From Cyanophyceae cyanobacterium (lineage in GTDB: Bacteria > Cyanobacteriota > Cyanobacteriia > Cyanobacteriales > JBHJGN01): a stretch of DNA of 64,000 bases. A program made the position numbers and the translations under genes. Positions within the stretch are counted from its first letter, which is position 1. Every line of letters begins with the position of its first letter. The notes under the pieces were generated by a model. That model saw only the letters and a list, made by a program, of their open reading frames with translations, searched no databases and had not been told where the DNA came from. Where the stretch lies: assembly GCA_050331735.1 (NCBI GenBank), contig JBHJGN010000007.1:32001-96000 (forward strand). Reading direction: 5' to 3'. Below, one piece after another: positions 1 through 64,000 of the stretch.

Positions 1-552
1 GCTGAATTTAAGACCTATATTGCCCATACAAAACTGAAATCCTTGCTCCCAGAACCAACGGAATATTGGGTGGGTTGGCAAGAGGCTCCCCAGTTTGAAA
101 TTGTGGCCATTCCAGGGCGCAGACAGGTGAGAAAAACGGCTGCCCAAGGTCCGACCTGGTTACCGCTCAAACCAATGCGCGGCAACTGGGAATGTGCGTG
201 GCAGATAGCCGTTAACGACGCCCAAGATTTACCCGACTGGCAGTATCAAATTGAGTGGATCGAGCGAGAAAAAGCGCACCCCCTCTTCTGGGGACAACGC
301 TCCGTGTCTTCCCATTCCTCAATGCCGAGAATTCTCCGCTTGTTTTCTTGGTTATGGCGCAATCGCTGGCTGCAAGAGGGCCAAGAAGTTGTCGGACGGA
401 ATAACATTAGCGTTGTTACTTTACAATGGGCACCAGAAGACGATGCTAAAGCCGTTGTTCAAGAAATTTACTGGCATCCGCCCTGGAATCCAACTCGTAT
501 CGTTAAAAGCCGCTACTGTGCTTCCCTACAGACCAAACAACCGCTTCTGTAA
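1..552 (+). CDS. 3' part of a gene entering from the left edge; probably cyanobacterial PhoD-like phosphatase C-terminus
   Basis: Frame 1 is open from base 1 (AEFKTYIAHTK...) to TAA at 552; the tail EVVGRNNISVV...QEIYW resembles cyanobacterial PhoD-like proteins as recalled. Confidence 0.5.
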   Translation, partial: AEFKTYIAHTKLKSLLPEPTEYWVGWQEAPQFEIVAIPGRRQVRKTAAQGPTWLPLKPMRGNWECAWQIAVNDAQDLPDWQYQIEWIEREKAHPLFWGQRSVSSHSSMPRILRLFSWLWRNRWLQEGQEVVGRNNISVVTLQWAPEDDAKAVVQEIYWHPPWNPTRIVKSRYCASLQTKQPLL

Positions 553-898
553 GGGCCGCAGGCGCTTGGGGAAGGGGGAAGGGGAAAAGGGGGGAGATAT
601 TTCCCGTTTGTCCAAACTCGCTGCTTTTTGCTCTCTAATCTTTAACTTGTCGCCAGCGTATCAGTTAAGCGCCGATTTTTTTGAGATCTTTAAATTGCTT
701 TTCATTCTGAAGAGGGACGCAATCCGTTGAATTGTAGACACAAATAGAAATAGGGTGGAATTGAAGGAGCGTACGCCATACAAACGCCGCAATTCAGAAA
801 ATTTCATCAGCTATCAAAAATCAACAGTTAACAAACTGGCCATTCTATTCCCTAGTAGGAAATTGATTAATCTCTAATTCTTATTCAAATTCTGCACC

Positions 899-2245
899 AT
901 GTCTTATCAATACGATCTATTTGTAATTGGGGCTGGTCCTGGAGGACTGGCAGCCGCTCAAAGCGGCGCTGCTCAAGGTATCCGCGTTGCCGTAGCCGAA
1001 CAGGAAGACATCGGCGGAACCTGTCAAAATCGGGGCTGCATTCCGAAGAAGCTAATGGTGTATGCCGCCGATTTTTTTCTTCACGAGAAATTAGCCACCA
1101 GCTATAGCCTGAGTCACTGCCAACGACAGATTGACTGGCCGCAGTTTATGGCCAAAGTCCATCAGCACCTCGATAACCTCAACGAAACCTACACAGAAAG
1201 GTTGCAGGAAGCCGGGATCGAAATTATTCGCGGTCGTGCCACTTTAGTGAATGCCCATACAGTTCAAGTCGGCAGCAGCGAATTCACAGTTGATAAAATT
1301 CTGATTGCTGTCGGGAGTCAACCCTTCGTTCCTGATAGCATTACCGGAAAAGAGCTAGCAATTACCTCCCGCGAGATGTTTCATCTGCCAGAAATCCCTA
1401 AGCGATTAGCCGTCATCGGTGGCGGCTACATTGGTGTTGAGTTTACCAGCATGATGAATGCATTTGGCTCCCAAGTCACCCTTATGGATACGGACGAGCT
1501 AATTTTGTCGGGGTTTGATAACGACATTCGCTCTAGCGTCCTGAAGGGGCTTCAGGGCCGAGGCGTTCAGTTTTTAGCAGAAACAACCGCCAAGGAAATT
1601 AAGCAGGAAGCTGATGGACTGACGTTGAGTCTCTCTAGCGATACTCAACCCCTTACGGTCGATCAAGTGCTGATTGCGACGGGACGTGCTCCCAACACGC
1701 GAGGGATTGGCTTAGAGAAAGCGGGAGTGAAAGTCGGCGAGAAGGGGGAAATTCAGGTAGACGAGTACAGCCGCACTACCCAAGAGAATATCTTTGCCGT
1801 TGGTGACTGTACGAACCGAGTTCCCCTGACGCCTGTTGCTAAGGCAGAGGGTCAAGCCGTTATCAAAGCCATCCTCGGTCAGCCAAAAACGGTTGATTAT
1901 GAATGGGTAACATCTGCGGTCTTTGCCCGTCCGGAAGCAGCAACCGTTGGCTACACAGAAGCCGCGGCGCGGGAGCAAGGTCGCCAGATTCGCTGCTACT
2001 ATACCGATTTTCAGCCCCTCCTATACAGCCTCACAGATGCCAACGAGTTTACTAACGCGATGATGAAGCTCGTTGTAGAAGGCGAACAGGAGCGCGTTAT
2101 TGGCGTACACATGGTGGGCGAACATGCTGCCGATATTGTCCAGAGTTTGGCGGTGGCGGTGCGTAAAGGCATTACCAAGCAAGATTTTGACAATACGTTT
2201 GCGATTCATCCAACGACAGCAGAGGAGTTTCTGACCCTTGATTAA
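899..2245 (+). CDS. gor: Glutathione-disulfide reductase
   Basis: GAGPGG FAD site, redox GGTCQNRGCIPKK, GGGYIG NAD(P)H site, C-terminal HPTTAEE. Confidence 0.85.
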   Translation: MSYQYDLFVIGAGPGGLAAAQSGAAQGIRVAVAEQEDIGGTCQNRGCIPKKLMVYAADFFLHEKLATSYSLSHCQRQIDWPQFMAKVHQHLDNLNETYTERLQEAGIEIIRGRATLVNAHTVQVGSSEFTVDKILIAVGSQPFVPDSITGKELAITSREMFHLPEIPKRLAVIGGGYIGVEFTSMMNAFGSQVTLMDTDELILSGFDNDIRSSVLKGLQGRGVQFLAETTAKEIKQEADGLTLSLSSDTQPLTVDQVLIATGRAPNTRGIGLEKAGVKVGEKGEIQVDEYSRTTQENIFAVGDCTNRVPLTPVAKAEGQAVIKAILGQPKTVDYEWVTSAVFARPEAATVGYTEAAAREQGRQIRCYYTDFQPLLYSLTDANEFTNAMMKLVVEGEQERVIGVHMVGEHAADIVQSLAVAVRKGITKQDFDNTFAIHPTTAEEFLTLD

Positions 2246-3134
2246 CACAGTCCCTCCCGTCGGCATCGGCGGAACGGTTAACAGCTACCCGTGGACCTGG
2301 GCAGGTCAGTCCTATCAAATTGCGTATGAAACTCGGGGAGAAGGTAGCCCGGTACTGTTGCTGCCCGCCTTCAGTACCGTTTCCACCCGCAGTGAACTAC
2401 GCCGCGTGGCGGAGCGATTATCAGCCAAATATCAGGCGATCGCCCTCGACTGGCTCGGATTTGGCGAGTCGGATCGTCCGCCGATTGAGTATTGCGCCGC
2501 ACTTTACCATCAGCTCCTACAGGACTTTGTTACTCATGTGCTCCCCACTCCTGCGGCAGTCGTAGCGGCAGGACATGCGGCGGGCTACGCGATGCAGCTA
2601 GCTCAATCTCAAGTCTTTACGCGGATTGTGCTAGCAGCCCCCACCTGGCGAGGACCGTTCACGGTCATGGGGGCGCCAGATTGGGTGACTAGTGGGCTAC
2701 GAGAGTTAGTGCGATCGCCTCTATTGGGTCCGACTCTTTACTCTCTCAATACTGCCCCGACATTTCTCCGCACCATGTACGAAAGCCATGTTTATACCAA
2801 CAAAGAGTTACTGACGGCAGATTTTATTGACCAGAAGTATCAAGTGACTCAGCACCCCGGCGGCAGATACGCTCCGGTGGCCTTTGTCACGGGTGCCCTC
2901 GATCCGGTGCAATCCCAGCCCGAGTTTCTGGCGCTGTTTCAGCCGCCTCCAGTTCCCGTGCTAACGGTGATCGCCGAACAAGCCCCCGCCGCTTCTAAAG
3001 CAGAGATGAAGGCAATCGGCTACTGTTCTGGGGTAGAAACCAGAAGACTCCCCGGTGCTTTAGGTCTCTACGAAGAGTACGCCGATGAACTCGCCGATAT
3101 TACTCTAGAATTTCTGGGTCGAGCTAGCTCATGA
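2238..3134 (+). CDS. Alpha/beta fold hydrolase
   Basis: PVLLLPAF, ALDWLGFGESDRP motif; overlaps the gor stop. Confidence 0.85.
   Translation: MINTVPPVGIGGTVNSYPWTWAGQSYQIAYETRGEGSPVLLLPAFSTVSTRSELRRVAERLSAKYQAIALDWLGFGESDRPPIEYCAALYHQLLQDFVTHVLPTPAAVVAAGHAAGYAMQLAQSQVFTRIVLAAPTWRGPFTVMGAPDWVTSGLRELVRSPLLGPTLYSLNTAPTFLRTMYESHVYTNKELLTADFIDQKYQVTQHPGGRYAPVAFVTGALDPVQSQPEFLALFQPPPVPVLTVIAEQAPAASKAEMKAIGYCSGVETRRLPGALGLYEEYADELADITLEFLGRASS
2436..2443. repeat. HIP1 octamer GCGATCGC (example; many copies, e.g. 5347, 14650, 14854, 17105)
   Basis: Recurs throughout the window; none seen in the tnpB element or the acyltransferase gene. Confidence 0.9.
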
Positions 3135-3648
3135 TTCCCTTTCTCTGTCCCGCACCGGACTTCCCTTTCTCGAAGTGTTGACGCTCGTGAATCAAACCGA
3201 CTTAGCCTTTACCTCTGCCCTAGAGCAAGCCCAGTTGATTCGTCAGCGGCAAGTATCGCCTTTAGAAATCACGGAGCTTTATTTAGAACGAATTGAGCGC
3301 CTGAATCCTTCCCTCGGCAGCTTTTTCACCGTCGCCTCCGAGATAGCAATTGCTGATGCTGAAGCCAAAACTGAACAGCTAGCGCAAACGAAAGATTTAA
3401 CTGCGCTGCCGGCGTTTTTCGGCGTTCCTACCGCGATCAAAGATCTGAACAATGTAGCGGGAATGCCCTGCTCCTACGGAGTCCAGGCGCTCAAAGAGAG
3501 TCTGGCTACCGATGATGATGGAGTAGTCATGAAAATGAAGACAGCCGGGTTCATTATTTTAGGAAAGTCAGCAACCTCAGAACGATAACGCGGCTATTCC
3601 CGTCTTCAGCGGAGCAAGGCGGGGCAGGATAGCGGGAAAATCAAGGGT

Positions 3649-3786
3649 TCAATGCCCTTGATTTTTCCAATCATACCGTCTGATTATCTCTCTAATCGCT
3701 TCATTAAGAGACATTTCAGCATATTGGGCAAACTCTTTCACTTTCTCATGCTCCACATCCGAAACTCTTAAAGTCAGTCTTTTCAT
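3649..3786 (-). CDS. 45-aa ribbon-helix-helix (CopG/Arc-like) DNA-binding protein inside the IS, divergent from tnpB (below ORF-track cutoff)
   Basis: Manual translation MKRLTLRVSDVEHEKVKEFAQYAEMSLNEAIREIIRRYDWKNQGH; alternating beta-strand, helix, turn, S-L-N-E-A-I-R helix pattern. Confidence 0.75.
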   Translation of the reverse strand: MKRLTLRVSDVEHEKVKEFAQYAEMSLNEAIREIIRRYDWKNQGH

Positions 3787-3819
3787 GACACCGCTGTTAG
3801 TGGTACAATCAGTGTCATG
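3784..3819. promoter_or_regulatory. Divergent control region: inverted repeat CATGACAC/GTGTCATG containing both start codons, with extended -10 TGGTACAAT (3801-3809)
   Basis: Read directly from the sequence; the -10 lies 7 nt before the tnpB ATG, implying a leaderless transcript. Confidence 0.6.
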
Positions 3820-5109
3820 TTAACACGAAGAGTCACCTATCGACTGTATCCAACCCGCTCCCAAGCTAACAAGCTACACTGGGCGCGGAAAGCTCACTGC
3901 GACCTTTACAATGCAGCGATTGCTAACCGGAGGACGCAGTACAAACGGTTTGGACATTCAGTAGGTTATTTGGAGCAGCAAAACTCACTGCCAGCCTTTA
4001 AAGAGGTGTGGTACGAATACAAAGAGTTTGGCTGTCACGCTTTACAGGCGACGTTGAAACGAGTCGATTTTGCTTACAAGCGCTTCTTCAAGGGACTTGG
4101 AGGCTATCCTAAGTTTAAAGCTAAGCGATTCTATCGTGGCTGGACTTACCCGTGTAAACAGAGCTGGAAAGCGCATACCAGTGGGGTTAACGGTTCTCTT
4201 GAGCTTCGGGACTTAGGATTAAAGCTCAAGATGCGGGGACAAGCTCGAACCTGGGGAACTCCTAGCACTTGCACAATCTTTTTCCATCAAGGGAGGTGGT
4301 ACGCTTCTATCACTGTCAAATGCCTTCCTGAACGCGATACGGACAGTGGTGCTGTTGGCATTGACTTGGGTTGCAAGGATGCCGTAACGCTTTCTACTGC
4401 CGCCAAACTTTTGCCGAATGCATTCGGCAAAACAACTGGCGGGGGGGAAAAGATAGCTAAGCCAGAGTTCATTAAGGAGGGACAGCGCAAAGTTAAAGCA
4501 GCATCGAAGCGACTGAGGCGTAAGAGAGCGCCCAACCGGAACAAACGCATAAAAGCTTCCCGGCGCTGGAAGCGTGAGAGAGCCAAGGTTTCTCAACTAC
4601 AAAGGAAGGTAGCTCGTCAGCGCGAAGACTGGCTACATCAGATGACCAGCAGCATAGTTAGCCGTAATAGCCTAGTTGCTGGCGAACAGCTCAACGTGAA
4701 GGGCATGACCCGCAAGGGTAAACGCAAGTGCAAACGGGGTTTGAACCGCTCTATCCTAGAGGTCGGGTTTGGCACGATTGGGGGACTGCTTGACTACAAG
4801 CTCAAAGAGGCAGGAGGCATCTACCTTGAGTCGTCTACCCGCACCCTCAAGCCAACTCAGAGGTGTGCTAAGTGCTGGAAACTAACTCCTAAATCTCTTT
4901 CAGATAGAGTTCATGTTTGTCAGCACTGCCAGCATACCGAAGATCGTGACATCAATGCCGCTCAAGTCAACCTGGCTTGGGCAAGGGGGCAGGAACTGTC
5001 CTCTTTATCCGTCGAGTCGCCTAGCTCTACTGATTGTGGAAGCATGAAGCAACTAGGGGCGTTGAAGCGGAAGAAACTCCGTCCTCAGCCGTCAGGCAGG
5101 GCGGGGTAG
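3817..5109 (+). CDS. tnpB: RNA-guided endonuclease TnpB
   Basis: YRLYPT N-terminus, RuvC-I GIDLG, RuvC-II GEQLNV, Zn ribbon CAKC/CQHC, RuvC-III DRDINAA. Confidence 0.95.
   Translation: MLTRRVTYRLYPTRSQANKLHWARKAHCDLYNAAIANRRTQYKRFGHSVGYLEQQNSLPAFKEVWYEYKEFGCHALQATLKRVDFAYKRFFKGLGGYPKFKAKRFYRGWTYPCKQSWKAHTSGVNGSLELRDLGLKLKMRGQARTWGTPSTCTIFFHQGRWYASITVKCLPERDTDSGAVGIDLGCKDAVTLSTAAKLLPNAFGKTTGGGEKIAKPEFIKEGQRKVKAASKRLRRKRAPNRNKRIKASRRWKRERAKVSQLQRKVARQREDWLHQMTSSIVSRNSLVAGEQLNVKGMTRKGKRKCKRGLNRSILEVGFGTIGGLLDYKLKEAGGIYLESSTRTLKPTQRCAKCWKLTPKSLSDRVHVCQHCQHTEDRDINAAQVNLAWARGQELSSLSVESPSSTDCGSMKQLGALKRKKLRPQPSGRAG
4400..4442. repeat. In-frame hairpin insert within tnpB with perfect 24-bp palindrome TTTTGCCGAATGCATTCGGCAAAA (4409-4432)
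   Basis: Outer arms CCGCCA/TGGCGG; adds about 15 aa (AAKLLPNAFGKTTGG) between TLST and GEKI. Confidence 0.75.
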
Positions 5110-5132
5110 TTCATTTAGGCTCTTTACCCTAC
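4980..5132 (+). ncRNA. Predicted omegaRNA (reRNA) scaffold overlapping the tnpB 3' end, with guide read from the flank beyond 5114; 5' boundary approximate
   Basis: Stacked stems (AAGGGGGCAG/CTGTCCTCTT, CCTAG/CTAGG, right-end hairpin); known architecture of TnpB loci. Confidence 0.6.
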
Positions 5133-6208
5133 ACAGAACCGAGAGGTTTTCTGCCAACGCGCCATCCCTGGAACTTGGACTATACGGCTGGAGGTTCCAG
5201 TGGCGGAGCCGCCTCAGCCGTCGCGGCGGGGTTATGTCCTGTCGCTCACGGTTCGGACGGCGGTGGTTCGCTGCGCGGTCCCGCTGCCTGCTGTGGGTTA
5301 GTGGGCATTAAACCAGCGAGAGGTCGAGTCTCTCATGCCCCAGTTGGCGATCGCCAAAGCGGGATCTCTTCCGACGGTCCCCTCGCTTGTACCGTTACTG
5401 ATGCGGCGGCCTTACTAGATATCATGTCTGGCTACATTCCTGGCAACCCTTACTGGCTGCCAGAGTCGGAATCTTTTTTAGCAGCTACCCAAACCGATCC
5501 TCAACCGTTACGCATTGCGTTTTCTCTGGCTGTTTCTCCTGTGGGAGAGGCCGCGGCAGAGATTCAGCAGAGCGTTATAGAGATCGTAGAATTACTCGCC
5601 ATGATGGGTCACGTTGTTGAACCGGACTGTCCTGACTTTAGCGAGTTAGTCGAGCCGTTTATTCAGGTTTGGTCTGCTGGCGTGGCCGCTGCTGGTTTGC
5701 CCCTCGAGGCCCTAAGTCCGATGAATGGCTGGATTGCTCAACAGTCTGGACATGCCGGAGAGTATCTTCAGGCCGTCACTAAAATGCAGATTGTCGCGCG
5801 GCAAATCGTGCAGTTTTTCGACGCCGTGGACGTATTGGTGCTGCCGACCTATATGCATCCCCCCATTCGCATCGGGGAATGGAGCCAGCTAGAACCCGAA
5901 GCAACGCTCCGCCAGATTATTCACTGGATTGCTCCCTGTCCGCCCTTCAACGCCAGTGGCCTGCCTGCGATCGCCCTTCCTACTGGTTTCGACTCCCGTG
6001 ACTTGCCCAGGAGCGTTCAGTTGGTCGGCAAACCCGCAGCAGAGTCTACTCTGTTTTCTCTCGCGGCCCAGATTGAGTCCGCTCAACCCTGGAGCCACCA
6101 TCGCCCTGCTGTTGCGGCTTAAGACTCGTCACTCTTGATAATTCCCTTTCCCCTTTACCCCTGTTTCCTCACCCAATTTCTGTATAGTTCCGACACAGAA
6201 TCAGGGAA

Positions 6209-7231
<1,023 letters not shown>

Positions 7232-7299
7232 TCATATTGCAAGCTTACAATTTTACCGTATAACTGGAGACTAGATAAACTAGCTCACAGAATTTTTGA

Positions 7300-7699
7300 T
7301 GGGGGCAGAGGGACTTGAACCCTCACGACCTTTTACGGTCAACGGATTTTCATTCTCGTGCAGCTTTCGCTACTGCCGTAAGTAGTGGCTTTGAGAATTG
7401 GACTCTCCCTTTACCCTCAGCGCCTGTTGCCTGTTAGGGTAGCTCCCGTCGAGTCTCTGCACCTTCCAAAGCAGCGATCGGTGACTAGAGATCAGCGTGG
7501 ATTGAGCTCGGAATAGTTGAGCAAGCAAGCACCTGATGACTTACCCAGTGACCAATAACTGGCTGTTGGCTTGGCTCAGGATTGCCGTGTCTGAATCAGA
7601 GTTAGGTTTCCCTGAGTTTGAGAGCGGTCACTCAATCAATTTCTCGATCGAGGCTCAATTTGCTTAAGTCCGTAGCGTCTACCATTCCGCCACGCCCCC
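7300..7699 (-). tRNA. trnL: tRNA-Leu(UAA) split by a group I intron (exons 7699-7666 and 7350-7300)
   Basis: 5' exon GGGGGCGTGGCGGAATGGTAGACGCTACGGACTT (34 nt); 3' exon AAAATCCG...GGTTCAAGTCCCTCTGCCCCCA; anticodon U|AA. Confidence 0.96.
7351..7665 (-). ncRNA. Self-splicing group I intron (trnL type), 315 nt
   Basis: Conserved trnL-intron elements AATTGAGCC, CTCAAACTCAGGGAAACCTAA, GGTGCAGAGACTCGACGGGAG, GAGAGTCCAAT; terminal G after U34. Confidence 0.95.
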
Positions 7700-7840
7700 G
7701 CAATACGATTGTACGCATTTATCTATTTGAACATCAACCGGAAGATTGTGCAACTCCAATTTTTAAGCCCCCACCTCCGTTAACAAGTTAGAATAATTAA
7801 GATTTCTAGCTACTGTAGCCTCACTGTTACTGACACCACT

Positions 7841-8071
7841 ATGCTAATTTCAGAAACGACAATTGCTGCTCTTCTCTACTTAGGACTCAGCGGACTTTAT
7901 CTGTTGATTGTTCCCGGTGTCGTCTATTTCTATCTTCAGAAACGATGGTATGTTGCCAGTTCCTTTGAGCGGAGCTTCATGTACTTTTTGGTATTCTTTT
8001 TCTTTCCTGGCCTGTTGTTGCTCGCTCCCTTTCTCAATTTTCGTCCCAAGCGGCGAGAAATTAAAGCCTAG
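7841..8071 (+). CDS. ndhL: NDH-1 subunit L
   Basis: 76 aa, two TM segments, [10 protein letters not shown]...[18 protein letters not shown]. Confidence 0.93.
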
Positions 8072-8118
8072 CGGTGCTTAGAGCAAAATGTTCTCTTGAT
8101 AACGATTACAGTGTTGGC

Positions 8119-8445
8119 ATGCGGCGTATTGATGCAATCGGAATTTCTTTTGGTGTTTTTGTTGCTGGGGGCGCTGCCTACCTACTGCTCAAGTTTGCTG
8201 GCTTAGACGGACTATCGGCAGGAATTTGGGCGCAGTTGTTGCTGGTGCTGGGGTTAATCGGCTGGACTGCTACCTATCTATTTCGCGTGGGCACCAAAAG
8301 CATGACCTACAACCAGCAGCTAGCAGAATACAAAGAAGCTGTGCTTCAAAAACGCTTAGCAGAAATGTCACCAGAAGAACTAGAAAAGCTTCAGGCAGAA
8401 GTTGAGCAGGAAGAAGGGGGAAAGTCAGTAAGCAGTGAGCAGTGA
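8119..8445 (+). CDS. DUF3007-family membrane protein
   Basis: MRRIDAIGI...MTYNQQL...LQKRLAEMSPEEL; usual ndhL neighbour. Confidence 0.85.
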   Translation: MRRIDAIGISFGVFVAGGAAYLLLKFAGLDGLSAGIWAQLLLVLGLIGWTATYLFRVGTKSMTYNQQLAEYKEAVLQKRLAEMSPEELEKLQAEVEQEEGGKSVSSEQ

Positions 8446-8529
8446 CCGATTAGACACTAACTTAAGCACGATGGTCCTCTCACGAAGCGCAATTAATGAT
8501 CGCTGGTAACTGATAGAGGCGGAGGAAAA

Positions 8530-8901
8530 ATGAAAAGCTTAGTTCCTTTACTGGCAAGGATATTTCTGTCAGCAATTTTTATTAAGTCTGGGGTTGATAA
8601 GATTATTAGCCCTCAAGGAACTGTGCAAACGATTCAGTCTCAGGGAATTCCTGGAGCGAACGTGCTGGTTATCCTCACCATTATTGTGCTGTTGGTCGGT
8701 GGGGTTCTTGTCTTGTTGGGATGGCAATCTCGGCTGGGGGCTCTCTTGCTCATTGGATTCTTGATTCCAACTACTTTAATTTTTCATACCAACTTTGCTG
8801 AGTCTTCTCAGCAAATTGCGTTTTTGAAAAACCTGGGACTCATCGGCGGTTTACTAATGATCGTGGCGTTTGGTCCAGGAACGGCTAGTGTAGATTGGTA
8901 G
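8530..8901 (+). CDS. DoxX-family membrane protein
   Basis: ARIFLSAIFIKSG, FLKNLGLIGGLL. Confidence 0.88.
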   Translation: MKSLVPLLARIFLSAIFIKSGVDKIISPQGTVQTIQSQGIPGANVLVILTIIVLLVGGVLVLLGWQSRLGALLLIGFLIPTTLIFHTNFAESSQQIAFLKNLGLIGGLLMIVAFGPGTASVDW

Positions 8902-9306
8902 GGATCAGCCAAATATTGACGAAGAGCTCATAACACATCGCGAGCGGATGTTAAGTCAATTTATCTAGTGATGTAATGACGCTTTGCTGTCTGGAGTTAG
9001 TTTTGACATTGACCTGAATTCTCATCATTTTGCCAATTCTCAACGCCTATCTATAGGAGGCGAATTTGTTTTAATCAAAGCGCTTGGGAGTAAACACCAG
9101 GGGTGCCTGTAGACGATCTTCCCGATTCCCTCGCCGATCATTGTTACCTATCAATAACGCGCGGAACTTCCCACCTCACTTTCTAGTTCGTATATCTTGG
9201 TGCTATACCAATTCCGCTTAGCAGAGATTACTATTGCCAGTGACAGTCAATTCTACCGCGAACAGCTATTCTTGCTGATTGGGTTATTAACGGGTGAGCA
9301 AACAAC

Positions 9307-12300
9307 ATGCAGCAAGCGCAGAATTCCAGTGATGAGTCGGAGTCAACCGTGAGTCAGCCCTCTGACTCTCACTCTCGACGACGGCTCCTACTATGGTTGG
9401 GAGGTGTATTACTCCTGGGTTTGGGGGGCAGCGCCGGTGCTGGATGGTTTTGGCTCCAGCGACAGCTTGTGCCGCTAGTGACTAAAGAGCTGAGCGCTTT
9501 GCTGAATCGTCCCGTCGAGGTCGGTCAACTGACAAGAGTTTCTTGGCAAGGAGTCCGCTTTGGTCGCAGTGAAATTCCGGCGACAGCAGTCGATCCAGAC
9601 CGGGCAACGGTAGCAGCCGTAGACGTGTCGTTTGCTCCAGTCAAGCTTTTGAGACACCGACAGCTACAGCTTAATATTACCTTGGTCAAGCCAGATCTAT
9701 ACGTCGAGCAAGACCAACAGAAACGCTGGCTTTCTACGCAAATCGATTCCTCCGCCGAACCCGGAGCGATAGAAATTGATCTGCAAACAATTCGCTTTCA
9801 GGATGCAGAGATCGAGTTAGTAGCTCGTTCTGAGGCGGGAAACCTAAAAACGCCAGTAGCCGCTACGGTTCCGTCCGGTCTCACTACTTTTACCGATGAC
9901 GCTCGACGGATTGAATTTGATGTGGAGGGACGATTACCGGAAGGACAGTTTACCGTTGATGGCAGTATGCTCACCGCCACCAACGACATCAGCCTAGTCT
10001 TAAGAGGAAAGCAAATTTCAGCAACAGAGGTAGGTCACTTAATCGAGTTACCCCTCGAGTTATCTGCTGGCACAATTGACCCTAATTTAGAAATTCAGCT
10101 CTCTCCAGGAGAGATGGCTGTACTAACCGGAGTGGCTACGCTAGACAACGTTACCGCTAAGCTCCCTAACCTAGCGCAGCCGTTTGCTAACACCAACGGA
10201 CAGTTGCGCTTTGAGGGGACTGACATTGAGTTAGAAAATGTTCGCGCTCTGTTTGGTTCTGTGCCAATTGTCGCTCATGGTTCTGTCAAGAGCAGCGAAG
10301 AGCTAGAAATTGTGGCGCAAACAGCTTCTGTAGAAATCAATCAGGGCCTCGAAGCTTTACAGTTGCAGTCTCCGGTTCCTCTGCGCGGCGAAGCACAAGC
10401 CACCATTGCCGTCATCGGGACGAGTCAACGCCCCCAGGTGGATGTTAACTTAGTCACTACTAAACCTAGTGAAATTGACCGCGTTCGCTTTCGTCGCATT
10501 ACTGCTGACTTACAATTAGTTGATACCATCCTCTTTGTGCGGGAATTTCAGGCTGAACCGTTAGTGGGAGGACGGTTAACAGGGACAGGAAAAACCGAAC
10601 TTGATTCGGGGGATTACCGCTTTGAGGTGGCTGCTGCTGAGATTCCCAGTCGGATTACTCGCGCTTATGATGTCGATTTAGCGCTTAAGCCTGGTCCGGT
10701 TTCCGGCCAAGCTGAGATTACTGGCAACTTAAATCGCCAGCAGGATATTCAAGCTGTGGGCAGCGCGAACTTTTCTCTAGAAGGAGGGAGAGTCACAGCG
10801 AGTCAAATTGAGGTCGATGCCCAACGCTGGCAGGCTAATCTGCGCGCAGCGGATGTGCCGCTTTCCGGTCTTGCGGCGGTGCCAGCCGAGTGGCAGCAGC
10901 AGCGTTTGAACGGAGTCTTTGCGGTTTCGGGAGCCGTGGATTCCTTCACGCCAGAAACTCTGGTGATGACGGGAGCAGCCAGCATCAACTACGCTGGCGG
11001 CATACTAATGGCAGAAAACCTGCGGCTGGCTGACGGTCGCTGGATGACTCAACTGGAGGCGGAGAATCTACAGCTTCAAGAACTGAACCCGCAAGCTGCG
11101 ACTCCAGGTCTTCTTCGGGGAACTTTTGAGCTGGCAGGGAATGTGGAGGATCTTAGCTTAGGGAGTATTAACGGGAGCGGAACCGGACAGGCGGTTCTAG
11201 CTCCAGGAATTGTTGAGGCGGCAGACATTCAGCTTGAAGACGGTCGGTTTACCGCTGTGGTAGTTCCTGACCTGGCGTTGGGGCAACTTGCGCCCCAGCT
11301 ACGCGGAGACTTAGCTGGACAGCTTTCTGTGGCTGGCAGCCTGAGTAATTTTAGCCCGACGGCTATTCAAGCAGAGGGGGAGCTGACTTTTAGCGAAGGA
11401 ATTTCAGCGGTCGAGCGTCCGTTAACGGCGGCGGTAAGCTGGAACGGTCAGCGACTTAATATTCAACAGGCCACTGCCGCTGGCGTGGAGGCAACAGGCT
11501 ATGCCGATGTTGGTCCTGACTTTCGACCGGGGCAAAATGCCTTGTCTCAGGTTGAGGAGCTATTTCTGGATATAGAAGCTCAGTCTCTGAGGGTGCAATT
11601 GTTACCGATTCCGCTCCCGGAATCGTTGGCCAAGCTTGACTATGCTGGAGGAGTAAACTTTGACGGCACGATCGCTGGCTCACCAATAGCTCCCCGAATT
11701 GAGGGCAAACTGGCTCTGCGAAATTTTGAGGTGGAGACAGTTTCCTTTGAGCCTGTGCTCACGGGAACGGTAGCGGTGGCTCCCCAGACCGGAGTAAACC
11801 TAGAGCTGGCGGGAGAACGCGATCGCATCGACATCACTCTGGCCCCGGACTACTGGCCGCAGGAGTTTGTAGTGCAGTCAGGCTCAGCAACCGTGAGCGG
11901 CTCGCGGCAGGGAGACTGGCTCCTGGCGGAAGCGCAGAACTTTCCCGTTCGTCCGTTGAAAGATTTGGCCCTGGCGCTGGAGGCTCCGATCCCAAAAGCG
12001 TTAGCCTCCCGCGAAGTGTCTGGCACTCTTTTTGGGGAGTTTGCCGTCGATCTAAATACTTGGGCGTTCTCTGGTAGGGAGGTGGCGATCGCTGCTCCGG
12101 TAGTGGGCAGGCTGACGGGCGACAGCTTGAGCGGTAGCTTCACCTACGCTAATGAGCAGGTCGCGCTTACCGACATTCTCTGGCAAGACGGAGAAACCCA
12201 CTATCGGCTCAACGGCAGGATTGACCAAGGGCAGGAGCCGCAACTGCAAGCGTCTGTTAAGGTCGAGCAGGGACAAATTCAGGAAATCCTAGAGACGCTG

Positions 12301-14460
12301 GAGATCTTTGAACTTTCTGACTTTAGCCGGGGGCTACAGCCAGCCGTTTACGGCGATTCTGCCGACCTGTATCGGCAAGCTTCCCCACCAGATCGCGCTC
12401 TCTTCTCAGTGGGCTCGCCGGGAGAAACTATTAATACGCAGCTTCGTCGTTTAGCCGAGATCGAAACGTGGCTCAGCGAGGCCCGCCAGCGACGCGAAGA
12501 AGCTCTGCTCCCAGAACTCCGCACCCTTGAAGGCAGCTTCAGTGGCTCAATCGAGGTGGCTGGTTCGTTGAACGAGCTGGCAGCAGAATTCGATCTGTGG
12601 GGACAGCAGTGGCGCTGGGGCCCCTACAGCGCCAACACCGTTATTGCTCAAGGAAATTTCCAAGATGGCATCCTCACCCTCGTTCCCGTCCGCTTACAAA
12701 CTAACGACAGCTTCCTCAGCTTCTCTGGGAGCTTTGGCGGCGAAACTCAATCGGGGCAGCTACGGCTGGCGAATATTCCGGTTGCTTTAGTGCGAGAATT
12801 TGTAGAGCTGCCGAGCGCGATTGGCTTTGGCGGCAGGCTCAATACCACCGTGGCGATCGCTGGGGATCGAGCCAACCCGCAGGCGCGAGGGGAATTAACG
12901 GTGGAAAACGCCACAATTAATCAAACGGCGATCGAGTCAACCGCAGGCAGCTTTAGCTACAACGATGCCCGCCTCAACTTCTTTGCTAGCAGCGTTCTGG
13001 CTGAAGGGGCTGAACCGTTAACGGTTACTGGCAGCGTTCCCTACCAACTGCCGTTCGCTGCGGTCGAGCCAGATAACAACGAACTCGACCTCAATATCAA
13101 TGTTCGAGATGAGGGACTGGCGTTGTTAGATATTTTGTCCCGGAACCAGGTTTCCTGGGTTGAGGGAGCAGGAGAAGTTAATCTAGAAATTTCCGGGAGC
13201 ATCGATCCCCAGACCAACAGACTCACCGAATTTCGCGGTGACGGCGTTGCTAGCGTGACCGATGCCACGATTGCGGCTCAGGTCGTTGCTGACGCTCCCC
13301 TAACGGAAGTGAACGGCACTATTCTGTTTAACTTTGACCGCCTAGAGATCGAGAGTTTAAAGGGCAAGCTTGGTGGGGGGGAAGTGTTGGTGACGGGAGC
13401 GCTACCCCTGACGCGAGAGTTACCGCAGGCAAACCCGCTCACGGTGACTCTACGAGATACTACCCTCTATTTCAAAGGTCTGTACAAAGGAGACGTGCGC
13501 GGAGAACTCAACATTACTGGCAGTGCTTTAGAGCCAGATGTTTCTGGAGAGGTAGAGTTGTTTGATGGAGAAGTGCTGCTGGGAGAAACGGTTACGACGA
13601 GCATGGGCAATCGTAACGACTGGGCAACCGCTACCGATTTTGACGCTCTCCGTCTGAACCTCGGTGATAATCTGAGGCTCACGCGACAGCCGCTGCTTAA
13701 TTTTCTCGCATCTGGCAGCTTACTCCTGAACGGAACGCCCGAAAATCCTCGTCCTGAAGGAACGATTCGCCTAAGGCACGGTCAAGTTAACCTGTTTGCC
13801 ACTCAGTTTCAACTGGCTGGAGGAGAGGAAAATACGGCGCGATTTTCTCCTGAGCAAGGCTTTGACCCGTATTTAGATCTGCGGCTAGCCACGTCAGTCA
13901 TTGAGACTAACAGCCAACCCCAACGACAAGATCCGGCTTCGGCGGACGTGCGCGAAATTCTGCCTTCTCAGATTGGTGCTTTGCAAACGGTGCGCGTACA
14001 GGCAGAAGTGGAAGGATACGCCAGTCAACTAACCGACAGTATTGAGTTAACCAGCAGTCCGCCACGCACCGAAACGGAAATTGTGTCGCTGTTAGGGGGC
14101 GGATTTGTGAATACTCTTGGTCGAGGAGATACGACTCTGGGACTAGCGAACTTAGCGGGTTCAGCGCTGTTTGGTAGCGTACAGGGAGCGATTGGAGAAG
14201 CGTTGGGGTTGAGCGAGTTTCGGATTTTTACCACTCCACTGATTAACGACGAACAAAGAACCACTGCCCTCGGCGTGGCGGCAGAAGCCAGCATCGATAT
14301 TACTTCCGACCTCTCTTTTTCTGCTCTGAAGATTTTGAATACCGAACAGCCAGCTCAATACGGGATTCGCTATCGCTTAAATGAAAGTACGGTCCTGCGA
14401 GGCTCTACTGACCTTGAGGATGATAATCGGGCTATTGTTGAGTTTGAACAGAGATTTTAA
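9307..14460 (+). CDS. tamB: Translocation/assembly module TamB (DUF490 / TIC236-like)
   Basis: 1717 aa, N-terminal anchor, beta-rich repeats, C-terminal DPYLDL...LTSSPPRTETEIVSLLGG...EFEQRF. Confidence 0.88.
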   Translation: MQQAQNSSDESESTVSQPSDSHSRRRLLLWLGGVLLLGLGGSAGAGWFWLQRQLVPLVTKELSALLNRPVEVGQLTRVSWQGVRFGRSEIPATAVDPDRATVAAVDVSFAPVKLLRHRQLQLNITLVKPDLYVEQDQQKRWLSTQIDSSAEPGAIEIDLQTIRFQDAEIELVARSEAGNLKTPVAATVPSGLTTFTDDARRIEFDVEGRLPEGQFTVDGSMLTATNDISLVLRGKQISATEVGHLIELPLELSAGTIDPNLEIQLSPGEMAVLTGVATLDNVTAKLPNLAQPFANTNGQLRFEGTDIELENVRALFGSVPIVAHGSVKSSEELEIVAQTASVEINQGLEALQLQSPVPLRGEAQATIAVIGTSQRPQVDVNLVTTKPSEIDRVRFRRITADLQLVDTILFVREFQAEPLVGGRLTGTGKTELDSGDYRFEVAAAEIPSRITRAYDVDLALKPGPVSGQAEITGNLNRQQDIQAVGSANFSLEGGRVTASQIEVDAQRWQANLRAADVPLSGLAAVPAEWQQQRLNGVFAVSGAVDSFTPETLVMTGAASINYAGGILMAENLRLADGRWMTQLEAENLQLQELNPQAATPGLLRGTFELAGNVEDLSLGSINGSGTGQAVLAPGIVEAADIQLEDGRFTAVVVPDLALGQLAPQLRGDLAGQLSVAGSLSNFSPTAIQAEGELTFSEGISAVERPLTAAVSWNGQRLNIQQATAAGVEATGYADVGPDFRPGQNALSQVEELFLDIEAQSLRVQLLPIPLPESLAKLDYAGGVNFDGTIAGSPIAPRIEGKLALRNFEVETVSFEPVLTGTVAVAPQTGVNLELAGERDRIDITLAPDYWPQEFVVQSGSATVSGSRQGDWLLAEAQNFPVRPLKDLALALEAPIPKALASREVSGTLFGEFAVDLNTWAFSGREVAIAAPVVGRLTGDSLSGSFTYANEQVALTDILWQDGETHYRLNGRIDQGQEPQLQASVKVEQGQIQEILETLEIFELSDFSRGLQPAVYGDSADLYRQASPPDRALFSVGSPGETINTQLRRLAEIETWLSEARQRREEALLPELRTLEGSFSGSIEVAGSLNELAAEFDLWGQQWRWGPYSANTVIAQGNFQDGILTLVPVRLQTNDSFLSFSGSFGGETQSGQLRLANIPVALVREFVELPSAIGFGGRLNTTVAIAGDRANPQARGELTVENATINQTAIESTAGSFSYNDARLNFFASSVLAEGAEPLTVTGSVPYQLPFAAVEPDNNELDLNINVRDEGLALLDILSRNQVSWVEGAGEVNLEISGSIDPQTNRLTEFRGDGVASVTDATIAAQVVADAPLTEVNGTILFNFDRLEIESLKGKLGGGEVLVTGALPLTRELPQANPLTVTLRDTTLYFKGLYKGDVRGELNITGSALEPDVSGEVELFDGEVLLGETVTTSMGNRNDWATATDFDALRLNLGDNLRLTRQPLLNFLASGSLLLNGTPENPRPEGTIRLRHGQVNLFATQFQLAGGEENTARFSPEQGFDPYLDLRLATSVIETNSQPQRQDPASADVREILPSQIGALQTVRVQAEVEGYASQLTDSIELTSSPPRTETEIVSLLGGGFVNTLGRGDTTLGLANLAGSALFGSVQGAIGEALGLSEFRIFTTPLINDEQRTTALGVAAEASIDITSDLSFSALKILNTEQPAQYGIRYRLNESTVLRGSTDLEDDNRAIVEFEQRF

Positions 14461-14579
14461 AAGTGATTGGATAGGCCCTTTAGTAGTTGGATGTAAAGAA
14501 ATAGATAATCGTCCAGTCGGAAGTCGAGAGGCAGGTCAGAAATTGGATTTTGTTCTGCTCGGTCCTTTGTTTTAGCTGG

Positions 14580-16553
14580 TCACCAAAAGTAGCCTGGTTC
14601 TACGGTAGTCTGGCGTTTGTTTGAGTCGTACTTTAACAGGTATTCTGCTGCGATCGCCTCTTGCTTCCGCAATTGCTTAACTTCTTTTTCATCAATTTCT
14701 GTATCGGTAGACAGTAAAATCACCTGATGGGATGCAGTCGGGAAGTAGCGTTCGACTAGGTTATTGCGGTGGGAGGAATCCAGCCGTCCTAGGGGCGTAT
14801 CAATGGCGACAGGCAGGTTACGTCCCGATACCCGCGCCAGTCCCCACAGAAAGGCGATCGCCAGTAGCTGCTTTTCTCCGGCGGATAAGCGATGCTTGGG
14901 GACGGGTTGCCCCTGGGGATCGAAGAGAGATAGGGCGAAGCGATCGCTCTCAATCGCAACCCGGTGAACGAGATCGCTCTTATGGAGCAGATAGCGAAAA
15001 CATTCCGTTACCTCTCCTTCTAGCTTATTTAACTTCTTGAGGGTTAAGCGTTCTTTAAATTGCTTGAGGGTTTGCTGCACCTTGGCGGCAGAATGGATGA
15101 TGTGTTCGTTGTTTTGGCGATCGATGGCTTGTTCGCTGTATTTTTCTAGTTCTTTTTTAGTTTGGGCGATCGCTTTTTCAATATCGCTATATTTTCGCGT
15201 CACTGCTTCGTAAGCCGCTTGACAATTAACCAATTTTTGCTGCGCTTTTTGCAGTGCCTCGTCTAGTTTCTGATAGGCTTCCGGCGAGGCTGCTATGGCT
15301 AGCTGCTTTTCGTTGGTTTCACTTTCGGCTTCTAAGTATTTTAATTTGTCAAGCTGTTCCTGAGCCTGTTTAACCTGGAGCAAGAGCTGATTCTCGACTA
15401 ACTCTAGACGTTTGACTGCTTCTGCGTCTACTCCTAGCCAAATTTGTGTGGTGTTTGCTTCCCGATTTAAAGCTTCATTTTCTTGAGTGAGAAAGACTTG
15501 AATTTGTTCAATTTGCGTCGAGGTAAAATCTAATTCATCTAAATAGTTTATCAGGCGATCGTCTCGCTCTTGTAATACAGTTTGAGCCACTTCTGCCTGC
15601 TTTTGTTTGAGTTCCGCTGTTGCTTGTTTTTGCGCCTGAGCGAGTAGCGGAGAGATTAGCTGCAATGGGAGAACGTCCGCTGCTAACTGGCACAATTCTT
15701 GACGTTGATTCTCTGCTGCTTGATTGAGAGTTCTAATTTTTTCTTCTAGCTGGCTGCGTTCTGCGGCAATCTTTCCGCCTTCTAAGCGAAATTTAGAAGC
15801 AGTTTCTCGATGATGAGCTTGAGCGCGTTCTAACTGAGCTTGTAAAGCTGCTAACTCTTCTTTAACGTTTTCTTTTTCTTGGGTAAGGCTTTTTATTTTC
15901 TTCTCAATTTCTTCTAAATTAGCTCGTTGAGAAACATTAGCTAAAGCTTTCCGTTTGCGACTGACTAAAATATCTAAATCAACCGCTAACCTTTCTGCTA
16001 ATTCTAGCCCTAAAAGAGACTGAATTGCCTCCACTACAGATGGAGGGGGTGCTTCTAATTCTGCTAATTCCTTAACCTGTTCGCCGTCAAAAAGAAACAG
16101 GTTAGAAATCCCTAGAGGTAATAGGGTTTCAATATATTCATCCCACGTATTGGCTAAAGCCGTATCGGGCCACTCTTCCTCTAGAATACCTAGAGTATCT
16201 TTACCATCTTTTGGGTTTCTTGTCCAGGTTCGCACAATTTTTAGTTGTACCCACTGGTCATTGCGAATATGTTCAATAGCTAATTCGATGCGAGCTTTAT
16301 CAACCGGAGACGTTTGATTATTGACCGATTGAGTTAGGAAATCGCTGTAGCTTAAGTTATTACGAGTAGAACATTGAGCGCGTTGTCCGTATAAGGCAAG
16401 GCGAACCGCATCCATTAAAGTTGTTTTTCCACCGCCATTCATGCCACCAAAAAGAACAATTGGGCGGCTATCTTCGGTTCCTGAATGTAGTTTTATAACG
16501 TTACGTCCTGCGTAAGGACCAAAGTTTTCTAAGATAAGTTCTTTAAATATCAT
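14580..16553 (-). CDS. dndD: DNA sulfur modification ATPase DndD
   Basis: LENFGPY, Walker A GMNGGGKTT, FLFDGEQ, coiled coil, LSAGEKQ, IDTPLGRLDSSHR, HQVILLSTDTEI. Confidence 0.93.
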   Translation of the reverse strand: MIFKELILENFGPYAGRNVIKLHSGTEDSRPIVLFGGMNGGGKTTLMDAVRLALYGQRAQCSTRNNLSYSDFLTQSVNNQTSPVDKARIELAIEHIRNDQWVQLKIVRTWTRNPKDGKDTLGILEEEWPDTALANTWDEYIETLLPLGISNLFLFDGEQVKELAELEAPPPSVVEAIQSLLGLELAERLAVDLDILVSRKRKALANVSQRANLEEIEKKIKSLTQEKENVKEELAALQAQLERAQAHHRETASKFRLEGGKIAAERSQLEEKIRTLNQAAENQRQELCQLAADVLPLQLISPLLAQAQKQATAELKQKQAEVAQTVLQERDDRLINYLDELDFTSTQIEQIQVFLTQENEALNREANTTQIWLGVDAEAVKRLELVENQLLLQVKQAQEQLDKLKYLEAESETNEKQLAIAASPEAYQKLDEALQKAQQKLVNCQAAYEAVTRKYSDIEKAIAQTKKELEKYSEQAIDRQNNEHIIHSAAKVQQTLKQFKERLTLKKLNKLEGEVTECFRYLLHKSDLVHRVAIESDRFALSLFDPQGQPVPKHRLSAGEKQLLAIAFLWGLARVSGRNLPVAIDTPLGRLDSSHRNNLVERYFPTASHQVILLSTDTEIDEKEVKQLRKQEAIAAEYLLKYDSNKRQTTVEPGYFW

Positions 16554-16588
16554 TCATGGATTCATGAGACTGGATGAAAGCTGAGGTG

Positions 16589-16600
16589 ATTATAATACCA
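16589..16600 (-). promoter_or_regulatory. Candidate -10 element (TGGTATTATAAT) about 35 nt upstream of dndD
   Basis: Perfect TATAAT on the minus strand between the REP-like repeat and the dndD start. Confidence 0.35.
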
Positions 16601-16627
16601 CGAAAATACTTGGTGACGGATTAACAG

Positions 16628-17170
16628 GGCGAATAGAATTCGCGGCTATACAAACAAAGTCCGCCTTCGCGGACTAGGAATTGTGCTCAATTAACAGGCG
16701 AAGATTATTTAGGCTGTAGTTCCCAAGAAGAAATAAGCAATTTCTGTCGATGGTGAAGTTTTTGGTTTCTGATATAATCGGCTACTTTGTCGATTCCTTC
16801 ATGATTAACGGTAAAAGCCGCATAGCTACCCTGCCATTTGAAGAATTGCGCTAGTTTAACTTCATGGTTAATGAGATGGGAAGAACTACCTTTTACCTGT
16901 TTAATTAATGCAGAAATAGGTAAAGTCGACGGAAATCCTACTAGCAGATGTACGTGATCTTCAATGCCACCTACAGCAATGACTGTATACTGTAGCTGTT
17001 CACACTGCCTGACTCTGCATAAACAATTCTCTGGATGTCAGGAGTGATAATCGGCAATCTATCCCAGCTTGCCCAAACACAGTGCCAGTACAGCTGGGTA
17101 AAGTGCGATCGCATTTCTTTTTAACCCGCGTAGGCGGGTTTCGCTTGTGTAGCCGCGAATTCTATTAGCC
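16628..17170. mobile_element. REP/RAYT-like unit: Y1 transposase pseudogene between 48-bp imperfect inverted repeats (16628-16675, 17123-17170)
   Basis: Arms match at 39/48 by manual alignment; each has a (G/A)TAG-CCGCGAAT motif and an inner hairpin with compensatory changes. Confidence 0.75.
16705..17114 (-). pseudogene. tnpA: Y1 (HUH) tyrosine transposase, IS200-like/RAYT, frameshifted near 17013-17015
   Basis: Manual translation MRSHFTQLYWHCVWAS...IVYA / VRQCEQL...IEDHVHLLV...KGSSSHLIN...WQGSYAAFTV...YIRNQKLHH; HUH and catalytic Tyr present. Confidence 0.85.
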
Positions 17171-17213
17171 TTACACTAGGGTTCCCTTTTAGAGATAGAA
17201 TGCGTCTAAGCGA

Positions 17214-18767
17214 TCATTCTTGCTTGGGAAACTTCATATCTGCCCAAGTAAGCTGCTGTTGGACTCTATCGACATCACCTTCACTAACAGCATTTTTTAA
17301 ATCTCGTTTTCGATGAGCATTTTCTATGGCTTCTTCTTTAGATCGAGAACTGGATTCAAAGCATTTTTCAAGAGTATCATAAATACCGACTCGACGAGAT
17401 TTGGTATAGTATTGACGTTCAGTATCCAGCAGCTTTGCCATCAATTCCAGGTGCATCGCATCGTCATCGCAAACTTCTTCTAAAACATTCCACTCATCGC
17501 TACCTAGAAGACTATTGCCAGCACCAAGACGAGGATCGTAAAAAGGTTCTCCTGTTACCTCTTGATAGATGCGGGGTAAACTGTCATCAAATTCATGTTT
17601 TTCTTCTAGCCAAATGCGTCTAATTTCGCTCAGTTCCTCTGGACTGATTAAGGTAATATCTTGCATATCAGGCGGTGCAGTGTGACGCACTTGAACTTGT
17701 GCTTCTAATACTTGACGAAGCCAATGTTCTCTCCACTTTTTAGTATAAGGACCGGGAATTGGTTCAACCGAAGTTTTTCCATCTAAATTGCGTTCAAAAA
17801 GCTGAACTTTTCCATAAATGCGGCGAAAATCTCTTCTGGGGCGATCATTGTCAACATCTAATTCATCCCGAATATCTAATAGAGGCTGCAACCATTCCTT
17901 TTCCTCGTCGTTCTGGATCATTGCCTCCATAGACTTGTCTTTATTAACCATTGTGCAAACCCAGCAGCCGAAGCGAGAATCCCCACAGCTAGGAGTAGAG
18001 GTATCAACGACTAAAGGACATTCGTTATCTGCTGTTGCACCGCGATACATGGTAAATAAGTCTTTGTTGTTATTCCCCCAAGGATTTTCCCACTGCATCA
18101 GGTATAGCCATACTTCATCAGTACGCCAGTCTTCAATAGGTAAGTAGATTAGAGAATTAGGTCGATTAGGGTTAGTATTGAGGCGATCTCGTACTCTCCA
18201 TTCCCGATGTTTAGCCATATTCGTTGCCCGCTTGTGACTTTCAGTCTTGCGAGTTCCTAAGATTAGAATTACTTCTCCGCTAGTTCTAATGACTTCACGA
18301 ATAAAAGAGTCGGCAGGCTTAATTTTCATGCGTTCGGTACACCATCTAAAGCGATTTCTGGGGGCTGGATATCCTTTTCCTATCAAGCACGTCCAAAATG
18401 TGTCTTGAACGGCTGGATAAGTTAGATGGGTTACTACTGGCATTTTCTGGTCTTGGGCAGCAATCTTCATGCGTTCCAAAGACTTGCGCACCCAAGCAGA
18501 AACGATAGGATTTTCTACAAGAGTATCGTTGCTAATAACATGGATTGTTTTAGTTCTTTTTTTAAGTGGAAGCGCAGCGATCGCATTCCAAATCAATTGT
18601 AGTACGCATGAACTATCTTTGCCTCCACTCCAGCCAATGACAAATGGTATATCATCCTGATAATACAACTCCTGAATTTCTGCGGTCAGTTTCTGTATAT
18701 CTTCAATTAACTCTTCTACCGTCCGTTTGTCTGCAATATTAATCTCTAACGATTGTTGTTTAGTCAT
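17214..18767 (-). CDS. dndC: DNA phosphorothioation sulfurtransferase DndC
   Basis: PAPS-reductase SGGKDS, GYPAPRNRFRWCTERMKIKP, SCGDSRFGCWVCT. Confidence 0.95.
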   Translation of the reverse strand: MTKQQSLEINIADKRTVEELIEDIQKLTAEIQELYYQDDIPFVIGWSGGKDSSCVLQLIWNAIAALPLKKRTKTIHVISNDTLVENPIVSAWVRKSLERMKIAAQDQKMPVVTHLTYPAVQDTFWTCLIGKGYPAPRNRFRWCTERMKIKPADSFIREVIRTSGEVILILGTRKTESHKRATNMAKHREWRVRDRLNTNPNRPNSLIYLPIEDWRTDEVWLYLMQWENPWGNNNKDLFTMYRGATADNECPLVVDTSTPSCGDSRFGCWVCTMVNKDKSMEAMIQNDEEKEWLQPLLDIRDELDVDNDRPRRDFRRIYGKVQLFERNLDGKTSVEPIPGPYTKKWREHWLRQVLEAQVQVRHTAPPDMQDITLISPEELSEIRRIWLEEKHEFDDSLPRIYQEVTGEPFYDPRLGAGNSLLGSDEWNVLEEVCDDDAMHLELMAKLLDTERQYYTKSRRVGIYDTLEKCFESSSRSKEEAIENAHRKRDLKNAVSEGDVDRVQQQLTWADMKFPKQE

Positions 18768-18782
18768 CTTTAGAAAAGACAG

Positions 18783-19187
18783 TTAAGTACCAATAATCTT
18801 CTGAACATCGTTTTGTATTTGGGCACGGGTTTTCTCTTCCCATTTTTTCTGTAAAAGTATTAACCCTGCTTCTGCATATTTTGAGACTAAATCGAAGACT
18901 TCCGCACTACTGGTAGGTTCTGGCTGACCATTACGCTTGCAAACAGCATATACTCCTGCTTCTAATGCTAAACGTACATCGTTATCTAGACGAAAAACTT
19001 CTGCTAAGCTGTGAGACTTTACTGTTAAAACTTGAGGAATTTTTACGTTGTTCTTGAGTGCATAAGCGGCGGCAAAAGCGTAGGCATCAATAGCACGTTG
19101 AAAAATTTGGTTCCTGAGTAGGTAATCTAGATATCCTTTGGATGTAGCCGTAGCACTAAATTTAGCTGTAATCTCTAAACGCTTCAT
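18783..19187 (-). CDS. Hypothetical 134-aa protein, possibly DndE-like DNA-binding protein
   Basis: Size and helical pattern; 15 nt upstream of dndC and coupled by ATGA overlap to the ATPase remnant. Confidence 0.45.
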   Translation of the reverse strand: MKRLEITAKFSATATSKGYLDYLLRNQIFQRAIDAYAFAAAYALKNNVKIPQVLTVKSHSLAEVFRLDNDVRLALEAGVYAVCKRNGQPEPTSSAEVFDLVSKYAEAGLILLQKKWEEKTRAQIQNDVQKIIGT

Positions 19188-19505
19188 TCTTCAACCTCGA
19201 TTACCGATGCATCTTCTGTTGCCTCTAGTTGTCGAATACGATGGATTTGGGCAATGTAAGGTCTTAACTCTTGCAAAAGGTAAGTCTCTGTCTGTTGCTA
19301 AGATTATCACCTGAGAGGGAATAGTGGGCAGAGAATTAATGGTGTTTTGTTGATGAGTGGTGTCCAAGTGACCGAAGGGCGTGTCCATCATCAGTGGTGC
19401 TGCCGTCCCTGATGCTAAGTTTAAGCCAGCGATGAAGGCAAAAGCAAGGGCTTCCTTTTCCCCGGCACTAATGCTTTCTGGATTTAGAACGTCACCATTG
19501 ACCTT
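19184..19505 (-). pseudogene. C-terminal remnant of a second DndD/SbcC-like ABC ATPase, 5'-truncated and frameshifted
   Basis: SISAGEKEALAFAF signature, MMDTPFGHLD Walker B/D-loop, SQVIILATDRD; shifted frame LQELRPYIAQIHRI...EVEE ends at TGA overlapping the next ATG. Confidence 0.8.
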
Positions 19506-19677
19506 CTGCCTCCTGCCCTCTGCCTTCTGACTGCCATCTGTAGCAAACGATAGGCAATTTCATATCACTTGCTCAGCGAGCTGGGTCGAAGCTTAGCCTT
19601 GCAGTTATCTGCCAAAACTAGTTCGGATTGAAAATTGGAGTGAGCAAGGAAAGCGCCGTCTCAGCAAAAATACATGC

Positions 19678-22146
19678 CTACTTTCGCAATTTTTGAGGCT
19701 CCAGGGCCGCTTTCGGGTAGGAAATCCGTTTATGATGGTACTGTTGCCACACGCGAATGAACACATCGGCAATCTTGGGGAGTTCCTCGTACTTGAGCCC
19801 GCTGTCTACAAGCTGATGCTCCCGCCAGCGAGCTTTGAAGATTTTTGTAACCATTGCGAGCGCCTTTTGAGGATCGGCATCGTTGAGCGATCGCAGCGCG
19901 GCCTCTGTTCCATCAGCAAGCATCACAATGCCGGTTTCCCGCGACTGCGGAATCGGCCCATCGTAGCGAAAATGGTCTTCTGAGACCATTTTGCCCTCCT
20001 GCTCGGCTTGATGCTTGGCTTGGAAATAGAAATAGGAAATGAGCAGCGTCCCCTGATGTTCGGGAATAAAGCTTTGAATCGCTTTTGGCAGTCCGCAGCG
20101 GCGAGCCATGACTAGCCCTTCGGTGACGTGCTGTTTAATAATTTGAGCACTGATCCAGGGATCGTTAATGCTGTCGTGCTTGTTAGGTTCGCCCATCTGA
20201 TTCTCAATAAATCCCAGGGGATCGTGGAGCTTACCGATGTCGTGGTAAAGCGTTCCTGTTCTGACTAGCTCGACGTTACAGTGCAGCTCGCGGGCAGCCG
20301 CTTCAGCCAACGAAGCGACAAACATGGTGTGCTGAAATGTTCCCGGTGCCTGCAGTGCGAGTCGCTTGAGCAGCGGGCGATTGGGATTAGCTAGCTCCGC
20401 TAAGCGGATCGGCGTTACCAGATCGAATAAGCTTTCGAGGTACGGAGAAACACCAAGGGCCACAACACTCCAGGCTAATCCCGACAGTCCGTAGACGATA
20501 GCCCCTGGCAAAACTACATACCAAATGGTTCCGGCTGTGGCGCTGATAATCAGATTGATGACCAGATAAACGCCTCCCTGAACGACCCCAATCGCGCCCC
20601 CGAGTAACGCCAGTTCGTCGCGGGAGCGGAGTTTCCCTGCAATAACGGCGGCGAGCAGTCCGCTGGAAGCTCCGGCTAAGATATATTCCCAGCCGGCGGC
20701 TTCGGTACTAAAGAGGGTCAGCCCGGTCAACAGCAGCACGTGAGTCACGGCGAGGGCGGGAGAGTAAAAGCTGCTCACCAGCAAGCCGAGCGCTGGCAGA
20801 CTGGTATATTTGATGCCGAGAACGGCCAGGAGAGGCACTGTGGCACTGAGCAAGCCGAGCAGCAGGCGATCGCGGCAGCGCAGGCGCGGGTGAATGCGCT
20901 GCTCTACCAGCCGGAAAATGCCAATGGCTCCCATCACTAAAATACTGGTCAAGCCTAGGCCCATCCAGTTAATGCCACGACGACTGAGGCCAAAGCCATC
21001 GAGGAGCACAAAATCTTCTTGAGTGATCATTTCCCCTTCGTTGACGATGGTTTCTCCCTGCTTAATTGACGCAATCACGGGTTCAACGGTCAGGGCCACC
21101 TGTTCAGCACGACGTTTAGTTTCTGCGGTATCTTCGGTTAAGTTCGGTCTGATTTTACTCACCAGTAATTTGCTGGCCACGGAGCGAGCCGGATGGGGAA
21201 CGCCTGGGGCAAGCTGGAGCGTCACCGTCCTTTCGATGGTGCGAGTGGGTAAGCCAGGGGCAATTCCTTGGGCGAGAATTCTCTCCAGGGCTTGGAAAAT
21301 ACCGAACTTAGTGTTCTGCCAAGCTTCATCGCTAAGCTGAAGCAGCATGCGCTGCTCTTTGGGTTCTAACCCGTTTTTTTCGATGTTCTGAGTGGCTTGA
21401 GCGGACTGAGTTCTTGCTTCAGCGAGCTTAGCTTTCAGCTCGTTCCAGGCAGCAGGCGAGCTGCGGCGATAGGTCTGTAGCTCTTGGATAGCCTGTTGAG
21501 AGCCATCAAACCGCCGAGAGGCGTCGGTCACGGGCTGGTTGGATTCAACGGCGGCGAGGATGCTTTGCCATTGCCGTTCCCCCCTGAGGCGCAGATACTG
21601 CTGCGTTGGCAAAGAAAGCACGTCAGCATCAACAAGGGAAGAAGCCCCCGTTTTCCTAAGCTGGTCTATTTGCTTGACAACCTGCTGGACCTCTCGCTTG
21701 ATCTGAGCCGTTGTGTTGCGCTCTTGCTTCAGCACTGGCACCGTCCCCGTCCGCAGTTCTCGACGTTTTTCGGCGGTGGTTCTCGCATCTTCAAAACTGC
21801 CGTCACGAGGAGCTTCCACCCGAACGGGAGACAGCGTTCCGACAGAAAGCTGAGGTTGGTTATAGAAGCGATAGCCAATGATACTCGTGAAGGTCATTAA
21901 GGCTAAGAGCAGAATGACGAAAGGACCATGCCGAATAGCGTTGGCAGAACGAGCGCGGCCTGACTGCTCCGTGGATGTCGTTACGGCAGAGGTCGCCTGT
22001 CGCGGCTGGAAACGGACGCCTCGTCGCCATTTTCTCACTAGTTGGAGCAAAAAATTTAACGTTTTCATCGCGGGTGAGGAAGCTTGAGGAGCGTGACTAG
22101 CGGTTATCAATGAATCAGCAAGACCGGCAGTTGAGAAACTAAACAC
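19678..22146 (-). CDS. 7TM-HD (HDIG) membrane phosphohydrolase, PgpH-like
   Basis: Extracellular domain, multiple TM helices, APGTFQH, YHDIGK, HQGT, MLADGTEAA. Confidence 0.88.
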   Translation of the reverse strand: MFSFSTAGLADSLITASHAPQASSPAMKTLNFLLQLVRKWRRGVRFQPRQATSAVTTSTEQSGRARSANAIRHGPFVILLLALMTFTSIIGYRFYNQPQLSVGTLSPVRVEAPRDGSFEDARTTAEKRRELRTGTVPVLKQERNTTAQIKREVQQVVKQIDQLRKTGASSLVDADVLSLPTQQYLRLRGERQWQSILAAVESNQPVTDASRRFDGSQQAIQELQTYRRSSPAAWNELKAKLAEARTQSAQATQNIEKNGLEPKEQRMLLQLSDEAWQNTKFGIFQALERILAQGIAPGLPTRTIERTVTLQLAPGVPHPARSVASKLLVSKIRPNLTEDTAETKRRAEQVALTVEPVIASIKQGETIVNEGEMITQEDFVLLDGFGLSRRGINWMGLGLTSILVMGAIGIFRLVEQRIHPRLRCRDRLLLGLLSATVPLLAVLGIKYTSLPALGLLVSSFYSPALAVTHVLLLTGLTLFSTEAAGWEYILAGASSGLLAAVIAGKLRSRDELALLGGAIGVVQGGVYLVINLIISATAGTIWYVVLPGAIVYGLSGLAWSVVALGVSPYLESLFDLVTPIRLAELANPNRPLLKRLALQAPGTFQHTMFVASLAEAAARELHCNVELVRTGTLYHDIGKLHDPLGFIENQMGEPNKHDSINDPWISAQIIKQHVTEGLVMARRCGLPKAIQSFIPEHQGTLLISYFYFQAKHQAEQEGKMVSEDHFRYDGPIPQSRETGIVMLADGTEAALRSLNDADPQKALAMVTKIFKARWREHQLVDSGLKYEELPKIADVFIRVWQQYHHKRISYPKAALEPQKLRK

Positions 22147-22189
22147 TCTAGTTTACTCTTTTTTACTTTAAATCGCTAAATCTCTTGGG

Positions 22190-23041
22190 CTATTCTTCTT
22201 GAGACAGAATTTTGAGCGTTGCTCGTCTTTGAATAGTTTGGGCAGAGGCGATCGCCGCCGTCTCCGAAGCTTCATGAGCGGCATCAACTCCAGACCAAGC
22301 GGCAAACAGCCGTTTAGCAAGGGCTAAACTATTTTGGGTCGCTGGCCGCTGCGCCCCCAGGTATCGCCAGCGGCTCGGAATCCCCCCCAAGCTGTTATAA
22401 GTTCCAGCGAGAGACCCAGCTAAAGCCCTGGTCAGCATCAGGGAACTGCCCGACTTTGAGGCACTGCGCTGAACGCACAGACGAAAATCTTCTGGAGTCG
22501 TCAAAAAACAGTCAAGCGCTACCGTCAGCTCCGCTTCCCTGCTCCGACCAGAGGGACTTTTAACGGACTCACCACCATCGCTGGTGGCGAGCTGCTCTAA
22601 TAGAGTGTGAGCACCGACATAGCGCCCGAGCTGTAGCAGTACGCCCTTTCTCAGGACATCCGGCCCTAAACGAGGGTCCAGTTGTTCTCTCAAGATGAGG
22701 GCGAGCGTATATCCCCACGTCAGCAGATCTTCTAAGGAGGCGGATGGACGCAGCCAAACTGCTGCTGCTGCCTCCAGATTGTTTCTCAAGAGCGATAGAC
22801 TATCGTGAAAATAGAAACATACCGGGAAGGTGGCCAACGCTGCTTCACTACTGCTAGCAGTATGGGTAGCCTGCAGCAAGGGGGGCTCAGAATGTAGCCA
22901 ATCAAAGGTCAATCTTTGGGTCGCAATTAAGCTTTCTGCTGTAGCCATCCCCACCTGACTCCACAGGAACGGCTCGTTACTCAGTCCGATTTGGCTCCCC
23001 AAAAACCCTCCTTGAAAACGGCTCAAAAGAGAATAACGCAT
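22190..23041 (-). CDS. ADP-ribosylglycohydrolase-like protein (degenerate)
   Basis: SRFQGGFLG start and LAGSLAGTYNSLGGIPSRW end typical of the ARH fold. Confidence 0.65.
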   Translation of the reverse strand: MRYSLLSRFQGGFLGSQIGLSNEPFLWSQVGMATAESLIATQRLTFDWLHSEPPLLQATHTASSSEAALATFPVCFYFHDSLSLLRNNLEAAAAVWLRPSASLEDLLTWGYTLALILREQLDPRLGPDVLRKGVLLQLGRYVGAHTLLEQLATSDGGESVKSPSGRSREAELTVALDCFLTTPEDFRLCVQRSASKSGSSLMLTRALAGSLAGTYNSLGGIPSRWRYLGAQRPATQNSLALAKRLFAAWSGVDAAHEASETAAIASAQTIQRRATLKILSQEE

Positions 23042-23218
23042 GGTAATCGCCTCAATTTGGTCATCATCCTAGCTTGGCCAGAGTTAACAAATCGTGATGA
23101 CCACTACTTCTGTGAGTTGAGGATTGAGGATGCGGCCTGAGCCAATCGTTCAGGGAAGCAGGCCGCTCAACTCCGTAGGGAGGATAAACGGTGACGTTCA
23201 CAAGCAATGTCTTCCTGG

Positions 23219-23911
23219 TTAAGGTTCTTGGGACGCTAGCCACTTCTGCCACAAATCCGGGCGACGCTCGCGAGTTCTTTGCTGCTGCTGCTCCCAGCGC
23301 CAGCGCTCAATCTCCCGGTGATTGCCCGACCGCAAAACCGGGGGGACTTCCCATCCTCGAAATACGGCTGGTCTAGTATACTGAGGATAGTCTAGCAGTC
23401 CAGCTTCAAAACTTTCCTCTTTGAGCGATCGCTCCTTCCCCACGGTTCCTGGTAGCAGTCTGACGACTCCGTTAATCAGCGCCAGGGCCGGAATTTCGCC
23501 GCAGGTCAGCACAAAGTCTCCCAAAGAGACTTCGCGGGTAACGACTCTCCGCACTCGCTCATCTACCCCTTCGTAATGCCCGCAGATTAACACAAGCTGA
23601 CGGAGAGTGACCAACTGTTGGAGTAAGCCTTGATGAAGAGGTTGACCTTGAGGGGAGAGCAGGATGACCTCCTGTGGAGACAGCATTTCTAACGATTCCA
23701 CCGCAGCAAAAATTGGCTCCGGCTTCAGCAGCATCCCCACACCGCCACCGTAGGGTTCGTCATCCACTCGGTTGTGTTTATCCGGCGTAAAATCACGGGG
23801 ATTTACCAAGTTCACGGAGGCAATTCCTCTGGCTAACGCTTTACCAAGTAGACCCGAAGAAAGCGGTGAAGCAAAAAAATTGGGAAATAAGGTAATGACA
23901 TCTATATTCAC
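23219..23911 (-). CDS. trmD: tRNA (guanine37-N1)-methyltransferase
   Basis: VDDEPYGGGVGM, CGHYEGVDERV, SLGDFVLTCGE, LDYPQYTRP. Confidence 0.97.
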   Translation of the reverse strand: MNIDVITLFPNFFASPLSSGLLGKALARGIASVNLVNPRDFTPDKHNRVDDEPYGGGVGMLLKPEPIFAAVESLEMLSPQEVILLSPQGQPLHQGLLQQLVTLRQLVLICGHYEGVDERVRRVVTREVSLGDFVLTCGEIPALALINGVVRLLPGTVGKERSLKEESFEAGLLDYPQYTRPAVFRGWEVPPVLRSGNHREIERWRWEQQQQRTRERRPDLWQKWLASQEP

Positions 23912-24402
23912 AAAGATTTCCGAGGAAAAGCTAAAAATGTGTTGTAGATTATGTTTTTAATTGTGCAATAATTATGAAAATTTTGAATGCTTGTTCTGTG
24001 AAAGTCAACGGTGTCAAGTCAACCGACGGCAACTCTTTGCAGTTGCTAATGAATCTCAAAGGATCGCAGTGCTACTAATAGTTACAGAGTCTGCTTTGAG
24101 CTTGAGTTGCTGGTAACTAATCCGAGAAGCCGCTTAACGAGTATTTCTGGGATGGGTGGCGACTGCAAAGAGCTGCTTAATCAACGTTCTGGAGACTCCC
24201 GTCCAAGCTCAATGTCAGCTTGTCTGGGTCGCGATGAAATTTATTCGATGCTCAGCCCCACAACAGGGAATACAGGCGATTCCTCCGGTAAAGAGTTAAG
24301 AATGCACCGCTCTCCATTAAAATCTTAGTCTAGGTGAGGTGGCTATCCGTCGTGAGCATTTCCCCGTCAGCAGTTTGTCTCTCCCTACTTTCAAGCGATA
24401 TT

Positions 24403-25335
24403 ATGCGGCAATTAGATCCCCAATTTCAGAAACCTCAAAGTTCCGCCGGAGCACCCTCCAGCGAGGGCGTCGCTGATGTGTCGAACGCCAAATCCCTAAC
24501 CAGCACGGACATAGAGCGGTTGGAGCAAGGACAATCCGCTACCGCCATTTTCGTCATTGGCGGAGCGGAAGATAAAGTACACGGACGGGAGATTCTGCAC
24601 GCCTTTTTTACTCGTTCTGGAGCTGCTGACGCGACGATTGCCATTATTCCCTCAGCCTCTAGAGAGCCAACAATTATTGGCGATCGCTATCGGCATATTT
24701 TTGAGGGCATGGGGGCTAAATACGCTAAGGTTCTAGATATCCGCGATCGCACTCAGGGGGAGGATCGTTTTTTTCTGGAATACATTGAAGAATGTACCGG
24801 AGTCTTCATGACGGGAGGCGACCAGCTTCGCCTCTGCGGACTGATCGCCGACACTCCCCTCCTGGAGCGAGTCCGTCAGCGGGTGCAGCTCGGCGAAATT
24901 ACCCTCGCTGGCACTAGTGCCGGAGCCGCCGTCATGGGGCATCACATGATCGCTGGCGGCAGCAGTGGCGAATCTCCCAATCGGTCTCTGGTGGATATGG
25001 CCATCGGTTTAGGCATTATTCCCAACGTGATTGTCGATCAGCATTTTCACAACCGTAATCGTCTAGCCCGCTTGCTCAGCGCGATCGCCATGTACCCTCA
25101 GTATCTTGGGGTTGGCATTGACGAAGACACCTGCGCCATCTTCGAGAGAAACGGCTTGATTCGGGTTATGGGACGAGGCAACGTCACCATTATTGACGCT
25201 AGAGCCGTTTCCTATACCAACCAGCCCCAAGTGGAGGCGAGAGAGCCGCTTGCCCTTCATAATTTGCGGATTCATCTGCTATGTCACGGCGATGGCTATC
25301 AGCATCAACAATATTTGCCCCTGGCGGCAGATTAG
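24403..25335 (+). CDS. cphB: Cyanophycinase
   Basis: IGGAEDK, TGGDQLRL, GTSAG nucleophile, DQHF..RNR; upstream of cphA. Confidence 0.95.
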   Translation: MRQLDPQFQKPQSSAGAPSSEGVADVSNAKSLTSTDIERLEQGQSATAIFVIGGAEDKVHGREILHAFFTRSGAADATIAIIPSASREPTIIGDRYRHIFEGMGAKYAKVLDIRDRTQGEDRFFLEYIEECTGVFMTGGDQLRLCGLIADTPLLERVRQRVQLGEITLAGTSAGAAVMGHHMIAGGSSGESPNRSLVDMAIGLGIIPNVIVDQHFHNRNRLARLLSAIAMYPQYLGVGIDEDTCAIFERNGLIRVMGRGNVTIIDARAVSYTNQPQVEAREPLALHNLRIHLLCHGDGYQHQQYLPLAAD

Positions 25336-25501
25336 CGAGAAACGCATTAAACTGACAGTGATGTGCTTATCTTTACGAAACAGCAGGGTGATCGCCAGTT
25401 TAGCCGCCGTCTCCAAAATCTGTTCGCCTTGAACAGTTTTGTTGCCGTTTGAAGCGAGACACTAGCAAAGACCTGCTGTCCGAACACCGAGTCCGTGCGC
25501 T

Positions 25502-28114
25502 ATGAGAATTCTGAGAACCCAAACTCTTCGCGGTCCTAATTACTGGAGTATCCGTCGTCACAAGCTGATCCTTATGCGCCTCGACCTAGAGGAGCTTGCT
25601 GAGCGGCCTTCTAACGACATTCCGGGGTTTGCCGAAGGTCTTGTTAAGGTACTGCCTAGTCTAGTTGAGCACTACTGTTCTCCTGGCTATCGCGGCGGTT
25701 TTTTGGAGCGGGTGAGAGAAGGCACCATGATGGGGCATATCGTTGAGCATGTGGCCCTAGAGCTGCAAGAACTTGTGGGGATGATGGTGGGGTTTGGTCG
25801 CACGAGGGAAACAGCGACTCCTGGAGTGTATAACGTTGTTTACGAGTATGTGGAAGAACAGGCGGGGCGCTATGCGGGAAGAGCAGCCGTCAGGCTCTGT
25901 CAGTCGATCGTCGAGAGCGGCTCCTACCCCGCAGCGGAACTGAAGCAGGATCTGGCCGATCTCAAGGATCTGTCCGCGAACATGGCTTTAGGGCCCAGTA
26001 CAGAAACCATTGTCAAAGAAGCGGAAGTACGCAGCATTCCCTGGCTACAGCTAAGCGCTCGCGCCATGCTTCAGCTTGGCTACGGCGTCCGCGCCAAAAG
26101 AGTGCAGGCAACGTTGAGCGATTACTCCAGCATTTTGGGCGTTGAGCTGGCCTGCGATAAGGAAGGGACCAAAACCCTCCTCAAAGACGCCGGGATTCCC
26201 GTTCCCAGGGGCACGGTGATTCAGTATTTCGACGACCTCGAAGCCGCGATTGAAGATGTCGGCAGCTATCCAATCGTGATTAAGCCGCTAGACGGCAATC
26301 ACGGACGCGGCATTACCATCGATATTAGAAGCTGGCAGGAAGCTGAAGCCGCCTATGACCTTGCCAGCAACGCTTCTCGAACTCGCTCTGTGATTGTCGA
26401 ACGCTACTATCGCGGCAGCGACTACCGCGTGTTAGTCATCAATGGCCGGGTGATTGCGGTGGCCGAACGGGTGCCGGCTCACGTCGTTGGGGATGACCGT
26501 TCGGCGATCGCTGAACTGATCGAGGCCACCAACCGCGATCCGAACCGGGGGGAAGGACACGACAACGTGCTCACCAGAATTACCATCGACGAAACGGTGG
26601 CGGCTATTCTGGAGCGGCAGGGGTATCGGATGGATACGGTTTTGCCCCAAGGAGAAATCGCCTATCTGCGAGCCACGGCCAATTTGAGCACCGGCGGCAT
26701 TGCCGTAGACCGCACCGATGATATTCATCCGGAAAATGTTTGGCTAGCGCAGCGAGTCGCCAAAGTCGTTGGACTCGACATTGCCGGGATCGATGTTGTC
26801 ACTCCCGATATTACGCGACCCCTGCGGGAAGTAGAGGGCGTGATTGTAGAAGTGAACGCCGCCCCAGGGTTTCGGATGCACGTTGCTCCGAGTCGAGGAT
26901 TGCCGCGCAACGTCGCCGCTCCAGTGCTGGATATGCTGTTTCCTCCTGGAACTCCGAGCCGGATTCCGATTATCGCCATTACCGGCACGAATGGAAAAAC
27001 CACCACGACGCGCCTGGTGGCCCATATCTACCGGCAAACAGGCCAAACCGTCGGCTATACCACGACAGACGGAATCTATATCAACGAGTACGTGGTCGAA
27101 CGAGGAGACACCACCGGTCCCCAGAGCGCCCTGGTTATTCTGAAAGACCCGACCGTTGAAGTCGCGGTCCTAGAATCGGCCCGTGGCGGCATTTTGCGCT
27201 CAGGACTGGCCTTCGATCGCTGTGATATCGGCGTCGTGCTCAACGTCGCGGCAGATCATTTAGGCCTTGGCGATATCGAAACCATAGAACAGATGGCCCG
27301 GGTCAAGAGCGTCGTGGCCGAAGCCGTTGACGCCCAGGGCACCGCTATTCTCAATGCTGACGATCCCCTGGTGGCGGCGATGGCTGGCTCAGTCAAGAGC
27401 AAAGTCGCTTATTTTGCCATGAGTCCCGAGAATCCAGTGATTCAAGACCACCTCCGTCGCGGCGGCTTGGCAGCCGTTTACGAAAACGGCTATCTGTCGA
27501 TCCTCGAAGGACAGTGGACCCTCCGTATCGAGCAGGCCGTCAAGCTCCCCGTCACGATCGGTGGCATGGCTCCCTTTATGATTGCCAATGCTCTGGCTGG
27601 CAGTTTAGCCGCTTTCGCTCAAGGCGTAGATATCGAAGCGATCCGTCAGGGTCTTAAAACGTTTCAACCCTCCGCCAGTCAAACGCCGGGACGCATGAAT
27701 CTCTTCGAGCTAGAGAATTTCCATGCGCTAGTCGATTATGCTCATAATCCAGCCGGATACGAGGCCGTTGGTGGCTTTGTGCGTAACTGGCAGGGCGAGC
27801 GGACGGGAGTGGTCGGGGGACCAGGCGATCGCCGCGACGACGATTTGATTCTGCTCGGAACCCTAGCGGCTCAGGTTTTTGACCGCATCATTATTAAAGA
27901 AGACGACGACAAGCGCGGACGGGAACCCGGGGAAGTGGCCGATCTGATTGCCAAAGGCATTTACCGGCAAAATCCTGACTTTTCCTATCAAATCATTCTT
28001 GCGGAAACAGAAGCGATCAAAACAGCATTAGACGGAGCCAGCCAGGATAGCTTAGTCGTCATTTTCCCCGAAAACGTCAGTCGAGCGATCGCTCAAATTA
28101 AACAGCACCAGTAG
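25502..28114 (+). CDS. cphA: Cyanophycin synthetase
   Basis: LRGPNYWS, ATP-grasp domain, Mur-ligase-like ITGTNGKTTT, 870 aa. Confidence 0.98.
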   Translation: MRILRTQTLRGPNYWSIRRHKLILMRLDLEELAERPSNDIPGFAEGLVKVLPSLVEHYCSPGYRGGFLERVREGTMMGHIVEHVALELQELVGMMVGFGRTRETATPGVYNVVYEYVEEQAGRYAGRAAVRLCQSIVESGSYPAAELKQDLADLKDLSANMALGPSTETIVKEAEVRSIPWLQLSARAMLQLGYGVRAKRVQATLSDYSSILGVELACDKEGTKTLLKDAGIPVPRGTVIQYFDDLEAAIEDVGSYPIVIKPLDGNHGRGITIDIRSWQEAEAAYDLASNASRTRSVIVERYYRGSDYRVLVINGRVIAVAERVPAHVVGDDRSAIAELIEATNRDPNRGEGHDNVLTRITIDETVAAILERQGYRMDTVLPQGEIAYLRATANLSTGGIAVDRTDDIHPENVWLAQRVAKVVGLDIAGIDVVTPDITRPLREVEGVIVEVNAAPGFRMHVAPSRGLPRNVAAPVLDMLFPPGTPSRIPIIAITGTNGKTTTTRLVAHIYRQTGQTVGYTTTDGIYINEYVVERGDTTGPQSALVILKDPTVEVAVLESARGGILRSGLAFDRCDIGVVLNVAADHLGLGDIETIEQMARVKSVVAEAVDAQGTAILNADDPLVAAMAGSVKSKVAYFAMSPENPVIQDHLRRGGLAAVYENGYLSILEGQWTLRIEQAVKLPVTIGGMAPFMIANALAGSLAAFAQGVDIEAIRQGLKTFQPSASQTPGRMNLFELENFHALVDYAHNPAGYEAVGGFVRNWQGERTGVVGGPGDRRDDDLILLGTLAAQVFDRIIIKEDDDKRGREPGEVADLIAKGIYRQNPDFSYQIILAETEAIKTALDGASQDSLVVIFPENVSRAIAQIKQHQ

Positions 28115-28194
28115 CTCCTGGAATTGATGGGAAAGGGTCAGGGAAATGGCTTGGCTTTTGAGCTTAGCGACAACCTCCCTTGACAGCATATCAA

Positions 28195-29349
28195 CTAACT
28201 TCTCACCGCTACTGCTTTTGAACTACCCACTAACTTTTTACGCAAGTACTCCCTGAGAGGATTTTCGATCTTGAAGCAGGTAATACTGGCAAGCAGGAGC
28301 GAGAGCAGCATGAAACTCAATAAACCGAGCCAAAGCTGTAGTTGACTAAGACCAGACCAGAAATACTGTCCGTTGCTAACCACGCTTGCTGAACCCATAA
28401 AGATGACAATAATTCCGTGAATCATATACAAAGAATAGGAAATTTCTCCTAGAAATTGGCATGGTTTGAGATTTAAAACTTTTCTACATCTACCTTTATT
28501 CAGTGCTGCCGCTAGCAGGAGAAGAGCAAAACAAGGCAGAACCCATATATCGTTTTTTCCTGATGTGAATATGAGCGCTAAGCACAAAAAACTTAATAAA
28601 AAAGCGGAATCTTTCGCCAGCAAAAATTTCAGCCATTTTCTGTCATAGATATGATAAAGGGCTATTCCAGCCAAGAATTCTAGTAAACAACGATAAAAAC
28701 CGTATTCATGAGTTAAGGCTAAACTCTTTTGTGAAGATACCAGTATTAAAGCGTATAGCCCTGCCCATGTTGCTCTTAAGGTCCAAACAACTTTTTTAAA
28801 GCTACCTTCGTGAAGGATTAATAAAAAAACAGGGAATAGCAAGTAGGTATAAAATTCTGCGCCAATAGACCAAGAAACAAAATTCCAACCGCTGCTGTCG
28901 TGTAATCCCATAGCGTTAAGCAATAAGAGATTACTAACAAGCTTTTTAAAAGAAAAATAACCAGTGAAAAAATAATCAGGCTCAACAAAAAAAATAATGC
29001 CTTGGTAAGCTACCAAAATCAATAGAGTAAAAATATGAAGCGGGTAGATCCGAATGAAGCGGAGTTTAATAAATTTCCAGTAGCTGCGCCAGCTTATGGT
29101 TCTACTTGTTCCCTTATATAGGCTGTTTCGATAAACGTGGAAGATAACAAAGCCGCTGAGTAAAAAGAAGAAATCTACCCACAGGTATCCTTTGAGGGCT
29201 ATTCTTTCAAATAGCTGAGGCTGGAAACTGTTTTGGACTTGAGGCGTACTTACCGCTGTATGAACATAATGATGCATCACAACGAATAGAGCGGCGAACC
29301 CTCGTAGGGGTGTTAATGAAGAAATATAAAAGGTGTTTTTCGGATACAT
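28195..29349 (-). CDS. Acyltransferase-3 (OafA-like) membrane O-acyltransferase
   Basis: LRGFAALFVVMHH, VDFFFLLSGFVI, RFIRIYPL, SWSIGAEFY, GEISYSLYMIH; start moved to MYPKN because the upstream extension is repeat DNA. Confidence 0.9.
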   Translation of the reverse strand: MYPKNTFYISSLTPLRGFAALFVVMHHYVHTAVSTPQVQNSFQPQLFERIALKGYLWVDFFFLLSGFVIFHVYRNSLYKGTSRTISWRSYWKFIKLRFIRIYPLHIFTLLILVAYQGIIFFVEPDYFFTGYFSFKKLVSNLLLLNAMGLHDSSGWNFVSWSIGAEFYTYLLFPVFLLILHEGSFKKVVWTLRATWAGLYALILVSSQKSLALTHEYGFYRCLLEFLAGIALYHIYDRKWLKFLLAKDSAFLLSFLCLALIFTSGKNDIWVLPCFALLLLAAALNKGRCRKVLNLKPCQFLGEISYSLYMIHGIIVIFMGSASVVSNGQYFWSGLSQLQLWLGLLSFMLLSLLLASITCFKIENPLREYLRKKLVGSSKAVAVRS

Positions 29350-29361
29350 CAACTTCAGGTT

Positions 29362-29511
29362 ATACCATTTACCGAAAGTAGTCAGATAGTTCCCAAACGA
29401 ACCAACAATTGGAGGTTCAAGGGGAAAGAACTGCTGTGCTTCCCTTTCCCCTTTACCCCTTGCCCTTTCCCCCAACTCATCAAGTCTCCTATTACTTTTT
29501 CTAATTGGTAT
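29362..29511 (-). repeat. MITE-like dispersed repeat copy 1 (about 150 bp, ATACC...GGTAT ends)
   Basis: Reverse complement shares ATACCAATTAGAAAAAGTAAT and the GGGAACT.TCTGA...TAAA.GGTAT end with 46947-47101. Confidence 0.75.
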
Positions 29512-29752
29512 TAGTTCCCGTAACTCAAGGTAAGCAATAAGCACAGTCCAGGAACAGAGCAACAAAACTATCTTCTTTGCTGATCGCTTATGCTAGCCTG
29601 TATCTGATTCAGATCTATTTAATTGCCGCATGCCTCGTCGAAAGCGTCTGTTTTACGGGGTTTTTACTCTGTAACTCCAAATTCTTTCAGAGATTATAGC
29701 TAAAAGCCTGTCTTACGCTGTAACAAATGCTAAAAATTAAGTCATATTACTT

Positions 29753-30247
29753 TCAGACTCTTTTTCGATCGTTCATGCTTGTTTCTTGAGCCTGGGTGCT
29801 GATGTCAAGGCGAATCTGAGCCCGAACCCGCATGAGGATTTTTCCAAGTTCATTAGCGCCTGTGCCTTCCTGACCGCAGCCCCAGTAATAATCAGTGGGT
29901 GAATTTTCGACAATGATTTCCTCGCCAGTGGCGAGTAAAATCGCTTGAATATCGTGGTGGGTCAAAAACTTAGCTAGCACTCCTTGCCACATTACGGCTT
30001 TCTTAACTTGCTCCCAATCAGAGCGAACTTGTCGATGGCAGTCGCGCCCTAGCGCTGCCGCCTGCTCTGGCGTTTCTGCCTGTTGAATCAGTTTAATGAG
30101 GGCTTCATCAGGAGAGCCAACAAATTTCTGGGCCTGATAGTAATGTTCCACCGTGGCCCACCAACAGCCCACGCATTCGACAGGATGGGAAGAGAAATTA
30201 GAAAAGCAGCCATAGGGAGCGTCGATTTTATAAAAAAAAATGGTCAT
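29753..30247 (-). CDS. NADAR/YbiA family protein
   Basis: FSNFS, TVEHYYQAQKF, ENSPTDYYWGCG, NELGKILM. Confidence 0.9.
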   Translation of the reverse strand: MTIFFYKIDAPYGCFSNFSSHPVECVGCWWATVEHYYQAQKFVGSPDEALIKLIQQAETPEQAAALGRDCHRQVRSDWEQVKKAVMWQGVLAKFLTHHDIQAILLATGEEIIVENSPTDYYWGCGQEGTGANELGKILMRVRAQIRLDISTQAQETSMNDRKRV

Positions 30248-30334
30248 TTCAACCCTGTAAAACAAGCCAAGAGCCAGTATGTTGAGTCTGGCAAAAATTC
30301 AATTTCAGTAATGCTCTTCGATTTTAACGAAGTC

Positions 30335-30450
30335 ATACCAAATCCAGTTTAGATAACCGACTTAAAAATTAGGCGAGGCAGGGGGCAGGAGTCAGACGGC
30401 AGGAGGGTTTGACAAGGAAGAAGAAAGAGGTGTGAGATTCGGATTTGGTG
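30335..30450. repeat. MITE-like element with ACCAAATCC/GGATTTGGT terminal inverted repeats
   Basis: 9-bp perfect TIR with purine-rich heptamer-like interior. Confidence 0.5.
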
Positions 30451-30552
30451 CCAGAGGCAGCTCCGTTGCTTTTGGGTAAAGCAGTGCTGCGCCAGTGTTC
30501 CCTCAAGGAGAGCTACAGCGAGGCAACACTGCTGGCTCTTTTGGTCTGAGTG

Positions 30553-31506
30553 CTACTCTCGGTTTAGTTCTAGGCTGTCGTCGTCTATTCTGCCATTGAC
30601 CTCGGCGAGGGTCTCTTGGGTTTTCCGATGTTCCTTTTCAATGGGTTTGAGCACCGATTTAGGAAGCTGGTCGGCTTTAGCTAAGGCTTGCTCAAAATAA
30701 CCAAACGCTTCCTCTAGCAGCGCTACACTCTCTGCTTCTCGTTGAGCAAGCTTACTCTGATGGCGCAGCAGATGTCCCTTTAAATACAGCAGCTCTGGAT
30801 TATCGGGAGACGACTGAAGCGCCTGTTCAGCAAATTTTAAAGCGCGATCGTACTGTTCTAAGTCTCGATAAGCCACCGCAATGCCTCGGTCTACCAAATA
30901 GTCCGGAGCCGCGTACTCCTGGAGGCGTTCGATGGCATCCCCAGGACTAGAAAACGGGAGATTGACAGCTAAAATGAGATCCAGATATCCTTTGATTAAA
31001 TTCAGCTCCGGGTCGTTGGCGGCACTATCTTCTGCTTTGTCAAGATGCTGAAGCACTCGCTGAAGCTTGCTGATGGCTCCGATAATATCGTCTTTGGTAA
31101 TAAAGTTGTAAGACCCTTCGAGAAAATGACCGACCGCTAAATAGAGGTTGCCCCGCAGGGGATCTTGAGCACTGAGCTGAGCGGCTGTTTGAAGAGTTTT
31201 GTCTGCATAAATTTTGAGAGTTTCCCAATCTTCTTCTAGGTAGCTTAGAGAAGCCTGCATCGCGTGGACGAGAGGTTCATCGCGTTCAGTGTCTTCTGCG
31301 GCGCGGAGGTAAGATTTGGCGGCTTGATAGTCTCCTGCTTTAAACAGAGCTTCAAAAGCGGCTTCGGTTTCCTCCCCAATGTTGCGCGGGTTCCTCGTTC
31401 GAAACGGATCTCCAGCCAGAGCCGAGCTGCCCCACACGCTGAGCATCATCGCCACCCCAGAACAAGTCATCAGAACCTTTAATAGACTAAACCGAACGTT
31501 TCTCAT
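30553..31506 (-). CDS. Exported TPR protein (Sll0314/Alr1548-like)
   Basis: Signal peptide then AGDPFR, TPR helices, DPELNLIKGY. Confidence 0.75.
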   Translation of the reverse strand: MRNVRFSLLKVLMTCSGVAMMLSVWGSSALAGDPFRTRNPRNIGEETEAAFEALFKAGDYQAAKSYLRAAEDTERDEPLVHAMQASLSYLEEDWETLKIYADKTLQTAAQLSAQDPLRGNLYLAVGHFLEGSYNFITKDDIIGAISKLQRVLQHLDKAEDSAANDPELNLIKGYLDLILAVNLPFSSPGDAIERLQEYAAPDYLVDRGIAVAYRDLEQYDRALKFAEQALQSSPDNPELLYLKGHLLRHQSKLAQREAESVALLEEAFGYFEQALAKADQLPKSVLKPIEKEHRKTQETLAEVNGRIDDDSLELNRE

Positions 31507-31639
31507 CGTGTTGGTATCAGTAGGGTTTCATGGGTGTTGGCGGAGCTGTCGGTCGTGCAGAAGCTTTAAAGGCGATCGCCACGAACCGTAGCTGTCAGTG
31601 TCACAATAAAGATCGGCCCGATTGCTCAACTAGTATTGG

Positions 31640-32287
31640 ATGCTCTATCTAAAAAATTTAGTCTATCATCCCCCGGCGACACCTACGCCGATCCTGCAAG
31701 GAATCAACTTGGAACTAGCTCCTCAGCAGTTAGGACTGATAGTTGGTCCTAGCGGTTCCGGCAAAACGACGCTGCTAGAAATTTTGGCTGGGCTAGCAGA
31801 AAAAACGGACGGAGAAATTTTCTGGCGCACTCAGGCACTTACGCCTCTTCATCTCCAGCAGCTAGGAGGCATTGTGTTTCAATTTCCAGAACGGCATTTT
31901 TGTGGCAAAACCATTTTAGAGGAGCTGCGGCTCGGGCATCCCGAACTAGGCCGAGAACGGGTTAAAGAAGCTCTCAGCGAGGTGGGGCTAGAGCATCTTG
32001 CTTTCGAGACGCCGCCTCACCTTTTAAGCGGCGGACAGCAAAGACGGCTGGCCCTTGCTGTTCAGTTAATTCGCCAACCGAATCTGCTGATGCTGGACGA
32101 ACCCACGGCGGGGCTAGACTGGTCTATGCGCCGTCAGTTAGTGAAGCTGCTGGCAAAACTGAAAACCCACTGGACGCTTCTGGTGGTGACCCATGACGCG
32201 GGGGAACTCCTCAAAATTGCTGACTGCTGCTGGCAGATTCATCACGGTAAACTAGAGCCTGTAACGCTGGAGACCAGTGACCAGTGA
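31640..32287 (+). CDS. ABC transporter ATP-binding protein (ECF/CbiO-like)
   Basis: GPSGSGKTT, VFQFPE, LSGGQQRR, LDEPTAGLD. Confidence 0.9.
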   Translation: MLYLKNLVYHPPATPTPILQGINLELAPQQLGLIVGPSGSGKTTLLEILAGLAEKTDGEIFWRTQALTPLHLQQLGGIVFQFPERHFCGKTILEELRLGHPELGRERVKEALSEVGLEHLAFETPPHLLSGGQQRRLALAVQLIRQPNLLMLDEPTAGLDWSMRRQLVKLLAKLKTHWTLLVVTHDAGELLKIADCCWQIHHGKLEPVTLETSDQ

Positions 32288-32372
32288 CCAGTTAAGCAAG
32301 CAATTTGTTAACTCGCTCCCCGCTCCCCAATAACAATTGGTAACTGGCTTAACGACGATTGAGGACAAGAAG

Positions 32373-32969
32373 CTATCCTGGAGAGACCATTCGCACTAGC
32401 AGACCCAGAATGGGCGGCACTGGGGGCAGGGGATAATCAATCAAATCGATGGTAATGATTTGTTTGTTGAGCTGCAAAAAACGCCATTGGGTGCCACTGC
32501 TGATGCAGCCGTAAATCGTTGAAATGTTTTGCTGCTTTGCTTCGTTGAATCTTTGAGCGGCAACCATTTCGGCAACACATTGACCGAGACCTAACGTGAG
32601 ATCGGCTTTTTTGGCTTCTACCATCATGACGACAGGGGCCTGAACAAGCAGTCTTTCGGCAGAGCGACTGAGAATAAAGTCGCAGACTCCGTTTAAACCC
32701 ATACTGGAATCGACGTTAAACTCTTCTCCAGAAAACAGGCTCACTCCTGGCTGAAGGATTCGTTTGACCTCTAGCAGGACTGGATAAATAATGCTTTCTG
32801 AGCGGGCTTTCTCACTAGCTGAGCCAGTCAGCGGTAAGCTCTCTTGAAGAAAGGCGGCTAGAGTTGCTGACGGTTCGATCGGTTGAGCAGTCAGAAATCC
32901 TTCTCCATCGACGAGAGACAAGTTAAAGCGTTCCACAGCTTCTTGGAGAGTAAACTGGCTATAGGGCAC
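32373..32969 (-). CDS. Conserved cyanobacterial hypothetical protein, PD-(D/E)XK nuclease-like
   Basis: SEKARSE, GVCDFILS...VEAKK, GQCVAEMVAAQ. Confidence 0.6.
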   Translation of the reverse strand: MPYSQFTLQEAVERFNLSLVDGEGFLTAQPIEPSATLAAFLQESLPLTGSASEKARSESIIYPVLLEVKRILQPGVSLFSGEEFNVDSSMGLNGVCDFILSRSAERLLVQAPVVMMVEAKKADLTLGLGQCVAEMVAAQRFNEAKQQNISTIYGCISSGTQWRFLQLNKQIITIDLIDYPLPPVPPILGLLVRMVSPG

Positions 32970-33082
32970 CTTGTTACTCCTTCATCTAAGGTCATAGATT
33001 TTGGGGTGGAGCGGTTGAGTGAGGAAACCCTCGTTACTGTTGACCATTGGTGGCAGGAAACCTAACCTTGAAATAGAAAATT

Positions 33083-33835
33083 ATGTCTGTCTACAACCCA
33101 TCCCCACTGATGAACCTGCCGGACTTGAATCAGATTTGGCAGACTTTAGCGTGGCAGCCAAATGAGCATCAGCAGCAGCAGTTTCAACAGCTCTATCAAG
33201 CAATCCTAGCAGGAAACAGTCAGTTCAATCTGACGCGCATTGTTGCTCCTGATGATTTTTGGGAAAAGCATCTGTGGGATTCTGTGGCGGGGGTGATGGA
33301 CTATCAATTAGCGCCTGCTGCTTTCAAAGCAATTGATATTGGCACAGGAGCCGGGTTTCCTGGAGTTCCTCTTGCGATCGCCTATCCAGACTGGCACGTT
33401 ACGTTACTCGACTCTACCGGCAAAAAAATCCGCTTTCTGCAATCCCTCCTGACTCAGCTAGACCTCAAGGCCACTGCCCTTAACAGTAGAGCAGAAGCGG
33501 TTGGTCAGCACCCGGACCATCGAGAATCCTACGACATCGCCGTGGTGAGAGCAGTCGGGGCGGCGGTCGTGTGTGCGGAATATGCGCTGCCGCTATTGCA
33601 AATCGGAGGTTTAGCCGTGCTCTATCGCGGTCGCTGGAGTGAGGAAGAACAGCTCGCTCTTCAGTACGCTGTAGAGCAGCTCGGCGCTGAGATTGAAGGG
33701 ATTCGTTCATTAACGACTCCTCTGAGTCAAAGTATTCGTCACTGCGTTTACCTCCGCAAGCGCTCCTCAACGCCGTCTCAGTTTCCTCGCGCTGTCGGAG
33801 TGCCCCCACAGCAGCCGCTGACCATTAATTTTTAG
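33083..33835 (+). CDS. rsmG: 16S rRNA m7G527 methyltransferase
   Basis: NLTRI, KHLWDS, DIGTGAGFPG, RAE, FPRAVGVP. Confidence 0.95.
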   Translation: MSVYNPSPLMNLPDLNQIWQTLAWQPNEHQQQQFQQLYQAILAGNSQFNLTRIVAPDDFWEKHLWDSVAGVMDYQLAPAAFKAIDIGTGAGFPGVPLAIAYPDWHVTLLDSTGKKIRFLQSLLTQLDLKATALNSRAEAVGQHPDHRESYDIAVVRAVGAAVVCAEYALPLLQIGGLAVLYRGRWSEEEQLALQYAVEQLGAEIEGIRSLTTPLSQSIRHCVYLRKRSSTPSQFPRAVGVPPQQPLTINF

Positions 33836-33857
33836 TTGTCGTTATTGATGTTGAAGA

Positions 33858-34190
33858 ATGAACAGAAAATTTCAGGTCATTGCTATCTTAGTCATGTTGG
33901 TCTGGGGACTAGTCAGTGGAGAGGCAACGGCGGCAGAGACAGAAGCCGGAGCGATTTTTAGAGTCAACTGTGCGGGCTGTCATCCTCACGGAGGAAACAT
34001 TATTAGAAGAGGGAAAAACCTCCACCTCAGAGCCCTACATAAAAACGGTGTCGATTCCCAGGAGGCGATCGCGTTTCTCGTTACCCACGGCAAAAATAAT
34101 ATGCCCGCCTATGGAGAACGCTTAAGCCCCGAACAAATTGAAGCTGTTTCTGCCTACGTGCTCGAACAAGCGCAGCATCGCTGGCGATAA
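33858..34190 (+). CDS. petJ: Cytochrome c6-like protein
   Basis: Signal peptide, CAGCH heme motif, NNMPAYG Met ligand. Confidence 0.8.
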   Translation: MNRKFQVIAILVMLVWGLVSGEATAAETEAGAIFRVNCAGCHPHGGNIIRRGKNLHLRALHKNGVDSQEAIAFLVTHGKNNMPAYGERLSPEQIEAVSAYVLEQAQHRWR

Positions 34191-34540
34191 CCAGCTCACT
34201 CGCACCCAGCGAAGACTCGGCTGACAGGCTCAGTTGAGCTGATGGTTGCTCGTTTAGTGTTCCTCACCTTTTCCTACTCCGTCAGTAGGCAGCAGAGAAC
34301 TCGCCTTTTGCCCAACTCTCGCTGCCTAGCCTCACCCTGTTCAACGTCTAGCTAGTAACATCTCTCTCAATTCGATCTCTGCCACAGCCTAAAAAATTTG
34401 CGGACACTTTTCCCAAAAAAGCTCAATACGGCGCGATACATGCCAAAATTATGAGAATTTGCTAAGTATTTTCTCAGAGGGTTAATTTTGGCCGTCGAAT
34501 TGGGAAGCATGGATTCATCAACCAACCTCCATGGACCCAC

Positions 34541-37108
34541 ATGATTCGCTCAACCTCCGCTACCGCCAGCAGACGCGATCGCCCGTACGCTTTCATGTTG
34601 CTCACTAGTTTGATGGCGATGCTTGTTGCAGCAATGACCTCATCCTTGAGCCTAGGGACAACAATATTTTGGATGCTGTTGCTGCTGTTGGGGGTGGGGG
34701 CACATCATTCAATGAGGTATCAGCAGGCCCAAAGAATGGGGGCCAAGCGAGAGCACTATCTCGCCGCTTTGATGGCGGTTAAGCAGGAATTGTTAACGAA
34801 TTTCGTGTGCGAATCCTGCGAAGCTTGTTTTTTAAATCTGCTGAAACCGCTGGGTCAGGCTTCAGGAGCCAGCCGAATTTGTATTTTTGAATTCCAAAAC
34901 CTCAATCAGCACTTGATTTTGAGGGCCGAATGGCGCACCGCAGACCGGAACGCCCATAGCAGTAGCCTAACTTGGCAACGCTGTATTACTTGTCAGTTCC
35001 CTCGGTGGAAAACTTCGCTATCGCGAGGAAAAGTTCTTTGGGAGACGATTGATTCTCCATCTCCGACTACGGTATTGCTGTTACCGATTATGGTTCATGA
35101 AGAGCTGTTTGGCTTTCTCAGCTTCGAGAATTCTCCCCAGGCGCAGCCCTGGAAGCCCTGGGAAGTCGATCTGCTCATCGCCTCAGCGGAGGCCATTTCT
35201 CTAGCTCAGGAGCGCCTCCAGGCCGAAACAAAGCTCCGACAGCTCAACGCCAAGCTTGAACTGTGGGTCCAAAAACGAACTGCGGCCCTGAATCGGGCTG
35301 TGGTCAAGTTACGGCGCGAAGTTACTGAGCGCCAGCACACCGAGAAAGCTCTTGAGAATTCCCTCTCTTTGCTCCAGGCCACTTTGGAATCGGCCTTCGA
35401 CGGGATTCTCGTTGTAGATCGTACCGCCAGAATTGCGAGCTTTAATCAAAAATACGTGCAGATGTGGCATCTGCCCCAGTCTGCTATTACGCTACACGGC
35501 AATGTAGAAACAGCCTTCGCCCTATCGTCAGAGCAGCTAGCAGCTCCAGAAAAATTTATTGCTCAAGTCAGAGCTCTTGACGCGCAGCCAGAAGCAGAAA
35601 GTTACGACGTTCTAGAGCTCAAAGATGGCAGAATCATCGAGCGCTACTCTCAACCTCAGCGCCTCGGTCAACAAGTGGTCGGTAGGGTGTGGAGCTTTCG
35701 CGATGTCACCGCCAGCAGGCAGGCTGAAAAAACCATTTCATACCAAGCGTGGCACGATCTGCTCACTCAGCTTCCCAACCGGGCTTCTTTTGATGATAAA
35801 CTGGCCCAGTCTCTCACTTTGGCGCGACAAAACCACGGCAAGCTGGCGGTCTGTTTTTTAGACTTAGACCGCTTCAAGGCCATTAACGATACTCTCGGCC
35901 ATCCCATCGGCGATCGCCTCCTTCAAGATGTGGCCCAAAGACTGACAAACTGCCTGCGGGACGACGACATCTTGGCTCGCTGGGGAGGTGATGAGTTTAC
36001 GCTGCTGCTGCCCCAGATTCACGGGGTAGACGATGCTGCCAAAATTGCCAAGAGAATTTTGGAATCTCTCAAGCCAACTTTTACCATTGAAGGCCATCAA
36101 CTGCGCATTAGCAGCAGTATTGGGATTTCACTCTATCCTGATGACGGCACAGATGCTCAAACTTTGATCAAAAATGCCGACGCCGCTCTCTATCGAGCCA
36201 AAGAGCAAGGACGCAATAACTATCGCTTCTACAACTCAGTAATGAATAAAGGGACGGCTCTACTCGTCCTGGAAAACGACCTCCACCAGGCTTTAGAGCG
36301 GGCAGAATTTTTCATCTCCTATCAGCCACAGGTGGAGGTTGAATCTGGAACCATTACGCAAATGGAAGCCTTAGTGGGCTGGCAGCACCCCTCCCTGGGC
36401 CTAGTGTCTCCGCGAGCGTTTTTGCCCCTCGCTGAAGACAGTGGACTGATTGTTGCCATTGGGGAGTGGGTTCTGAAAACCGCCTGCCGTCAACTTAAAG
36501 CTTGGCACAATGCTGGGATGACTAACCTTCGGGTGGCCGTCAATCTTTCTGCTAGGCAGTTTCAGCAGCCTAACCTGGTTGAAATGGTTGAGGATATTTT
36601 GTCCGCAACCGAGCTATCGCCACAGTTTTTAGAGCTAGAAATCACCGAGACGACGGCGATGCAAAACGTGGAACTCACCCGGACAACTCTCATGAATCTA
36701 CAGAAAATGGGCGTGAGTATTGCGATGGATGATTTTGGGACCGGGTATTCTGCCCTCGGCTATCTGAAAAAGTTCCCGATTCAAACTCTTAAAATCGACG
36801 AGTGTTTTGTGCGGGATCTGATTCATAATCCTGATGACGTGGCCATTATTATGGCGATTTTAGCGTTAGGACATCGCCTCAATTTAAGAGTGGTCGCCGA
36901 AGGAGTCGAAACTCAGGAGTTGAAGGAGCTGTTGAGCGAGTTACAGTGCCAGCATATGCAGGGATACTTCTTTAGCTGTCCGCTAGCGACAACGGATGCC
37001 ACGAAACTATTAGTTCATCAACAAGAAAGGCAATCACAATGCTCCCGAATGCCTCCGGAAACGTTCTGCCAATGGGAGCACTCTACCACTCGGAATTGCT
37101 CCGCATGA
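34541..37108 (+). CDS. Membrane GAF-PAS-GGDEF-EAL c-di-GMP signalling protein
   Basis: Two TM segments, GAF, PAS, WGGDEF, EAL, DDFGTGYS, AEGVET. Confidence 0.92.
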   Translation: MIRSTSATASRRDRPYAFMLLTSLMAMLVAAMTSSLSLGTTIFWMLLLLLGVGAHHSMRYQQAQRMGAKREHYLAALMAVKQELLTNFVCESCEACFLNLLKPLGQASGASRICIFEFQNLNQHLILRAEWRTADRNAHSSSLTWQRCITCQFPRWKTSLSRGKVLWETIDSPSPTTVLLLPIMVHEELFGFLSFENSPQAQPWKPWEVDLLIASAEAISLAQERLQAETKLRQLNAKLELWVQKRTAALNRAVVKLRREVTERQHTEKALENSLSLLQATLESAFDGILVVDRTARIASFNQKYVQMWHLPQSAITLHGNVETAFALSSEQLAAPEKFIAQVRALDAQPEAESYDVLELKDGRIIERYSQPQRLGQQVVGRVWSFRDVTASRQAEKTISYQAWHDLLTQLPNRASFDDKLAQSLTLARQNHGKLAVCFLDLDRFKAINDTLGHPIGDRLLQDVAQRLTNCLRDDDILARWGGDEFTLLLPQIHGVDDAAKIAKRILESLKPTFTIEGHQLRISSSIGISLYPDDGTDAQTLIKNADAALYRAKEQGRNNYRFYNSVMNKGTALLVLENDLHQALERAEFFISYQPQVEVESGTITQMEALVGWQHPSLGLVSPRAFLPLAEDSGLIVAIGEWVLKTACRQLKAWHNAGMTNLRVAVNLSARQFQQPNLVEMVEDILSATELSPQFLELEITETTAMQNVELTRTTLMNLQKMGVSIAMDDFGTGYSALGYLKKFPIQTLKIDECFVRDLIHNPDDVAIIMAILALGHRLNLRVVAEGVETQELKELLSELQCQHMQGYFFSCPLATTDATKLLVHQQERQSQCSRMPPETFCQWEHSTTRNCSA

Positions 37109-37151
37109 GGCGGAACGGGCTTCTCCTCGACGGCTCTAGAGCGGTCGTTGG

Positions 37152-38198
37152 CTAAACGCCTTTGAAGCCTACGGCTGTTTCCATGTCGTCTGCGGCAGCA
37201 GTCCTAGCCACCTCAGAAGCCTGACGACGAGAAATCCCGAGCTGGTTAAGCATAATACCTATAAGAATCACAGAACCGCCGATATACTGAGCCGCTGTTG
37301 GTGTTTCTCCAAGGATCAGAGCTGCGGCTAAAATTCCGGCGATGGGACTAAACGAACTCGCCAGAGAATAGTCTGAGGTTGTGGTTCGTCTTAGCCCGGT
37401 ATACAGCAGAACTTGACCGCTAGCCACGATAATAATTCCATAGACAAGCATCCATTGCCAGAGCAACGGCGAGAAAACATCTCGAAAGTGTTCTGGTCCA
37501 TACAAGATGACGGCAGCGACCCAAAAAATGACCGTTCCTAATGCGGTTCGGAAGATGCTGAAGATGCCTAGGGGCACTTCTCCCAGTGCGGCTTTGCTGA
37601 TGATGGTCGAAACAGCCAAAGCGATCGCCCCCACCACCGCTAGCAGTTCTCCTCGGCCAATCTCTAGTCCGGCCATGGTCATCATCGGCTCACTAGCTGG
37701 CTGAAGCAGGATCGTCAACACAACGCCTCCAAAAGCGACCACGGCTCCCGCCATAATGAGCCCGTTGACCCGTTCTTTCAGCAACAGCACCGAGAGGGCT
37801 AAACTCAGCGGCGGTCCGATGCGCCCAATCAAAATCACGTTATTGACAGTGGTAATGTCTAGGGCAATGAATGTCAAAGCAGGAGCCAGCGTTCCCGAAA
37901 GCAGGGCGACTCCCGACATCCCGAGCCAGTCTTGAGGAGAAAGCGACTGGAGATGACGAGGTGACCACTGGCGATAGTAGAGAGGAATTAGGGCAAACAG
38001 AGCGCACAGATTACCAACAAACAGAACGTTGCAGAAAGAAATTGGGTTTCTCCCGTCAACCAGATTGGTTTCTCCAATGAGAGTAAGCTGGCGTACGACT
38101 GCATTGGCAGCGGCAAACAGCATAATCGCCGTTAGTAGATAAGCGCGTCCCGGAACTCGATCGAGAAGCACTGAAGCGCGAGCAGCAAACTTGGACAT
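37152..38198 (-). CDS. DMT/EamA family transporter
   Basis: About 10 TM segments in two EamA repeats. Confidence 0.85.
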   Translation of the reverse strand: MSKFAARASVLLDRVPGRAYLLTAIMLFAAANAVVRQLTLIGETNLVDGRNPISFCNVLFVGNLCALFALIPLYYRQWSPRHLQSLSPQDWLGMSGVALLSGTLAPALTFIALDITTVNNVILIGRIGPPLSLALSVLLLKERVNGLIMAGAVVAFGGVVLTILLQPASEPMMTMAGLEIGRGELLAVVGAIALAVSTIISKAALGEVPLGIFSIFRTALGTVIFWVAAVILYGPEHFRDVFSPLLWQWMLVYGIIIVASGQVLLYTGLRRTTTSDYSLASSFSPIAGILAAALILGETPTAAQYIGGSVILIGIMLNQLGISRRQASEVARTAAADDMETAVGFKGV

Positions 38199-38286
38199 AA
38201 AGCCGATTTATTCAGAGCGTTACGCTCAGTAGAAATAGTTACACCCTACTTTGACACGCCGGTTGAATCATTAAAACTGTCTGAGA

Positions 38287-38700
38287 TTATCTGACCAATC
38301 GCTGATATTCTCTTTTGATGCAGGTGTCCGTGATTAAGTTGATCCGGCTCAACGCTTTTTGAGCAGCGCGGTCATCAGAAACACCGAGCTGTGCCCAGAC
38401 GGTTTGAACCCCAACAGCGATCGCCTCTTCGACAATCTCTGCCAAACAGTCGGAACGACGAAACACATTGACCAAATTAGGGACTTCTGGCAGTTCTCGC
38501 AGACAAGAATAGCTCGGCTGACCGTCAATTTCTTTGACCATTGGATTAACCGGATAAACTAGGTAGCCAACATCGCGCAGAAATTGAGCAATCTGATAGC
38601 TCGTTCGGCTCGGCTTGTCTGAATGACCAACAACAGCGATCGTTTGGGTCTGCATCAGCACCTCCCGCAGTACCTGGTCATCCTGGTTTAAATTCGGCAT
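38287..38700 (-). CDS. CoA-binding protein (YccU-like)
   Basis: IAVVGHSDKPSRTS, YPVNP, VNVFR, WAQLG. Confidence 0.9.
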   Translation of the reverse strand: MPNLNQDDQVLREVLMQTQTIAVVGHSDKPSRTSYQIAQFLRDVGYLVYPVNPMVKEIDGQPSYSCLRELPEVPNLVNVFRRSDCLAEIVEEAIAVGVQTVWAQLGVSDDRAAQKALSRINLITDTCIKREYQRLVR

Positions 38701-38888
38701 CTTCGTCGCTGTTGATTGTGCATTTTTATAGTCTATCGTCTACCCAAAGCCATCAGGGTTTGAAGCGTTTAAACTAAGAGAAGCTCTTCGCTATTAGTCG
38801 TGAGCCATTGGCTAATTGGCGCTTTAGGAAAGCTAAGAGCTAATTGCTAACAGCTATCTTGAAGCTAAAAGCCCACGCTTCCCCCTGA

Positions 38889-41500
<2,612 letters not shown>

Positions 41501-41655
41501 ACTTTTATTAACTTATTACAACTTTCAAAAAACTTTCTCTTAACGAGCGTAACAGACAGAACTGAAAGCCTTTTCCCCAAGAAGGGGACTCAATCGAGTT
41601 GATTAAATCATCCCGCTCTGTAGAGAATGGAAACTAACTTTTGTCTCCTTAGTTA

Positions 41656-42510
41656 ATGCAATTTCCTGCGCTCATTGTTGATTCCCACTGCCACAATGCA
41701 GAAGGCCCTCTATGGCATCCTTTTGAGGAGTGTCTGTACTGGACAGATATTCCTCGCGGTTTGTTGTTTCGCTATGACCCGGCGACTGGTGCCACCGAGC
41801 AAGTTTACTCTGGAGAACCGGTCGGCGGCTACACAATTCAAACCGATGGCGCACTCCTCCTGTTTAAAGCGCGGGGAGTGATTGAAAGATGGCATCACGG
41901 CAAGAGTACAGTAGTCATTCCTGAAATCCCCGATGAACGAGATACTCGCTTCAATGATGTCATTGCCGATCCGGTCGGGCGTGTCTATTGCGGCACGATG
42001 CCCAGTTCTCAAAGTTTAGCAAGGCTCTACCGCCTGAATATTGATGGTTCCCTGGAGTTGATTCTAGAGAATATTGGACTGGCGAACGGGATGGGATTTA
42101 CCCTCGACCGTCAGCAGTTTTACTTTACAGACTCGATTGCGAGGAAAATCTACCGTTTTGACTACGATATGGAAACCGGAGAGCTAAGTAATCAAACGGC
42201 TTTAATTTCTATCCCGACCGAGGAAGGAGTCCCAGACGGCATGACGGTTGATGCGCAGGGACATATTTGGTCCGCTCGCTATGATGGTAGCCATCTGTAT
42301 CGCTACTCCCCCAAGGGAACAGAAACGCTCCGTCTTCCTTTCCCGACTCAAAAGATTACTAGCGTTACCTTCGGTGGCTCAGATTACCGACAAATGTATA
42401 TTACGACAGGTGGTGGGGATATTTGGCAAGAAGGAGGAGCCGGGGGAATCTTTCACATCGATCTCGATATTCAAGGAATACCAGAATTCTTTAGTCAAAT
42501 TAGGAACTGA
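41656..42510 (+). CDS. SMP-30/gluconolactonase family protein
   Basis: EGPLW, RFND, NGMGF, PDGMTVD. Confidence 0.92.
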   Translation: MQFPALIVDSHCHNAEGPLWHPFEECLYWTDIPRGLLFRYDPATGATEQVYSGEPVGGYTIQTDGALLLFKARGVIERWHHGKSTVVIPEIPDERDTRFNDVIADPVGRVYCGTMPSSQSLARLYRLNIDGSLELILENIGLANGMGFTLDRQQFYFTDSIARKIYRFDYDMETGELSNQTALISIPTEEGVPDGMTVDAQGHIWSARYDGSHLYRYSPKGTETLRLPFPTQKITSVTFGGSDYRQMYITTGGGDIWQEGGAGGIFHIDLDIQGIPEFFSQIRN

Positions 42511-42585
42511 TAGGAACGAGACAAGCACAACTATTTCTACACGATTTTTGAGCGGGGACTCTTAAGCAAGAAGGACGCTAGAGCA

Positions 42586-43935
42586 TTACTGCTTATCGGT
42601 TGCGGTGCTAATTTCGTTATCTTCATGCTCTGATGGAGCATTAAATTTTGAATCGCGCTGAGGGTGTAATGGTTGTGGAGTCGAGGCTAGTTGAGGAACG
42701 TTCACTTCCAAGAGGTGTTCTAGATTCTTCTCGGTTGAAACTTCTGCTGGCCTATTCTCTAGCTGCTCTTGGACGGCTTGCATCTGCTGCTGAAGCTGCT
42801 CAGTCGTAGAGACAAGGCTGCTTAATCCTTCTACTAGTTCCCGCAGGTCGCTGCGGAAATTAGGGTCTCCGGTGAGTTCATCGAGATCGGCAGTGATTTT
42901 TTGGGTATTTTCAAAGGTGGCTCGGGCAGAATCTAAGGTTTCTTGAAGAACCACAACATTCGCCGGATCGTTAAAGCTTCCGGTGAGCTCGTTAAGGTCG
43001 GCGGTTATCTCAGCGGCGTTAGCGGTGAGAGTTTCTAAATTCTGAACGAGTTCCTGAGTATCAATGCCTTCGAGTTGAGCGTTGAGTTCCGATACTGTGC
43101 CTTCCAAACTCGTCACCAAATTACTCAGTCCACTACTGGTGTCGTCGAGCAGCAAATTCAGCTTCTCGCTGGTGCTGCCAAAGTTTCTCGTGGCGGTACT
43201 CACGTTTTCAAGAGTGGTTGACAACGTGCCTCGGTTCTCGGCGAGCAGACTATCAACGTTTCCCAACAGACGAGAGGTTTGATTGGCGGTTGTCGTTAGA
43301 GAATTAGCCGCATCGCTAAAGGTACTTATTTCCTGTCGAACTGTCCCCGATAGGGTTCCAAGTTCATCGCTGAGAGCCGCAATTCGGGTGGCGGCGATCG
43401 CCGTATTTTCAGCCGCCGCGTTCAGGTTATCGTAAAACTCCTGTCTGCCGTAGAGATTACTCAAACGGGCTAGAGTTGGAATTAGTTGCGGCCCGGATTG
43501 GCCCTGAACTCGCTCATTCTCGCAGATAATCAGGCTCGTATCGCATTCTGGACTAATCGGACTAGCAGATTGAATGGTTTCCGGCAGTTCTTCTTGGGGA
43601 GTAATATCAATCGATGATTCGCCGATTAATCCCGTACTGTTGGCCAGAATTTCGACATCCTGCGGAATTTCTAGAGTCGCTGGAGACATTTCTACCGTGA
43701 CATCAACCCCGTCGGTTCCGGGCCGAATCTCAGTCACTTCTCCTACTCGATAGCCACGAAAATTAACCGGAGCGCCCACCTGGACTCCGTTGACATCGGG
43801 AAACTCAATCACGATGTCGTAGCTTTCTTGACCAAATTCCAGATTACGCAGCCAAACAAAGAGTCCTCCCAAAGCCGCCACTCCGGCGATGGCGAGTAAG
43901 CCGACTGATCCTTCTCGAAGTGTACGCGATCGCAT
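42586..43935 (-). CDS. mlaD: MlaD/MCE family lipid transport protein (Ycf22/TGD2-like)
   Basis: REGSVGL, TM anchor, GAPVNFRGYRVGEV MCE domain, coiled coil. Confidence 0.85.
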   Translation of the reverse strand: MRSRTLREGSVGLLAIAGVAALGGLFVWLRNLEFGQESYDIVIEFPDVNGVQVGAPVNFRGYRVGEVTEIRPGTDGVDVTVEMSPATLEIPQDVEILANSTGLIGESSIDITPQEELPETIQSASPISPECDTSLIICENERVQGQSGPQLIPTLARLSNLYGRQEFYDNLNAAAENTAIAATRIAALSDELGTLSGTVRQEISTFSDAANSLTTTANQTSRLLGNVDSLLAENRGTLSTTLENVSTATRNFGSTSEKLNLLLDDTSSGLSNLVTSLEGTVSELNAQLEGIDTQELVQNLETLTANAAEITADLNELTGSFNDPANVVVLQETLDSARATFENTQKITADLDELTGDPNFRSDLRELVEGLSSLVSTTEQLQQQMQAVQEQLENRPAEVSTEKNLEHLLEVNVPQLASTPQPLHPQRDSKFNAPSEHEDNEISTATDKQ

Positions 43936-44095
43936 ATGCTTTCTCCTTCGTATCGTTTTTCTGAGCGTGTTGAGGCTGTGATACCGGTTGGTAGAATCAG
44001 TGAGAAATTCCTCGCAGTTGCTACAGAACCATCAACAATCAACAACTAACTAGGATGTAAACTGCTCTGCTATTGTCTTTAGAACTACTATCGAC

Positions 44096-44884
44096 TTAAT
44101 CAACCACTCGAATTGGTCCTTCTAGACTAGCGTTAAAGAATTGTCTAACCATCGGATGCTCGGTTGTGTCAATCTCGTCAACGTTTCCCTGCCACTGAAT
44201 TTTGCCTCCATACAGAAAAATGATCCGGTCAGCGGTACGGCGAATGGTGCTGCTTTGGTGGCTGACCATCACGTAGGTTCCGCAGATTCCTGCCGTACAC
44301 TGAAGCTGACGCACCAAATCCTCAATCACGGTTGAGGCAATTGGGTCTAGACCAGCGGTCGGTTCGTCATAAAGAATTACGTCGATCCGATCTTTGGGAT
44401 CGTCAGGATCGAACATCACGGCGCGGGCAAAGCTCACCCGCTTGCGCATGCCCCCAGAAAGTTCAGCCGGAGACAGATCTGCGGTTCCTTCTAACCCGAC
44501 CATTTCTAATCTTTCTGCCACTAGCTCCCGAATGCGCTGCTCTGGCAAATGGGAATGTTGGTACAGAGAAAACCCGACATTTTCCTGAACAGTTAAGGAA
44601 TCAAACAAAGCCGCCTGCTGAAAAACCATGCGGAGGTTAATTAAATCTTCTCCATCTTCAATTAATCCAGTCCGCCGTTCTCCCTTAATGTAAATTTCGC
44701 CTTCGTCTAAAGGCATCAAGCCAGCAATCATGCGGAGAATTGTTGATTTTCCCGTTCCGGAGGGACCAATAATGACTAACGCTTCTCCTTGATAAAGGGT
44801 GAGATCGATGTGGTCGAGAATTACCTTTTTCCCGAAAGACTTACAGGCTCCCTTAATCTCGATTAGCGGCTGAGCATCGGTCAT
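44096..44884 (-). CDS. mlaF: MlaF/TGD3-like ABC ATPase
   Basis: GPSGTGKS, VFQQAALFDSL, LSGGMRKRV, YDEPTAGLDPI; next to mlaD. Confidence 0.85.
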   Translation of the reverse strand: MTDAQPLIEIKGACKSFGKKVILDHIDLTLYQGEALVIIGPSGTGKSTILRMIAGLMPLDEGEIYIKGERRTGLIEDGEDLINLRMVFQQAALFDSLTVQENVGFSLYQHSHLPEQRIRELVAERLEMVGLEGTADLSPAELSGGMRKRVSFARAVMFDPDDPKDRIDVILYDEPTAGLDPIASTVIEDLVRQLQCTAGICGTYVMVSHQSSTIRRTADRIIFLYGGKIQWQGNVDEIDTTEHPMVRQFFNASLEGPIRVVD

Positions 44885-44912
44885 TCGTCATTCGTCCTTT
44901 GATTGTGACGAG

Positions 44913-45977
44913 CTATTCTGTCTCTATACCAAAGACGCGATTAAACGCTTTTTCTACTTTATACCCCGAGTCAATGGTTTCCAGCGGATCTTTCCGCAGG
45001 CGATGCCGCAGGCAGAGCGTAATCACTCGGCGCACGTCATCGACCTCTACTTCGGTACGCCCTTCAAAAGCCGCTAGCGCCATGGCTGCTCGATTAGTCA
45101 CGATGTCGCCTCGCAAACCATCAACATCTAGCTCCGAACAGACCTCAGAAATTTTGACCCGCAGCTCGTAATCGCTCTTGACCTGGGGCAGGAGGTGCTG
45201 CGCGCGCACGAGCCTTTCCTGGAGTTCGTCTTGCTGTTCCTGGTATTGTTCCACAAATCGTTGCGGATTGCTGTCAAACTCGGCTCGCTGCTCGACAATT
45301 TGCACCCGCAGATTCGGCTCTTTCACCGTATGAATCTCCGCGTGCATGCCAAAGCGGTCTAGCAGTTGGGGCCGCAGTTCCCCTTCTTCTGGGTTGCCCG
45401 AACCAACGAGCACAAACCGCGCCGGATGACGAATCGAGATGCCTTCTCGCTCAACGGTATTCCATCCGCTGGCGGCAGAATCGAGCAGAACGTCTACAAG
45501 ATGGTCATCAAGTAAATTGACTTCATCAACGTACAGAATGCCGCGATTGGCTTTAGCAAGCAAACCCGGCTCAAACGCTTTCACTCCTTCTGAGAGGGCT
45601 TTTTCAATATCGATGGTGCCGCACACTCGATCTTCCGTCGCGCCTAGAGGCAGGTCAACCATCGCCACTTTCTGTTGAACAATTTCTAGAGGAATCTGGT
45701 TCTCTAGCTGCTGTCGCACCGCATCGCTCATTAAATCGGGGTCTTCGGGGTCACTACTAAACGGATCGGCAGCCACAACATCGATCTCTGGCAGCAGGTC
45801 GGCAAGAGCGCGAATGGTCGTTGATTTGCCCGTGCCGCGATCGCCCATAATCATCACTCCCCCAATTTTGGGGTCAATGACGTTGAGCAGCAAAGCGAGC
45901 TTCATCTCGTCCTGACCGACAATCGCGGTGAACGGAAACACAACACGGGTTTTAGGAGGCGCTTGAACAGTAATCAT
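44913..45977 (-). CDS. chlI: Magnesium chelatase subunit I
   Basis: [36 protein letters not shown]. Confidence 0.97.
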
Positions 45978-46070
45978 AAAGTTTTAAGAAGGACTGTAGA
46001 GCCATCGATTACTTTGGCTCGCACACAAAGTGCTTTACTAATCGCTTATCGCCTTTCATTGTGCCACAAA

Positions 46071-46110
46071 GTCGCTCCGCGACGGGAAAAGGGTAAGGGG
46101 TAAGGGGGGA
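46071..46110 (+). repeat. Mini-hairpin GTCGC-TCC-GCGAC attached to G-rich heptamer repeats; family also at 60380-60392 (+) and 60577-60589 (-)
   Basis: Three copies with a TCC loop and covarying 5-bp stems. Confidence 0.65.
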
Positions 46111-46119
46111 TGAATCAGC

Positions 46120-46893
46120 TTATTCCGTCATCCTATATTCTTGTCTCGTCCCGCCGGGACAATTTCCCTTTCCCCATTCCATCGGGACAATAATATAGTT
46201 CGTGCTGTCTCCTAAAATTGTGTTCCGCTCTTGGCCCCAGTACCACCAGTGGGCAGCAACGTAGGCACAAATTAAGCTGTCGAGCTGATCTTCCGTCGCC
46301 TTGAGCGCTTTAGTATTTTCCGGGAAAGACAAGACAGGCAGGCTTGTTGGCGCGAGGGCGGGTACTTTCGTCGGGAGAATATCAACAATGTATTGATACA
46401 GCCGCTCCAGCTCTGCTTTTCGCTCGGCTAGCCGGCCTTTTTTGTATTTAATAATTCGCTGCAAGCCAAACAGATTAATGGTAGCTGGGTGAGGAAATAC
46501 TTCAATCTGGTATCTCCCTGGCTGTTGCGGCACAATGGTTGGCGCGTGGACAAAGCCGCGACGTTCTAAACAGCGTCCGAATTCAACGGTACGAGAGGCA
46601 AAAGGACGAGACAGATTGGCCGGGTAGCAGCCAGCATGGTAGCGACCAAAATATTGATGAGTCAGGCGATCACACAGCCGCATTCCGGTAGCGTTAGGAA
46701 TCAGGGTCGGAGCATCTACCGCCACCATTGCTGCTTCGGTTGGCTCTACCCAAGCATCAAGCCAGGTAAAGATTTCTGCTAAGAGCTGCTGTCGAGTCAA
46801 ATTTAAGAGCTGAAGCTGCTCGTGTTGCCACTGAAGGCAGCACAGTCCACTCGGACCCGAAACCCAGCCAAGATCGATGCCGATGAATTTCAT
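46120..46893 (-). CDS. DUF429 family protein (predicted RNase H-like nuclease)
   Basis: FIGIDLGW, VAVDAPT, IEVFPHP, EDQLDSLICA. Confidence 0.85.
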   Translation of the reverse strand: MKFIGIDLGWVSGPSGLCCLQWQHEQLQLLNLTRQQLLAEIFTWLDAWVEPTEAAMVAVDAPTLIPNATGMRLCDRLTHQYFGRYHAGCYPANLSRPFASRTVEFGRCLERRGFVHAPTIVPQQPGRYQIEVFPHPATINLFGLQRIIKYKKGRLAERKAELERLYQYIVDILPTKVPALAPTSLPVLSFPENTKALKATEDQLDSLICAYVAAHWWYWGQERNTILGDSTNYIIVPMEWGKGNCPGGTRQEYRMTE

Positions 46894-46946
46894 CCTGGTT
46901 GATGGTTGATTGTTCATCGTTCTTGAACTACTGAGGGATTGATCTG

Positions 46947-47101
46947 ATACCAATTAGAAAAAGTAATGAGATTGGTTGGTTGGGGAAAATAGTTCGGTGT
47001 CGGAACGGGTCAAGGGGAAGGGGAAAAGGGCACCAGTTTTTCCCAGTTAACTTCCGACTCTTTGAGAGTTTGGGGAACTCTCTGATTTTGATAAACGGTA
47101 T
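46947..47101 (+). repeat. MITE-like dispersed repeat copy 2
   Basis: Homologous to 29362-29511 in the opposite orientation. Confidence 0.75.
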
Positions 47102-47172
47102 GACTAAACTGAGAAATGCTAGCAGCTTAAATACCGTACTTTGATCGTTCTAGCTTCTGACGTCTGACTTTC

Positions 47173-48411
47173 CTAAAACAGCCGCGACTGTAAACAGCGA
47201 ACAATGCGAGCGGCGGCTCCGGGACTCCCCATCCGTTGTCGTCCATTCTCAGCGACGAGCTGTTGGCGCTGAGGATCGTTAAATAGCGATCGCATTGCGG
47301 CGGCGACTTGGTCAGGTCGCTCCACCAAAATAAAGGAAGGACCGAGTAAACGAGTATAGGCTTCGGCAAAGGCTGGCGTGAATTGAGGGCCAGCTCCTGG
47401 GAAAGTAATGACGGCTTTGCCTAACCCGACAAACTGCTCGGTTGCTGTTCCCGCCATTGAGATAGCGACATCTGCTGAGCGAAGGCAGTCGGCGTAGGCA
47501 GAGGAAGTAAGGAGGAGCGTGGCGTTGTGATGGGTAAAGGCAAGCGCCTGAGCCGGATTAATCGGGGAGTCAACGGAGTCGAGGGGCTGAGAATGCCAGA
47601 CCTCGGGGAGTAGTTGGGCAAAGTGGTTTAGGTCGAGGGAGGGAGCGATCGCGGCGAGAAATACTGCCGGCTCAGTTAGAGTGGTTCTAATATTCTCTAC
47701 AGCAGTAACGATCTGTCGCCAGTTCTGGTAGGCTTCTGGCGGTCTTGAACCGGGAAGCAGCAGCACCGTTAACCGCTGGTTTTTGAATCTCACTACTTCA
47801 GTAGCAATACCGTCCATCATCGGATTTCCCAAGTCAAAGGCCCCAATTCCCTGCTGCTGAAGCACTTTTGCGGTTAGGGAATCTCGGGGAAAAACGGCTC
47901 GACAGCGGCGGTCGCGCATCAGCCGCCGCTCCCAGGGGTAGTAAACTCCTGACCAGCGCTCTAGCCAGGAGGTTTGCGGATGCCACCCGGCCTCGTGCCG
48001 CAGATGGTATTCCGATTTGGCGGTGCCAATAAAAGCGTAGTTTGCACCGCTTAGCCAAGCAAACAGCAGCGGCACAACATCTCCCACGGCTAAAATTACC
48101 CCTCCCGTCCTCTGCCACTGCCGCACGGCCCGAAGCTGAGCGAGGCTCAGTCCTAGTAACCCTTGCTGCACGTCTTTCCATAACTGGAAACCGTCCATGT
48201 AGATAAATCCGCCCGAGGGCATGGTTTGCACCGGAGCGATCGCTGGAACGCCAAGTTTGGTGTAGGCATGTCCCTCACCGACCAGCGGTAAGGCGGCTAG
48301 CTCCAAATCCGACAACTGGAGCTGCTTAGCAATTTCGAGCGCAATCACATCTTCGCCGTGTCCATTGCTTAAGAACAGTAATTTTATTCCTGGCTTGCAC
48401 CGTTGCTTCAC
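47173..48411 (-). CDS. Lipid-A-disaccharide synthase-related protein (GT-B)
   Basis: SNGHGED, PSGGF, GNPMMD, LLPGSR, AGTATEQ. Confidence 0.85.
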   Translation of the reverse strand: MKQRCKPGIKLLFLSNGHGEDVIALEIAKQLQLSDLELAALPLVGEGHAYTKLGVPAIAPVQTMPSGGFIYMDGFQLWKDVQQGLLGLSLAQLRAVRQWQRTGGVILAVGDVVPLLFAWLSGANYAFIGTAKSEYHLRHEAGWHPQTSWLERWSGVYYPWERRLMRDRRCRAVFPRDSLTAKVLQQQGIGAFDLGNPMMDGIATEVVRFKNQRLTVLLLPGSRPPEAYQNWRQIVTAVENIRTTLTEPAVFLAAIAPSLDLNHFAQLLPEVWHSQPLDSVDSPINPAQALAFTHHNATLLLTSSAYADCLRSADVAISMAGTATEQFVGLGKAVITFPGAGPQFTPAFAEAYTRLLGPSFILVERPDQVAAAMRSLFNDPQRQQLVAENGRQRMGSPGAAARIVRCLQSRLF

Positions 48412-48520
48412 GATAGATTTACTAGCAATTCAGTTGATGACTTGTCAGAATAGACGAAATTCTCTGTTAACCCTAGCAGAACATCGGTGTCTCCTGATTG
48501 TCTGATCGCTAGATTACACT

Positions 48521-48877
48521 ATGGTTATTATTGTCTGTACGTGCAGTGTGCTCCTTGCTTTAGTGAACTGTCTCGTTGCCTGGTTCCTCTGGAGAGCGCG
48601 ATGCAGATTAATCGTTATCACCGAAACCCTCATCGTGCTTGAAGAAGCGGCGCGTTCAGTGCTCGTTCCTGCACCGCTAGCCATGACTAAAGCTCAACTA
48701 GGAGGAATGACCATCAAGCAACGCTATCGCACTATCAGCCGCTTACTGCGGCAGTTAAGGCTGTTGTTCTCTCTGCTCAGTTTGGGGTATACCATTTGGC
48801 AACAACAGGCAAGACGCAGATTGATTCAGGCGCTGTTGAGCGATCGCCAGCTAAATTCTTGGGGACGGCTCATCTAG
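48521..48877 (+). CDS. Hypothetical membrane protein
   Basis: 118-aa ORF with TM segments, first of a small co-oriented cluster. Confidence 0.55.
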   Translation: MVIIVCTCSVLLALVNCLVAWFLWRARCRLIVITETLIVLEEAARSVLVPAPLAMTKAQLGGMTIKQRYRTISRLLRQLRLLFSLLSLGYTIWQQQARRRLIQALLSDRQLNSWGRLI

Positions 48878-49066
48878 AAGCTTTGAACTCTTGTCTAGAT
48901 TTGAGTCGGCCTTCTTGATGCGTCAGGCATGTCTGCTGCCAAGAGGCGGAGACCCCTCATGGAGATCGCCTAACTTCCCCGACGAATCCGCCTAAAATTG
49001 AGGGTAGAGAGACCCCGTTCTAGAACAACGGGCCTTCTCTCACTTCGTGAAGCGTGGAGGCGAGAC

Positions 49067-49408
49067 ATGACCAAAACTAATCGAGCAAATGTATTTGTTG
49101 GCGGAATGCTGGTTGGCAGCACTATTGGCACTCTCATTGGGCTATTGATTGCTCCACGAACGGGGCGGGAGACGCGGCAAATTTTAAAAAAATCGGCGGA
49201 TGCTTTACCTGAGTTAGCTGAAGATTTATCAACCAGTGTTCAAATTCAGGCAGACCGACTCTCAGAATCGGCTCTGCGGAATTGGGACGAAACCCTCGTC
49301 AGACTCCGGGAAGCGATCACCGCGGGAATCGAAGCGAGCCAGCTAGAAACTACCGCGCCCGAAGCCCGCGAAATTCTCTCTGAAAGTTCTTCTGACAACC
49401 ATATTTAG
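49067..49408 (+). CDS. YtxH-domain protein
   Basis: GGMLVGSTIGTLIGLLIAPRTGRETR. Confidence 0.85.
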   Translation: MTKTNRANVFVGGMLVGSTIGTLIGLLIAPRTGRETRQILKKSADALPELAEDLSTSVQIQADRLSESALRNWDETLVRLREAITAGIEASQLETTAPEAREILSESSSDNHI

Positions 49409-49417
49409 GCAAGAAGC

Positions 49418-49870
49418 GTGACAGAACCTCTATTTTGGCTGGGACTTTCCCTCTTACTCGTTGCCGTTAGTCTCACGGCTGTGCTCGTCGTCGCCGTTCC
49501 TGCCTTACAGGAGTTAGCGCGAGCGGCTCGCAGTGCCGAAAAACTTTTCGATACCCTGGGACGAGAGTTTCCCCCTACCCTAGAAGCGCTCCGCTTAACC
49601 GGGTTAGAAATTACCGAACTGACCGATGACCTTAATGAAGGAGTGAGAAGTGCTTCAGGAATCGTCAAGCAAGTCGATCAGAGCCTTGGAGAGGCCAAAA
49701 ATCAGGTCAAAAACGTGCAGGCTAACACTCGTGGCATTGTTGCTGGGGTTAAAGTCGCTTGGCAAACATGGCAACGTCCTCCCAAACGCCATCTAGACAA
49801 TTCTCAGCAGTTCTTGGAGGAGCCGCCTGCTGAACTGCAAGCAGCACGACCACCGATTGGCGAGCCATAA
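49418..49870 (+). CDS. DUF948-like membrane/coiled-coil protein
   Basis: EPLFWLGLS TM segment, RAARSAEKLFDTL...PPTLEALRLTG. Confidence 0.7.
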   Translation: MTEPLFWLGLSLLLVAVSLTAVLVVAVPALQELARAARSAEKLFDTLGREFPPTLEALRLTGLEITELTDDLNEGVRSASGIVKQVDQSLGEAKNQVKNVQANTRGIVAGVKVAWQTWQRPPKRHLDNSQQFLEEPPAELQAARPPIGEP

Positions 49871-50008
49871 AGAAATCAGCTCGTCGGTTTTTTAGCAGAT
49901 CAGTGATCCGTTCTGGGCTTCGATCCCTTAGAATAAGATTAATAAATGTAAAGAAATTGAACTTTAATCGATAAATTTAGCTAAACAAACGTTTTGCTCA
50001 GAATCACT

Positions 50009-50812
50009 ATGCAAAAATCCTTGGTGCAATGCCTGACTGCCTGCTGTGCCGTTCTGATTGGGCTGTTTGCCTGGGTCGCTCATTCTCCGACCGCTGCGGC
50101 AGTAAATAACCCAGAACTGCTGCCTGCCGTAGAAACTCCCGTTGTTGACTTAGCCAACTTTCTCCCGTCCCTTCAGGAAGAATCGCTGATCGAGCAGATT
50201 AAAGAGTTTGAAGCCGAAACAGGCTGGAAGATGCGCGTTCTTACACAGTACGACCGCAGCCCGGGTCGCGCTGTGATTAACTTTTGGGGGCTAGATGATA
50301 AAAGTATTCTGCTGGTAGCCGATGCCAGAGGAGGCAACATTTTGGCGTTCAGCATTGGCGATGATGTGTATGAGTTTTTGCCCCGCACTTTTTGGATTGA
50401 GCTGCAAACTCGCTTTGGAAATCTTTACTATGTGAGGGAAAACGGAGAAAATAACTCGATTGTGAACGCGCTGGAGACTGTTCGCAGTTGCCTGAACCAA
50501 GGAGGCTGTCAGGTGGTTCCGGGACTCCCAAGAGAGCAGTGGATTCTCACCCTGATTACTTCTACCGTGGGTGGAGTCGTTTTTGGGCTAGCGGCTATTC
50601 CCCGCAAAGAAGGTCAAATTTTTGCCTGGCAGTGGGCGATGATTATGTCTCCACTCTGGGGGATTTTGTTCATCGCTTTTGGGATTGGACCGGTGGTAAC
50701 TCGCACTGCTGAATGGCTACCGCTCTTTCGCAACGTGCTCGGATTTATTATCGGTGCTTTAGTCGCTTATCTTTCTCCGGTATTCGGTCAGTCTACGCCC
50801 TCAGAAACTTAA
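50009..50812 (+). CDS. TPM-domain membrane protein
   Basis: Signal peptide, PVVDLANFL, FEAETGWKMRVLT, three C-terminal TM segments. Confidence 0.8.
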   Translation: MQKSLVQCLTACCAVLIGLFAWVAHSPTAAAVNNPELLPAVETPVVDLANFLPSLQEESLIEQIKEFEAETGWKMRVLTQYDRSPGRAVINFWGLDDKSILLVADARGGNILAFSIGDDVYEFLPRTFWIELQTRFGNLYYVRENGENNSIVNALETVRSCLNQGGCQVVPGLPREQWILTLITSTVGGVVFGLAAIPRKEGQIFAWQWAMIMSPLWGILFIAFGIGPVVTRTAEWLPLFRNVLGFIIGALVAYLSPVFGQSTPSET

Positions 50813-50834
50813 GCAGAGTAGCGTTTACCGTTCG

Positions 50835-52217
50835 TTACTGATCGAGGGGGAGGCGAACCTGAAAGCGCGTGTTTCCGGGTTCCGAGTCGAAGCGGATATT
50901 GCCTTGGTGACCGACAACAATACGCCGGACCGTATCGAGCCCTAAGCCGAGACCTTCCCCGACAGCTTTGGTGGTAAAAAACTGCTCGTAGATCCGGGGG
51001 GCGATTTCTGAGGAAATGCCGGTGCCGTTGTCAGCAATTTCGACTAAAATGCGATCGCCTTCCAAGGCTGTCCGAATCCAGATACGTCCCCGGCCTCCGA
51101 TTGCTTGCAGGGCATTGTCAATTAAGTTTGTCCAGACCTGGTTAAGCTGAGAGCCATAGGCGCAGATCCGGGGGAGTTGGCCATACTCTTTAATAATTTT
51201 GGCCTCCTTCAGCTTGTGGGAAAGAATCGTGAGCGTCTTCTCAAGGCCCTCATGAATGTCTACCATCTGTAGCGGTGCCCGATCCATATACGAGTAGTCT
51301 TTCATGGCGGCCACTATTTCCGAAATTCGCGCTGCACCGAGCTTGGTTTCTCTCAGGAGTTCTGTGCCAATGAGGGAGGCTTCTATCCAAACGAGAACGC
51401 TGTTGAGGTCAGGCGCCATTTGAGCAATTTTTTCGAGTTCCGCTCTATCTACCCCAGCGGCAACCAACGTCGGAGCAAGCTGCCAGCCGTGGGCAATATT
51501 TTTCTCTTCCAGCCAGTCGATGACGGCATCTTCTAATTCGCTTTGCTCAATCGGGTTGAGCTGAGAAAGATTTGGGGACCGCTGAGACAGTTGTTCGAGA
51601 AATTCGGTTTGTGCTGCCGTGAGCGGTTGTTGGTCAAGTGCTAACGCAGACAACTTCTGCCAGTTTTCCTCAAGATGATTGATCCCTCGCCGGACGGCAG
51701 CAGCGGGATTATTTAACTCATGGGCTAGTCCAGCCGACAAGGTTCCCAAAGACATCAGCTTGGCCTGCTGCTGCGTCACAGATTCGTGAATCTGCGATCG
51801 CTCCGCAGAGATCTTGAGAATATCGCGCAGAATTTTCGGACACAGCCTCAGCATTTCCCAAAAATCCTCGGGTTCAAGCTTGTAGAGGCACACATCTGTC
51901 ACGGCGCGTCCGCTGGTCGGGTAGGGTTCATCCAATAGCAAAATCAGCTCGGCAAAAACATCTCCGGTTTCTAGAGTGACCGCATGCACTTCCTGCTGTC
52001 CAACTTTTCTGGTCCAGTCCGTTATCCCTGATAAGATTACGTAAAATCCATCGGGAGGATCTCCTTGTCTGGCAATCTGCGCCCCTGCCTTGAACTCAAC
52101 TTTTGTCCCTGACGTTAAGCATTGCAATTCCTCCGCCGATAAGTGACAAAACAGCGGGACTTGTCGCAGACGTTCGCTGAGCGGCTCATTATCTGGTGGC
52201 GATTTTTTCTGGGTCAT
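50835..52217 (-). CDS. Cyclic-nucleotide-binding sensor histidine kinase
   Basis: N-terminal cNMP domain, AGLAHELNNP, LNQVWTNLIDNA, DNGTGI, GLGLGL. Confidence 0.9.
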   Translation of the reverse strand: MTQKKSPPDNEPLSERLRQVPLFCHLSAEELQCLTSGTKVEFKAGAQIARQGDPPDGFYVILSGITDWTRKVGQQEVHAVTLETGDVFAELILLLDEPYPTSGRAVTDVCLYKLEPEDFWEMLRLCPKILRDILKISAERSQIHESVTQQQAKLMSLGTLSAGLAHELNNPAAAVRRGINHLEENWQKLSALALDQQPLTAAQTEFLEQLSQRSPNLSQLNPIEQSELEDAVIDWLEEKNIAHGWQLAPTLVAAGVDRAELEKIAQMAPDLNSVLVWIEASLIGTELLRETKLGAARISEIVAAMKDYSYMDRAPLQMVDIHEGLEKTLTILSHKLKEAKIIKEYGQLPRICAYGSQLNQVWTNLIDNALQAIGGRGRIWIRTALEGDRILVEIADNGTGISSEIAPRIYEQFFTTKAVGEGLGLGLDTVRRIVVGHQGNIRFDSEPGNTRFQVRLPLDQ

Positions 52218-52323
52218 GTTTTCTCCTCCAACGCTGCCGGCTTAATTCTGGCTTGTCCTAGCAAGCATACTCAGACAAGACTAAACTACAGAAAGCTAAA
52301 AGCTAAGAGCCAGCCGCTAATCG

Positions 52324-53466
52324 CTATTGTCTAATCTGTACGGGCATCACTAAATAGGTCATCTTCACTCCCCCAAGAGGCATGAACACCACAGGCTGAT
52401 TAGCTTCATTCAGCTTCATCTGAATATCGTTAGCCGGAAGTGCTTTCAACCCATCCATAAGATACTTAATATTAAAAGCAATATCGATGCTGCCGCCGCT
52501 GATCTGAGCCGGGACTGATTCTTGAGCACTGCCCACGTCTCTGGCTTCTATAGACAGCAATAGTTGGCTCTCTTCGCTATTTAAGCTGAAGCGAATAATA
52601 TTATTTTTTTGATCTGATAACACCGCGACTAGCTCTAAACTGCTGAGCAGTCGTTTGCGCTCCACTGTTACCACTCGAGAAAACTGGTGCGGAATAAGCT
52701 GCTCGTAGGCGGGGTAGGTTCCTTCTAGCTTCCGGCTCGTTAAACGCTGTTCGCCTAGCTCAAACTCTACTTGAGTGTCGTCAAAATTGAGAATCACGGT
52801 GTCTGTCGAGGGCTGCATGGCCAGCATGCGCTCTAGTTCCCGTAAGGCTCTCGCTGGAATGGTAATTTCGTCAGCGTTGAGTCGGGTGTCGGGAGCAACG
52901 GGGGGTTCGACGACGGCCAAACGGTGTCCGTCGGTGGCAGCAAATTCCAACGTGTCTTGAGAGCGCAGATGAATGCCTGTGAGAACCTGTTTGGTTTCGT
53001 CGGCACTGGCGGCAAACAGGGTGCCTTTCAACCCTTCAACGAGCACCGATATTGGCAGGTGCAGGACTTGTCCTTCATCAATCAGAGGCAGTTGCGGAAA
53101 CTCCTGCGCCCCTAACCCCCGCACTAAAAAGCGACTAGAAGCAGATGTGAGAGTAGCCAGGGCCTCCTCTGCTGGCTCGTCTTCACAAAAAAGCGATACT
53201 TCTCCTTCTGGTAAGCGGGCAACGATGTCGCTCAGTAACTTGGCAGGTAGGGTAATTTTGCCTCCCTCCTCCACATCAGCAGGAAAATGAGTGCAGATCC
53301 CTAAACTCAAATCGAAGGCCGTTAAGCTAATCCGGCCTTTGTCGGCATCTGCAACGAGCAAAGCGTTTCCTAGAACTGGATGGGTCGGACGAGAAGGAAC
53401 CGCACGACCAATCAGAGACAAGTGGGTGTTGAGGTCACTCTGACTACAAACAAATTTCATCGGCAA
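52324..53466 (-). CDS. dnaN: DNA polymerase III beta clamp
   Basis: RPTHPVL, AATDGHRLA, IAFNIKYL, YLVMPVQ. Confidence 0.97.
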   Translation of the reverse strand: MPMKFVCSQSDLNTHLSLIGRAVPSRPTHPVLGNALLVADADKGRISLTAFDLSLGICTHFPADVEEGGKITLPAKLLSDIVARLPEGEVSLFCEDEPAEEALATLTSASSRFLVRGLGAQEFPQLPLIDEGQVLHLPISVLVEGLKGTLFAASADETKQVLTGIHLRSQDTLEFAATDGHRLAVVEPPVAPDTRLNADEITIPARALRELERMLAMQPSTDTVILNFDDTQVEFELGEQRLTSRKLEGTYPAYEQLIPHQFSRVVTVERKRLLSSLELVAVLSDQKNNIIRFSLNSEESQLLLSIEARDVGSAQESVPAQISGGSIDIAFNIKYLMDGLKALPANDIQMKLNEANQPVVFMPLGGVKMTYLVMPVQIRQ

Positions 53467-53754
53467 TGACTCTCGGGAAAGAGTAGTTCTATTGTACTAT
53501 ATATTAATCGGATTTTTGTCATTCAACCAGGATTTCATCCTGTGGAAAACCTGTGGGAAACTACGACGATTGCCTCTTTGTAGACAGCAAGCCAGGAGTA
53601 GAGCTAATAGTTAAAGTGCTTTGGTAGTCAACAGATTAGCTAGGCATTTATCTCCCAAAAAAGTTTTCCACAGAGAAAAACAATGGTGAAATGAACCAGT
53701 TATCTTCTCCACAGTTAAAGTTAAGAATTGATTTTGAAAAAGTTAAGAAAATAG
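53467..53754. other. Probable replication origin oriC
   Basis: dnaA-dnaN spacer with DnaA boxes TTTTCCACA at 53541-53549 (-) and 53664-53672 (+), variants at 53552-53560 and 53705-53713, AT-rich ends. Confidence 0.75.
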
Positions 53755-55128
53755 CTAACTTTTGCTAATCAAACTAATGCGATCGCTTAGCTGACGTAAC
53801 ATCTGCCCCAGCGCGGGATCTTTTTTCTGGCGCTGCTCCACTTTTTCACAGCTATATATTACGGTTGTGTGGTCTTTCCCGCCAAATTGCTCGCCGATCC
53901 GGGGCAGACTTAAATCGGTATGCTGGCGCATCAAGTACATGCCGATCTGTCTGGCAAAGCTAATCTCCCGTCGTCTGGAATTGCTTTTGAGGTCTTCAGG
54001 AGAAACTTTTAAAACTTCGGTGACCACGGTCATAATCACGTCTGGGGAAGTTTCAATTTTTTCTGTAGGCGGATTGAGCACAGGAGCAATATTTTCAACC
54101 GTCATTGGTAAGCCCGAAATAGAAATATAGGCCACAGCGCGAATTAAAGCCCCTTCTAATTCCCGGATATTGGAAGTATAGCTGGTCGCGATGTACTCAA
54201 TGACATCCCTGGGCAGGCGCACATTTTCGTATTCGGCTTTCTTTTGCAAAATAGCCATTCGGGTCTCTAAATCGGGAACCTGAATATCAGCAATTAACCC
54301 CATAGAAAAGCGGGAACAGAGCCGATCCTGTAGCCTTGGAATTTGGTTAGGAGGGCGGTCGGAGGCCAGCACAACCTGTTTTCCGGCTTCGTGAAGGGTA
54401 TTAAACGTATGGAAAAATTCCTCTTGAGTGTACTCCTTTCCCTCAATAAACTGGATGTCGTCTACCAACAGCACATCCGCTGCCCGGTAGTGTTCCCGAA
54501 AGCTCTGCATACTGTCGTTGCGAATGGCCGCAATTAAATCGTTAGTAAACTGCTCAGTCGAAACGTAAAACACCCGAGAGTCGGCGGCAATTTCCAAGCG
54601 GTAGTGTCCGACTGCCTGCATAATGTGCGTTTTCCCCAAACCAACGCCCCCGCAGAGAAACAGCGGATTAAAATCTCGTCCTGGAGATTCTGCGACCGCG
54701 AGGGCCGCCGCATGAGCCATGCGATTTGTGGGACCGACGACAAAGCGAGAGAATGTGTACTTTTGATTGAGCTTAATTGGTTTAATGCCGGGACGATGGC
54801 CGAAGCCGTCTGTCGGGTTACGGACAGACAGGGCTGAGCTAGAAATGCTAGTCTCGCCGACAAGAGCCAAACTTTCCCCTTTCGCTGCCGTTAGCTGAAC
54901 TTCTACCGGCTGTCCTAAGATATCATTGACGGTTTCGGCAATAATCTTCAGGTAGTGTTTCTGGAGATGATTGAGAAAGAACGGATTGGGCGTACGAATG
55001 ACCAAGCAGTTCTCTTTAAACTCTTGAGCGGTAGCCGTTTTGATCCAGGTTTCAAACGTGGGACGACCGAGCTGATGCTCTAGACGTTCTAGAACTAAAC
55101 TCCAAAGCTGTTCGGGTGAAATGTTCAC
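53755..55128 (-). CDS. dnaA: Chromosomal replication initiator DnaA
   Basis: [41 protein letters not shown]. Confidence 0.98.
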
Positions 55129-55237
55129 AAACTGTCTCCACGGCTTTTACGGAACAACGGCACTTCAGTAATGGGGATATTAAGCAAAATTGTATTGTAA
55201 TATCAATTTTGTCAGGCGATCGCTTCTTGAAACCATC

Positions 55238-55795
55238 ATGGCGGAATTAGAAATAGCGCAGTTAGGCCATCCGATCCTGTACCAACAGGCTCAACCTGTC
55301 GAACGTTTTACAGACACAAAGACCCAACAGTTCATTGAAGATCTGCTCGCCACGGCCATTGCCGCTCAGGGAGTTGGCATTGCGGCTCCTCAGGTGAGCG
55401 TATCTCGGAGACTGTTTATTGTGGCCTCTCATCCCACTCCCCGTTATCCCCAAGCCCCATCGATGCCGCCAACGGCCATGCTAAATCCCAAAATTTTGTC
55501 TCGCTCGCCAGAAATGGTGAAAGATTGGGAAGGATGTTTGAGTATTTCGGGGCTGCGGGGCTTAGTACCAAGAGCCACCAGCATAGACGTAGAGTATACC
55601 GATCGCGACGGCAACCATCACCAACAGCAACTCAGCGGTTTTGTGGCCCGCATCTTTCAGCACGAACTCGACCACTTAAACGGTATTTTGTTTATAGACC
55701 GCATTGAAAGTACCCGCGATCTGTTCACCGAGCAATCCTACCAGCAACGGATTGGTGCCGAGCGGGAGAAGCTCAGAGCTAATGCAAATCCTTAA
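55238..55795 (+). CDS. def: Peptide deformylase
   Basis: GVGIAAPQV, EGCLS, QHELDHLNG. Confidence 0.96.
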   Translation: MAELEIAQLGHPILYQQAQPVERFTDTKTQQFIEDLLATAIAAQGVGIAAPQVSVSRRLFIVASHPTPRYPQAPSMPPTAMLNPKILSRSPEMVKDWEGCLSISGLRGLVPRATSIDVEYTDRDGNHHQQQLSGFVARIFQHELDHLNGILFIDRIESTRDLFTEQSYQQRIGAEREKLRANANP

Positions 55796-55804
55796 TGCTA
55801 ATTA

Positions 55805-56713
55805 ATGGTGAATTCCTTCTCTGATTCTGAAGTCATTGGTATTGACCTAGGAGGAACGGCGATTAAGCTCGGACGCTTTCTGAGCGACGGCACCTGCCTA
55901 AAGTCTTTAACCGTATCTACTCCTCAACCCGCTACGCCAGAAGCCGTGTTAGAGGCGATCGCCACCACCGTCACGCACCTCAATGAGGCCAAGCAGTGCG
56001 TTGCTCTCGGGGTCGGGACTCCTGGTCCAGCCGATGCAGCGGGTCGAGTGGCCAAGGTAGCGATCAACCTGGCTGGGTGGCACGAGGTGCCGCTGGCAGA
56101 TTGGCTAGAAGCCAAATTAGGTCTGCCCAGCATATTAGCCAACGACGCGAACTGTGCCGGACTCGGAGAAGCTTGGTTAGGGGCCGGACGGCCGTTTCAC
56201 AACTTAATTCTGCTGACGTTAGGAACCGGAGTGGGCGGAGCCATTATTCTCGACGGTAAGCTGTTCGTGGGTCATCACGGGGCTGCCGGAGAGCTAGGAT
56301 TAATCACGCTTAACCCAGACGGTCCGCCCTGCAACAGTGGTAATCGGGGGTCTTTAGAGCAGTACGCTTCTGTCCAGGCTATTCGCCGCCGAACCGGGAA
56401 AGAGCCTGCCGAATTAGGCGCTCTAGCAAAGGCGGGAAACCAAGAAGCGCTAGCGTTTTGGCGCGAGTACGGTACGCTTTTAGGAGCCGGACTTGCCAGT
56501 TTAGTCTATGTGCTCACTCCAGAAGCCATCATCATTGGCGGTGGCGTCAGTGCGAGTACCCCGTTTTTCCTGCCTTCAGCTTGGTCAGAAATCCAACGGC
56601 GAGTTTTACCCAGTTCGCGGTTTGGACTTCAGTTATTGACGACGCAGCTAGGCAATCAGGCCGGGATGGTGGGAGCCGCTCGCTTAGCTTGGCAGATGGT
56701 AGCAACAGCTTGA
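55805..56713 (+). CDS. ROK family sugar kinase (glucokinase-like)
   Basis: GIDLGGT, NDANCA, TLGTGVGG, CNSGNRGSLE. Confidence 0.9.
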   Translation: MVNSFSDSEVIGIDLGGTAIKLGRFLSDGTCLKSLTVSTPQPATPEAVLEAIATTVTHLNEAKQCVALGVGTPGPADAAGRVAKVAINLAGWHEVPLADWLEAKLGLPSILANDANCAGLGEAWLGAGRPFHNLILLTLGTGVGGAIILDGKLFVGHHGAAGELGLITLNPDGPPCNSGNRGSLEQYASVQAIRRRTGKEPAELGALAKAGNQEALAFWREYGTLLGAGLASLVYVLTPEAIIIGGGVSASTPFFLPSAWSEIQRRVLPSSRFGLQLLTTQLGNQAGMVGAARLAWQMVATA

Positions 56714-56973
56714 TGCCTGCGGCAGCTCTTAGCTAACTGATGAGTGGAAGCTTTAGCTTTAGCTAAGAGCTGATTGCTTTGAGCTTTTTGACGCAGTGCC
56801 ATCATTTCCTGTCGATGTGGGCAAGCTAGACAAGTGACGAGCAACTTTTTTACACTAGAGATACTGGCTGCACCTGTTGCCAGCTTCGGCTGAGTTGCTC
56901 ATCTTAAAAATTAAATTGAAGGATGTCGCTAGCCACTATCGGTGTTGCTTAAACGAAGAAAATACTAGCTGCT

Positions 56974-57147
56974 ATGGCCAAATCGATCCAAACTCACCAA
57001 AAAATTTTCGCTGGCGATGTTCACGCGTTGAAAGATTTGCTGTACGATGCTGAAGCTCGCCCAGTATGGGAGATTGTTGTCGAAATTGGCTCCCAGATTC
57101 CGCAGGAAGAGTGGCAAAAGGTCACAACCGATCCCTCAAACAGATAG
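56974..57147 (+). pseudogene. 57-aa antitoxin-like ORF, probably 3'-frameshifted
   Basis: Manual translation MAKSIQ...RPVWEIVVEIGSQIPQEEWQKVTTDPSNR resembles antitoxins that end PxDLxxNxDHYLYG; sits just before a PIN gene. Confidence 0.5.
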
Positions 57148-57172
57148 TGCTCCTTATCTCTTTAAAACAAGC

Positions 57173-57613
57173 GTGAAACTTGTCTTTGCTAACGCTGACT
57201 ACTGGACTGCTTTGCTCAATCCTTGCGATCGCCTACATTTCAAAGCCCAAGCAATCTCAGAATCTCTGGCTCCGGTTTATATTGTTACCAGCGAAGCGAT
57301 CTTGATCAAGCTATTTAGCGACTTTTCTCAAAAAGGAGAATCCTTTCAAAGAGCCGCGTCCGCCCTGAGTGAAACGCTCTTTAATCATCCGAATACGTCG
57401 GTTGTTTCCCAAACTAGTCCCCAGTTTCAGCAAGGAATCTCTCTGCACAGACAGCGGCTGAACCAAGCCTGGAGCTTAACCGACTGCGTATCCTTTAAGA
57501 TTATGGAGACCCAGGGAATTACCGAAGCTCTCACCTCTAGTTGTTATTTTGAGCAAGCTGGTTTTGTAGCCCTGTTAAGAGAACAACTTGAAGATGCCAG
57601 TGACGCCATTTAG
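57173..57613 (+). CDS. PIN-domain (VapC-like) protein with degenerate active site
   Basis: VFANADYWTALLN..D..H, WSLTDCVSF, FEQAGF; probable GTG start at 57173. Confidence 0.75.
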   Translation: MKLVFANADYWTALLNPCDRLHFKAQAISESLAPVYIVTSEAILIKLFSDFSQKGESFQRAASALSETLFNHPNTSVVSQTSPQFQQGISLHRQRLNQAWSLTDCVSFKIMETQGITEALTSSCYFEQAGFVALLREQLEDASDAI

Positions 57614-59090
57614 CTATCGGCCCCTCTACAAGCCTCAACAGCTCCTCAGCGGACAGGGACAAACGGCTGTCGTGACCGGATGGACGGTCAAACAAGCGCT
57701 CTTTAAACGGCTATTGCCTCACGAATATGCTGTGATTGGCAATCTTTATAGTCCGACAAGAGGCCTTTCTCCCCTGATTCGGAATCTGCTGGCCAATCCC
57801 CACGTGCGGTTTTTGGTGGTTCTTAACGCCACCAAAGAAGATGCCAACGCGGGCGGATGCGAGTGTTTGTTAGATTTTTTTCGCCACGGATTCGCTCAAG
57901 GAACAAGCGATACCGGACGCAACTGCTGGCTGGTACGGTCAGCGATTCCGGGGTATATAGACCCAGAAATTCCCGCCTCCGCACTCCAGCAGCTTCGGCA
58001 GGCTCTTCAGTGGCAAGAAGCCAAATCGATTGCTGAAGCGGTGCAGTGGGTCAAAGCAGTTGCTGAAACAGAGGTAGAAGCCTGGGGAGATGCGCTGCTC
58101 TTTCCCCATACAGAAACGACTCCCACTGTTTTACCAGGACCGAGATACGGTCATCGCATCCAGGGAAAAACCATCGCTCAAACCTGGGTCAAAATTATCC
58201 ACCGGATCAAAACAACGGGCACGATTCGACCCACTCAGTATGGTCAGTGGCAAGAGCTGATCGATCTAGTCGCCATTGTCACCAACGAACCTCCAGATTT
58301 TTATTTTCCTGACCCCAACTACCTGCCCATTGCCCCTGAGTTTGTGCAAACTTACGCCTCGCAAATGTTGGATGATGCTTTCTGCTTGGAGGGGGTGAAG
58401 TACACCTACGGACAGCGCTTGCGCTCCTGGTTTGGCAAAGATCAAATTGAGCAAGCAATCAACAAGCTGGTGGCAGAAATTGACTCTTCTAGAGTTGTGA
58501 TGTCTTTATGGGATGTACAAGATTACGAAGGAAACGAGAGCCCGCCTTGCTTGAACCATATCTGGCTGAGAGTTGTCGATGGTGAACTATCGCTAACGGC
58601 TACCTTTCGCAGTAACGATATGTTTGCTGCCTGGCCCGCCAACGCAATGGGTCTGAGGACGCTACAGCAGTATATTTGCCAGGAAATTAATTGGAGGCAG
58701 GAGGTCTTGGAAGGCAGGAGCCTTGTTCGTTTAGGACCACTGATTACGATTAGTCAAAGCGCCCACATCTACAGCGACTGCTGGGAACACGCCGAACAAG
58801 TCATTCGAGCGCAGTATCAACATGCTGCTGAGCGAGACTACAGCGACCCAAGCGGTAGCTTTACTATTACGGTCCAGGAGCAAATTGTGGTCGAGCATTT
58901 GTCTCCTGGTGCTGGAGAAGTGGTCAATCGCTACGAGGGAAAATCGGCCCGCAAACTTTATCACCAAATAGCGGCAGACTGTCCGAGTCTTGAAGTCGAA
59001 CACGCTCTGTATTTAGGCACAGAATTGCAGAAAGCAGAAATCGCCCTGTCCCATCAACGGGAGTACGAGCAAGATCGTCCGCTGCGATGA
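57594..59090 (+). CDS. Thymidylate synthase (ThyA fold) with MtrA-like N-terminal and DUF4346-like C-terminal domains
   Basis: YTYGQRL, PPCLNH, FRSNDM, WPAN, SAHIY; N-terminal RNLLANPHVRFLVV; C-terminal HALYLGTELQKAE...YEQD. Confidence 0.8.
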   Translation: MPVTPFSYRPLYKPQQLLSGQGQTAVVTGWTVKQALFKRLLPHEYAVIGNLYSPTRGLSPLIRNLLANPHVRFLVVLNATKEDANAGGCECLLDFFRHGFAQGTSDTGRNCWLVRSAIPGYIDPEIPASALQQLRQALQWQEAKSIAEAVQWVKAVAETEVEAWGDALLFPHTETTPTVLPGPRYGHRIQGKTIAQTWVKIIHRIKTTGTIRPTQYGQWQELIDLVAIVTNEPPDFYFPDPNYLPIAPEFVQTYASQMLDDAFCLEGVKYTYGQRLRSWFGKDQIEQAINKLVAEIDSSRVVMSLWDVQDYEGNESPPCLNHIWLRVVDGELSLTATFRSNDMFAAWPANAMGLRTLQQYICQEINWRQEVLEGRSLVRLGPLITISQSAHIYSDCWEHAEQVIRAQYQHAAERDYSDPSGSFTITVQEQIVVEHLSPGAGEVVNRYEGKSARKLYHQIAADCPSLEVEHALYLGTELQKAEIALSHQREYEQDRPLR

Positions 59091-59224
59091 CTTCAAAGCA
59101 GGTGGTTGAATGGTTTATTTGTGATGCCTGTTGCTTACTCCTGAACGCTGTCTTAAGGAGGATGGCAAGGCTCAGGGAGAGAGAGTAGAGTCGGCTCATC
59201 CGCTTAGCTTTCGGAGGAAATGGC

Positions 59225-60361
59225 GTGCGCTTAGGGCATTGGATCGGGTTACTGGCTCTTGTTCTATCTCTCTACATTCTGTGGCAGATTAAGCAAGTTG
59301 TTCTGCTGGTATTTACGGCTGTTGTGCTAGCAACGGTATTGAATCGAATAGTCCGACTGCTTCAGCGAGCTCGACTCCCGCGAGGTATTGCGATCGCCAT
59401 TGCGGTCATTGGTCTACTAGCGATTATCGCTGGCTTCTTTGCCATTATCCTCCCGAGTTTGATCGATCAGTTTCAGCAGCTCATTAATTTGCTTCCTCAG
59501 GCATTTGAGCAGGTGCGTGAATGGTACGACCAGCTCCGAGGCCAAATTCCGGGGCAGGTGCTAGAGGATAGTCCTGGTTTTGGCAATTTGGTTCAACAGA
59601 TTCAAACCTGGGCTACGCAACTATTAGGTAACGTCTTCAGCATTGTCAACAATTCGCTCTCTGCTTTAGTGAGCTTTTTGCTGTTTCTGGTGGTCACTAT
59701 TATGTTGCTGATCAATCCTTCACCCTATCGACGAGCTTTTGTTTTGGCATTCCCGGCCTTCTACCGTCGGAGAGTAGAGGAAATTTTAGATAAGTGTGAA
59801 TCTTCTCTAGTGGGCTGGAGTAAGGGAACGCTCTTCAACATGCTCGTCATTGCGGGTTTAAGCTACCTGGGTTTGTCGATTTTGGGAGTTCCCCTGCCCT
59901 TGGTTAATGCCCTAATCGCGGGTATTCTAGAGTTTATCCCGAACGTGGGTCCAACCCTGAGTATTTTCCCACCAGCGCTGCTGGCCCTGCTCGATGCACC
60001 CTGGAAAGCAGGCGCCGTTGTGGTACTGTACCTGCTCATTCAACAGGTAGAGGGGTTAATCTTGGTTCCGGTGGTGATGAGTCAGGCTGTGGATATTCTG
60101 CCCGTGTTTACCATTTTGGCGGTGGTGGTGTTTGCCAGCTTTTTTGGTTTTTTAGGATTATTTATGTCGATTCCTTTGCTGATCGTCACTCAGGTATGGC
60201 TCCAGGAAGCCTTAGTCAAAGATGTTCTCAACCAGTGGCAGGGGAAGGAGCAGCGAAGAAGTAAAATTACTGTTGAAGATGTTCTCGTCACTCCTGACAA
60301 ACCCATCCAGAAACGAGCGACAAAACCGAGTGCTGACGAGCAAAAGCAGGAAGAACAATAG
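59225..60361 (+). CDS. AI-2E family transporter
   Basis: Multi-TM, LEFIPNVGP, IQQVEG. Confidence 0.9.
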   Translation: MRLGHWIGLLALVLSLYILWQIKQVVLLVFTAVVLATVLNRIVRLLQRARLPRGIAIAIAVIGLLAIIAGFFAIILPSLIDQFQQLINLLPQAFEQVREWYDQLRGQIPGQVLEDSPGFGNLVQQIQTWATQLLGNVFSIVNNSLSALVSFLLFLVVTIMLLINPSPYRRAFVLAFPAFYRRRVEEILDKCESSLVGWSKGTLFNMLVIAGLSYLGLSILGVPLPLVNALIAGILEFIPNVGPTLSIFPPALLALLDAPWKAGAVVVLYLLIQQVEGLILVPVVMSQAVDILPVFTILAVVVFASFFGFLGLFMSIPLLIVTQVWLQEALVKDVLNQWQGKEQRRSKITVEDVLVTPDKPIQKRATKPSADEQKQEEQ

Positions 60362-60595
60362 CAGGCCAACAAGGGGAAAGTTGCTCCGCAACGGGGAAAG
60401 GGAAAAGGGTCAGGGGGAAAGGGGGAATAAACTCTATCAAATCCTGCTAAACAACCATAATTTACGTAGAGTAAGGCAGAAGGAAACAAAAGAATGGCGA
60501 TGAAATAGTTTTTGCCACTCATTAAACGGATTTGAGATCAGGTTGTTTCTTAACTCTGTGTTCTTTCCCTTTCCCCGTCCCGGAGGGACTGCCCT

Positions 60596-61474
60596 TTAAG
60601 TCAGCATTCCGACGATCTCACCGACTAGTAAAACAAAGCCGAGCCCTACGTTCTGACGAAAAATTTCTGCGTATACTGATTCGGTGGACGGCTGGCGCAG
60701 ACGCCGGTACTGCCAGGTCCACCCAGCAACAGCGATTCCCCAAGCCAGCCAAAAACCCAGTCCTAAATCCATGACGACTCCTAGAGCCGCGAATAATCCC
60801 GCCGTTACCGCGAAGAAGCAGCCGACGGCAGCCGCTGTGCGATCACCAAAAAAGAGCGCGCTTGAATTCACCCCTAAGCGGCGATCGTCCTCGCGGTCTG
60901 GCATAGCATAGACGGTATCAAATCCGAGAGTCCAGAAGATAGTGGCCCCCCACAGCAGCCAGGTGGCCGGGACTAGCTGAGCGCTAACGGCACTCCAGCT
61001 AATCAGCACAGCAAATCCCCAAGCTAGGGAGAGGACCAGTTGGGGAACCGGAAACACTCGCTTAGCCAACGGGTAGCCAACGATGACTGGAACAGCCGCA
61101 ACACAGAGCCAGAAACTCACCGGATTAAGATAAAGCGTTAACCCGGCAGCACAGATTAACGCCACGAAGAAGATCGCGATGCCGGTGCGGACCGAAAGAG
61201 CGCGAGAGGCTAACGGACGGTTTTTCGTTCTAGCCACTTGCGGGTCGATATCTCGATCCCAGAGATCGTTAACAACGCACCCCGCTGCGCTAGTGGCGAA
61301 AGAGCCCCCAATAATCACCCCGATTAAAGGTAGGGGCGGCGTTCCTTCTGCCGCTAAAAAGACAGCCCAAAGTGCCGGAATCATCAAAATTAGTCGTCCT
61401 TCTGGTTTATCCCAGCGCAGGAGACGAATCACGGTTAACCAAGTTGGTTCTGAAGGTTGCTGCTGAATCACCAT
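60596..61474 (-). CDS. ubiA: 4-hydroxybenzoate solanesyltransferase
   Basis: RWDKPEG, NDLWDRDIDPQVARTKNRPL, YPLAKR, DTVYAMPDREDD. Confidence 0.92.
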   Translation of the reverse strand: MVIQQQPSEPTWLTVIRLLRWDKPEGRLILMIPALWAVFLAAEGTPPLPLIGVIIGGSFATSAAGCVVNDLWDRDIDPQVARTKNRPLASRALSVRTGIAIFFVALICAAGLTLYLNPVSFWLCVAAVPVIVGYPLAKRVFPVPQLVLSLAWGFAVLISWSAVSAQLVPATWLLWGATIFWTLGFDTVYAMPDREDDRRLGVNSSALFFGDRTAAAVGCFFAVTAGLFAALGVVMDLGLGFWLAWGIAVAGWTWQYRRLRQPSTESVYAEIFRQNVGLGFVLLVGEIVGMLT

Positions 61475-61555
61475 AATTGGAAAATGACCTTTTCCACGAG
61501 TCCTCTAACGTTATATCTTTATTTTGGGGGCTAATCAGATCGATCAGGACAGCGC

Positions 61556-63205
61556 ATGGCTAATTCTCTTTCTCTTGAGCAGAGCACAACGGCAACAGTG
61601 GGAACCAAAAAGTGTATTCTTGCCGCCATCGATATTGGCACAAACTCAATTCACATGGTAGTCGTACGCATCGACCCGACGCTACCTTCTTTTACAATTG
61701 TTGCCAAAGAAAAAGATACGGTGCGGCTTGGAGATCGCCATCCGAAAACAGGCAATTTAACGCCGGAAGCGATAGAGCGAGCGATGGCGGCGCTGCGGCG
61801 CTGTAAAGATTTGGCGGAAAGTCTAGAGGTGGATCATCTGGTAGCTGTGGCAACCAGCGCTACTAGAGAAGCGCCCAACGGCAAACAGTTTTTGCAGCGG
61901 GTGGAGTCGGAGTTGGGCATCGTCGTTGATCTGATTTCTGGACAAGAGGAGGCGCGGCGGATCTATTTAGGCGTACTGTCGGGGATGGAGTTTAACGGAC
62001 ACCCCCACGTGATTATCGACATTGGCGGTGGCTCAACGGAAATTATTTTGGGCGATAGCCACGAAGCCCGCTTCTTGAGCAGCACGAAAGTAGGAGCCGT
62101 GCGACTGACGCAAGAACTGGTGAAGACTGATCCCATTGAAGACGAAGAGTTTCTCTACCTGCAAGCCTACGTACGGGGCAGGCTAGAGCGTCCGGTGGAA
62201 GAGTTGCGTTCGGCGCTACAGGATTGTGAAGTCCCCCAGCTTGTTGGCACTTCCGGCACCATTGAAACGTTAGCCGTGATTAATGCCAAAGAAAAGCTCG
62301 GGGAAGAGCCAGATCCCCTCAACGGCTATCAGTTGAGCCGCGAGGATCTCAAAGAGATGGTCGAGCGCTTTGCGTCGATGAGTTACGAGGAACGTCTCGA
62401 CGTTGCGGGCATGTCGGAGAAGCGAGCCGAAATTATTTTGGCGGGGGCGGTCATTCTCTTAGAAGCCATGACCATGCTCGACCTAGATTTGGTGACGATC
62501 TGCGAACGCGCCCTACGAGAAGGCGTCATCGTGGACTGGATGCTCGCCCACGGCTTTATCGAAAGCCGCTTACGCTTCCAGGGGGAGGTCCGCCGCCGCA
62601 GCGTGATGAAGATTGCCCACAAATATCAGGTTAACCTAGACTACAGCCAGCGGGTGGCGGCCTTTGCCATGAGTTTGTTCGATCAAATCCAAGGAAAGCT
62701 GCATAGCTGGGGCCAGGAACAGCGAGAACTGCTGTGGGCGGCTGCTATCCTCCATAACTGCGGAGTGTATGTGAATCATTCTTCTCACCATAAACACTCC
62801 TATTACTTAGTGCGGAATGCGGAACTGTTGGGATTCACGGATTTGGAAATAGAGGCGATCGCTAATTTAGCTCGCTACCATCGGAAAGCAAAGCCCAAAA
62901 AAAAGCACGATAACTTCAGCAATCTGCCGACTAAAGAATACAAGTACATGGTCGAGCAATTGAGCGCGCTACTCCGTCTGGCGGTGGCTCTCGACCGGCG
63001 ACAGATCGGGGCCATTGAAAAAATAGAGTGTCAGTACCGACCCGACGACCAGGAGCTACACCTACATCTATTTCCGGCCCATCCCAACGACGATTGTACC
63101 TTGGAGCTGTGGAGCCTAGATTACAAAAAAGCGGTGTTTGAAGAGGAATACGACGTTAAAGTGGTGCCGATTTTAGCATCTGCCTCTGTTGCTGTCGGTC
63201 CCTAG
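61556..63205 (+). CDS. ppx: Exopolyphosphatase Ppx/GppA
   Basis: AIDIGTNS, ATSATREA, GQEEAR, DIGGGSTE, C-terminal HD-like domain. Confidence 0.93.
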   Translation: MANSLSLEQSTTATVGTKKCILAAIDIGTNSIHMVVVRIDPTLPSFTIVAKEKDTVRLGDRHPKTGNLTPEAIERAMAALRRCKDLAESLEVDHLVAVATSATREAPNGKQFLQRVESELGIVVDLISGQEEARRIYLGVLSGMEFNGHPHVIIDIGGGSTEIILGDSHEARFLSSTKVGAVRLTQELVKTDPIEDEEFLYLQAYVRGRLERPVEELRSALQDCEVPQLVGTSGTIETLAVINAKEKLGEEPDPLNGYQLSREDLKEMVERFASMSYEERLDVAGMSEKRAEIILAGAVILLEAMTMLDLDLVTICERALREGVIVDWMLAHGFIESRLRFQGEVRRRSVMKIAHKYQVNLDYSQRVAAFAMSLFDQIQGKLHSWGQEQRELLWAAAILHNCGVYVNHSSHHKHSYYLVRNAELLGFTDLEIEAIANLARYHRKAKPKKKHDNFSNLPTKEYKYMVEQLSALLRLAVALDRRQIGAIEKIECQYRPDDQELHLHLFPAHPNDDCTLELWSLDYKKAVFEEEYDVKVVPILASASVAVGP

Positions 63206-63329
63206 CGAGCGCAGCTAGTCGAGTAGCGTCTTGTCAGGAGCCCCGATCAAACCGCTGCCGGCTGCGGTTCTCTTGATTTGTTTGAGCAGAAAGTTTGTCC
63301 CATAGCATAAATGTGCTAGTCTTTATATC

Positions 63330-63452
63330 CATAAGTTGGTTCTAAAGTGGAGCAAACTTTAGACGTAAGGGGGAAAGTTCGGTGTAAGTCCGTCGCTGTC
63401 CCGCAACTGTGATGAGATGAATATCTCTTAAGTCAGAATGCCCGCCAACTGT
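63330..63452 (+). ncRNA. Cobalamin riboswitch
   Basis: GGTTC...GGGGAAAGTTCGGTGTAAGTCCG..GCTGTCCCGCAACTGTGA...AAGTCAGAATGCCCGCC B12-box pattern. Confidence 0.9.
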
Positions 63453-63716
63453 AAAGCACACGAGCGTATCTGCGAGGTACAGATAGTGATCAACGCCACT
63501 TTACTCACAATTCAGCGACCGCCACCGCTACAGGAAGATAGAAAAGTAGAGTAGCCACAGTGATGGCTATTGCCCGATAACTCGGCGACTTTCTGGCTCT
63601 TGAGGAGCCATTGAGGACAATAAGCAAAATTTGACAATTCTCGGAGTTAGGCACTGAGCCTGAGCAGAGAATTGCGGCTGGTATTTACCTGTTACTTCGA
63701 TTACTACTATTTAAAA

Positions 63717-64000
63717 ATGAAACAGCTCGACTCTAACTTGGTGCACAAAAGTGCGATCGCGCTCTCTCTAGCTCTTGGTTTATCCATTGCTCAACCCGTG
63801 CTCGCTCACCATCCCTTCGGTGCAGAAACCCCCAGCAATTTGTTAACAGGGTTTCTGTCGGGGGTAGGTCATCCAGTCATTGGTGTCGATCATCTTGCTT
63901 TTGTGATTGCCGTGGGGTTACTCGCTGCTATTACGAAGAGAGGAATCCTCATCCCCGTTGCCTTTGTGCTAGCAACAATGGCCGGAACAGGTGTTCATCT
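63717..64000 (+). CDS. hupE: HupE/UreJ family (probably cobalt) transporter, runs off the window end
   Basis: Manual translation MKQLDS...VLAHHPFG...GFLSGVGHPVIGVDHLAFVIAVG; downstream of the B12 riboswitch. Confidence 0.85.
   Translation, partial: MKQLDSNLVHKSAIALSLALGLSIAQPVLAHHPFGAETPSNLLTGFLSGVGHPVIGVDHLAFVIAVGLLAAITKRGILIPVAFVLATMAGTGVH

What the first reader, a model, noticed from the sequence alone, without database searches (positions are those of the whole stretch)
3578..5132. tnpB element inserted between two amidase codons; guide/cleavage code readable at both ends gives target AGAA
Seen: removing 3583-5114 restores ...TCA GAA|TTA GGC... (SE|LG) with no duplication. The four bases 5' of each subterminal hairpin are CTAT (3594-3597) and GAAA (5073-5076). 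Established (IS608/ISDra2 model): guide bases 1, 2 and 4 pair with cleavage-site positions -3, -4 and -1. Applying that rule predicts AGxA on the left and TCxT on the right, and the sequence shows AGAA and TCAT. Inference: the TAM is (C)AGAA, unlike the T-rich TTGAT/TTAC sites of the model elements, and the omegaRNA guide TTAGGCTCTTTACC... would cut the IS-free amidase allele. In a polyploid cyanobacterium this could drive homing. The element has no tnpA, so it must be mobilised in trans.
Basis: partly seen in the sequence, partly recalled or inferred. Interest (0 to 1): 0.7.

Follow-up and report, generated by a model that had tools for sequence, protein, structure and literature searches.

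The report
TnpB transposon splitting an amidase gene
A 1.5-kb IS200/IS605-type mobile element carrying an RNA-guided nuclease gene (tnpB) and a small repressor-like gene, but no transposase, sits exactly between two codons of a cyanobacterial amidase gene; its DNA "guide" bases correctly predict its insertion site AGAA, which makes it an ordinary but cleanly readable member of a well-known transposon family.

Summary
Window 3583-5114 is a 1532-bp IS200/IS605-family element inserted with no duplication between codons E and L of an amidase. All 11 orthologues examined in relatives read straight through that point. The element carries an intact tnpB with its D-E-D and zinc-finger motifs, and subterminal hairpins at both ends.

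The IS608 guide/cleavage code works here. Guide CTAT predicts AGxA and the flank is AGAA. Guide GAAA predicts TCxT and the right end is TCAT.
- 15 of 16 related left ends with guide CTAT, and 2 of 3 with CTGT, are preceded by AGAA.
- Sister lineages with other guides sit behind the matching tetramers: CAGT/CATT behind TGAA, CAAG behind TGAC, CAAA behind TGAT, AATT behind TTTA.
- The fifth base (C) is not conserved.

A sibling copy with a tnpA-like gene and the same ends lies on another contig of the same genome.

Still untested are ωRNA expression, TnpB's own TAM and homing. TnpBs 83% identical pair with AGAA or TGAA, so TnpB may read less than four bases. This is a new member of a known kind, of modest interest.

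The parts
3175..3582 (+). Amidase gene, 5' part (136 codons), ending ...TCA GAA. The last four bases, AGAA (3579-3582), are the left cleavage/target site CL.
   Evidence: Pfam Amidase 2.7e-23, profile positions 1-102. Colinear with 11 of 11 intact orthologues.
3583..3668 (+). Left end (LE). It comprises an 11-nt spacer CGATAACGCGG (3583-3593); guide GL CTAT (3594-3597); subterminal hairpin 3598-3624; the conserved motif CAGGATAGCG (3625-3634); and a second hairpin 3634-3668 that overlaps the 3' end of the RHH gene.
   Evidence: Sequence; DNA fold z = -3.2; inverted repeat I1. Homologous LEs in C38 and relatives show compensatory stem changes.
3649..3786 (-). 45-aa ribbon-helix-helix (Arc-like) gene, divergent from tnpB and occupying the place that tnpA holds in sibling elements.
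   Evidence: Weak Pfam RHH-type hits, all below the curated cut-offs. Similar 44-56 aa ORFs lie at the same place in tnpA-less relatives. AF2 model pLDDT 87.9; the top Foldseek matches are CopG, Arc, AmrZ and PutA RHH domains with TM 0.72-0.83. Arc of IS605 elements is described in bioRxiv 10.64898/2026.09.24.754181.
3777..3826 (.). 31-bp arc-tnpB intergenic region. It holds a promoter-like site (TTTTCA, 18 nt, TG-n-TACAAT ending at 3809) bracketed by an inverted repeat (3777-3791 / 3812-3826). This is the candidate divergent promoter and Arc operator.
   Evidence: Consensus scan found 1 site against 0.8 expected, so this is weak. Inverted repeat I2 is 80% complementary. The operator role is inference by analogy with the Arc preprint.
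3817..5109 (+). tnpB, 430 aa, open frame, RuvC D-E-D and CxxC...CxxC motifs present.
   Evidence: Pfam OrfB_IS605, Cas12f1-like_TNB and HTH_OrfB_IS605. Alignment to ISDra2 TnpB (8bf8/8exa) at 4.5e-25, with GIDLG, GEQL and DRDINAA aligned to its GVDVG, TEHL and DRDENAA.
4987..5114 (+). Presumed ωRNA scaffold, 3' part. It includes stem 4987-4992/4996-5001, the conserved GGAAGCATGAAGCAAC...GAAGCG block, and the right-end hairpin. Its 5' limit is unknown.
   Evidence: In a 28-sequence alignment, RNAalifold finds this stem with 5 of 6 pairs showing compensatory changes. Nucleotide conservation is high although the TnpBs are only 44-84% identical. No Rfam family matches. Expression was not tested.
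5073..5114 (+). Right end (RE). It comprises guide GR GAAA (5073-5076); hairpin 5077-5106; linker TAGT; and right cleavage site CR TCAT (5111-5114).
   Evidence: The architecture GAAA, hairpin, TAGTTCAT is conserved while the stems covary.
5115..5134 (+). Flank that would be transcribed as the ωRNA guide (TTAGGCTCTTTACCCTACAC). Together with AGAA it would form the target in an IS-free amidase allele.
   Evidence: Inference from the ISDra2 model (PMC8612924, passages read). Not tested.
5115..6122 (+). Amidase gene, 3' part (335 codons plus stop).
   Evidence: Pfam Amidase 2.9e-74, profile positions 106-444. Orthologues are 54-70% identical, with open frames of 468-496 aa in relatives.

Best explanation
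Window 3583-5114 is a non-autonomous IS200/IS605-family insertion sequence with the layout LE, arc-like RHH gene (leftward), tnpB (rightward), RE. It integrated as single-stranded DNA immediately 3' of the tetranucleotide AGAA inside an amidase gene, and it splits and presumably inactivates that gene.

Target choice is encoded in the element's own DNA. The four bases 5' of the left hairpin (CTAT) pair with AGAA: base 1 with position -3, base 2 with -4, and base 4 with -1. The four bases 5' of the right hairpin (GAAA) pair in the same way with the element's last four bases, TCAT. This is the IS608 mechanism.

The element has no tnpA, so excision and integration need a Y1 transposase supplied in trans. 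The best candidate is the sibling element on contig C38 of the same genome, which has the same guides, closely similar hairpin stems and an open tnpA-like frame.

The rest is inferred by analogy with ISDra2. tnpB and the 3' end of the element would give a TnpB-ωRNA complex whose guide is the flank TTAGGCTCTTTACC.... That complex would cut an IS-free amidase allele next to AGAA and so favour retention of the element. The RHH protein most likely represses the divergent arc/tnpB promoter.

Shown here: anatomy, exact boundaries, target tetranucleotide and the guide code. Inferred: ωRNA, TAM, nuclease activity, repression and trans-mobilisation.
For: Boundaries and the empty site:
- 11 of 11 orthologous amidases are uninterrupted and colinear at the junction.
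- The Pfam Amidase profile continues from position 102 to 106 across the gap.
- Three own-genome copies, and 33 of the 45 related loci scanned, have a right end within one mismatch of GTAGTTCAT.

The code as published:
- IS608 has CL TTAC, CR TCAA, GL AAAG and GR GAAT (PMC5934647, Fig. 1 legend).
- The first and second guide bases pair with C-3 and T-4, and A-2 is unpaired (PMC3201880, passages).

Test on other copies with guide CT(A/G)T:
- CTAT with an intact hairpin: 15 of 16 distinct insertions are preceded by AGAA. These are the window, C38, L010 (= L190), L025 (= L184), L006, L007, G076 x3, G050 x3, G144, G397 and G190.
- CTGT: 2 of 3 are preceded by AGAA (L045, L039).
- The pattern used specified nothing upstream of CGCGR. 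Its reversed control found 0 matches in 401 genomes.

Covariation in other guide classes:
- CAGT: 7 of 7 have TGAA.
- CATT: 3 of 3 have TGAA.
- CAAT: 2 of 3 have TGAA.
- AATT: 6 of 6 have TTNA.
- In 115 unique metagenomic left ends: CAAG has TGNC in 98 of 100, CAAA has TGAT in 5 of 5, TTAT has AAAA in 1 of 1, and GAGT has TCAA in 1 of 1.

TnpB: the Pfam domains are present, and the D, E, D and zinc-finger residues align with ISDra2 TnpB.

Sibling tnpA on C38: Y1_Tnp 7.5e-26 over profile positions 2-120 of 121, HIH motif and C-terminal Tyr conserved, no internal stop.

RHH gene: conserved in at least five other tnpA-less relatives, with the RHH fold supported by a model and fold search. The Arc repressor role was shown for other IS605 elements (bioRxiv 10.64898/2026.09.24.754181; abstract and sections 3, 5, 6 read).

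ωRNA: one covarying stem lies inside the tnpB 3' coding region.
Against: - No expression data. No RNA run holds the region and no Rfam family matches.
- TnpB's TAM and cleavage were not tested.
- There is no sign of recent mobility. The own genome has one copy of this form, the nearest sibling is only 81% identical in DNA, and there is one solo right-end remnant.
- The C38 tnpA-like frame lacks the ATG that relatives have. It would need a GTG 16 codons upstream or a non-standard start, so it may be dead.
- Exceptions to the code exist. L009 has CTAT but no AGNA, with the 5' part of its LE not alignable. L030 has CTGT but TGAA, with its hairpin lost and its tnpB truncated. L046 and L027 have CTAT displaced by CCTT, which extends the stem, and a TGAA flank. 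Five metagenomic singletons (CAAT, TAAG, TAGG, CGAG, AAAG) all have TGAC.
- On the TnpB tree the AGAA label needs at least 3 changes. L025 (AGAA) and L036 (TGAA) are 83% identical. The protein's TAM may therefore not track the DNA guide at position -4.
- The single consensus promoter match is at chance level.
Confidence: 0.8

Rival explanations
1. TnpB's TAM is laxer than, or different from, the TnpA target. The DNA guide fixes AGAA for integration, but the nuclease reads only part of it (for example GAA or WGAA), so writing 'TAM = (C)AGAA' overstates what the protein recognises.
For: AGAA- and TGAA-targeting elements are interleaved on the TnpB tree; the AGAA label needs at least 3 changes on well-supported branches. 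L025 (AGAA) and L036 (TGAA) come from one genome and have TnpBs 83% identical. A single base change in the guide, CTAT to CAAT, is enough to switch the target. The base at -5 varies freely.
Against: In ISDra2 the TAM found by library cleavage equals the full TnpA target TTGAT (PMC8612924). 17% sequence difference is enough to change a TAM contact. No TAM data exist for any member of this clade.
Confidence: 0.35
2. The element is an immobile relic. It inserted long ago, is fixed, and neither transposes nor homes any more. tnpB and arc are open by chance or for another reason.
For: There is a single copy of this form, with the nearest sibling 81% identical. The IS-bearing allele has the same contig depth (45.9) as its flanks (45.9 and 45.1) in the one metagenome run that holds it. 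The C38 tnpA lacks a canonical start. No RNA evidence exists.
Against: A 430-codon tnpB frame with all catalytic residues, intact LE and RE with matching guide and cleavage bases, and an intact 45-codon RHH frame whose relatives are conserved all argue for recent purifying selection.
Confidence: 0.25
3. CAGAA belongs to the element rather than to the host gene, so the left boundary lies 4-5 bases further left and AGAA is not a target.
For: CAGAA is shared by the window and C38 directly before the homologous left end, so copy comparison alone cannot place the boundary.
Against: 9 of 11 intact orthologous amidases have Ser-Glu (TCN GAA/GAG) at exactly this place, followed directly by (L/V)GS. 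The right boundary is fixed independently. The base at -5 differs among insertions.
Confidence: 0.02

Closest known systems
IS608 (Helicobacter pylori), the structural model of the IS200/IS605 family
   Same: Subterminal hairpins on one strand, no terminal inverted repeats and no target duplication. Insertion is 3' of a tetranucleotide. Four guide bases 5' of each hairpin pair with cleavage-site positions -3, -4 and -1. There is a second hairpin 3' of the left hairpin. (PMC3201880 and PMC5934647, passages read.)
   Different: The target is AGAA rather than TTAC, and the right site is TCAT rather than TCAA. The distance from cleavage site to hairpin foot is 15 nt at LE and 8 nt at RE, against 19 and 10 in IS608. 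There is no tnpA; an RHH gene sits in its place, divergent from tnpB.
ISDra2 (Deinococcus radiodurans) TnpB-ωRNA/reRNA system
   Same: tnpB lies next to RE. The TnpB aligns over residues 6-382 with the D, E and D residues conserved. In the model, the guide comes from the RE flank and the TAM equals the TnpA target (PMC8612924).
   Different: By BLAST/HMMER only distant similarity (E 4.5e-25). The predicted TAM is AGAA, not TTGAT. Nothing has been tested experimentally. In my metagenome set, ISDra2-like TGAT targets go with guide CAAA.
Characterised TnpBs with TAM TGAC (ISAba30), TGAT (ISTfu1), TTAT (ISDge10) and TTTAA (ISAam1), as listed in Table 2 of PMC10787141
   Same: They show that TAMs differ among TnpB lineages. 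TGAC and TGAT are the flanks I find for guides CAAG and CAAA in left ends sharing this element's conserved LE motif.
   Different: AGAA is not among the listed TAMs. No open-access paper in the library holds TnpB, TAM and AGAA together (whole-word search).
Arc-containing IS605-family elements (Moon, Zedaveinyte, Wiegand, Sternberg; bioRxiv 10.64898/2026.09.24.754181)
   Same: A small RHH gene lies inside the IS, on the strand opposite tnpB, with a short intergenic region as the presumed bidirectional promoter. The preprint mentions elements that have arc and tnpB only.
   Different: Binding and repression have not been shown for this protein. Here arc appears to replace tnpA rather than accompany it.
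PATE-like miniature derivatives of IS200/IS605 (name recalled from memory, not from a call)
   Same: They depend on TnpA supplied in trans. About 350-nt LE-ωRNA-RE miniatures of the same AGAA subfamily occur in genomes G050 and G076.
   Different: The window's element keeps a full tnpB and a regulator gene. It is non-autonomous only for transposition.

Membership tests
IS200/IS605 insertion sequences | Encodes a Y1 (HUH) TnpA transposase | tested here: not met
   There is no Y1_Tnp ORF within 3583-5114. The sibling on C38 has one. tnpA-less derivatives are accepted members of the family, so this makes the element non-autonomous rather than excluding it.
IS200/IS605 insertion sequences | Subterminal imperfect hairpins at both ends on the same strand, with no terminal inverted repeats | tested here: met
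   LE hairpin 3598-3624 and RE hairpin 5077-5106 have similar stems, xCCCGTCxT/AxGGCGGGG. The stems covary in relatives.
IS200/IS605 insertion sequences | Insertion 3' of a specific tetra/pentanucleotide, without target-site duplication | tested here: met
   The empty site is seen in 11 of 11 orthologues with no duplication. AGAA precedes 17 of 19 left ends with guide CT(A/G)T.
IS200/IS605 insertion sequences | Guide tetranucleotide 5' of each hairpin complementary to the cleavage site (1:-3, 2:-4, 4:-1) | tested here: met
   CTAT pairs with AGAA and GAAA with TCAT. Covariation is seen across at least 9 guide classes.
TnpB RNA-guided nucleases (OMEGA) | RuvC-like D-E-D triad and zinc-finger/TNB domain | tested here: met
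   Pfam OrfB_IS605 and Cas12f1-like_TNB. Aligned to ISDra2 TnpB, with the residues at its D191-equivalent GIDLG motif, the E and the DRD motif conserved. The D191 role comes from PMC8612924; the E and second-D numbering is recalled.
TnpB RNA-guided nucleases (OMEGA) | ωRNA encoded at the 3' end of tnpB/RE, with its guide read from the flank | tested here: inconclusive
   One covarying stem (5 of 6 pairs) and strong nucleotide conservation. No Rfam hit. No RNA run is available.
TnpB RNA-guided nucleases (OMEGA) | TAM-dependent cleavage of double-stranded DNA | not testable with these tools
   This needs a TAM-library or plasmid-interference assay.
Arc (RHH) repressors of IS605 elements | Ribbon-helix-helix fold | tested here: met
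   AF2 model pLDDT 87.9 with two helices after an N-terminal extended segment. Foldseek top matches are CopG, Arc, AmrZ and PutA RHH domains at TM 0.72-0.83 and probability 0.9-0.99, although E-values are only about 0.1 because the protein is so short. The Pfam RHH hits are below the gathering cut-offs.
Arc (RHH) repressors of IS605 elements | Encoded inside the IS, next to and divergent from tnpB | tested here: met
   The gene is at 3649-3786 on the minus strand, between LE and tnpB. The same layout is found in G030 (4 copies), L030, L031 and L033.
Arc (RHH) repressors of IS605 elements | Binds and represses the element's own promoter | not testable with these tools
   There is only a candidate operator: inverted repeat 3777-3791/3812-3826 around a promoter-like site.

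The most novel reading that the evidence does not exclude
This cyanobacterial clade records repeated natural retargeting of an IS. Single-base changes in the DNA guide (CTAT, CAAT, CAGT) switch integration between AGAA and TGAA among elements whose TnpBs are up to 83% identical, even within one genome. Either TnpB in this clade reads only a purine-rich GAA core, which would make it a compact nuclease with an unusually short, non-T-rich TAM, or its TAM contacts co-evolve very quickly with one base of DNA. The L025/L036 pair and the window's element would let that coupling between the transposase's DNA guide and the nuclease's protein-read TAM be mapped to a few residues.
Probability: 0.35. Interest if true: 0.5.

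Novelty: new member of a known kind. Interest (0 to 1): 0.3.

Why it matters
The finding shows that the IS608 guide/cleavage code, worked out on two model elements, can be read straight off raw sequence to predict the target of an uncharacterised element. Natural covariation across more than 150 left ends backs the code. The finding also gives a concrete, testable TAM prediction, AGAA, which is purine-rich and absent from the characterised TAMs I could find. It identifies a same-genome candidate helper transposase. It provides closely related TnpB pairs with different targets, which are useful for asking how nuclease TAM specificity keeps pace with a DNA-encoded transposase target. Biologically it is one more gene knocked out by an IS, and mechanistically nothing here departs from the known family.

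Tried and rejected
- Rfam scan of 3400-5400 at E up to 1: 0 matches.
- Sequencing runs: no RNA holder is listed, so nothing can be said about ωRNA or tnpB expression.
- Laying contigs of 4 runs. One contig of run X1 (depth 32) joins 3582 directly to 5115, with 26 letters on the shorter side. It matches the window only from 3544, and the 30 letters before that agree at 19 of 30 positions with the window. I therefore read it as the intact amidase of a co-occurring relative, not as an excision product of this strain. It adds one more natural empty site and is no evidence for homing. X2-X4 hold almost nothing of the region.
- A first fuzzy search for the window's 15-mer LE start in relatives found only L007. 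The left ends had to be found through the conserved ATAGCG motif, through likeness to the right-end hairpin arms and by eye.
- The MAFFT alignment of right-end regions is too gappy around the terminal hairpin for RNAalifold to call it. The hairpin's covariation is seen in the single folds instead.
- Left ends were not identified for L019, L022 and L029.
- The search of earlier findings: nothing on this genome for these words.
- Consensus promoter and terminator scan: counts are at the level of shuffles.
- I considered and rejected the idea that the pairing of CTAT with ATAG 3' of the left hairpin competes with the guide role. It is conserved, but in IS608 the bases 3' of the hairpin are implicated in base triples with the guide (PMC3201880), which may explain the conservation. 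This is not resolved here.
Full report
**1. The observation**

- TCA GAA is 3577-3582.
- The inserted segment is 3583-5114 (1532 bp).
- CTAT (3594-3597) lies directly 5' of the hairpin TCCCGTCTT-loop-AAGGCGGGG (3598-3624).
- GAAA (5073-5076) lies directly 5' of the hairpin CTCCGTCCT-loop-AGGGCGGGG (5077-5106).
- The left flank ends in AGAA and the segment ends in TCAT.

The flanking ORFs are the two halves of one amidase. They match Pfam Amidase positions 1-102 and 106-444.

I fetched the orthologous gene from relatives. 29 of the 40 other genomes searched have a homologue at E below 1e-118, with open frames of 468-496 aa. I looked at the 11 best. In 11 of 11 the gene runs straight through, reading GKTA(T/A)S(E/A/Q) then (L/V/I)GS(F/L/M)P(Y/F). 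This is colinear with GKSATSE|LGSLPY in the window. The insertion is exact to the base and there is no target duplication.

**2. What the element is**

tnpB (3817-5109, 430 aa) carries OrfB_IS605, Cas12f1-like TNB and HTH_OrfB_IS605 domains. It aligns with ISDra2 TnpB (8bf8/8exa, E 4.5e-25). The first Asp (GIDLG against GVDVG), the Glu (GEQL against TEHL) and the DRD motif are conserved, as are the two CxxC pairs.

- It gives only sub-threshold Pfam hits, all to ribbon-helix-helix families.
- Comparable 44-56 aa ORFs sit at the same place in tnpA-less relatives: G030 (4 copies), L030, L031, L033, and possibly L021 and L020. They align with a typical RHH pattern at 21-34% identity.
- An AF2 model built on that alignment has pLDDT 87.9. 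Its best structural matches are CopG, Arc, AmrZ, PutA-RHH and RHH antitoxins, at TM 0.72-0.83.
- A 2026 preprint describes exactly such 'Arc' genes in IS605-family elements, including arc+tnpB-only elements. It shows for other homologues that Arc represses the divergent promoter (bioRxiv 10.64898/2026.09.24.754181; abstract and sections 3, 5 and 6 read).
- In the window, the 31-bp arc-tnpB spacer holds a promoter-like TTTTCA-18-TGnTACAAT. An imperfect inverted repeat (3777-3791/3812-3826) brackets it. This is only a candidate operator.

**3. Other copies in the same genome**

The genome is G000, with 99 contigs.
- **Contig C38** has a sibling that is 81% identical in DNA from the tnpB start to the right end, with a TnpB 84% identical. 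It has the same guides: CTAT next to a left hairpin with compensatory stem changes, and GAAA. It has the same terminus, GTAGTTCAT. In place of the RHH gene it has a divergent tnpA-like frame.
- **That tnpA-like frame** matches Y1_Tnp at 7.5e-26 over positions 2-120 of 121 and keeps the HIH motif and the C-terminal Tyr. It lacks the ATG of its relatives; a GTG lies 16 codons upstream.
- **The C38 left end** is also preceded by CAGAA.
- **Contig C20** holds an 80-bp solo right-end remnant.
- **Other hits.** Eight further tnpB-like hits are distant (23-32% identity). Seven further Y1_Tnp hits exist besides the one on C38.

**4. Testing the guide/cleavage code**

First I checked the rule in print. 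IS608 has CL TTAC, CR TCAA, GL AAAG and GR GAAT (PMC5934647, Fig. 1 legend). The first two guide bases pair with C-3 and T-4, and A-2 is unpaired (PMC3201880).

I then collected left ends from three sources:
- (a) 19 loci encoding TnpB relatives in the species-representative genomes;
- (b) 40 relatives of the own genome;
- (c) a pattern search over 401 cyanobacterial genomes, which specified the guide CT(A/G)T, the hairpin start and the ATAG motif but nothing upstream. Its reversed-pattern control gave 0 hits.

Results by guide class:

| Guide | Result |
|---|---|
| CTAT (intact hairpin) | 15 of 16 distinct insertions have AGAA immediately before the element. The miss is L009, whose LE 5' part is not alignable. 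|
| CTGT | 2 of 3 have AGAA. The miss is L030, which has lost its hairpin and has a truncated tnpB. |
| CAGT | 7 of 7 have TGAA. |
| CATT | 3 of 3 have TGAA. |
| CAAT | 2 of 3 have TGAA. |
| AATT | 6 of 6 have TTNA (five TTTA, one TTAA). |
| AAGT | 1 of 1 has TTAA. |

- One further pattern match (G135) has no hairpin and no AGAA; I take it as a chance match.
- The base at -5 among the AGAA insertions is C, T, G or A.

| Guide | Flank found | Count |
|---|---|---|
| CAAG | TGNC | 98 of 100 |
| CAAA | TGAT | 5 of 5 |
| CAGT | TGAA | 2 of 2 |
| CAGG | TGAC | 1 of 1 |
| TTAT | AAAA | 1 of 1 |
| GAGT | TCAA | 1 of 1 |

- Five singletons (CAAT, TAAG, TAGG, CGAG, AAAG) all have TGAC. Four are one base away from CAAG and TAGG is one base from CAGG. 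I read them as mutated copies of the majority type, which is an inference.
- All three pairing positions therefore covary in nature.
- TGAC and TGAT are also experimentally known TnpB TAMs (ISAba30, ISTfu1; Table 2 of PMC10787141).
- Two left ends do not fit. In L046 and L027, CTAT is separated from the core stem by CCTT, which extends the stem, and the flank is TGAA. I leave this unexplained.

**5. The right end**

33 of the 45 loci scanned show the same plan: (G/A)AAA, a hairpin whose stems differ but stay complementary, then TAGTTCAT. GR/CR is thus constant (GAAA/TCAT) while GL/CL varies.

The 3' end of tnpB is far more conserved in DNA than the proteins (44-84% identical) would lead one to expect. 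RNAalifold on 28 sequences finds a stem (window 4987-4992/4996-5001) with compensatory changes in 5 of 6 pairs. This fits an ωRNA scaffold overlapping the gene end, as in ISDra2, but it is indirect. No Rfam family matches and no RNA run holds the region.

**6. What remains inference**

That AGAA is TnpB's TAM follows only from the ISDra2 finding that the TAM equals the TnpA target (PMC8612924).

A tree of 23 TnpBs gives a caution. I left out rows with less than about 330 aligned residues, and the G050/G076 miniatures, which have no tnpB. On this tree AGAA and TGAA elements are interleaved. The AGAA label needs at least 3 changes on starred branches, and L025 (AGAA) and L036 (TGAA), from one genome, are sisters with TnpBs 83% identical. 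Either TAM contacts change fast or position -4 is not read by the protein.

Homing in polyploid cells is untested.
- In the one metagenome run that holds the region (X1, contigs only), the IS-bearing allele has the same depth as its flanks.
- One contig joins 3582 to 5115 exactly. It diverges from the window upstream of 3544 (19 of 30 bases identical), so it is most simply the intact gene of a co-occurring relative.

**7. Verdict**

This is a well-preserved, non-autonomous arc+tnpB element of the IS200/IS605 family with target AGAA. The mechanism is the known one. The predicted purine-rich TAM and the frequent AGAA/TGAA switching among close relatives are the only mildly new points. No open-access paper in the library holds TnpB, TAM and AGAA together. 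A second search for TnpB with TAM and related tetramers found only TGAC. Subscription papers, and supplements I could not see, may list such TAMs.

Noticed in passing
L191, L192, L195 (genomes G050 and G076; whole elements about 330-360 nt): These are miniature derivatives of the same AGAA subfamily. They have LE (guide CTAT), a second hairpin, a TACAAT-like -10, the conserved ωRNA-scaffold block and RE, but no tnpB ORF. Each is preceded by AGAA. They look like ωRNA-only passengers that depend on TnpA and TnpB supplied in trans.
   Followed up: partly
L182/L191/L192/L195 versus L183/L194 (G076, G050), LE hairpin loop: The 9-nt loop of the left hairpin occurs in both orientations (GCTTCGCTG and its reverse complement CAGCGAAGC) between otherwise identical stems. 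It is as if the hairpin had been flipped.
   Followed up: no
L025 and L036 (both genome G014): Two elements in one genome have TnpBs 83% identical. Their guides are CTAT versus CAAT and their flanks AGAA versus TGAA. This is a natural single-base retargeting pair.
   Followed up: partly
L046 (G030) and L027 (G036), left ends: The left hairpin is extended to a long perfect stem (GCGCTAT-CCTT-core ... AAGR-ATAGCGC). The flank is TGAA, which matches neither CTAT nor CCTT at position -4. This is an unexplained exception to the code. L046 carries an intact-looking tnpA.
   Followed up: no
G000 contig C20:91463-91542 (minus strand; outside the window): A solo 80-bp right-end remnant, 90% identical to the window's RE, ends in GTAGTTCAT and then has an unrelated flank. 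It has no tnpB and no LE.
   Followed up: partly
window 16762-17007 (minus strand; = G000:C7:48762-49007): A partial IS200-type Y1_Tnp match (profile positions 35-121, 64.5 bits, 110-aa open frame). This is another IS200/IS605 fragment in the window, unrelated to the finding.
   Followed up: no
window 4398-4444, run X1: One contig (depth 96.6) skips 45 bases inside tnpB (4398 joined to 4444). Depth over tnpB and RE rises to 100-250 against about 46 in the flanks. The community therefore holds several related tnpB copies, some lacking these 15 codons.
   Followed up: no
L006 and L007 (two Phormidesmis-like genomes), left flanks: Both insertions share 8 bases (AGATAGAA) before the element, although the flanks further upstream differ. 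This is either a longer target preference in that sublineage or coincidence.
   Followed up: no
window 3594-3598 and 3629-3633: GCTAT (which includes the guide) can pair with ATAGC just 3' of the left hairpin. The ATAGCG motif is conserved in most left ends of the wider family, including more than 100 metagenomic ones. It is possibly the counterpart of the triplet-forming bases 3' of the IS608 hairpin.
   Followed up: no

Follow-up and report, generated by a model that had tools for sequence, protein, structure and literature searches.

What does a small gene do in a TnpB element that lacks a transposase gene, when it lies in the very place of tnpA and its start codon faces that of tnpB from the opposite strand? 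This is the question raised by an IS200/IS605-type element in the window (the whole 64,000-nt stretch of DNA analysed here). The initial annotation saw a ribbon-helix-helix (RHH) pattern in the 45-aa ORF and proposed that it encodes a dedicated repressor of a leaderless tnpB promoter. Comparison with related loci and structure models leads us to regard the protein as probably a transposon-encoded, CopG/Arc-like RHH autorepressor of a compact two-way promoter.

An element without tnpA splits an amidase gene

The element and its immediate surroundings comprise the following features.

3583..5114, + strand: whole IS200/IS605-type element, 1,532 bp, with tnpB and the RHH gene and without tnpA
3175..3582, + strand: 5' part of an amidase gene, split by the element
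5115..6122, + strand: 3' part of the amidase gene, split by the element
3577..3582, + strand: 5' flank TCAGAA, candidate target/TAM-like motif (the C38 copy has CCAGAA there)
3593..3633, + strand: left-end hairpin 1, imperfect palindrome GCTAT...ATAGC, in 4 of 4 aligned left ends
3634..3668, no strand: left-end hairpin 2, overlapping the RHH stop codon (3649-3651)
3649..3786, - strand: RHH gene, CopG/Arc-like, 45 aa (MKRLTLRVSDVEHEK...), from family alignment, fold and structural matches
3817..5109, + strand: tnpB, 430 aa, RNA-guided nuclease family, intact
5076..5107, + strand: predicted right-end hairpin (centroid fold; the 85-nt stretch is no stabler than shuffles, z -1.01)
5115..5130, + strand: flank past the right end, presumed guide template of the element's guide RNA

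The ORFs on either side of the element (3175-3588 and 5034-6122) are two pieces of one amidase gene. In the uninterrupted orthologs of two other genomes the protein reads T-S-E-(V/L)-G-S-F-P-Y-T-E-P across the site and the DNA at the junction reads ...TCA/TCT GAA | GTG/TTA GG..., which places the insertion exactly between GAA (3580-3582) and TTA (5115-5117). Judged against these orthologs, the insertion is in frame and has a clean junction without target duplication. Both amidase halves are still open, suggesting that the insertion is fairly recent. The same genome holds a sister copy of the element on contig C38 (locus L002); similarity between the two copies begins at CAGAA|CGAT on the left and ends at the identical base on the right (...GTAGTTCAT). 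Since CAGAA forms the 5' flank of both genome copies, it is the likely target motif, tentatively so with two copies only. We assume a target or TAM role for this flank from the general mechanism of IS200/IS605 elements and TnpB, and by the same mechanism the flank past the right end is presumably the guide template. The way in which TnpB is guided is also summarised in the main text of a recent preprint (Moon, Zedaveinyte, Wiegand and Sternberg, bioRxiv 2026, 10.64898/2026.09.24.754181). A search of 3400-5400 against Rfam at E <= 1 returned no match and identified no guide (omega) RNA.

The left end consists of two hairpins that are conserved in relatives. Folded as DNA, the segment that contains them (3583-3675) has a z-score of -3.97, and none of 200 shuffles was equally stable. 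The arms of hairpin 2 (3634-3647 and 3655-3668) pair over 14 nt at 93%, including 11 perfect bp (3637-3647 and 3655-3665). This is the 11-bp stem (3637-3665) that the initial annotation had associated with the 3' end of the RHH gene. It is present and does overlap the stop codon, but a hairpin of different sequence occupies the same position in the tnpA-bearing C38 copy and in a related element (L054), so that the stem is a part of the left end and not of the RHH gene. An A run precedes and a T run follows the stem on both strands, which gives it the look of a two-way terminator; a terminator scan did not call the 3634-3668 hairpin, which may nevertheless double as such.

The product of tnpB matches the NCBIfam model for guided TnpB (NF040570 guided_TnpB, E 4.9e-68, profile positions 2-388 of 389) and, above cut-off, the Pfam models PF01385, PF07282 and PF12323 (OrfB_IS605, Cas12f1-like TNB and HTH_OrfB_IS605); RuvC-like and zinc-finger (TNB) domains are both encoded. 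It is 84% identical to the TnpB of the C38 copy (81% for the tnpB DNA). The window gene also contains an unusual 15-codon palindromic insertion. Inspection of the element's ORFs found no Y1 (HUH) TnpA gene, and the window copy is therefore non-autonomous; the group with which we compared it is that of TnpB-only (IS1341-type) elements.

The RHH gene occupies the tnpA slot

The initial annotation had placed the small ORF where tnpA would normally lie, and the sister copy bears this out: between the left end and tnpB, C38 carries a Y1 transposase gene (PF01797, E 7.5e-26). Among relatives of the window TnpB in other species, 11 of 19 loci have a Y1-type gene or a remnant of one in the slot, as judged by eye, and at one of the 19 (L026) a homolog of the small ORF (36% identity, E 2e-9) lies further upstream. 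The slot of L025 holds an unrelated 68-aa ORF; it was considered as an RHH gene and discarded, its single-sequence AF2 model showing two long helices and Pfam returning only a weak match to DUF7557.

In a TnpB tree of 17 rows, the window and C38 copies are sisters (100/100) nested in a clade of mostly tnpA-linked genes. The other RHH-linked member of that clade is L054, whose TnpB is 67% and whose RHH protein is 29% identical to that of the window; it falls near the window copy, with a sister placement that is unsupported. At least one exchange between tnpA and the RHH gene must thus have taken place in this lineage. The window's genome contains 12 tnpB genes or fragments above the Pfam cut-off. 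Five of them are accompanied by tnpA-like ORFs or fragments (by eye except for C38), and the one in the window is the only one with the RHH gene.

The 45-aa protein belongs to a conserved RHH family

Searched on its own, the window protein gave only matches below cut-off, all of them to RHH families (DUF6290, NikA-like, RHH_1, HicB and RelB antitoxin). The best in Pfam were DUF6290 (2.4e-4; 21.7 against 27 bits) and RHH_1 (2e-3; 18.5 against 20.5 bits), and the best in NCBIfam was RelB_antitoxin (20.9 against a 50-bit cut-off); the Pfam hits at E <= 1 did not include Arc. With the 45-aa query, a search at near identity returned the protein itself, which is present in identical form in a public protein collection, and no close relative. 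It took a profile to recognise the family, first one of two sequences and then one of 22. With the former, matches were found in 120 of 401 sampled genomes of the phylum (E <= 0.01), some of which hold 10-15; with the latter, 845 candidates yielded 576 public proteins at E <= 0.001. Among the 120 homologs listed, those with a name are entered as 'ribbon-helix-helix protein, CopG family' or 'predicted DNA-binding protein', and nearly all come from cyanobacteria.

Twenty-two members align cleanly over the pattern MKKLT-R-SD-EY--L--YC--T-R-QNDVLRE-IR-L, and of these 14 match RHH_1 and 16 match DUF6290 (E <= 0.01). Five residues (R7, E12, R32, I35 and R36) are invariant across the alignment, and the window protein retains them all, divergent as it is from the other members (24-40% identity). 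The dN/dS ratio (Nei-Gojobori, first 40 codons) was 0.00-0.12 in 15 of 19 family pairs; the remaining four, both pairs with the window gene among them, were saturated. By this comparison of relatives, the 45-aa ORF is a genuine gene, and the RHH family to which it belongs is conserved by purifying selection.

Modelling points the same way as the RHH pattern noted initially. AF2 with the family alignment gave a model with a pLDDT of 89.8, in which an extended N-terminus is followed by helices at residues 10-23 and 27-37; DSSP did not call the N-terminal strand on this monomer. The top Foldseek ranks are nearly all RHH proteins, namely StnY, CopG (TM 0.76-0.83), Arc, AmrZ, NikR and PutA, with TM values of 0.7-0.83 for the top matches and a best E-value of only 0.18, no stronger than one would expect of 45 residues. 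Solved structures were also searched by sequence with a profile, to no meaningful result: the best match (0.028) was to an unrelated viral protein. The predicted fold of the 45-aa protein is nonetheless that of an RHH protein.

The ORF might still be a decaying passenger in this particular copy, devoid of current function. It occurs once in the genome, it has diverged and no close relative of it was found, and the tnpB beside it bears the palindromic insertion. We consider such decay very improbable: the ORF is intact, keeps the five invariant residues and has a high-confidence fold, the promoter and repeat described below are intact as well, and the open amidase halves suggest that the element arrived fairly recently.

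RHH genes of this family recur head-to-head with tnpB

Of 49 family loci examined, 26 have the RHH gene directly divergent from a tnpB gene or fragment, so that the head-to-head pair seen in the window recurs in the survey. The first batch consisted of the 29 best family loci (L030-L058), with TnpB called by Pfam domains, and divided as follows.

Divergent tnpB present (18 of 29): L031-L039, L041-L044, L046-L049, L054
tnpB absent (11 of 29): L030, L040, L045, L050-L053, L055-L058

The RHH ORF is damaged in L042, L047 and L048, and tnpB is fragmented in L032, L043 and L047. A second batch of 20 loci (L078-L097), taken from unlisted matches and examined with a local HMM for tnpB, had a divergent tnpB or fragment at 8 and none at 11; the one other locus, with a tnpB fragment about 1 kb away, was left out of the count. 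The TnpB partners are of at least four N-terminal types. Since 23 of the 49 loci have no adjacent tnpB, the RHH family is not restricted to transposons, and the tnpB-less loci belong mostly to host-resident subfamilies in fixed contexts. Some of these neighbour ferredoxin-like genes, as does C6:9511-9717 in the genome of the window, and others lie upstream of amine-oxidase/desaturase-like genes.

An RHH protein linked to tnpB could also act mainly on the TnpB protein, in the manner of an antitoxin: it would bind TnpB alone or in complex with the guide RNA and block cleavage, with or without binding DNA. In typical type II modules the two genes lie in one operon, and antitoxins grip the toxin through a C-terminal tail. 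The window protein is the 45-aa DNA-binding core alone, without such a tail, and conserved repeats abut the RHH start codon (see below). The only other gene of the element is the divergent tnpB, and the RelB antitoxin model, though the best NCBIfam match of the protein, was missed by far (20.9 of 50 bits); neither finding places it among type II antitoxins. A predicted complex of TnpB and a single RHH chain scored 0.00, which bears on binding in neither direction. Antitoxin-like action has been proposed, from co-folding models, for archaeal RHH/MazE-TnpB pairs (Altae-Tran et al. 2023, PMC10691335, cited here in part), a proposal mentioned in the main text of Moon et al. 2026 as well. The archaeal genes, according to the same part of PMC10691335, lie in one operon, whereas ours are divergent in 26 of 26 pairs. 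On balance we hold action on the TnpB protein to be improbable.

A conserved -10-like box and group-specific repeats lie between the start codons

The short region between the two genes has the features given below.

3787..3816, no strand: control region, the 30 nt between the RHH and tnpB ATGs, from start codons and promoter scan
3784..3791, no strand: CATGACAC, left arm of the inverted repeat, containing the start codon of the RHH gene; candidate half-operator
3812..3819, no strand: GTGTCATG, right arm of the inverted repeat, containing the start codon of tnpB; candidate half-operator
3787-3791 and 3812-3816: GACAC and GTGTC of the window repeat GACAC-N20-GTGTC (central ACCGCTGT; strand residues KRLTLRVS)
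3801..3809, + strand: TGGTACAAT, extended -10 box of the predicted promoter of tnpB, whose ATG follows after 7 nt

The layout described in the initial annotation was recovered in full: the 45-aa ORF, the 30 nt between the ATGs, the 8-bp inverted repeat at the start codons (80% over 15 nt, the 8-bp core being perfect) and the extended -10 box are all where it had put them. The box coincides with the single sigma-70-like site that a promoter scan of 3540-3960 returned (TTTTCA-18-TACAAT, with TG before the second hexamer; 0.3 expected from shuffles). The scan gave no promoter for the RHH gene that satisfied its criteria.

We compared the region in the 17 pairs whose RHH start is intact and whose TnpB N-terminus can be recognised, a set from which L042, L047, L048 and the second batch were excluded. 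Fifteen of them have 28-38 nt between the start codons, the exceptions being L026 (184 nt) and L031 (64 nt). In those 15, a TAnnnT box precedes the tnpB start, at a distance of 6 nt in 14 pairs and of 7 nt in the window. As the 17 rows are mutually related, the count does not amount to a statistical test, although they cover several TnpB subfamilies. The TAnnnT box at 6-7 nt from the start argues for a leaderless tnpB mRNA.

The inverted repeat itself calls for more caution. Shuffled elements are expected to contain about 0.6 perfect 8-bp inverted repeats each, so that one at some place in the element is no rarity, and three of the 8 bp pair automatically because two start codons face each other; pairing of the other five bases at this exact spot has a P of about 0.001. 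Many tnpB and RHH genes start in a common context, GCATGA(A/G)A, so the start-to-start symmetry may partly reflect this context and not an operator. The arms lie 28 bp apart from centre to centre, and classical RHH operators are spaced more narrowly. The 8-bp repeat is, furthermore, unique to the window. Relatives carry different repeats by the RHH start, each specific to its group.

L032-L039: TGACGGC twice, with an 11-nt period; strand residues KKLT(V/I)RCS
L041, L043, L049 and the tnpB-less L050, L085 and L086: GTAGCA...TGCTAC, inverted; strand residues QISLR
L044: TTGTATATC...GATATACAA
Host-resident MKRFSLRLTE group: TGATG(C/T)C twice

This lack of conservation makes the operator role of the window's repeat uncertain, and the claim that it is the operator, put forward in the initial annotation, does not carry over to relatives; we lean slightly against it. 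The group-specific repeats appear to change together with the strand residues of their RHH proteins, at a fixed position over the promoter, and could thus be matched operators, whose look they have. The possibility that the window protein also silences the C38 copy through the same site was dropped, because the 13-nt spacer between the start codons of that copy contains neither GACAC nor GTGTC.

The position of the repeats bears on a further alternative, in which the RHH protein would serve transposition or another DNA transaction by binding the ends, tuning TnpA in trans or activating transcription. Its gene does sit in the tnpA slot, adjoining the left-end hairpins, and RHH activators are known (AlgZ, as cited in the main text of Moon et al. 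2026). In relatives, however, the recurrent repeats are found in the space between the start codons and across the -10 box and not at the ends, and the homologous systems tested in that main text bind the promoter and repress. We find a role of this kind quite improbable.

A model for the control of tnpB

Autorepression remains the reading that we favour. An extended -10 promoter ending 7 nt before the ATG would drive tnpB, giving an mRNA with little or no leader, and 30 nt separate this ATG from that of the RHH gene on the opposite strand. RHH proteins contact DNA with the two N-terminal strands of an intertwined dimer. A dimer of the RHH protein, or a pair of dimers, would bind repeated sequence in the 30-nt region and so block RNA polymerase. 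As a result tnpB would be held down, and probably the RHH gene too, by negative autoregulation. Because the element is without a transposase gene, its mobilisation would need a Y1 TnpA made elsewhere, for instance by the C38 sister copy.

What the comparison shows is a real and conserved gene with the RHH fold, located inside the element, whose head-to-head layout and -10 position are conserved; that the protein binds DNA and represses, that tnpB starts without a leader and which sequence is the operator are what we infer. Repression of a leaderless tnpB promoter by the RHH protein, as initially proposed, is thus supported by the family, the layout, the -10 box and the precedent in the main text of Moon et al. 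2026, but not with the 8-bp repeat as its operator. That TnpB is toxic and that its expression bursts when the element enters a naive cell, also part of the original proposal, is speculation. Antitoxin-like action, a role in transposition and decay are, even when taken together, rather unlikely.

A wider picture can be offered tentatively, and we put it at somewhat less than an even prospect. There may be a large separate cyanobacterial clade of CopG-like RHH proteins that has repeatedly entered the tnpA slot of TnpB elements by exchange of a cassette between a conserved left end and the tnpB start. Its members would form a 28-38-bp 'zero-leader' switch with an operator touching both start points, the elements would be self-silenced, non-autonomous carriers of a nuclease, and relatives would have been captured by the host (next to ferredoxin-like genes in a nif neighbourhood and to carotenoid desaturase-like genes). 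If this is true, a few shared bases in the 28-38-bp switch would start both transcription and translation of the two genes.

The model bears on transposon biology, namely on the quiescence of non-autonomous TnpB elements. TnpB is also of interest as a compact genome editor, for which native promoters and repressors are practical parts; the group-specific repeats could serve as matched operator/repressor pairs.

Comparison with known systems

In size and fold the protein resembles CopG of plasmid pMV158 and Arc of phage P22, the proteins that match it best in structure (TM about 0.8). Each of these two acts as an autorepressor by binding to repeats that overlie a promoter. The genetic context differs from theirs, and the window protein has no significant sequence match to any solved structure.

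The archaeal RHH/MazE-TnpB pairs likewise have a small RHH gene stably linked to tnpB. As described in the part of PMC10691335 cited here, their RHH gene lies upstream on the same strand, the catalytic site of TnpB is rearranged, the loci are immobile and a toxin-antitoxin role has been proposed; the window pair, unlike these, is divergent, mobile and bacterial.

In the Cas12k systems of cyanobacteria, too, cas12k is preceded by a small repressor gene that points the other way (Ziemann et al. 2023, PMC9938897, drawn on in part); Cas12 is regarded as a descendant of TnpB (Altae-Tran et al. 2023, PMC10691335, also in part). According to the same part of PMC9938897, the mRNAs of cas12k and cvkR are leaderless, as was shown there, which gives a cyanobacterial precedent for the start proposed here for tnpB, and the Arc_1 and Arc_2 proteins of these systems are RHH proteins of 53-72 aa. 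The host element, unlike ours, is Tn7-like, and CvkR is of the MerR type (PMC9938897). Arc_1 and Arc_2 were considered as members of the same family as the window protein and set aside, the published alignments (supplementary files 5 and 6) differing by eye from the MKKLT-R-SD-EY...QNDVLRE-IR pattern.

The closest counterparts are Arc-like proteins of the IS605 family. Arc-like RHH ORFs in IStrons and IS elements, linked to TnpB and Cas12k, were described in 2023 (Zedaveinyte et al. 2023, 10.1101/2023.11.20.567912, cited in part). Moon et al. 2026 (10.64898/2026.09.24.754181) report in their main text that IS605 Arc proteins occupy an intergenic promoter (ChIP-seq), with elements of arc and tnpB only included, and that they repress the tnpB promoter (RFP reporter, with mutants of the protein and of the site). 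Autoregulation is offered there as a proposed extension, and some arc genes are said to be missing from annotations. The likeness to the window is plain: in both cases a small RHH gene (some Arc proteins being of 50 aa or fewer) lies in an IS605-family element beside tnpB, with a promoter-bearing spacer. The systems tested by Moon et al. differ, as far as the main text goes, in being clostridial, many with arc and tnpA on one strand, whereas the window RHH gene stands alone in the tnpA slot, with a family spacer of 28-38 nt and a -10 box 6-7 nt before tnpB. The terms cyanobacteri*, Nostoc, Synechoc* and leaderless are all absent from that main text, to which our comparison with the preprint is confined. 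A literature search on TnpB with RHH, Arc-like, leaderless and CvkR/Cas12k did not find the cyanobacterial layout described; it may sit in the supplementary data of Moon et al., whose collection comprises 8,024 Arc proteins.

The initial view of the pair as a poorly described system thus has to be given up, Arc-like IS605 elements having been described in 2023-24 and put to the test in the 2026 preprint, as its main text shows. Beyond that main text, the present analysis contributes comparative detail: exact boundaries, a tnpA-bearing sister copy, a conserved -10-to-ATG spacing and group-specific repeats. What the window element adds to the known transposon-encoded, Arc-like brakes on TnpB is a cyanobacterial case without tnpA, and not a new kind of system.

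Age of the insertion and private in-frame insertions in tnpB

The element that carries the divergent RHH gene and tnpB splits an amidase gene, whose parts lie on either side of it:

Window 3175-3588 and 5034-6122: the two amidase gene parts separated by the insertion, both still open

Since both parts remain open, and since the 5' part is 57-72% identical to intact orthologs, the sequence suggests that the insertion of the element into the amidase gene was fairly recent.

The tnpB gene of the window contains a 15-codon in-frame insertion (context 4395-4446), within which lies a perfect 24-nt palindrome (4409-4432, TTTTGCCGAATGCATTCGGCAAAA). This insertion is missing both in the sister element of the same genome (the C38 copy, L002) and in L054, an RHH-linked relative from another genome. 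When the genome was searched for the palindrome at up to 3 mismatches, no second site was found. The C38 tnpB has a separate in-frame insertion of 19 codons (residues about 229-247, SAEYDCPSECGNRVPARGA...) at a site that differs from the window's. Thus, each of the two copies has its own private in-frame insertion.

RHH genes and a different small ORF in related elements

In L026, a locus with a relative of the window's TnpB, the arrangement is nested (1858-3802): within codons 1-21 of a second tnpB lies an inserted IS605-type element whose own tnpA is truncated. The interrupted tnpB is the partner of an RHH gene at 1858-1992.

Some genomes have many copies of the RHH gene, as 15 profile matches were found in each of two sampled genomes of the phylum (G074 and G378). 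Several of the G074 matches cover profile residues 1-27 only; the single such partial copy that was read out (L081) leaves the family after about residue 26. Judged by their sequence, the partial copies are likely decaying remnants of a recently active RHH-tnpB element.

A different small ORF occupies the tnpA slot of L025, a Calothrix locus:

L025:2102-2308, minus strand: 68-aa ORF in the tnpA slot of a relative of the window's TnpB

The tnpB of this locus has a leader containing a ribosome-binding site, and the region upstream of the gene (2309-2385) holds a TTGACA and a TATAAA box with a perfect 18-bp palindrome (AATCTAAACGTTTAGATT) between them. A single-sequence AF2 model of the 68-aa ORF shows two long helices rather than an RHH fold. 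The product may be a different small repressor with the same job as the RHH protein.

Host-resident branches of the RHH family

One host-resident branch, MIMTNKKWAVKRITVNL..., is found upstream of an amine-oxidase/carotenoid-desaturase-like gene in several genomes (L053, L057, L093, L097). Another, MKRF(S/T)LRL(T/S)E..., is present in the window's own genome:

Contig C6:9511-9717, minus strand: RHH-family gene adjoining ferredoxin-like (Fer4) genes

Members of this branch also stand beside Fer4 genes in L040, L045, L056 and L087, with a dinitrogenase cofactor-type gene also nearby in L045. The start codon is abutted by two TGATG(C/T)C repeats with an 11-nt period. From these sequence features, the branch looks like an autoregulated cellular regulator akin to the transposon RHH protein.
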